Position numbers and translations under genes: made by a program
In this document: positions 1 through 6,456 of the stretch, in pieces
How the letters are laid out: the number at the start of each line of letters is the position of its first letter
How positions within the stretch are numbered: the first letter of the stretch is position 1
Origin: a virus
Lineage: Duplodnaviria; Heunggongvirae; Uroviricota; Caudoviricetes
Strand: one strand, 5' to 3'
Length of the DNA: 6,456 bases
IMG/VR virus record: IMGVR_UViG_2529292728_000022
The notes under the pieces: generated by a model
The model's database searches: none
What the model saw: the letters and a program-made list of their open reading frames with translations, nothing else
Told to the model about the DNA's origin: nothing

Positions 1-4
1 GGTG

Positions 5-30
5 AAAACCTGCTGTGGCAGGTTTTTTTT
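5..30 (+). terminator. Intrinsic-terminator-like hairpin immediately upstream of the tape measure gene
   Basis: Seen in sequence: aaaacctgc(5-13) / loop tgtg(14-17) / gcaggtttt(18-26), 9-bp stem, followed by a run of 8 T (23-30). The GGAG Shine-Dalgarno at 35-38 lies 8 nt before the ATG at 47. It may sit in the 3' end or just after the stop of the upstream tail chaperone gene (possible stops at TGA 3-5 or TGA 44-46); the upstream frame cannot be determined from 46 nt. Confidence 0.35.
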
Positions 31-46
31 GCCCGGAGAAAGGTGA

Positions 47-3000
47 ATGGCGACGTTACGTGAACTGATTATCAAAATTTCGGCAAATTCACAGTCATTC
101 CAGTCGGAGATCCAGCGGGCGTCCCGTATGGGCAGTGAATATTACCGGACCCTGCAGAATGGCGGACGTCAGGCTGCTGCGGCAGCCAGGGAGCAGCGAC
201 GTGCCCTGGCAGAACTGAACAGCCAGTTGACGGAAATCCGCGCTTCGGCTGTCGGAATGACCGGTGCGTTTGCCGGTGCCTTTGCCACCGGACACCTGAT
301 TTCTCTGGCGGATGAGTGGAGTTCCGTGAATGCCCGTCTGAAACAGGCATCACAGTCATCCGATGAATTTTCGTCATCACAGAAAGTGCTGATGGATATC
401 AGTCAGCGGACAGGCACGGCATTTTCGGATAATGCGGCCCTGTTTGCCCGTTCGGCTGCCTCGATGCGTGAATATGGTTACAGTGCTGATGATGTGCTGA
501 AGGTGACGGAGGCCATTTCCACGGGGCTGAAAATCTCCGGTGCCAGTACGGCTGAGGCGGGTTCGGTGATCACCCAGTTCAGCCAGGCGCTGGCACAGGG
601 TGTGTTGCGCGGTGAGGAATTTAATTCGGTCAATGAAAGTGGTGACCGGATCATTCGTGCACTGGCTGCAGGCATGGGCGTGGCCCGTAAAGATCTGAAG
701 GCGATGGCGGACGACGGCAAACTGACGGCGGATAAAGTCGTGCCCGCGTTAATCAGCCAGCTGGGGACATTGCGTGATGAATATGCCGCCATGCCAGAAA
801 CGGTCTCTGACGGGATCACAAAGGTGGAAAACGCCTTTATGGCCTGGGTGGGTGGTGCGAATGAGGCCAGCGGGGTGACAAAAACGCTCTCCGGCGTGCT
901 GAACGGTGTTGCCGGACAGATTGATAATGTGGCAACAGCCGTGGGGGCACTGGTTGCCGTCGGGGTTGCCCGGTACTTTGGCAATATGGCCTCCGGAGCG
1001 ATGTCTGCCACGGCAGGACTTGTGACGGCTGCACGTAATGAAGTTGCACTGGCGGAAGCACAGTTCAGGGGAACGCAGATTGCCACGGCGCGGGCAAGAG
1101 CAGCCGTGTACCGTGCTCAGCAGGCCGTGGCGGCAGCCCGCGGGACGGAGATGCAGATTGCAGCAGAGGCCCGTCTGGCGGCCACACAGGAACGCCTGAA
1201 CAGAAATATTGCTGCCAGAACCGCCGCCCAGAATGCGCTGAACAGTACAACGGCGGTGGGCTCACGTCTGATGAGCGGTGCGCTGGGACTGGTTGGAGGC
1301 GTACCCGGACTGGTGATGCTGGGAGCTGCCGCATGGTACACGCTGTACCAGAATCAGGAACAGGCCAGGGAGTCTGCGCGCCAGTATGCACTGACGATAG
1401 ATGAAATCGCGCATAAAACGCCATCAATGTCTCTGCCTGAAGCCTCAGATAACGAAGGGCGAACACGGGCGGCGCTGACAGAGCAGAACCGGCTGATTGA
1501 TGAGCAGGCCAGCCGGGTGAAATCCCTGCAGGAAAAAATCGCCGGGTATCAGTATGTGCTGGCTAATCCGGGCTGGACGACCGGTAACGGCTTCATGATA
1601 AACCATCTGACCTCGGTGAAGACCGTAACGGAAGGGCTTGCTCAGGCAACAGAGCAGCTTGCCGTTGAGCAGTCCCGTCTGGCACAGATGCAGGAAAAAG
1701 CGCAGTCCATTCAGGATGTGCTTGCCGGGCTGGAAGACCGTCGTGTGGCGTTAATTCGTCAGCAGGCGGCAGAGCAGAATAAGGTGTACCAGTCCATGCT
1801 GGTTATGAACGGTCAGCATACGGAATTCAACCGTCTGCTGGGGCTGGGTAATGAACTGCTTCAGCAGCGGCAGGGACTGGTGAATGTGCCGTTACGGCTG
1901 CCACAGGCCACTCTGGATGATAAACAGCAGAGTGCCCTGACAAAAACAGAGCGTGAGCTGGCCCTGTCCAGACTGAAAGGGGAAGAAAAAGAGCGTGTCC
2001 GGCTGGGGTATGCGGCGGATGACCTCGGTTTTGTGGGTGATCCGTATCAGGAGGCGAGACAACGTTATATCAGTAATGCCCTGGAAGCCTGGCGCAATAA
2101 CGAGGCGAATAAACCCAAATCCCGGGGTGGAAAATCAGAGACGGAAAAAGCGGAAGACAGTTTTTCCCGGCTGCTGAAGCAGCAGAAAGAGCAACTGGCA
2201 CTGGCCGGTCAGAACACGGAGCTGGCGAAGCTGAAGTACCAGACAGCGCTGGGTGAACTGAAAACCCTGTCGGAGATACAGAAGCAGGAGCTGCTGCGTA
2301 ACGCGGCCCTGATTGACCAGCAAAAAATCCGGGAACAGTTGCGATCCCGGGAAGAGACCCTGAAGAATGATAATGTGGCTGCGCGTGCATCAAATGAAGC
2401 CGAACTGCTGGGGTACGGGCAGGGAGAACGAGCCAGGGAACGCATGCGGGAGTTGCAGCAGATCCGCGACAGCTTCCGCCAGAAGGATGCGGACCTTCAG
2501 TCTCAGTATCAGACCGGGGATATCAGTGAGGATTTTTACAGACAGGCGCTGGCGCAGAATGCACAGTATCTGAGTGAACGTCTGAAAGAGCAGGAAGCCT
2601 TTTATGCCGAATCGGATGTGCAGCGTGCGGACTGGCAGAAAGGGCTGCAGGAGGGATTCAGTAACTGGGTGGATAATGCGTCCGATTACGCCTCACAGGC
2701 AGCACAGCTTGCGACGGAGGGTATCTCAGGGATGGTGAATAACATCACGGAGATGCTGAACGGAAATAAAGTGGAATGGCGCAGCTGGGCCTCATCAGTG
2801 CTGCAGGAAATATCAAAAGTTCTTATGAATGCCGCGATTGTCAACGGAATTAAGACGGCGGCAAACGGTATGTCCGGTGCGGGAGGATTTCTCGGCAGCA
2901 TTGGTGACTGGCTGGGCGGGGCGGTGGCCAATGCAAAAGGCGGCGTGTATACCTCGGCAAACCTGAGTGCGTACAGCAACAGTATTGTGGATACGCCCAC

Positions 3001-3289
3001 GTACTTTGCCTTTGCAAAAGGGGCCGGGCTGATGGGGGAGGCCGGACCTGAAGCCATTATGCCTCTGACGCGGGCGGCGGATGGCTCGCTGGGTGTGCGA
3101 GCGGTGGGCAGTATGAACGGTAGTGCGGGTCTGGTGTATTCCCCGGTCTACCATATCGCCATTCAGAATGACGGGACTAATGGCCAGATAGGGCCGGAAG
3201 CTGCGGGCACCCTTGTGCAGCTGATTGACCAGCGGGTGCAGGCGGTGATGCTGTCCATGCGACGTGACGGAGGAATGCTGAGTGGCTGA
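47..3289 (+). CDS. H: Tail length tape measure protein (lambda gpH functional equivalent), 1080 aa
   Basis: Longest ORF, directly upstream of M-L-K-I-J homologs (the lambda position of H). ATG at 47 with GGAG SD. Ala/Gln/Arg/Glu-rich low-complexity helical sequence typical of tape measures, with hydrophobic Gly/Ala-rich segments (e.g. ...GALVAVGVARYF..., ...SGALGLVGGVPGLVMLGAAAWY...). The C-terminal region (...NDGTNGQIGPEAAGT...MRRDGGMLSG) matches my recollection of the lambda gpH C-terminus. The N-terminal two thirds do not look lambda-like to me. Confidence 0.88.
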   Translation: MATLRELIIKISANSQSFQSEIQRASRMGSEYYRTLQNGGRQAAAAAREQRRALAELNSQLTEIRASAVGMTGAFAGAFATGHLISLADEWSSVNARLKQASQSSDEFSSSQKVLMDISQRTGTAFSDNAALFARSAASMREYGYSADDVLKVTEAISTGLKISGASTAEAGSVITQFSQALAQGVLRGEEFNSVNESGDRIIRALAAGMGVARKDLKAMADDGKLTADKVVPALISQLGTLRDEYAAMPETVSDGITKVENAFMAWVGGANEASGVTKTLSGVLNGVAGQIDNVATAVGALVAVGVARYFGNMASGAMSATAGLVTAARNEVALAEAQFRGTQIATARARAAVYRAQQAVAAARGTEMQIAAEARLAATQERLNRNIAARTAAQNALNSTTAVGSRLMSGALGLVGGVPGLVMLGAAAWYTLYQNQEQARESARQYALTIDEIAHKTPSMSLPEASDNEGRTRAALTEQNRLIDEQASRVKSLQEKIAGYQYVLANPGWTTGNGFMINHLTSVKTVTEGLAQATEQLAVEQSRLAQMQEKAQSIQDVLAGLEDRRVALIRQQAAEQNKVYQSMLVMNGQHTEFNRLLGLGNELLQQRQGLVNVPLRLPQATLDDKQQSALTKTERELALSRLKGEEKERVRLGYAADDLGFVGDPYQEARQRYISNALEAWRNNEANKPKSRGGKSETEKAEDSFSRLLKQQKEQLALAGQNTELAKLKYQTALGELKTLSEIQKQELLRNAALIDQQKIREQLRSREETLKNDNVAARASNEAELLGYGQGERARERMRELQQIRDSFRQKDADLQSQYQTGDISEDFYRQALAQNAQYLSERLKEQEAFYAESDVQRADWQKGLQEGFSNWVDNASDYASQAAQLATEGISGMVNNITEMLNGNKVEWRSWASSVLQEISKVLMNAAIVNGIKTAANGMSGAGGFLGSIGDWLGGAVANAKGGVYTSANLSAYSNSIVDTPTYFAFAKGAGLMGEAGPEAIMPLTRAADGSLGVRAVGSMNGSAGLVYSPVYHIAIQNDGTNGQIGPEAAGTLVQLIDQRVQAVMLSMRRDGGMLSG

Positions 3290-3623
3290 GATAAAAACGC
3301 TGCATCTGGTCCCGCGTGAAGGGATGCAGGTGAGTGAGAAGCCGTCGGTGGTGAGGGTGCGGTTTGGTGACGGTTATGAACAGCGCCGCCCCACAGGGCT
3401 GAATCCTCAACTGAAGACGTTTCAGGCGGTGTTCCGGGTGACGGATGAGTCAACCCGGCGCTGGCTGGAAGAGTTTTTATCGTGGCATGGTGGTTACCGT
3501 GCCTTTTTGTGGCGACCGCCGAAACATAACCGGACGGTGAGGGTTGTGTGCCGTGAGTGGAGTGTCACGGATAATGCCCGGTACAGTGATTTCAGTTGCA
3601 CGATAGAGCAGGTGGTGAACTGA
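3282..3623 (+). CDS. M: Minor tail protein M (lambda gpM homolog), 113 aa, GTG start
   Basis: The ORF opens right after an in-frame TGA at 3279-3281. The GTG at 3282 is preceded by GGAGG (3268-3272, spacing 9). The sequence ...KTLHLVPREGMQVSEKPSVVRVRFGDGYEQRRPTGLNP...FLWRPP...EQVVN aligns with recalled lambda gpM (...VRKVRFGDGY...FLWTPP...EQVVN). It overlaps the 3' end of H by 8 nt. Confidence 0.85.
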   Translation: MAEIKTLHLVPREGMQVSEKPSVVRVRFGDGYEQRRPTGLNPQLKTFQAVFRVTDESTRRWLEEFLSWHGGYRAFLWRPPKHNRTVRVVCREWSVTDNARYSDFSCTIEQVVN

Positions 3624-4321
3624 TGCAGGATATTCACGAAGAAAGCCTGAACGAGTCGGTTAAATCAGAGCAGTCACCGCGGGTGGTGCTCTGGGAAATT
3701 GACCTGACGGTGCAGGGTGGTGAGCGGTATTTTTTCTGCAATGAGCTGAATGAAAAAGGGGAGGCGGTTACCTGGCAGGGGCGGCAATATCAGGCATACC
3801 CGATTGACGGCAGTGGCTTTGAGATGAACGGGAAGGGCAGCAGTGCCCGCCCGTCGCTGACGGTGTCGAATCTGTTCGGTCTGGTCACCGGAATGGCGGA
3901 GGACCTGCAGAGCCTGGTGGGGGCCACGGTGGTCCGCCGCCGGGTGTATGCCCGTTTTCTGGATGCGGTGAATTTTGTGGCGGGCAATCCGGAAGCGGAC
4001 CCGGAGCAGGAGCTGAGCGACCGCTGGGTGGTGGAGCAGATGTCAGAGCTGACGGCCATGACAGCCTCGTTTGTGCTGGCAACACCGACGGAGACGGACG
4101 GAGCGCTGTTTCCCGGTCGCATTATGCTGGCGAATACCTGTATGTGGGATTACCGGGGAGATGAATGCGGGTATAACGGTCCTGCGGTGGCGGATGAGTT
4201 CGACAACCCCACCACGGATATCCGTAAGGACAGATGCAGCAAGTGCATGCGCGGGTGTGAGATGCGCGGCATGGTGGCTAATTTTGGCGGTTTCCTTTCC
4301 ATTAATAAACTTTCGCAGTAA
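3623..4321 (+). CDS. L: Minor tail / tail tip protein L (lambda gpL homolog), 232 aa
   Basis: ATG at 3623 overlaps the M stop as TGATG and is preceded by AGGTGG (3610-3615). The N-terminus MQDIHEESLNE...VVLWEIDLT...ERYFFCNE matches recalled lambda gpL; the C-terminus has the clustered cysteines (C..C..CxxC..C) and ends GGFLSINKLSQ. The TTG at 3596 offered by the ORF track is rejected as the start. Confidence 0.88.
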   Translation: MQDIHEESLNESVKSEQSPRVVLWEIDLTVQGGERYFFCNELNEKGEAVTWQGRQYQAYPIDGSGFEMNGKGSSARPSLTVSNLFGLVTGMAEDLQSLVGATVVRRRVYARFLDAVNFVAGNPEADPEQELSDRWVVEQMSELTAMTASFVLATPTETDGALFPGRIMLANTCMWDYRGDECGYNGPAVADEFDNPTTDIRKDRCSKCMRGCEMRGMVANFGGFLSINKLSQ

Positions 4322-4331
4322 ATCCCGGTTT

Positions 4332-5075
4332 ATGACACAGACTGAATCAGCGATTCTGGCGCATGCCCGGCGGTGTGCGCCTGCGGAGTCGTGCGGCTTC
4401 GTGGTGAGAACGCCGGAGGGGGAGCGGTATATCCCTTGTGTGAATATCTCTGCAGAGCCGGAGGCGTATTTTCGTATCGCACCGGAAGACTGGCTGCGGG
4501 CAGAGATGCAGGGGGAGATTGTGGCACTGGTCCACAGTCATCCCGGTGGTCTGCCCTGGCTGAGCGAGGCCGACCGGCGGCTGCAGATAAAAAGTGCACT
4601 GTCCTGGTGGCTGGTCTGCCGGGGGGAAATTCATAAATTCCGCTGTGTGCCACATCTGACAGGACGGCGCTTTGAGCACGGGGTGACGGACTGTTACACG
4701 CTGTTCCGGGATGCATACCATCTGGCGGGAATTGATATGCCGGATTTTGAGCGTGAGGATGACTGGTGGCGCAACGGTCAGAACCTGTACCTGGACAATA
4801 TGGAGGCGACTGGTTTTTACAGGATTTCCCTGCCTTCCGCACAGCCTGGCGATATCCTGCTGTGCTGCTTTGGCGCATCGGTGGCCAATCATGCCGCCAT
4901 ATACTGCGGCAACGGTGAGCTGCTTCACCATCTGCCTGAACAACTGAGTAAACGGGAGAGGTATTCCGAAAAATGGCAACGACGAACGCATTCAGCCTGG
5001 CGTCACCGCCACTGGCACGTATCTGCCTTCACGGGGATTTACAACGATTTGGCCGCCGCCTCAGCCTGTATGTGA
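4332..5075 (+). CDS. K: Tail tip assembly protein K (lambda gpK homolog), JAB/MPN + NlpC/P60 domains, 247 aa
   Basis: ATG at 4332, 10 nt after the L stop. The N-terminus MTQTESAILAHARRCAPAESCGFVV matches recalled lambda gpK. A JAMM motif is directly visible (HSHPGGLPWLSEAD = H-x-H-x7-S-x2-D), as are NlpC/P60-type Cys and His contexts (GVTDCYTLF ... NHAAIYCG). The ORF-track start at 4071 lies inside L in another frame and is rejected. Confidence 0.85.
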   Translation: MTQTESAILAHARRCAPAESCGFVVRTPEGERYIPCVNISAEPEAYFRIAPEDWLRAEMQGEIVALVHSHPGGLPWLSEADRRLQIKSALSWWLVCRGEIHKFRCVPHLTGRRFEHGVTDCYTLFRDAYHLAGIDMPDFEREDDWWRNGQNLYLDNMEATGFYRISLPSAQPGDILLCCFGASVANHAAIYCGNGELLHHLPEQLSKRERYSEKWQRRTHSAWRHRHWHVSAFTGIYNDLAAASACM

Positions 5076-5653
5076 ACACGGCAGCGGAAGCCATCCGTGC
5101 CCTGTCGATGCAGATGCCGGGATTCCGCCGTCAGATGAACGAAGGCTGGTACCAGATACGTATTCGCGGTGAGGACACGGCACCGGAGGCGGTGTACGCC
5201 CGTCTTCACGAACAGCTGGGTGAGGGAACGGTCATCCACATTGTGCCGCGACTGGCCGGGGCCGGAAAGGGTGGACTGCAGATTGTGCTGGGGGCGGCAG
5301 CCATCGTGGGCTCTTTCTTCACTGCCGGGGCATCAATGGCGTTATGGGGTTCAGCCCTGGCAGCCGGTGGTTTTTCTGCCACCACGATGCTGTTTTCACT
5401 GGGGGCCAGCATGATTCTGGGTGGTGTGGCTCAGATGCTGGCCCCGAAGGCTAAAGTACCGGAGTACAAAAGCACGGATAACGGCAGACAGAACACGTAC
5501 TTTTCCTCGCTGGATAACATGATTGCCCAGGGGAACCCGATGCCGGTGCCTTACGGTGAAATGCTGGTTGGCTCCCGGCGAATCTCCCAGGACATCAGTA
5601 CCCGTGATGAAGGCGGTGGCGGAAAGGTCGTGGTTATCGGGCGGCAGGGGTAA
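4973..5653 (+). CDS. I: Tail tip assembly protein I (lambda gpI homolog), 226 aa
   Basis: ATG at 4973, in a different frame from K and overlapping its last 103 nt. The N-terminal segment (...ARICLHGDLQRFGRR...AIRAL...GWYQIRI...VIHIVPRLAGAGKGG) fits the gpI ubiquitin-like region and is followed by a Gly/Ala-rich hydrophobic segment. The end ...QNTYFSSLDNMIAQGNPMPVPYGEMLVGSRRISQDI matches recalled lambda gpI. Stop TAA at 5651-5653. Confidence 0.8.
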   Translation: MATTNAFSLASPPLARICLHGDLQRFGRRLSLYVNTAAEAIRALSMQMPGFRRQMNEGWYQIRIRGEDTAPEAVYARLHEQLGEGTVIHIVPRLAGAGKGGLQIVLGAAAIVGSFFTAGASMALWGSALAAGGFSATTMLFSLGASMILGGVAQMLAPKAKVPEYKSTDNGRQNTYFSSLDNMIAQGNPMPVPYGEMLVGSRRISQDISTRDEGGGGKVVVIGRQG

Positions 5654-5654
5654 A

Positions 5655-5685
5655 AAGAATAAAAAAATCCCGCAGAGTTGCGGGG
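5655..5685 (-). terminator. Rho-independent terminator on the - strand at the left edge of the I-J gap
   Basis: Seen in sequence: on the - strand, stem cccgca(5684-5679) / loop acuc / ugcggg(5674-5669), with a possible extra G-U pair, followed by UUUUUUUAUUCUUUUU (+ strand A-run 5652-5667). On the + strand the hairpin is followed by acagacaaag, so it is not a + strand terminator. The U-tract overlaps the stop codon of I. Confidence 0.5.
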
Positions 5686-5752
5686 ACAGACAAAGATTAA
5701 CGTTAAGGAGTTATTTTTGTTTCTGGTGCTCGGGCAAAAAAAACATTAACGC
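5655..5752 (-). ncRNA. Candidate ~100-nt small RNA (moron-like) transcribed leftward between I and J
   Basis: Inference from a - strand promoter (-35 at 5781-5786, -10 at 5759-5764) with a predicted start near 5752 and the - strand terminator at 5655-5685. No ORF with a plausible RBS in the transcript. Contains a 16S-3'-end-like CUCCUU motif and internal self-complementarity (5' CGUUAA vs UUAACG). Confidence 0.22.
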
Positions 5753-5758
5753 AGAGAA

Positions 5759-5786
5759 ATTATTAGCACCACAGTCAGTTTGTGAA
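5759..5786 (-). promoter_or_regulatory. Candidate sigma70 promoter on the - strand (TTCACA-N16-AATAAT)
   Basis: Seen in sequence: - strand -35 TTCACA (+ coords 5781-5786, 5/6 to TTGACA), 16-nt spacer, -10 AATAAT (+ coords 5759-5764, 5/6 to TATAAT), with an AT-rich stretch upstream. A G lies 7 nt downstream of the -10 (about + 5752). Confidence 0.3.
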
Positions 5787-5823
5787 AATGTGAAGATATT
5801 CAGAAGTTTTATTCAATCATGAT

Positions 5824-5854
5824 ACAGGCATCCTCCGGGATGCCTGTTGTTTTT
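5824..5854 (+). terminator. Rho-independent terminator on the + strand, 35 nt upstream of the J start
   Basis: Seen in sequence: perfect 10-bp stem acaggcatcc(5824-5833) / loop tccg / ggatgcctgt(5838-5847), followed by tgttttt (5848-5854). On the - strand the same hairpin is followed by AUCAUGAUUGAAU, which is not U-rich, so it is + strand specific. Confidence 0.55.
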
Positions 5855-5888
5855 GTGCGTAACAGTTATCACAGTAAAGGGTGAGACA

Positions 5889-6456
5889 ATGGGCAAAGGT
5901 GGCGGCAAGGCGCACACGCCGGTAGAGGCAAAGGACAATCTTAAGTCCACGCAGATGATGAGCGTGATTGATGCCATTGGTGAAGGGCCGATTGAAGGTC
6001 CGGTGAAGGGGCTGCAGAGTATCCTGGTGAACAAAACCCCGCTGACGGACACGGACGGTAATCCTGTGATACATGGTGTGACAGCGGTCTGGCGCGCCGG
6101 GGAGCAGGAGCAGACACCACCTGAAGGCTTTGAGTCCTCCGGGGCGGAAACCGCACTGGGCGTGGAAGTGACGAAGGCAAAGCCGGTGACGCGCACCATT
6201 ACGTCCGCGAACATTGACCGCCTGCGGGTCACCTTCGGGGTGCAGTCACTGTTGGAGACCACCTCAAAGGGCGACCGTAATCCCTCTTCTGTCCGACTGC
6301 TGATTCAGTTACAGCGTAACGGTAACTGGGTGACGGAAAAGGATGTCACCATTAACGGCAAGACCACCTCGCAGTTTCTGGCGTCGGTGATTCTGGATAA
6401 TCTGCCTCCCCGTCCTTTTAACATCCGGATGGTCCGGGAGACAGCGGACAGCACCT
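5889..6456 (+). CDS. J: Host specificity / central tail fibre protein J (lambda gpJ homolog), N-terminal ~189 aa only; continues beyond the window
   Basis: ATG at 5889 preceded by AAAGGGTGAG. The translation MGKGGGKAHTPVEAKDNLKSTQMMSVIDAIGEGPIEGPV...AGEQEQTPPEGFESSG...TITSANIDRL...TSKGDRNP...LPPRPFNIRM is open to the window end and closely matches the recalled lambda gpJ N-terminus. It is absent from the ORF track because it has no stop in the window. Confidence 0.9.
   Translation, partial: MGKGGGKAHTPVEAKDNLKSTQMMSVIDAIGEGPIEGPVKGLQSILVNKTPLTDTDGNPVIHGVTAVWRAGEQEQTPPEGFESSGAETALGVEVTKAKPVTRTITSANIDRLRVTFGVQSLLETTSKGDRNPSSVRLLIQLQRNGNWVTEKDVTINGKTTSQFLASVILDNLPPRPFNIRMVRETADST

Follow-up and report, generated by a model that had tools for sequence, protein, structure and literature searches.

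Iyer et al. (2006) predicted that the K and I proteins of lambda-type phages form a pair in which a ubiquitin-like (Ubl) domain is processed. A 2025 conference summary of A. Davidson's work, the one form in which the lambda experiment is available, states that lambda gpK cleaves the Ubl of gpI, and does so only once gpI is in the tip complex; it mentions a 'deubiquitinating domain' of K, and names neither the catalytic domain nor the position of the cut. In lambda virions gpK was detected neither by mass spectrometry nor by cryo-EM, and the only part of gpI visible in the lambda cryo-EM papers is residues 134/135–223; the single gpI peptide reported from virions (9.87% coverage) is the C-terminal tryptic peptide 202–223. 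A homologous pair has been studied in the F-type pyocins, where the tip cannot be made without the K homologue, which is absent from particles; deletion of its gene, PA0639, yields tip-less tubes. Mass spectrometry found the N-terminus of PA0640 in stalled F-pyocin tips and not in mature particles, which agrees with the report of gpI cleavage in lambda. In papers of 2025–2026 gpK and its counterparts are still described as having an unknown or unclear function.

The locus described here lies in a window of 6,456 nucleotides, the whole stretch of DNA that was analysed, from the Caudoviricetes virus record IMGVR_UViG_2529292728_000022. The ORF list and Pfam matches give H, M, L, K, I and J as the only genes of the window, in the order H-M-L-K-I-J as in lambda, and the K and I ORFs were found where a sequence-only reading of this DNA had placed them. 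The genes around the tail tip are:

3623..4321, plus strand: gene L, tail-tip hub protein, directly upstream of K (Pfam Phage_tail_L, E 4.6e-92)
4332..5075, plus strand: gene K, tail-tip assembly protein K, predicted two-domain peptidase of 247 aa (ORF, Pfam, PHROG 30, DNA identity, AF2)
4973..5075, plus strand: K/I overlap of 103 nt, read in two frames as the K C-terminal helix and the I N-terminal extension
4973..5653, plus strand: gene I, precursor of the tail-tip assembly/plug protein I, 226 aa (ORF, lambda gpI match, Pfam)
5890..6456, plus strand: 5' part of gene J, central tail fibre and assembly partner of I (translation MGKGGGKAHTP..., as at the start of lambda J; J in the annotation of related records)

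The DNA of the K/I locus is 96–98% identical to annotated K genes and records of E. coli and Stx lambdoid phages, a related-locus search with close alignment returned only relatives at 93–99% identity, and a Shine-Dalgarno-like sequence, GGGAGAGG, stands about 10 nt upstream of the I ATG. The locus is a close relative of the lambda tail-tip K and I genes, real but ordinary, and an intact orthologue within a very common E. coli prophage family. The spacer between I and J, in which no Rfam family was found, carries a small antisense promoter–terminator unit with a predicted minus-strand transcript of about 90 nt (5752–5660).

Among annotated phages, tblastn detected an I homologue in 1,736 records, with at least 80% query coverage in 1,627, and diverse I/K loci were sampled from this search. 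[quoted passage not shown] Two apparent counter-examples to this pairing proved not to be such: the 'Ubl-less' I of Klebsiella phage KL3 is a frameshifted I, and the 'K-less' locus of Synechococcus phage S-H1 contains a split K. A programmed −1 frameshift giving a K-I fusion was also considered, as I is read in the −1 frame relative to K and the databases contain K-I chimeras (P0161, P0145, P0236 and others; PHROG 28576). It was rejected because most of the chimeras are singletons, with frame switches at varying points, and because no X-XXY-YYZ slippery site was seen where the overlap begins; the chimeras resemble pseudogenes or products of misassembly.

K comprises two predicted peptidase domains, whose extents and catalytic residues are:

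4338..4646, plus strand: JAB/MPN+ (JAMM) metalloprotease domain, K residues 3–105 (Pfam, Foldseek, NCBIfam, motif conservation)
4386–4388, plus strand: JAMM catalytic residue E19
4533–4574, plus strand: JAMM catalytic residues H68-S-H70 and S78-E-A-D81
4662..5003, plus strand: NlpC/P60 (C40, papain-like) cysteine peptidase domain, K residues 111–224 (Pfam, Foldseek, triad conservation)
4692–4694, plus strand: NlpC/P60 triad residue C121
4890–4892, plus strand: NlpC/P60 triad residue H187
4926–4928, plus strand: NlpC/P60 triad residue H199

The first domain matches Pfam Prok-JAB (PF14464; E 7.7e-16, 58.4 bits against a cutoff of 25), and the sequence-only reading was right that its JAMM motif is intact: K carries a complete E...HxH-x7-S-x2-D, formed by E19 and by residues 68–81 (HSHPGGLPWLSEAD), in which PGGLPWL separates H68-S-H70 from S78-EA-D81. 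The catalytic residues of both domains are invariant or at least 90% conserved across 52 close homologues, and they are invariant in a more distant set of 12 K proteins from Escherichia, Klebsiella, Ralstonia, Burkholderia, Rhizobium, Pseudomonas, Stenotrophomonas and Vibrio phages. Structure prediction, which had been proposed as a check on K and I, gave a confident AF2 model for K (pLDDT 87.4, pTM 0.79) and a weak one for I. The best Foldseek match of the K model is the Pyrococcus furiosus JAMM1 (5ld9_A, E 2.7e-5, TM-target 0.65), with Rpn11, CSN5 and AMSH among the further matches, all four at probability 1.00; the best NCBIfam match of the JAMM domain is 'desampylase', below that model's cutoff, and K as a whole matches PHROG 30, 'minor tail protein' (E 4e-159). 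The domain thus combines the catalytic motif of the JAMM/MPN+ proteins with, in the model, the MPN fold, and peptidase activity is predicted. Judged by E-values and conservation of the sequences, the domain assignments for K and I lie far beyond chance.

The second domain matches Pfam NLPC_P60 (PF00877; E 3.5e-13, 49.9 bits against a cutoff of 23), and the Cys/His pair noticed from the sequence is present as part of a triad in conserved order, C121 (D-C-Y), H187 (N-H-A-A-I-Y) and H199 (L-H-H). The two catalytic centres of K are equally conserved from enterobacterial to cyanobacterial phages and, as this conservation is universal, the NlpC/P60 domain also needs explaining; our literature searches found no role for it. 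Its Foldseek matches are MepS/Spr, LytE and Acd autolysins, and as Pfam, NCBIfam and Foldseek all group it with MepS, LytE and other cell-wall endopeptidases, K might be a virion-associated peptidoglycan hydrolase that helps the tail to cross the cell wall. Neither lambda virions, in which gpK is undetected, nor F-pyocin particles, which lack the K homologue, bear this out, and the K translation has no obvious signal peptide, which would keep the protein in the cytoplasm and apart from peptidoglycan, so that we regard such a role as highly improbable. More generally, a cell-wall (gamma-D-Glu-mDAP) endopeptidase activity of the domain seems doubtful, since the homologues of K are factors that act in assembly in the cytoplasm and are not part of the particles. 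A tentative suggestion is that K is a two-protease checkpoint enzyme whose NlpC/P60 domain has its own protein substrate in tail-tip maturation, not peptidoglycan, because the triad is as invariant as the JAMM motif and K is cytoplasmic and absent from particles; the substrate could be a second cut in the hydrophobic linker of I, or the C-terminal processing of the tape-measure protein.

I matches lambda gpI over its full length (PDB 8iyk, 8k35 and 8xcg; E 4e-95), as well as PHROG 32 and PHROG 4244, and can be divided as follows:

5012..5263, plus strand: Ubl (MoaD/ThiS/SAMP-type beta-grasp) domain, I residues 14–97
5246..5275, plus strand: C-terminal tail of the Ubl, P92-R-L-A-G96-A97-G-K-G-G101, predicted region of cleavage by K (conservation, profile alignment)
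5270..5446, plus strand: uncharged Gly/Ala-rich hydrophobic segment, I residues 100–158, 59 residues (composition, hydropathy)
5381..5650, plus strand: C-terminal plug domain, I residues 137–226 (PDB 9e7m match; the part found in lambda virions)

Residues 15–97 match Pfam Lambda_tail_I (PF06805; E 6.4e-16). When a profile HMM built from 69 diverse I homologues was run against the sequences of the PDB, it reached gpI-type entries only and no MoaD or ThiS, and hhalign of the I profile against a single MoaD sequence gave a low probability; the beta-grasp assignment therefore rests on fold comparison, in which SAMP and MoaD are the best structural matches of the Ubl. The underlying AF2 model of full-length I is weak (mean pLDDT 45, and 50–63 in the N-domain) and was built on an alignment of 45 sequences of at least 64% identity. 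With confidence at that level, the model agrees with the sequence-only reading that the N-terminus, here residues 14–97, has a ThiS/MoaD-like beta-grasp fold. The string that reading had singled out (residues 92–101) and the Gly/Ala-rich stretch after it were both confirmed, by inspection of the string and by composition. D, E, K and R are all absent between K99 and K159, the hydropathy of segment 100–158 shows two peaks centred near residues 113 and 148, and three of its glycines (G107, G144 and G151) are invariant. The plug domain matches the 90-residue chains of PDB 9e7m (E 2e-38), I also matches the F-pyocin entries 25vf and 9l9p (E 1e-13 to 1e-20), and N182, Q186, G187, P191, Y194, G195, G200, S201 and S205 are conserved within the plug.

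The tail of the Ubl is well conserved among 79 diverse I homologues, with P92 and G96 each kept in 77, A or S at position 97 in 68 and G101 in 65, while G100 is often a gap; the pattern P-x-x-x-G-[SAN] is present in I of 13 diverse phages. A conserved Gly ending the Ubl and followed by a Gly-rich linker, which is the criterion of Iyer et al. (2006), is found in I as G96 and the Gly/Ala stretch behind it. The sequence-only reading had singled out the Gly-Gly of the KGG further on; however, in a global profile alignment it is G96-A97 that falls opposite the terminal GG of MoaD and ubiquitin, so that by alignment the conserved equivalent is P-x-x-x-G-[A/S], and the residue matching the final Gly of ubiquitin is Ala or Ser. 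K is predicted to cut I in this tail, most likely at or after G96-A97. Another processing site at a second GG (G132-G133), immediately ahead of the first residue that is resolved in lambda virions, was weighed and set aside, as this GG lies in a gap-rich region and is not conserved.

This tail also bears on whether K and I form a conjugation system, in which the Ubl of I would be released and then covalently attached to a phage or host target. The conserved Gly at the end of the Ubl does recall ThiS, MoaD and ubiquitin, but the tail is G-[A/S] and not G-G, there is no E1/E2-like gene in the H-M-L-K-I-J window, where no ThiF, E1 or UBC domain was found, or in the lambda tail module, and the Ubl forms the N-terminal part of a fusion with a structural protein, 129 residues of which follow G96-A97, as in eukaryotic ubiquitin–ribosomal protein fusions. 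Since the data reported for lambda and F-pyocins are of cleavage only, we consider conjugation very hard to credit. The earlier proposal of a processing or conjugation pair can thus be kept in its first half, in agreement with the prediction of Iyer et al., the lambda meeting summary and the F-pyocin data, and dropped in its second, for want of E1/E2 genes and a GG tail. With this locus known from its sequence and cleavage from the lambda and F-pyocin literature, the pairing is supported for processing and not for conjugation. The sequence-only reading described the biochemical role as poorly defined, a judgement overtaken by the gpK cleavage of the gpI Ubl reported in the 2025 summary; a K/I processing pair is already known, and no new principle comes from this locus.

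It is quite probable that K and I here are a lambda-type tail-tip maturation pair, in which the JAMM domain of K releases the Ubl of I and the C-terminal part of I plugs the tip. I would be made as a three-part precursor, comprising a MoaD/SAMP-like Ubl, a long uncharged Gly/Ala segment and a plug domain, and the plug would dock into the J/L tip complex. The JAMM zinc-metalloprotease domain of K would then recognise the Ubl in the manner of a deubiquitinase or deSAMPylase and cut the tail P92-x-x-x-G96-A97, presumably after A97, to free it. K would be missing from the finished particle, and the C-terminal part of I alone would stay in the tail, plugging the lumen and holding the C-terminus of the tape-measure protein. 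Cleavage, its timing and the absence of K and of the I N-terminal domain from particles are here taken from the literature. The most likely role of the removable Ubl is to maintain the solubility of the hydrophobic precursor and to hold back later steps of assembly, in which case the cut would act as a checkpoint.

Either domain of K might make this cut. An unlikely alternative is that the NlpC/P60 domain removes the Ubl or makes the decisive cut and that the JAMM domain mainly binds the Ubl or has another substrate. Across distant phages C121, H187 and H199 show the same invariance as the JAMM motif, some prophage K versions are NlpC/P60-only and papain-fold enzymes are the commonest deubiquitinases (DUBs; Iyer et al.), and the lambda meeting summary leaves the catalytic domain unnamed. 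The summary does, however, speak of a 'deubiquitinating domain', the completeness and universal conservation of the JAMM motif argue for catalysis and not for binding alone, and the K JAMM domain is closest to a true deSAMPylase just as the I Ubl is closest to SAMP and MoaD.

A deubiquitinase-like K acting on a J-containing tip complex also invites comparison with host defence. Hor et al. pointed out that DUB domains occur in some tail assembly proteins of siphophages and, as Bil conjugates a Ubl to the central tail fibre, speculated on an anti-defence function; K could wholly or additionally strip Bil-type modifiers of the host from J. We judge this distinctly improbable, because K is always paired in cis with a Ubl-bearing I, a pairing which already accounts for the DUB domain, because K homologues are needed for assembly with no defence system involved, as the tip-less PA0639 mutant indicates, and because no data tie K to Bil resistance.

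With release of the Ubl by JAMM as the preferred reading, few bacterial-virus pairings of a Ubl with a JAMM deubiquitinase-type enzyme are as clear as K/I, which would serve as an assembly checkpoint and not as a signal. The pair bears on the origin of ubiquitin-processing enzymes before eukaryotes, and on the ordered building of the tails of siphophages and of tailocins, which are being developed as antibacterials. One practical result is the conserved processing motif P-x-x-x-G-[A/S]; another concerns the lambda K protein.

The closest known system is lambda gpK/gpI itself, which shares the gene order H-M-L-K-I-J, the 103-nt K/I overlap, the two-domain K and the three-part I (Ubl, hydrophobic linker and plug). 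I is about 66% identical to lambda gpI (tblastn), with a linker reading AGAGKGG where lambda has AGAKSGG, the tape-measure gene encodes 1080 aa against 853 aa, and 236 nt separate I from J, against 60 nt in lambda. K is an intact 247 aa here and 199 aa in the lambda reference annotation, the textbook lambda K being truncated because a single base, at about position 14,267, is missing from the reference record. The F-type pyocin pair, gpK-like PA0639 and the tip plug PA0640, is homologous, and again only the C-terminal part of the plug is in mature particles, but it belongs to a Pseudomonas tailocin and not to a phage. N-terminal ubiquitin folds that are joined to a structural protein of a large assembly and removed by a DUB during or after incorporation are also present in the eukaryotic ubiquitin–ribosomal protein fusions UBA52 and RPS27A; for I these are an analogy only, as protease families, organisms and assemblies differ. 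The plug domain of phage T5 pb3 occupies the same tip-lumen position as the gpI tripod and has been proposed to insert into the outer membrane, but it is internal to a hub protein, with neither a Ubl nor a K-type protease. For both partners the best structural match is the archaeal JAMM1 desampylase with SAMP1/SAMP2 (PDB 5ld9/5lda; Haloferax volcanii SAMP1 3po0/4hro), P. furiosus JAMM1 having been solved bound to the ubiquitin-like SAMP2. In both systems a minimal JAMM domain acts, or at K/I is predicted to act, on a MoaD-like Ubl tail; SAMPs, however, exist as free modifiers with a GG end and depend on an E1 for conjugation, whereas here the Ubl is fused in cis at the N-terminus and ends in G-[A/S], there is no E1, and the JAMM domain is itself fused to an NlpC/P60 domain.

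The window (6.4 kb) is a lambda-type tail-tip module whose genes all lie on the plus strand:

47-3289, plus strand: H, the tape-measure gene, 1080 aa
3282-3623, plus strand: M
3623-4321, plus strand: L
4332-5075, plus strand: K
4973-5653, plus strand: I
5890 onward, plus strand: J, start only

The K protein comprises a Prok-JAB domain (residues 3-105, E 7.7e-16) and an NLPC_P60 domain (residues 111-224, E 3.5e-13; both Pfam). The catalytic residues, which the sequence-only reading had called intact, are indeed so: HSHPGGLPWLSEAD (residues 68-81) together with E19 forms the full JAMM motif E...HxH-x7-S-x2-D, and the NlpC/P60 triad is C121/H187/H199. Across 52 homologues that are at least 67% identical, E19, C121, H187 and H199 never vary, and conservation of H68, H70, S78 and D81 is 90% or higher; in K of 12 phages sampled from Escherichia, Klebsiella, Ralstonia, Burkholderia, Rhizobium, Pseudomonas, Stenotrophomonas and Vibrio, all catalytic residues of both domains are invariant. 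The predicted structure of K (pLDDT 87.4, pTM 0.79) has as its closest PDB match in Foldseek the Pyrococcus furiosus JAMM1 (5ld9_A, E 2.7e-5), a protein whose structure also exists in complex with the ubiquitin-like SAMP2 (5lda). The N-terminal domain further matches Rpn11, CSN5 and AMSH, the C-terminal domain matches MepS/Spr, LytE and Acd autolysins, and the top NCBIfam match, below cutoff, is ‘desampylase’. Since its triad is universally conserved, the NlpC/P60 domain is probably an active enzyme with a cytoplasmic substrate; a cell-wall role is at odds with K being absent from particles, gpK having been found in lambda virions in neither cryo-EM study (PMC10721106; PMC12617516). Both domains also occur in Synechococcus phage S-H1, on adjacent overlapping ORFs (L091 1736-2517, in the numbering of that extracted locus), perhaps through a genuine split, perhaps through a frameshift; I in this phage (L091 2459-3757) reaches 432 aa through a long C-terminal extension.

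The partner protein, I, matches lambda gpI over its full length (E 4e-95) and carries Lambda_tail_I at residues 15-97 (Pfam, E 6.4e-16). Its structure is poorly predicted (pLDDT 45 overall), and at a pLDDT of 50-63 the N-domain model suggests the element order beta-beta-alpha-beta-alpha-beta, as in a beta-grasp, and ubiquitin-like proteins account for almost all of its 50 best Foldseek hits. At this model confidence, structure prediction thus agrees with the beta-grasp N-terminus that had been proposed, and the string PRLAGAGKGG was likewise found as described, at residues 92-101, followed by a segment with no charged residue across 100-158. The protein also matches the 90-residue lambda virion chains 9e7m (E 2e-38). 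Cryo-EM of lambda has shown that gpI is visible only at residues 134/135-223, where it forms a trimeric plug gripping the tape-measure C-terminus (PMC10721106; PMC12617516). Mass spectrometry of virions detected gpI by one peptide, with 9.87% coverage, and reported zero peptides from the trypsin-rich ubiquitin-like (Ubl) domain (PMC10721106, S2 Table). This coverage is exactly that of the C-terminal tryptic peptide 202-223 (22/223 residues), and it hints weakly that the easily digested Ubl is absent from lambda particles.

Exactly this K/I pair was described by Iyer, Burroughs and Aravind in 2006, who predicted cleavage by the K JAB domain at the C-terminal glycine of the I Ubl, setting the Ubl free (PMC1779556). 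In a meeting summary of work by A. Davidson, lambda gpK is reported to cleave the gpI Ubl, and to do so only once gpI has joined the other tip proteins, enforcing stepwise assembly (PMC12908700). Deletion of PA0639, the F-pyocin homologue of gpK, gives tip-less tubes. Papers of 2025 and 2026 still describe as unknown or unclear where gpK is located, or what its counterpart does. The main point of the sequence-only reading is thus correctly interpreted, although it offered conjugation or processing and only processing is borne out by this prediction and report; conjugation is unsupported because the window encodes neither an E1 nor an E2, the Ubl tail reads G-[A/S] and the Ubl is part of I itself, a fusion in cis.

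Where processing would occur was addressed with 79 diverse I homologues (33-60% identity), drawn from an exhaustive representative search. P92 and G96 are each conserved in 77/79, A/S97 in 68/79 and G101 in 65/79, while G100 is frequently a gap or Ala. The pattern P-x-x-x-G-[S/A/N]-[K/G]-x-x-G is common to 13 I proteins of distant phages. A global profile alignment sets I 14-97 against MoaD 1-81 and ubiquitin 1-76 with the terminal GG opposite G96-A97, and serves as a guide only, because its scores are weak and the MoaD/ThiS sequences used are provisional. From this conservation and alignment, the ubiquitin-type ‘GG’ of the family is, on sequence grounds, G96-[A/S]97, and not K99-G100-G101, where the Gly-Gly had been placed. 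We infer that I is cleaved at or just after A97; G101 is a possible alternative.

Taken jointly, it is quite likely that a Ubl-tagged I precursor is processed by K during tip assembly. The plug domain of I would dock on J and L, the K JAMM domain would then cut at the G96-A97 tail to take off the Ubl, the tip so processed would be able to receive the tape measure and M, and K and the Ubl would depart from the assembly. The Ubl may thereby act as a chaperone or steric shield, in agreement with a suggestion by the F-pyocin authors. That K additionally counters Bil, a bacterial Ubl-conjugation defence acting on the central tail fibre, is speculative, and the data do not call for such a role.

Homologues of I occur in 1,736/50,697 phage records, 1,627 of them with at least 80% query coverage. 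The I of Klebsiella phage KL3, seemingly ‘Ubl-less’, was rejected as an exception, the gene being frameshifted. K-I chimeric proteins exist in public databases, as do L-I and L-K chimeras (P0161, P0145, P0236, P0240, P0007, P0097, P0078; PHROG 28576). The K-I proteins switch frame at varying points inside the 103-nt overlap (4973-5075); programmed frameshifting is disfavoured by these varied switch points, and most of the chimeras are singletons, which suggests assembly errors or pseudogenes.

In the lambda reference (J02459/NC_001416), K is one base short near its 5' end (GAGGC-TATTT versus GAGGCGTATTT), at about 3768 of extracted locus L001 or 14,267 of the record, corresponding to window 4466-4470. 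As a result the first ~45 codons, which belong to the JAMM domain and include the catalytic Glu, fall out of frame, giving the 199-aa annotation. Most of the other records of lambda and its derivatives, more than 20 in number, have the base and encode a 247-aa K, several of them still carrying the copied 199-aa annotation; the K ORF of Lambda imm21 is 247 aa. The exact 247-aa protein is found on at least 1,000 contigs and the 199-aa form on 194, and all ten examined contigs with a 199-aa gene call have the base and are shortened for other reasons. Most likely, the missing base is a reference error or a change confined to that stock.

Downstream of I, a low-GC spacer of 236 nt (5654-5889; 60 nt in lambda) contains:

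5786-5759, minus strand: sigma-70-like promoter
5684-5660, minus strand: intrinsic terminator, ~90 nt downstream of the promoter, abutting the I stop codon
5824-5857, plus strand: strong terminator, 32 nt before the J start

Of 5,426 complete E. coli genomes, 1,120 have this spacer, which is mosaic and varies in length from 60 to 1599 nt. The promoter is retained in variants of the spacer, some with a perfect TATAAT, and the hairpins are preserved via compensatory changes. It matched no Rfam family and could represent a small-RNA or moron unit of the prophage. In distant phages the K-I and I-J junctions are recurrent sites for morons and other foreign genes, as in HK022 (L088 2215-2439, 3119-3439) and Ralstonia phage Dina (L085 3146-3735), which both carry morons at the I-J position, and in Vibrio phage P2, with an antirepressor/KilA-N cassette between K and I (L093 840-2433).

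The H product is 1080 aa, versus 853 aa for lambda gpH, and has TMP_3, an HK97-type TLTM domain and the lambda C-terminal domain; its C-terminal quarter holds a Gly-rich stretch, GMSGAGGFLGSIGDWLGGAVANAKGG, reminiscent of the Gly-rich region at which lambda gpH undergoes protease cleavage. The K-I DNA is 96-98% identical to that of Stx-converting phages and of annotated lambdoid phages from E. coli O55, O80 and O157, where the two genes bear the names tail tip assembly proteins K and I. The locus belongs to a common prophage family and is a rediscovery of an already known, now experimentally addressed module.

Follow-up and report, generated by a model that had tools for sequence, protein, structure and literature searches.

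The window analysed here is a stretch of 6,456 nucleotides from a virus of the Caudoviricetes (IMG/VR record IMGVR_UViG_2529292728_000022). It carries a lambda-type tail operon in which neighbouring genes overlap or nearly touch, except for the tail genes I and J, which are separated by 235 bp of AT-rich DNA. What does this gap contain, and does it belong to the operon? A preliminary description of the window had read it as a moron, i.e., an autonomous, horizontally acquired transcription unit dropped between structural genes of the phage. Our analysis supports the moron reading of the gap, and by analogy with homologous loci the product would be an antisense small RNA (sRNA) rather than a protein. 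The left ~170 bp of the gap are very probably the gene of an Hfq-dependent, trans-acting sRNA expressed from the prophage.

The gap between I and J

We placed the ends of the genes by translation. H (47-3289), M (3282-3623), L (3623-4321) and K (4332-5075) are all encoded on the plus strand, and the junctions H-M, M-L, L-K and K-I measure -8, -1, +10 and -4 nt (negative values are overlaps). Translation thus confirmed that the other junctions of the operon overlap or leave at most 10 nt. The overlap between K and I amounts to 103 nt if I starts at position 4973. The RefSeq relatives have the start of I annotated at GTG 5072, which gives a product of 193 aa without the conserved N-terminus, whereas the 226 aa read from ATG 4973 (tail assembly gene I, 4973-5653, plus strand) can be aligned with lambda I over the entire length (66% identity). 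The comparison points to ATG 4973 as the likely true start. The tail tip gene J begins at ATG 5889 (MGKGGGKAHTP...) on the same strand, and its 5' part extends to position 6456.

The stop of I at 5653 and the start of J define a gap of exactly 235 bp (5654-5888). Its GC content is 38.3% (90/235), the very count made by hand in the preliminary description, against 57.7% in the upstream coding DNA (47-5653) and 58.2% in the J part, i.e., the flanks are clearly GC-rich as had been judged by eye. Sliding-window GC had been suggested as a check; with windows of 236 nt the gap is the lowest point, about 5.9 standard deviations under the rest (z = -5.9), and the minimum elsewhere is 50.4%. We also agree that the gap has no convincing ORF: no plus-strand ORF inside it exceeds 23 aa, and the small ones have 23 aa (5678-5749) and 21 aa (5819-5884).

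The right-hand end of the gap carries a terminator-like hairpin on the plus strand (5824-5856), with a 10-bp stem and a loop of 4 nt (5824-5847) followed by TGTTTTTGTG. Variants of this hairpin show a compensatory change from T:A to C:G. The next 32 nt (5857-5888) are the leader of J, with the ribosome-binding site AAAGGGTGAG at 5876-5885. A consensus scan found no plus-strand promoter for a transcript that would end at the hairpin. In lambda, I and J are nearly adjacent, as the preliminary description stated: the 60 bp between them consist of an AACCGCC-TGCG-GGCGGTT hairpin, a T-rich tail and the ribosome-binding site of J. The I-J gaps of Enterobacter, Rahnella and Pantoea (I 34-46% identical) measure 42-54 bp, with a hairpin and a T-run abutting the start of J. 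These short gaps of the lambda type lack an antisense promoter, an sRNA body and the conserved box that we describe below. Judged by this comparison, the right-hand ~65 bp (5824-5888) are the counterpart of the lambda-type I-J spacer and lie outside the moron, and the extra DNA is the ~170 bp from 5654 to ~5823, which hold the predicted sRNA gene, its promoter and the upstream box. The claim that the gap is extra DNA relative to lambda therefore stands for its left part, but not for the right-hand ~65 bp. Similarly, the terminator hairpins described at both edges are present, but they lie on opposite strands and do not bracket a single unit.

One might still regard the gap as a plain 5' leader of J, or as a gene for a small peptide, with no separate unit in it. 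The right-hand ~65 bp are indeed common to lambda-like operons as I-J spacer and J leader, and the two plus-strand ORFs of 23 and 21 aa exist. However, 42-60 bp suffice for this purpose in lambda-type operons. The small ORFs have no ribosome-binding sites, their frame and length vary between alleles, and the 21-aa ORF simply overlies the conserved hairpin, whose compensatory change is of the RNA type. Antisense transcripts are furthermore documented for homologous spacers (see below). We regard a leader or a peptide gene as extremely improbable.

Relatives without the insert had been sought as a means to delimit it. Such relatives exist, but all of them belong to distant lineages (identity of I 66% or less), from which the exact boundaries are unreadable. 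Among the 80 IMG/VR loci in which I is at least 95% identical and the start of J is anchored, we found no short gap. The insertion is not peculiar to the window phage, since all of these 80 close relatives have the cassette, which appears to be fixed in this lineage of tail modules.

A predicted antisense sRNA gene

Spacer alignment, blastn and folding place a predicted sRNA on the minus strand at 5661-5752, where a consensus scan also gives a promoter, on the strand opposite to the operon. Its -35 hexamer TTCACA (5781-5786) is separated by 16 nt from the -10 hexamer AATAAT (5759-5764, 5/6 match), and the predicted promoter as a whole matches the consensus at 10 of 12 positions. The intrinsic terminator (5661-5684, minus strand) is formed by the stem CCCGCA/UGCGGG (5684-5669) with a 4-nt loop, an A and a U7 tract (5667-5661); the stem has 6 bp, five of them GC pairs, and the terminator ends 8 nt from the stop of I. 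The autonomous unit proposed between the structural genes is thus recovered as a predicted sigma-70-like promoter and an intrinsic terminator, both within the gap. Promoter-like sites number two in the region where 0.5 were expected, terminator-like sites four where 0.9 were expected, and on the minus strand the two kinds of site stand in the right order and spacing. Of the features that define morons (Juhala, Hendrix et al. 2000, cited in PMC4104026), extra DNA, a predicted promoter and terminator, and a deviant GC content are found here.

The predicted RNA has a length of 76-92 nt, with the 5' end either at 5752 (derived from the -10 hexamer) or at ~5736 (derived from homology with the sRNA PasB, introduced in the next section). 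The annotated 5' end of PasB lies 15-16 nt downstream of the start predicted from its promoter, which leaves the true 5' end uncertain. The folded sRNA has an energy of -21 kcal/mol (z = -2.96), and its minimum free energy (MFE) fold shows a loose 5' domain, then a single-stranded U-rich stretch, then the terminator. The U-rich stretch preceding the terminator contains the conserved core GUUAAUCUU (5693-5701, minus strand), whose columns are near-invariant in 31 spacer variants and 19 RNAs. We propose this core as a putative Hfq-binding module. The variable body of the RNA contains CUCCUU (5705-5710, minus strand), which resembles an anti-Shine-Dalgarno sequence and is unpaired in the MFE fold. 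Every allele has a pyrimidine motif at the equivalent place (CUCCUU, CUCCAU, CUCCCU, UUCCUU or UCUCU), and CUCCUU is probably the seed, or at least our leading candidate for it.

Conservation within the RNA falls on the 5' GCGUUA, a U-run, the pyrimidine motif, GUUAAUCUU and the terminator. When 19 alleles were analysed with RNAalifold, the terminator was the only common structure and the body was single-stranded, as expected for an Hfq sRNA that bears a seed. All of 18 other alleles have the identical terminator stem (CCCGCAG/CTGCGGG), and covariation gives it no support within the main family because the stem does not vary there. The closest relative of the window allele is that of locus L037. 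Their main difference is a deletion between CCGCA direct repeats, which makes the terminator loop of the window 8 nt (GCTCCGCA) shorter. The -35 hexamer is poorly conserved among alleles, with none of its six columns invariant in the 31 spacer variants. We rejected a further helix at the 5' end, between GUUAAUGU and the region before UAAUCUU: 83.5% of the cells pair and there is one compensatory pair, which is no better than in shuffles, and the helix is also missing from the RNAalifold consensus.

Relation to PasB and EcOnc22-24

PasB is an sRNA of 83 nt encoded in prophage PP6 of EPEC O127:H6 E2348/69 (NC_011601.1, 1466343-1466261, minus strand). RIL-seq in this strain yielded five Hfq-dependent prophage sRNAs, among them PasB, which was confirmed by Northern blot (Pearl Mizrahi et al. 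2021, PMC8550237). In E2348/69 the last position of I is 1466255 and the first of J is 1466496, i.e., PasB lies antisense in an I-J gap of 240 bp, 6 nt from the stop of I. The spacers of PasB and of the window align over their full length with 89% column identity. The predicted PasB promoter (TTCACA, 16 nt, TATAAT; 11/12) falls in the columns aligned with the promoter predicted in the window (TTCACA, 16 nt, AATAAT; 10/12), and the two loci have in common the upstream box, the terminator stem with U7, and the plus-strand hairpin before J. PasB and the window are identical at 64 of 83 positions of the RNA (~77%), and blastn matches PasB to positions 5724-5661 of the window on the minus strand (E = 3e-12). 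Relative to PasB, the terminator loop of the window is 8-9 nt shorter, and its body has a deletion of 4 nt and an insertion of 6-7 nt. In the pairwise alignment, the longest exact words common to the two alleles have ~16 nt. PasB also features in a recent preprint (Zhu, Shabalina and Storz 2026, bioRxiv 10.64898/2026.05.13.724894), whose BLAST with 28-nt words would probably miss the window allele.

EcOnc22, EcOnc23 and EcOnc24 were detected as Hfq-CRAC peaks in the prophages Sp15 (Stx1), Sp14 and Sp11 of O157:H7 Sakai, with a Northern band of ~85 nt that is destabilised in Δhfq (Tree et al. 2014, PMC4104026). The published table gives them without genomic context (PMC4104026), and the coordinates of the CRAC peaks are those of an earlier version of the genome; we placed the Sakai loci by probe sequence. 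The probe for EcOnc22/23/24 matches the operon-sense strand of the I-J spacer of Sp15, hence the EcOnc22-24 RNA is antisense and comes from the same I-J junction. The Sp15 RNA and the window RNA are identical at 72 of 92 positions (~78%; blastn E = 1e-10), and Sp15 has another body allele and a poorer -35 than the window. Anatomy, homology and location can thus be read directly from the window allele, and we hold with high confidence that this gene is an allele of the PasB/EcOnc22-24 family. A further candidate for an sRNA at the I-J junction, EcOnc54 (Sp6), was discarded because its position, between L and K, is that of a different moron.

The family itself is known (2014, 2021, 2026), and the window allele is new and uncatalogued. 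Neither table S6 of the 2021 study nor the 2026 preprint links PasB with EcOnc22-24. The table has no note on homologues of PasB in EHEC, and EcOnc, a promoter and the antisense orientation are all absent from the preprint. In a 2021 review, the targets of EcOnc22 are given as unknown. Recognising EcOnc22-24 and PasB as one gene of the I-J junction joins two separate literatures, and shows a family whose diversity goes far beyond what BLAST with an 83-nt query brings up. An Rfam scan of the window (E up to 1) returned two matches, both of which we attribute to chance: one to Hrs1, on the wrong strand, whose 22 bits fall short of the gathering score of 56, and one to a snoRNA inside H. The type loci of the family (L002 and L084) also lack a match in Rfam 15, which has no model for it, and the silence of Rfam at the window is therefore uninformative.

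The anti-sRNAs AgvB and AsxR of lambdoid prophages (EcOnc01 and EcOnc02; RF02702 and RF02703; PMC4104026) offer a parallel. They are likewise prophage-borne, bound by Hfq, situated at a moron slot and convergent with late transcription, and they too form an allelic series in which the part next to the terminator is conserved and the targeting part varies. They differ in being encoded downstream of Q/PR' and in measuring 51-60 nt, and the sponge activity against host sRNAs is theirs. The window gene lies in the tail operon and has neither sequence similarity to AgvB/AsxR nor an Rfam match to them at E ≤ 1.

Homologues of the window sRNA were detected in lysogens grown without induction, and by analogy the moron would be expressed from the repressed prophage. 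The compositionally foreign unit described between the tail genes thus has homologues in I-J spacers that yield Hfq-bound antisense sRNAs in lysogens. A lack of transcripts in either orientation had been named as an observation that would speak against a moron; for homologous spacers, it is contradicted by the published data. The level of PasB changes by log2 -6.8 and -2.4 in Δhfq, and its U7 tract compares with the U tract of at least 4 used as a criterion for sRNAs in RIL-seq. PasB took part in 37 RIL-seq interactions, nearly always in second position within the chimera, and its partners were CDS and 5'UTR regions, from core as well as accessory genes. Expression and Hfq dependence are established for these homologues and would extend to the window allele by analogy.

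We propose that the sRNA would be transcribed from the repressed prophage by its own sigma-70 promoter, antisense to the late tail operon. Its stabilisation by Hfq would depend on the U-tail and on the U-rich GUUAAUCUU stretch ahead of the terminator. The single-stranded variable body could then base-pair in trans with host and prophage mRNAs, probably through the anti-Shine-Dalgarno motif CUCCUU. The seed, the targets and the regulation of the window allele we infer.

The position of the gene also suggests a role in cis. The sRNA might mainly pair with the I-J part of the late mRNA, to which it is fully complementary, or its transcription might collide with that of the late operon. Either way, the late mRNA could become processed between the two genes, or leaky expression of J in the lysogen could be damped, and the trans targets would be incidental. 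The gene lies wholly inside the late operon and antisense to it, all alleles occupy the identical junction, and even the hypervariable body (69% identity) is compatible with this scenario, as complementarity to the opposite strand is automatic. Yet, PasB has 37 Hfq-mediated interactions in trans, and the sRNA overlaps neither the ribosome-binding site of J nor any coding sequence. In a duplex scan against the remaining mRNA of the window, including the initiation region of J, no pairing rose above shuffled controls. We give a mainly cis-acting sRNA a small chance, and note that cis and trans roles are not mutually exclusive and may coexist.

With trans action as the preferred reading, there is still the question whether the window copy works at all or is an inert or decaying remnant of such a gene. 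Direct evidence of expression comes from homologues, and the window allele departs from the characterised alleles by the 8-nt deletion in the terminator loop and by indels in the body. Decayed relatives do exist: the variants with sodC described below have lost the promoter, and one locus has an inserted IS. However, the window has an intact promoter (10/12) and an intact terminator (6-bp GC-rich stem, U7), and the deletion tightens the hairpin without breaking it. The upstream box is also intact, and the allele is found at 99% identity or more in over 250 genomes. A remnant is unlikely, with odds lower still than those of a mainly cis role.

The upstream box and the diversity of the junction

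A near-invariant box, AAATGTGAAGATATTCAGAAGT (TGTGA-N6-TCAGA, 5786-5807), adjoins the -35 hexamer of the sRNA on its upstream side. It is the most conserved block of the spacer, with 18 of 22 columns invariant in the 31 variants; its variation is confined to central spacer positions and the half-sites are invariant. The box is kept where unrelated cassettes have taken over the left side, and also where the right side is replaced. We found 120 matches of the box in IMG/VR, and in 112 of them a PasB-type terminator lies at most 190 nt to its left. Such conservation offers a handle on the regulation of the gene, and the box is likely to be an activator site.

The box resembles a CRP site: it has 3 mismatches to AAATGTGA-N6-TCACATTT (3 of 200 shuffles match as well), with a perfect left half and TCAGA as its right half. 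Its centre lies ~44.5 nt upstream of the predicted start, and in promoters of class I or class II that CRP activates, the site has its centre near -41.5 or -61.5. The box is therefore a poor fit to a textbook CRP site. PasB was more abundant in overnight LB, a glucose-free condition with low Spot 42, than in virulence-activating medium, where Spot 42 is high. This dependence on the medium agrees with CRP without being specific to it, and CRP as the factor at the box is for now a lead to follow.

We detected the family in 1,842 of 5,426 complete E. coli genomes, at 5,480 places in all; the median per genome is 2, and no genome has more than 11. More than one third of the complete E. coli genomes searched thus carry the sRNA gene, often in several copies and often in Stx prophages. 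The window allele occurs at 99% identity or more in 256-277 E. coli chromosomes. The phage collection yielded 147 matching records, all of them Stx-converting, Escherichia or Enterobacteria phages, and the records that we inspected had no annotation in the gap. Beyond Escherichia the breadth of the family is poorly sampled, with 13 loci in a scan of genome contigs.

The alleles of this family differ mostly in their bodies. We computed mean pairwise identities by segment for the unique spacers of phages with I at least 95% identical. The last 300 nt of I (93%), the first 300 nt of J (94%) and the box region (94%) were similarly conserved, followed by the plus-strand hairpin (89%), whereas the sRNA body had a mean identity of 69% and a minimum of 48%. 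In these phages, 8 types of body and 4 types of right-hand part are freely combined. A tentative interpretation, which we consider possible though on balance doubtful, is that the I-J junction of this tail-module lineage is a dedicated locus for hypervariable sRNA cassettes, perhaps with an additional action in cis on the operon. The targeting region between the box and the terminator may then be swapped or diversified much faster than the tail genes. If so, a polylysogenic pathogen could have as many as 11 such alleles, co-regulated and each with a different seed. The cassette-like diversification, together with the invariant box, is what we find most worth following.

Different cargo at the same junction in related tail operons had been named as something to look for, and it was found. 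In some phages with I at least 95% identical, the I-J gap measures 852 bp and its minus strand carries sodC, a gene for Cu,Zn superoxide dismutase (Pfam Sod_Cu, E = 4e-32). This moron occupies the same slot and strand as the sRNA gene, but unlike it encodes a protein. The sRNA promoter, the box and the plus-strand hairpin have given way to sodC, and only the 3' part of the sRNA remains in these variants, downstream of the sodC terminator, with no promoter-like site left for it. Tandem cassettes were found in gaps of 424 bp, which hold two of them with a box after each, and an IS3-family element is inserted beside the box at one locus. The sodC, tandem and IS cargo supports the picture of a moron hot spot at the I-J junction, the second besides the PR' site. 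The gaps of 343 bp found in ExPEC strains keep the sRNA and the box and have a different plus-strand terminator region, and there are at least three further classes of cassettes.

A single sRNA gene at the I-J junction

EcOnc22, EcOnc23 and EcOnc24 (2014), the Hfq-CRAC peaks of the Sakai prophages Sp15, Sp14 and Sp11, and PasB (2021, 2026), the sRNA of prophage PP6 of EPEC E2348/69, are alleles of one gene located between the tail genes I and J. Its alleles lie within 1192-1431 of the Sp15 locus (L084) and within 2757-2996 of the PP6 locus (L002). We did not find this link in the 2021 table S6 or in the 2026 preprint, and neither PasB nor EcOnc22/23/24 is represented by a model in Rfam 15.

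In the allele of the window, the loop of the terminator hairpin (5669-5684) is 8 nt shorter than that of its closest relative, L037. Relative to the latter, the window lacks the segment GCTCCGCA, which is flanked by CCGCA direct repeats, and from the sequence its loss looks like a slippage deletion. The shortened terminator is a tighter hairpin, with a 6-bp stem and a 4-nt loop.

PasB-like spacers were also found on short contigs assigned to Streptomyces flavalbus (L086), Parendozoicomonas haliclonae (L087), and a Clostridiales MAG (L094). The I genes of these contigs are of the E. coli type (94-98% identical), and the contigs look like contamination of the assemblies by E. coli prophages.

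Exchange of cargo between I and J

In some phages with an I at least 95% identical, the I-J gap measures about 852 bp and contains sodC, a minus-strand gene for a Cu,Zn superoxide dismutase that has a terminator of its own (L004, 1783-2634; also around 20 other IMG/VR loci, and L094). The sodC insertion replaces the sRNA promoter, the conserved box upstream of it and the plus-strand hairpin. The 3' part of the sRNA is still present downstream of sodC, where no promoter-like site is left for it.

Other gaps contain two tandem antisense cassettes, e.g., positions 703-1126 of L101 (E. coli HY220605), and also L105, L120, L159, and L179. The second cassette has another body and another terminator (CUCCCG/CGGGAG), and a copy of the box follows each cassette. 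Further, distinct cassette types occur in L110 and L145. The box has the appearance of both a regulatory site and a recombination joint. In L150 (258-646) an IS3-family element (OrfA beginning MTKNTRFSPEVRQ) is inserted directly left of the -35 and the box, and the sRNA body is gone from this prophage.

The J leader and the start of gene I

A terminator-like hairpin is encoded on the plus strand directly upstream of J (5824-5856 in the window, 746-805 in L003, and in L089-L097), and occurs in lambda and in prophages of Enterobacter, Rahnella, and Pantoea. To our knowledge, no function has been described for a terminator at this point inside a Q-antiterminated late operon. In other spacer variants (L082, L100) the J leader has two to four copies of a 7-nt unit (CAGACAT/TCAGACA) just upstream of the ribosome-binding site of J, the copy number differing among otherwise similar spacers.

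Gene I (4973-5653) most likely starts at ATG 4973. The resulting 226-aa protein can be aligned with lambda I over the full length of both (66% identity), and K and I then overlap by 103 nt, as these genes do in lambda. RefSeq relatives are annotated from GTG 5072, and this 193-aa form lacks the conserved N-terminus.

Sakai Sp6 (L103, 1576300-1578300) carries another moron, between L and K, which comprises an antirepressor gene and, on the minus strand, a transcriptional regulator. EcOnc54, another of the Hfq-CRAC peaks, maps within this region.

Follow-up and report, generated by a model that had tools for sequence, protein, structure and literature searches.

A Divergent Copy of a PasB-Type Small RNA Gene in the Spacer between Tail Genes I and J of a Lambda-Type Operon

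Results and Discussion

The I-J Spacer and Its Surroundings

The window, which is the whole stretch of 6,456 nt analysed here (IMG/VR virus record IMGVR_UViG_2529292728_000022), carries a lambda-type tail operon on the + strand, in which an ORF of tape-measure size (47-3289) is followed by M, L, K, I, and the start of J. Using Pfam, a Phage_tail_L domain was found in L, and JAB and NlpC/P60 domains were found in K. The two genes bordering the spacer were also confirmed by Pfam: I, with a Lambda_tail_I domain, extends over 4973-5653 with its stop codon at 5651-5653, and J, with a GpJ domain, begins with the ATG at 5889. The I-J spacer is 235 nt long, and the GC content of the spacer and of the module within it is 37.5%, compared with 55-64% in the flanks. 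The corresponding spacer of lambda is 54 nt long, and the insert is absent from it.

According to the initial annotation of this DNA, a small RNA with a promoter and terminator of its own is encoded opposite to the tail operon. A promoter and a terminator were indeed found on the − strand of the spacer, with the whole predicted transcript lying inside it, and the RNA sequence quoted in that annotation is correct. The sRNA gene on the opposite strand of the I-J spacer is real, but it is of a known kind, namely a divergent copy of PasB/EcOnc22-24. The accompanying suggestion that it could be new did not hold, as loci of this type are already catalogued as PasB and very probably also as EcOnc22, EcOnc23, and EcOnc24.

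I-J spacers were gathered from 102 loci encoding relatives of the J N-terminus in lambdoid phage and prophage contigs. Spacers of 54-56 nt, which belong to lambda and its close relatives, contain no module, and those of 234-260 nt contain one module, as in the window. Spacers of 336-343 nt contain one module and an additional hairpin-terminator upstream of it on the − strand. Spacers of 851 nt have a − strand sodC gene in place of the promoter region, and of the RNA they retain the 3′ two-thirds, which lie after sodC.

Promoter and Upstream Box

A consensus scan of the − strand gave a sigma-70-type promoter, TTCACA-16 nt-AATAAT, at 5786..5759 with 10 of 12 consensus matches; the number of promoter-like sites in the region 5300-6200 was 2, compared with 0.5 ± 0.7 in shuffled sequences. 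Most alleles retain the −35 hexamer TTCACA (5781..5786), but two allele groups have TTTTCT or TTTCCG instead, which match the consensus poorly. The −10 hexamer AATAAT (5759..5764) is represented in the homologues by TATAAT, AATAAT, GATAAT, or TATCAT at the same position.

Upstream of the −35 hexamer on the same strand lies a box of the form TCTGA-N6-TCACA (5789..5804), which consists of CRP-like half-sites and whose function is putative. No other part of the module is as strongly conserved; its half-sites are invariant among 34 distinct modules, and the 6-nt spacer between them is variable. In the window, the box reads TCTGA-ATATCT-TCACA, with one mismatch to the CRP site, and its centre at about −44.5 from G5752, the predicted transcription start, is 3 bp off the canonical class II position of −41.5. 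A search for TGTGA-N6-TCACA with one mismatch returned this single match in the window, where 0.21 would be expected. Chimeras of PasB are more abundant in overnight LB cultures than during exponential growth in Dulbecco's medium (PMC8550237), which fits CRP control but fits many other explanations as well. A LexA box (CTG-N10-CAG) was considered as a reading of the upstream box, together with Fur and FNR as its regulators; judged by eye, the LexA pattern is not present in the box, and the Fur and FNR consensus sequences do not fit it.

Comparison of homologous spacers had been named in the initial annotation as a way of checking these signals. Among 34 distinct homologous modules, the body of the RNA varies, but the −10 hexamer, the 5′ GCGTTA, the terminator, and most of all the upstream box are retained, which shows that the module is more than a chance combination of signals.

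Anatomy and Folding of the Predicted RNA

The predicted primary transcript, an allele of the PasB family, is about 92 nt long (5661..5752, − strand), and its start at G5752 is derived from the distance to the −10 hexamer. The 5′ end published for PasB lies 15 nt downstream of the promoter-predicted start, and the 5′ end of the window RNA is uncertain for this reason. By analogy, a mature form of about 77 nt starting near 5736 would be produced if its 5′ end matches that of PasB.

Near the 5′ end, a run of eight U (5736..5743, − strand) is found, which is present in all alleles with 5-9 U; this variation in length rules out a conserved reading frame. Direct reading of the sequence further gives the A-rich stretch AGA-AAC-AAA-AAU-AAC (5710..5724, − strand), composed of A-R-N triplets, and comparable A-rich stretches are present in other alleles. 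Hfq is described as binding A-R-N repeats by Tree et al. (PMC4104026), and this stretch is, judged by its sequence, a possible site for the distal face of Hfq. It is followed by the pyrimidine motif CUCCUU (5705..5710, − strand), which is kept among the alleles only as AAYUCYYU, with CUCCUU, CUCCAU, UUCUCU, CUCCCU, and others as variants, and then by the linker UAAUCUUUGUCUGUC (5685..5699, − strand), which is unpaired in the fold and predicted to be single-stranded.

The transcript is predicted to end at an intrinsic terminator (5661..5684, − strand) recognised using the consensus scan, with a 6-bp stem of CCCGCA/UGCGGG and an ACUC tetraloop. In DNA, the hairpin CCCGCAACTCTGCGGG occupies 5684-5669 of the − strand and is followed by A and T7 (5667-5661), which corresponds in RNA to CCCGCAACUCUGCGGG with A and U7 after it (5684..5661), about 92 nt beyond G5752. 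The scan gave 4 terminator-like sites, compared with 0.9 ± 0.8 in shuffles, and the stem is nearly invariant in 25 alleles. An intrinsic terminator whose U tract has 4 or more residues is among the features by which sRNAs are called in the RIL-seq study (legend of table S6, PMC8550237); the window locus has U7 there, as well as a sigma-70-type promoter of its own.

The minimum-energy fold of the window RNA has an energy of −21 kcal/mol (z = −2.7), and it contains the stem CGUUAA/UUAACG, by which the 5′ domain had been suggested to be closed. The complementarity is therefore present and the stem forms in the window fold; however, it is not conserved across alleles. In 13-14 of 25 alleles, the three pairs at the centre of the stem do not form, none of the changes is compensatory, and the 5′ arm of this stem lies outside the transcript in the published 83-nt PasB (PMC8550237). 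RNAalifold applied to the 25 alleles returned the terminator only, with no covariation anywhere. In the terminator, the stem is almost invariant, so that covariation is not visible there, and because the terminator alone is returned, a conserved 5′ domain cannot be claimed. The predicted 5′ domains vary from allele to allele. The CUCCUU motif is mostly unpaired in the predicted ensembles, with probabilities of being unpaired of 0.5-0.94.

Homology to PasB

PasB is an 83-nt sRNA of prophage PP6 in EPEC O127:H6 E2348/69, encoded at NC_011601.1 1466343..1466261 on the − strand (PMC8550237 table S6). These coordinates lie between the gene for tail assembly protein I and gpJ of E2348/69, antisense to both. 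The spacers of E2348/69 and of the window can be aligned over their whole length with a column identity of 89%, and the predicted RNAs are 74% identical, with indels. When the 83-nt PasB was compared with the window using blastn at a word size of 11, a match of 75% over 77 nt was obtained (E = 2.7e-12), and an nhmmer profile built from 27 other alleles, with the window left out, matched 5752..5661 end to end (E = 1.9e-16). The position of PasB, the spacer alignment, and the profile match together indicate that the window feature is a homologue of PasB.

The two loci are alike in their I-J position and antisense orientation, as well as in the promoter, the 5′ GCGUUA, the U run, the A-rich stretch, the AACUCCUU motif, UGUCUGUCCCCGCA, and a terminator with U7. 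They differ in length at three places: relative to PasB, the window allele has 6-7 nt more near the 5′ end, after the U run, 4 nt less in the linker, which is the presumed seed, and 9 nt less in the terminator loop. The closest sampled relative of the window RNA is that of loci L042/L047, with 88% identity, and the main difference between them is 8 nt of the terminator loop that are missing in the window. The window allele could accordingly be weakened or retargeted, given this 8-nt deletion in the loop and the 4-nt deletion in the presumed seed.

PasB has been characterised in E2348/69. Its size on a northern blot is consistent with the RNA-seq coverage, and the RNA is unstable without Hfq, with log2 changes of −6.8 and −2.4 under two growth conditions (PMC8550237). 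It has 37 RIL-seq partners, 30 of which are CDS or 5′UTR, and it is the second RNA in 99-100% of its chimeras, which is the signature of an Hfq-bound sRNA (PMC8550237). The 3′ ends of the chimeras concentrate at the U tract. The partners include ler, bfpB, bfpI, perB, tolC, ftsZ, and fabR (PMC8550237).

No Rfam family matched the window at the gathering thresholds, and Rfam has no family for this sRNA; the same tool found AgvB and STnc100 in the Sakai loci used as a positive control. The best sub-threshold match, Hrs1 on the + strand, reached 22 bits of the 56 needed and covered only the A run and the hairpin, and it was taken as a chance match. PasA, PasC, and PasD were excluded as identities by their gene neighbourhoods, which contain Q, lysis, esterase, and RusA genes. 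AgvB and AsxR were also set aside, as their site is the moron site downstream of PR′ and no Rfam match to them was found in the window.

Relation to EcOnc22-24 of EHEC Sakai

EcOnc22, EcOnc23, and EcOnc24 were discovered by Hfq-CRAC and northern blot (PMC4104026). They lie in prophages Sp15, Sp14, and Sp11 of Sakai, measure about 85 nt on northern blots, and are destabilised without Hfq (PMC4104026 table S2). When their positions are placed in the current Sakai record, each of the three falls in an I-J spacer, on the strand opposite to the tail genes.

The published coordinates refer to an older genome version and, if used unchanged, are about 130 nt away from the PasB-like RNA. The shift between the genome versions was estimated using three anchors, namely AgvB1 at 1.94 Mb (+137 to +146), STnc100/EcOnc06 at 3.49 Mb (+99 to +227), and the difference in total length between the two versions (+128). 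With a shift of 128-146, the EcOnc22 peak moves to 2902842-2902920, inside the predicted PasB-like RNA at 2902836-2902926. EcOnc22-24 are thus very probably the Sakai members of the PasB family, an assignment based on the deduced coordinate shift rather than on published sequences. In the literature consulted, no statement of a link between PasB and EcOnc22-24 was found, and the PasB row of table S6 (PMC8550237) names no EHEC homologue.

The Hfq-CRAC peaks of Sakai lie in I-J spacers, where the window module is also found, and the Sakai loci share with the window the antisense orientation and the architecture of the module. The Sakai allele is 69% identical to the window RNA, and it differs in a poorer −35 hexamer, TTTCCG, and in a different 5′ part, GCAUUACUUUUUUGAUGCCUG.

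Breadth and Distribution of the Family

Across alleles, the conserved elements are the upstream box TCTGA-N6-TCACAUUUU, the −10 hexamer, the 5′ GCGUUA, the U run, the A-rich stretch, the pyrimidine motif, UUAAUCUU, and the stem and U tail of the terminator. Variation is found between the U run and the pyrimidine motif and in the linker after UUAAUCUU. The sample contains at least 44 distinct RNA alleles, and tandem arrays of 2-3 modules occur on four contigs. When phage contigs were scanned for the upstream box, 125 copies were obtained, of which 118 adjoin I and/or J in the antisense orientation.

A 261-nt query that covers the whole I-J spacer of the window has matches of 99% identity or more in 50 records of complete E. 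coli genomes and a match of 100% in strain 2013C-4187 (NZ_CP027546.1), and it matches in some form in 1121 of 5426 genomes, at up to 7 places per genome, where the matches are not necessarily full modules. The window RNA minus one U is present in 3 phage contigs. A search of genome contigs for relatives of J returned mostly lambda DNA (with a 77% identical J) in the assemblies of unrelated organisms, and these contig matches consequently give little information on host range.

A census of PasB reported 1,158 hits with variants a few nucleotides apart (Zhu, Shabalina and Storz 2026, bioRxiv 10.64898/2026.05.13.724894), using a BLAST word size of 28 and a query coverage above 75% (Zhu et al. 2026). 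With the 83-nt PasB as the query at this word size, no match was found in the window, where the longest exact word shared with PasB has 16 nt; a BLAST search with words of 28 nt therefore misses the window allele. The window allele is a homologue of PasB and yet falls outside the operational definition of that catalogue (Zhu et al. 2026). As diverged alleles such as that of the window are missed by these settings, the comparison suggests that the family is undercounted in the published distribution of PasB.

Seed Region and Targets

The single-stranded stretch before the terminator has been proposed as the seed of PasB (Zhu et al. 2026, bioRxiv 10.64898/2026.05.13.724894). A small test of complementarity was made with fragments of 8 RIL-seq partners of PasB, using scans of 12-nt windows and counts of exact 7-mers. 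Enriched complementarity was found only at nt 48-61 of PasB, AUCUUCAUUUGU, where the mean z was −1.7 and 5 of the 8 partners were below −1.5. For the 7-mers UCUUCAU and CUUCAUU, complements are present in 3 of the 8 partners, which was equalled in 25 of 1000 shuffles; among the examples, the pairing with tolC runs across the start codon (UGCAAAUGAAGAA), and that with ydbJ lies near the ribosome-binding site. Five of the eight fragments (tolC, ydbJ, trmJ, ftsZ, and yrdD) span start codons. When the 19-nt linker was scored as a whole, the individual results were weak, with best shuffle fractions of 0.09-0.10, and full-length duplex prediction between PasB and its partners gave long, loop-ridden duplexes with no signal. 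These results are only suggestive; they point weakly to the linker as the likeliest seed, in agreement with the published proposal, and they lend no support to CUCCUU in this role.

At the position of this linker, the window allele has AAUCUUUGUCUGU, and the allele has lost both CUUCA motifs of PasB, which are altered to CUUAA and CUUUG. As the presumed seed differs, the targets of the window allele, judged by its sequence, probably differ from those of PasB.

Proposed Mechanism and Alternative Explanations

We consider it probable that the insert in the I-J spacer is the gene for an Hfq-dependent, trans-acting sRNA of the PasB/EcOnc22-24 family, which is expressed from the silent prophage. 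The anatomy, homology, conserved position, and allelic diversity were computed here, and the expression, Hfq dependence, and partners are those of homologues; for the window allele itself, we infer expression, Hfq binding, the position of the 5′ end, and the targets. A moron-like insert of about 170 nt would carry the gene, and host RNA polymerase would transcribe it from its own sigma-70-type promoter, opposite to the tail operon. Because this promoter is its own and lies on the opposite strand, the sRNA would be made while the prophage is silent. The initial annotation had likewise expected expression independent of late transcription, and this agrees, by analogy, with the detection of the homologue PasB in uninduced E2348/69 cultures by RNA-seq, northern blot, and RIL-seq (PMC8550237). 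Transcription would stop at the intrinsic terminator of the module and leave the U7 tail. In analogy to PasB, Hfq may bind and stabilise the RNA through the 3′ hairpin and the U tail, and perhaps through the A-R-N stretch, and the sRNA may then act in trans by pairing with mRNAs of the host and of virulence genes, in many cases where translation starts. It would most likely pair through the single-stranded linker that immediately precedes the terminator.

An effect mainly in cis, in which the RNA pairs with the late I-J mRNA during lytic growth and thereby tunes J or triggers cleavage of the duplex, or in which its convergent transcription interferes with late transcription, is unlikely in our judgement, although the RNA is by construction fully complementary to the spacer of the late mRNA. 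Such a role in cis would account for the fixed position of the module, which is needless for action in trans: the 118 of 125 box copies beside I and/or J are always antisense. However, PasB is found on Hfq with 34 mRNA partners elsewhere in the genome while the prophage is uninduced (PMC8550237), and the insert is missing from lambda and many of its relatives. The RNA overlaps neither coding region, and more than 130 nt separate it from the ribosome-binding site of J; in the 851-nt spacers the 3′ part of the RNA is still kept with sodC in place of the promoter. A role in cis does not exclude action in trans as well. The initial annotation had pointed to CUCCUU, which is present at 5710-5705, as a mimic of the anti-Shine-Dalgarno sequence in 16S rRNA; a seed formed by this motif, masking ribosome-binding sites from within a domain closed by the 5′ CGUUAA/UUAACG stem, appears distinctly improbable. 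A pyrimidine-rich motif occurs at the same place in all alleles and is mostly unpaired in the predicted ensembles, several PasB partner fragments span translation start regions, and the overlapping PasB 6-mer CCUUCA is complemented in 4 of the 8 partners. This last count is not significant, being equalled in 91 of 1000 shuffles, and the 12-nt windows over the motif showed no enriched complementarity to the 8 PasB partners, with a mean z of 0 to +1. The motif itself varies between alleles, and the closing stem is neither conserved nor accompanied by compensatory change.

A decaying or inert copy, in which the promoter and the hairpin are kept by descent and deletions have abolished a stable or functional RNA, would be in keeping with the 8 nt of the terminator loop missing relative to the nearest allele, L042, and the 4 nt of the linker missing relative to PasB. 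We regard it as very improbable, since the terminator, although shortened, remains of textbook form (5 G-C pairs in its 6-bp stem, a tetraloop, and U7), the promoter matches the consensus at 10 of 12 positions, the spacer query is at least 99% identical in the 50 complete E. coli genome records, and the same RNA, one U shorter, recurs in the 3 phage contigs. A tiny protein is scarcely credible, although both frames that might encode one exist in the window allele, namely a frame of 11 codons that starts with AUG at the 5′ end of the − strand RNA and a short + strand frame after AAGGAG at 5705-5710, which is a perfect Shine-Dalgarno sequence and precedes a TTG codon by 6 nt. In the − strand frame, the AUG is replaced by GUG or CAG or is absent in other alleles, the U run of 5-9 nt shifts the frame between alleles, and the leader has just 6 nt and lacks a ribosome-binding site. 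In the + strand frame, the frame, start codon, and peptide differ between alleles, and AAGGAG simply mirrors the pyrimidine motif of the − strand, to which it is complementary. As neither start codons nor frames are kept across alleles, the coding readings are rejected, and the earlier description of the RNA as non-coding was borne out.

For the Hfq-dependent sRNA, a broader proposal is quite possible, and we stop short of calling it probable. The I-J spacer may be a dedicated slot for an sRNA family that is larger and more variable than the PasB catalogue and includes EcOnc22-24. Its members would share the box, the promoter, and an Hfq-type terminator and would have a diversified body and linker, giving differently targeted sRNAs under a common, possibly CRP-like, control. 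The window allele would then be a retargeted member and not a synonym of PasB.

Relation to Other Systems and Significance

A PasB-family sRNA gene can be annotated here with confidence in place of an unexplained spacer. The main value of the analysis lies in the unrecognised breadth of the family and in the probable link between PasB and EcOnc22-24, by which EPEC PasB and the EHEC RNAs are very probably one family. The alleles differ exactly at the presumed seed. If they differ in their targets, related regulators are present as a set in those STEC and EPEC strains that have several prophages of this kind. This would bear on strain-to-strain differences in the Hfq-dependent control of virulence genes, as ler, bfp, and per transcripts are among the partners of PasB.

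AgvB and AsxR of EHEC prophages (RF02702 and RF02703) are likewise short, Hfq-bound sRNAs of lambdoid prophages that are expressed from silent prophages, and they also combine a conserved 3′ module with variable 5′ parts. Unlike the RNA described here, they have a length of 51-60 nt, sponge core sRNAs, and are encoded beside stx, at the moron site that follows PR′. The lambdoid late-operon morons described by Juhala et al. (2000), as cited in PMC4104026, resemble the window insert in being AT-rich, in having their own promoter and terminator, in lying between genes that are adjacent in lambda, and in being expressed from the prophage. The window insert is unlike them in that its cargo is an RNA instead of a protein and in that it is oriented against the operon.

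Upstream Box and 5′ End of the sRNA

The sRNA module of the I-J spacer, which comprises an upstream box, a promoter, the RNA, and a terminator on the − strand, has as its most conserved element the box TCTGA-ATATCT-TCACA (window 5789-5804, − strand). Across alleles, the 6-nt spacer of the box varies and the half-sites are invariant, and TCTGA/TCACA differs from the half-sites of the CRP consensus by one mismatch. The centre of this CRP-like box is located at about −44.5 relative to the predicted start and does not coincide with the canonical position of −41.5. For PasB, the Hfq-bound sRNA of EPEC E2348/69 of which the predicted window RNA is a divergent homologue, chimeras in overnight LB exceeded those in exponential culture in Dulbecco's medium (PMC8550237).

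The published 5′ end of PasB, which was derived from RNA-seq coverage (PMC8550237), lies 15 nt downstream of the promoter-predicted start (2344 vs. 2359 in L001, the E2348/69 locus), where the prediction rests on a perfect TATAAT combined with TTCACA as the −35 hexamer. The offset reflects either processing of the RNA after the U run or imprecision of the end taken from coverage.

PasB-Like Genes in Sakai and in Longer I-J Spacers

The Hfq-bound RNAs EcOnc22, EcOnc23, and EcOnc24 of EHEC Sakai (Tree et al. 2014) very probably match PasB-like genes located at 2902836-2902926, 2676767-2676857, and about 2166816-2166906 of NC_002695.2; the published EcOnc coordinates belong to an older version of the genome, with an offset of about 130-146 nt. 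A statement of this connection was not found in the literature searched.

Among the sampled lambdoid loci, the I-J spacers of 851 nt (L002, L033, L063, and L085) carry on the − strand a Cu/Zn superoxide dismutase-like gene (sodC), assigned by eye from the sequence, which occupies the position of the sRNA promoter; beyond it come the 3′ two-thirds of a PasB-like RNA, terminator included. The 3′UTR of sodC could be the source of the PasB-like RNA in these spacers. The spacers of 336-343 nt (L015, L070, and others) contain 100 additional nt between the module and J, with a strong − strand hairpin-terminator, AAACCCCGGUAUC...GAUACCGGGGUUUU; another small transcript may therefore be encoded here, upstream of the gene for the PasB-like RNA.

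Two or three modules are arranged in tandem between I and J in L127 (about 9950-10330), L170 (about 4540-5110), L184 (about 4150-4530), and L204 (about 7420-7800), where every module comes with a conserved box of its own and almost every one with a separate terminator. In the arrays of two modules (L127, L184, and L204), the module adjoining J differs in its body and also in its terminator (CCUCCCG...CGGGAG and a U run), and no −10 hexamer is recognisable in it at the usual spacing.

Features of the + Strand

The complement of the − strand pyrimidine motif forms a perfect AAGGAG on the + strand, 6 nt ahead of the TTG with which a 10-codon frame begins (window 5705-5749). Other alleles have ATG or TTG at this place, but the frames differ and the peptides are unrelated; the AAGGAG and the short frame probably exist as a side effect of the − strand motif. 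The Rfam match to Hrs1 opposite the sRNA (window 5660-5722, + strand) is weak, at 22 bits compared to the 56 needed (E = 0.05); it depends on the A run and the hairpin and probably arises by chance.

Just upstream of J, within the late operon, a terminator-like + strand hairpin, ACAGGCATCC-TCCG-GGATGCCTGT (window 5824-5847), is followed by TGTTTTTGTG, the T-rich tail extending to 5857. One stem pair changes between T-A and C-G among alleles, and both single-change intermediates occur. In the 54-nt spacer of lambda, this position is likewise taken by a hairpin with a T-rich run after it, but the lambda hairpin is different from that of the window.

Lambda-type I-J regions were also present in contigs labelled as unrelated organisms (L082, L085, L087-L099, and others), including Streptomyces, Neobacillus, Shewanella, and Bradyrhizobium. 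The spacer in these contigs is mostly lambda's own, of 54 nt, and the regions look like contaminating lambda or E. coli DNA in the assemblies.

Follow-up and report, generated by a model that had tools for sequence, protein, structure and literature searches.

A terminator-type hairpin between tail genes I and J of a lambdoid prophage and its likely place in late transcription

Introduction

Why should an intrinsic terminator stand between two late tail genes, on the very strand from which both are read? Terminators that lie within late operons and are overridden by antiterminated RNA polymerase are textbook features of lambdoid phages. The question arises here from a 6,456-nt stretch of DNA (the window), which its open reading frames and genes place in the tail-tip region of a lambdoid prophage. 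The window holds an H-like long ORF (47-3289), with small overlapping ORFs also present, then the tail assembly gene I (4973-5653, + strand; 'tail assembly protein' in RefSeq for identical DNA) and, beyond a spacer, the 5' part of the host-specificity gene J (5889-6456, + strand; 'gpJ' in RefSeq), which starts with the ATG at 5889 and runs off the window. The J product of the window is 77% identical to that of lambda across 189 aa. From the I stop codon (5653) to the J ATG (5889) runs a spacer of 236 bp that carries no annotation. DNA identical to positions 5640-5900 occurs in many complete E. coli genomes in RefSeq; close relatives of the window are Stx1a- and Stx2c-converting lambdoid phages, and the relatives found in a scan of viral J genes were all 97-100% identical. 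The late regulator Q and the late promoter pR' lie outside the 6.4-kb window.

Results

The hairpin ahead of J

The hairpin occupies positions 5824-5847 of the + strand, which is the late coding strand, with its arms at 5824-5833 and 5838-5847 and a UCCG loop at 5834-5837. Its sequence, ACAGGCATCC-TCCG-GGATGCCTGT, forms 10 perfect pairs, six of them G-C, around a 4-nt loop of the UNCG type, and a U-rich tract at 5848-5857 (TGTTTTTGTG; UGUUUUUGUG as RNA) follows directly 3' of the stem. The start codon of J lies 41 nt downstream on the same strand. In a terminator scan this was the strongest terminator-like site in the window, and RNA folding gave -21.2 kcal/mol (z = -2.7) for the hairpin in a 71-nt context and -17.1 kcal/mol for its 22-nt core. 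When the whole window was shuffled with its dinucleotide content preserved and both strands were searched for a perfect stem of at least 9 bp with at least five G-C pairs plus a T-run, a comparable site appeared in 3 of 300 shuffles (mean 0.02 per shuffle).

The hairpin thus combines a G+C-rich stem in the range of about 5-14 bp, a short loop, an immediate 3' U tract and pairing that is maintained among its variants, as is expected of an intrinsic terminator. UNCG tetraloops are also typical of E. coli terminators. We conclude that the hairpin before J is a genuine terminator-type element, far beyond what chance would provide, and the original prediction of a strong + strand terminator between I and J, with a 10-bp GC-rich stem and a U tract, is borne out by sequence, scan, folding and shuffles alike. 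A second terminator-like site on the + strand of the window, at 3484-3503, has 8 pairs, five of them G-C, followed by TTTTTGTGGC; it lies on the coding strand within an M-like ORF (3282-3623).

The minus-strand neighbour

The same spacer houses a small minus-strand transcription unit that, judged by its sequence, is a variant of the published sRNA PasB. The gene spans 5660-5752, with a predicted 5' end near 5752, a body of about 93 nt, and a terminator stem at 5684-5669 followed by a T-run. It is preceded by a predicted sigma-70 promoter (5759-5786, minus strand) with the -35 hexamer TTCACA at 5786-5781, a 16-bp spacer and the -10 hexamer AATAAT at 5764-5759, giving 10/12 matches. In a second class of spacer, described below as type B (locus L018), the -10 reads TATAAT for 11/12 matches, and E2348/69 is identical there.

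PasB is an Hfq-dependent sRNA of EPEC E2348/69, mapped to the minus strand of NC_011601 at 1466343-1466261, between E2348C_1436 and E2348C_1437 (Pearl Mizrahi et al. 2021, Table S6, PMC8550237). We find these two genes to be the I and J homologues of prophage PP6. The unit of the window and the PasB of E2348/69 share 78 identical positions over 106 aligned columns and differ mostly by three indels, and the unit likewise lies between I and J, is antisense to them, and has a sigma-70 promoter and an intrinsic terminator. A search of Rfam 15 gave no match in the window and revealed no model for a PasB-type unit. PasB has been described as embedded in a phage structural operon and as widespread in E. 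coli (2026 preprint, 10.64898/2026.05.13.724894). Compared with the start that we predict from the perfect TATAAT of E2348/69, the published 5' end of PasB (1466343) is displaced downstream by some 15 nt (1344 versus 1359 in locus L003); the 83-nt species may be processed from a primary transcript of about 98 nt, or the RNA-seq-based end may be approximate.

In EHEC Sakai, EcOnc22, EcOnc23 and EcOnc24 (prophages Sp15, Sp14 and Sp11) are all encoded on the strand opposite to J, and EcOnc22 gives a northern band of about 85 nt that is destabilised without Hfq (Tree et al. 2014). A coordinate shift of about +135, checked at AsxR only, brings EcOnc22 onto the PasB homologue in the Sp15 spacer, and from these positions the unit of the window probably belongs to the same family as EcOnc22-24. 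The Sakai coordinates of Tree et al. (2014) differ by about +135 nt from the current RefSeq record at 1.27 Mb (NC_002695.1 versus NC_002695.2), and with uncorrected coordinates EcOnc22 would appear to lie on the + strand hairpin and not on PasB.

Two other kinds of prophage sRNA were considered for the spacer and set aside. Anti-sRNAs of the AgvB/AsxR type do not account for the minus-strand unit, as they sit at the moron site of pR' and have no Rfam match in the window; HnrS (EcOnc10-12), a multicopy prophage sRNA of 66 nt, does not account for a + strand product, as it is encoded elsewhere, in other prophages.

The candidate + strand promoter and a CRP-like site

A candidate extended -10 element, TGtGAAAAT (TGTGAAAAT), is present on the + strand at 5781-5789, and as predicted it overlaps the minus-strand -35 TTCACA (5786-5781), of which it contains the reverse complement. 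The predicted geometry of outward-facing terminators is correct as well, since the minus-strand terminator at 5684-5669 is also real. TGtGAAAAT matches the -10 consensus at 4/6 positions, with a best -35 match of 3/6, and a standard promoter scan of the window called no + strand promoter. No other promoter-like element stands on the + strand between I and the hairpin, and this one is found in the window, in E2348/69 and in type-B spacers. At the same position phi330-type spacers read ACAGAAAAT and Sakai Sp15-type spacers CCGGAAAT, and both retain the hairpin. Its conservation is explained by its TGTGAA, the PasB -35 read from the opposite strand.

Searching by scan and by hand, we saw no other + strand promoter between the CRP-like site described below and the hairpin, and no promoter for J after the hairpin; the scan also flagged TGaGACAAT, on the + strand across the J start codon. 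Nor did the scan find a promoter-like element ahead of the corresponding hairpin of lambda. As to the RNA itself, the survey of Hfq-bound RNAs in EHEC (table S2), from which RNAs that do not bind Hfq would escape, lists nothing from the J strand of the spacer among its 60-odd EcOnc candidates, and no RNA from the pasB-to-J intergenic region is among the matches listed from the EPEC RIL-seq tables. A promoter of its own conserved together with the terminator, as for an independent + strand sRNA gene, was not found.

Next to the PasB -35, on its upstream side, lies a CRP-like site, TGTGA-N6-TCAGA (TGTGAAGATATTCAGA), at 5789-5804, to which no strand is assigned. It matches the CRP core at 9/10 positions, and one match was seen where 0.21 is expected by chance. 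The site is kept as TGTGAAGAAATTCAGA in phi330-type spacers, whose left part differs, and its Sakai Sp15 copy has one further mismatch. On this pattern, the putative CRP-like site accounts better than a + strand promoter does for the conserved block that separates the PasB promoter from the hairpin. With its centre some 44.5 bp ahead of the predicted start of PasB, the site does not have the canonical spacing of a class I or a class II promoter, and for this reason we offer CRP control of PasB only as a lead. PasB was higher in the non-activating condition and the CRP-repressed sRNA Spf higher in the activating one (PMC8550237), a pattern that fits CRP control of PasB; CRP is not mentioned in connection with PasB in either PasB paper.

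Variation within the prophage family

A scan of IMG/VR with a 21-mer from the promoter region yielded 120 loci, all with gene I and a PasB-type unit at the left, save one with an IS629 insertion. To the right of window position 5812 these loci split, with the break directly after 5812, into type A, which has the hairpin of the window, and type B. Type A comprises 14 distinct variants across 109 loci, all with a stable stem (-12.6 to -19.1 kcal/mol) and all 14 with a T-run of at least four T. In an alignment of 11 distinct type-A variants 98% of the cells in the stem were paired, compared with 35-49% in slid controls, and one pair changed in a compensatory manner from U-A to C-G with the U-G intermediate observed. 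The covariation score of the type-A stem was reached by 26 of 500 shuffles, and variation within the family is limited; recurrence across families is for that reason the stronger argument. In complete E. coli genomes the type-A segment is present in 540 of 5426 (at least 95% identity), at 925 places that are all chromosomal and of which none is annotated.

In type B, about half of the sampled loci, the PasB promoter is separated from J by some 190 nt of unrelated DNA. This DNA includes a 10-bp hairpin of its own, CCCCGGTATC-TGCT-GATACCGGGG, with an A-run and a T-run as its flanks. A simple terminator rule did not call it, probably because the A/T flanks extend the stem. In the type-B cassette of locus L018 (7925-8100) the hairpin looks bidirectional, and a second, weaker hairpin is also present. 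In a third and rarer spacer type, which carries a minus-strand lipoprotein-like ORF, no hairpin was seen by eye. One IMG/VR contig (L034, about 440-660) has an IS3-family insertion directly left of GTTCAGTTTGTGAAAATG; it replaces the -10 and the gene of PasB, while the hairpin and J remain, and its OrfA is one that we take to be IS629-like.

The hairpin overlaps a 21-codon ORF (5819-5884, + strand), which was considered as a leader peptide and rejected because it lacks a Shine-Dalgarno sequence, varies in length and undergoes non-synonymous changes in the stem. These changes, read from the variants, imply that the constraint is on the RNA and not on a protein. The ORF has a conserved ATG just 5' of the hairpin and its stop codon within the J ribosome-binding site, and is probably non-coding.

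The same boundary in other phages

In lambda, I and J are separated by a 60-bp spacer (J02459.1, 15445-15504) that has no sRNA gene, and the notion that the two genes directly abut is ruled out by this hairpin-bearing spacer. The lambda hairpin is on the + strand at J02459.1 15466-15479 and reads CCGCC-TGCG-GGCGG followed by TTTTGTCATTT (UUUUGUC as RNA). A literature search found no description of an I-J terminator in lambda.

Unrelated hairpins with a T-run were found at the I/J boundary of the N15-like phage YDC107_1, of HK75 and of Enterobacter phage LAU1, and a Serratia phage has a hairpin there with a weaker T-run. That of HK75, GGCCACC-TTCG-GGTGGCT-TTTTTT, is entered in GenBank as a 'terminator' (NC_016160.1, 14460-14483). 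UNCG loops cap the stems of the window (UCCG), lambda (UGCG), YDC107_1 (UCCG) and HK75 (UUCG). In lambda and in the HK97-like and N15-like phages the hairpin lies only 18 to 21 nt 3' of the I stop codon.

The virulent T1-like phages SH2, ACG-M12 and KpV522, and the similar LF82-12, also have a terminator at the I/J boundary, which in KpV522 is annotated 'rho-independent terminator' (KX237515.1, 24213-24248). In the T1-like spacers an extended -10 promoter, TGTATAAT or TGTACAAT, lies directly 3' of the terminator (four loci, among them L250 at 297-373), implying that J there starts its own transcription unit.

In relatives from Mannheimia, Buttiauxella, Burkholderia and Moraxella the genes leave no room for a hairpin, with spacers of 2-14 nt, overlaps or near-abutting genes. 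Judged by sequence the hairpin is hence dispensable, being missing from the lipoprotein-type spacer and from several relatives. A contig scan across genomes was dominated by lambda contamination and gave few informative species: contigs of lambda or of E. coli prophage occur in many assemblies that bear the names of Streptomyces, Shewanella, Pseudomonas, Bradyrhizobium and other genera, and they look like sequencing-control or laboratory contamination.

Taken together, these comparisons imply that the + strand hairpin is independent of the PasB unit, because type B swaps the hairpin, lambda has one with no sRNA gene beside it, and other phages carry unrelated ones.

Discussion

We favour, with a probability of roughly 0.6, a reading of the hairpin as this prophage's form of an intrinsic terminator at the I/J boundary, which Q-modified polymerase would pass and which, in the lysogen, would bring unmodified polymerase to a halt. 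The nascent + strand RNA can fold into the 10-bp G+C-rich stem with its UNCG tetraloop, followed by the U-rich tract. During lytic growth, RNA polymerase coming from pR' and modified by Q would ignore the hairpin, and J would be made. In the lysogen, polymerase that lacks the modification and runs in the late direction, including any that transcribes antisense through PasB, would be released at the hairpin, so that J and the genes beyond it would stay silent. The antitermination logic of lambdoid late transcription on which this scheme draws is summarised in PMC7547250. The original prediction had proposed, as the first of two alternatives, just such a Q-tolerated terminator that insulates J, and the proposal fits the recurrence of hairpins at the I/J boundary with or without a minus-strand unit; the insulating role itself we infer from the analogy with other late-transcription terminators. 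A terminator is also found here in the virulent T1-like phages, none of which is known to use Q, and Q tolerance is therefore not the whole story. Their combination of terminator and promoter makes a role outside Q control possible, for example as an operon boundary or in dosage control.

Several other explanations have to be set against this one. In the chief rival, the hairpin would act mainly on the lytic mRNA, either as a barrier to 3'-exonucleases that stabilises the Z-to-I part or as a partial attenuator that sets the dosage of J. A stable stem capped by a UNCG loop would make a good exonuclease block, and the same element separates two transcription units in the T1-like virulent phages, which points to a general need to uncouple J. 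However, a pure stabiliser could do without the U tract, which is present in every sequence class seen and is weak in the Serratia phage alone. Q-modified polymerase passes intrinsic terminators efficiently, so that attenuation during the lytic growth of lambdoid phages should be small, and in the window no J promoter follows the hairpin; we think this explanation unlikely. A hairpin without current function, a remnant carried along with a recombination module that contains the J ribosome-binding region, would agree with its dispensability in some relatives and with the low variation within the family, which makes purifying selection hard to prove. Such a remnant is nevertheless very unlikely in our view, as at least five unrelated stems at the same position across phage groups, and two different ones within the family, are hard to explain without selection, and one pair has changed on both sides via a wobble intermediate. 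That the 10-bp inverted repeat serves as DNA to which a dimeric protein binds, and not as RNA, is extremely improbable. The repeat is a perfect palindrome with a 4-bp centre, and compensatory changes keep the symmetry of the DNA too, but in the E2348/69 variant the loop has grown from 4 to 6 with a changed stem length, U-G wobble variants break the DNA symmetry and keep the RNA pairing, the T-run is on one side only, and the analogous elements in other phages share no sequence.

As its second alternative, the original prediction had the hairpin form the 3' end of a dedicated + strand RNA of about 58 nt that starts from TGtGAAAAT, back to back with PasB. The standing of TGtGAAAAT as the sole + strand promoter-like element ahead of the hairpin in the window, E2348/69 and type B speaks for such an RNA, as do the conservation of the block 5787-5823 and the fact that A/T-rich promoter regions often fire in both directions. 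Against it, the conservation of TGtGAAAAT is explained by the PasB -35, and that of the block by the CRP-like site; the element is a poor match to consensus, goes uncalled by the standard scan and is missing from the phi330 and Sp15 spacers, where the hairpin persists. The hairpins of lambda and of the HK97-like and N15-like phages follow closely on the I stop codon, in lambda with nothing promoter-like found before the hairpin, and no Hfq peak on the + strand is recorded among the 60-odd EcOnc candidates or among the listed EPEC RIL-seq matches. We give the dedicated RNA very little credence, and the idea of a compact divergent promoter pair is not upheld, TGtGAAAAT being merely the opposite strand of the PasB -35. 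A more modest reading, itself quite unlikely, would have transcription driven both ways from the CRP-like site, with a short + strand RNA that depends on CRP and has its end at the hairpin.

Returning to the terminator as an insulator of J, a broader and quite unlikely extension would see in the I/J terminator a form of punctuation that lambda-like tail modules have conserved since ancient times, and that serves as a lock or valve for J and as a landing pad for cargo. If this were true, temperate lambdoid and virulent T1-like siphophages would have in common an I/J terminator that acts as a safety lock or a dosage valve for the receptor-binding J. In prophages the terminator would have become a preferred landing site for cargo that regulates the host, PasB being an example, since whatever DNA enters immediately ahead of the terminator is by that position insulated from J. 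Two public phage records, those of HK75 and KpV522, already mark a terminator at this boundary. The boundary element is far more widespread than annotation suggests, being unannotated in lambda and in the 925 chromosomal copies of E. coli. The hairpin matters little alone; it marks the right-hand edge of the PasB slot and so aids the reading of prophage sRNA loci, and the CRP-like site beside it is a testable lead for the regulation of PasB.

How does the locus compare with systems already known? The PasB unit of the window and that of PP6 share their place in the I-J spacer, their orientation antisense to the late genes, the layout of promoter and terminator, and alignable sequence; the variant of the window differs from that of E2348/69 in a short insertion near the 5' end and in a simpler terminator hairpin. 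The morons of lambdoid phages are reportedly inserted genes with their own promoter and terminator (Juhala et al. 2000, cited by PMC4104026), and the PasB unit resembles them as a self-contained transcription unit inserted between two late genes. In contrast to a moron, however, PasB is non-coding and reversed in orientation, and the + strand hairpin is not the terminator of the inserted unit. The hairpins of lambda and the window both follow the I stop codon on the same strand, 27 to 41 nt before the J ATG, and share a G+C-rich stem, a UNCG loop, a direct 3' U tract and a homologous J ribosome-binding region downstream; the lambda stem, CCGCC/GGCGG, is shorter and unrelated to the CAGGCAUCC/GGAUGCCUG of the window, its spacer has no sRNA gene, and the hairpin goes unannotated in the lambda record. 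HK75 and KpV522 have in common with the window the gene boundary, the strand and the layout of hairpin and T-run but not the sequences, and KpV522 and the other T1-like phages have a J promoter whereas the window has none. Finally, tR' and the downstream terminators overridden by Q are, like the hairpin, intrinsic terminators on the late coding strand that are expected to stop only unmodified polymerase (PMC7547250). The terminator tR' directly follows pR' and its role has been demonstrated, whereas the hairpin of the window stands among the tail genes, far from the late promoter, and its role is proposed by analogy.
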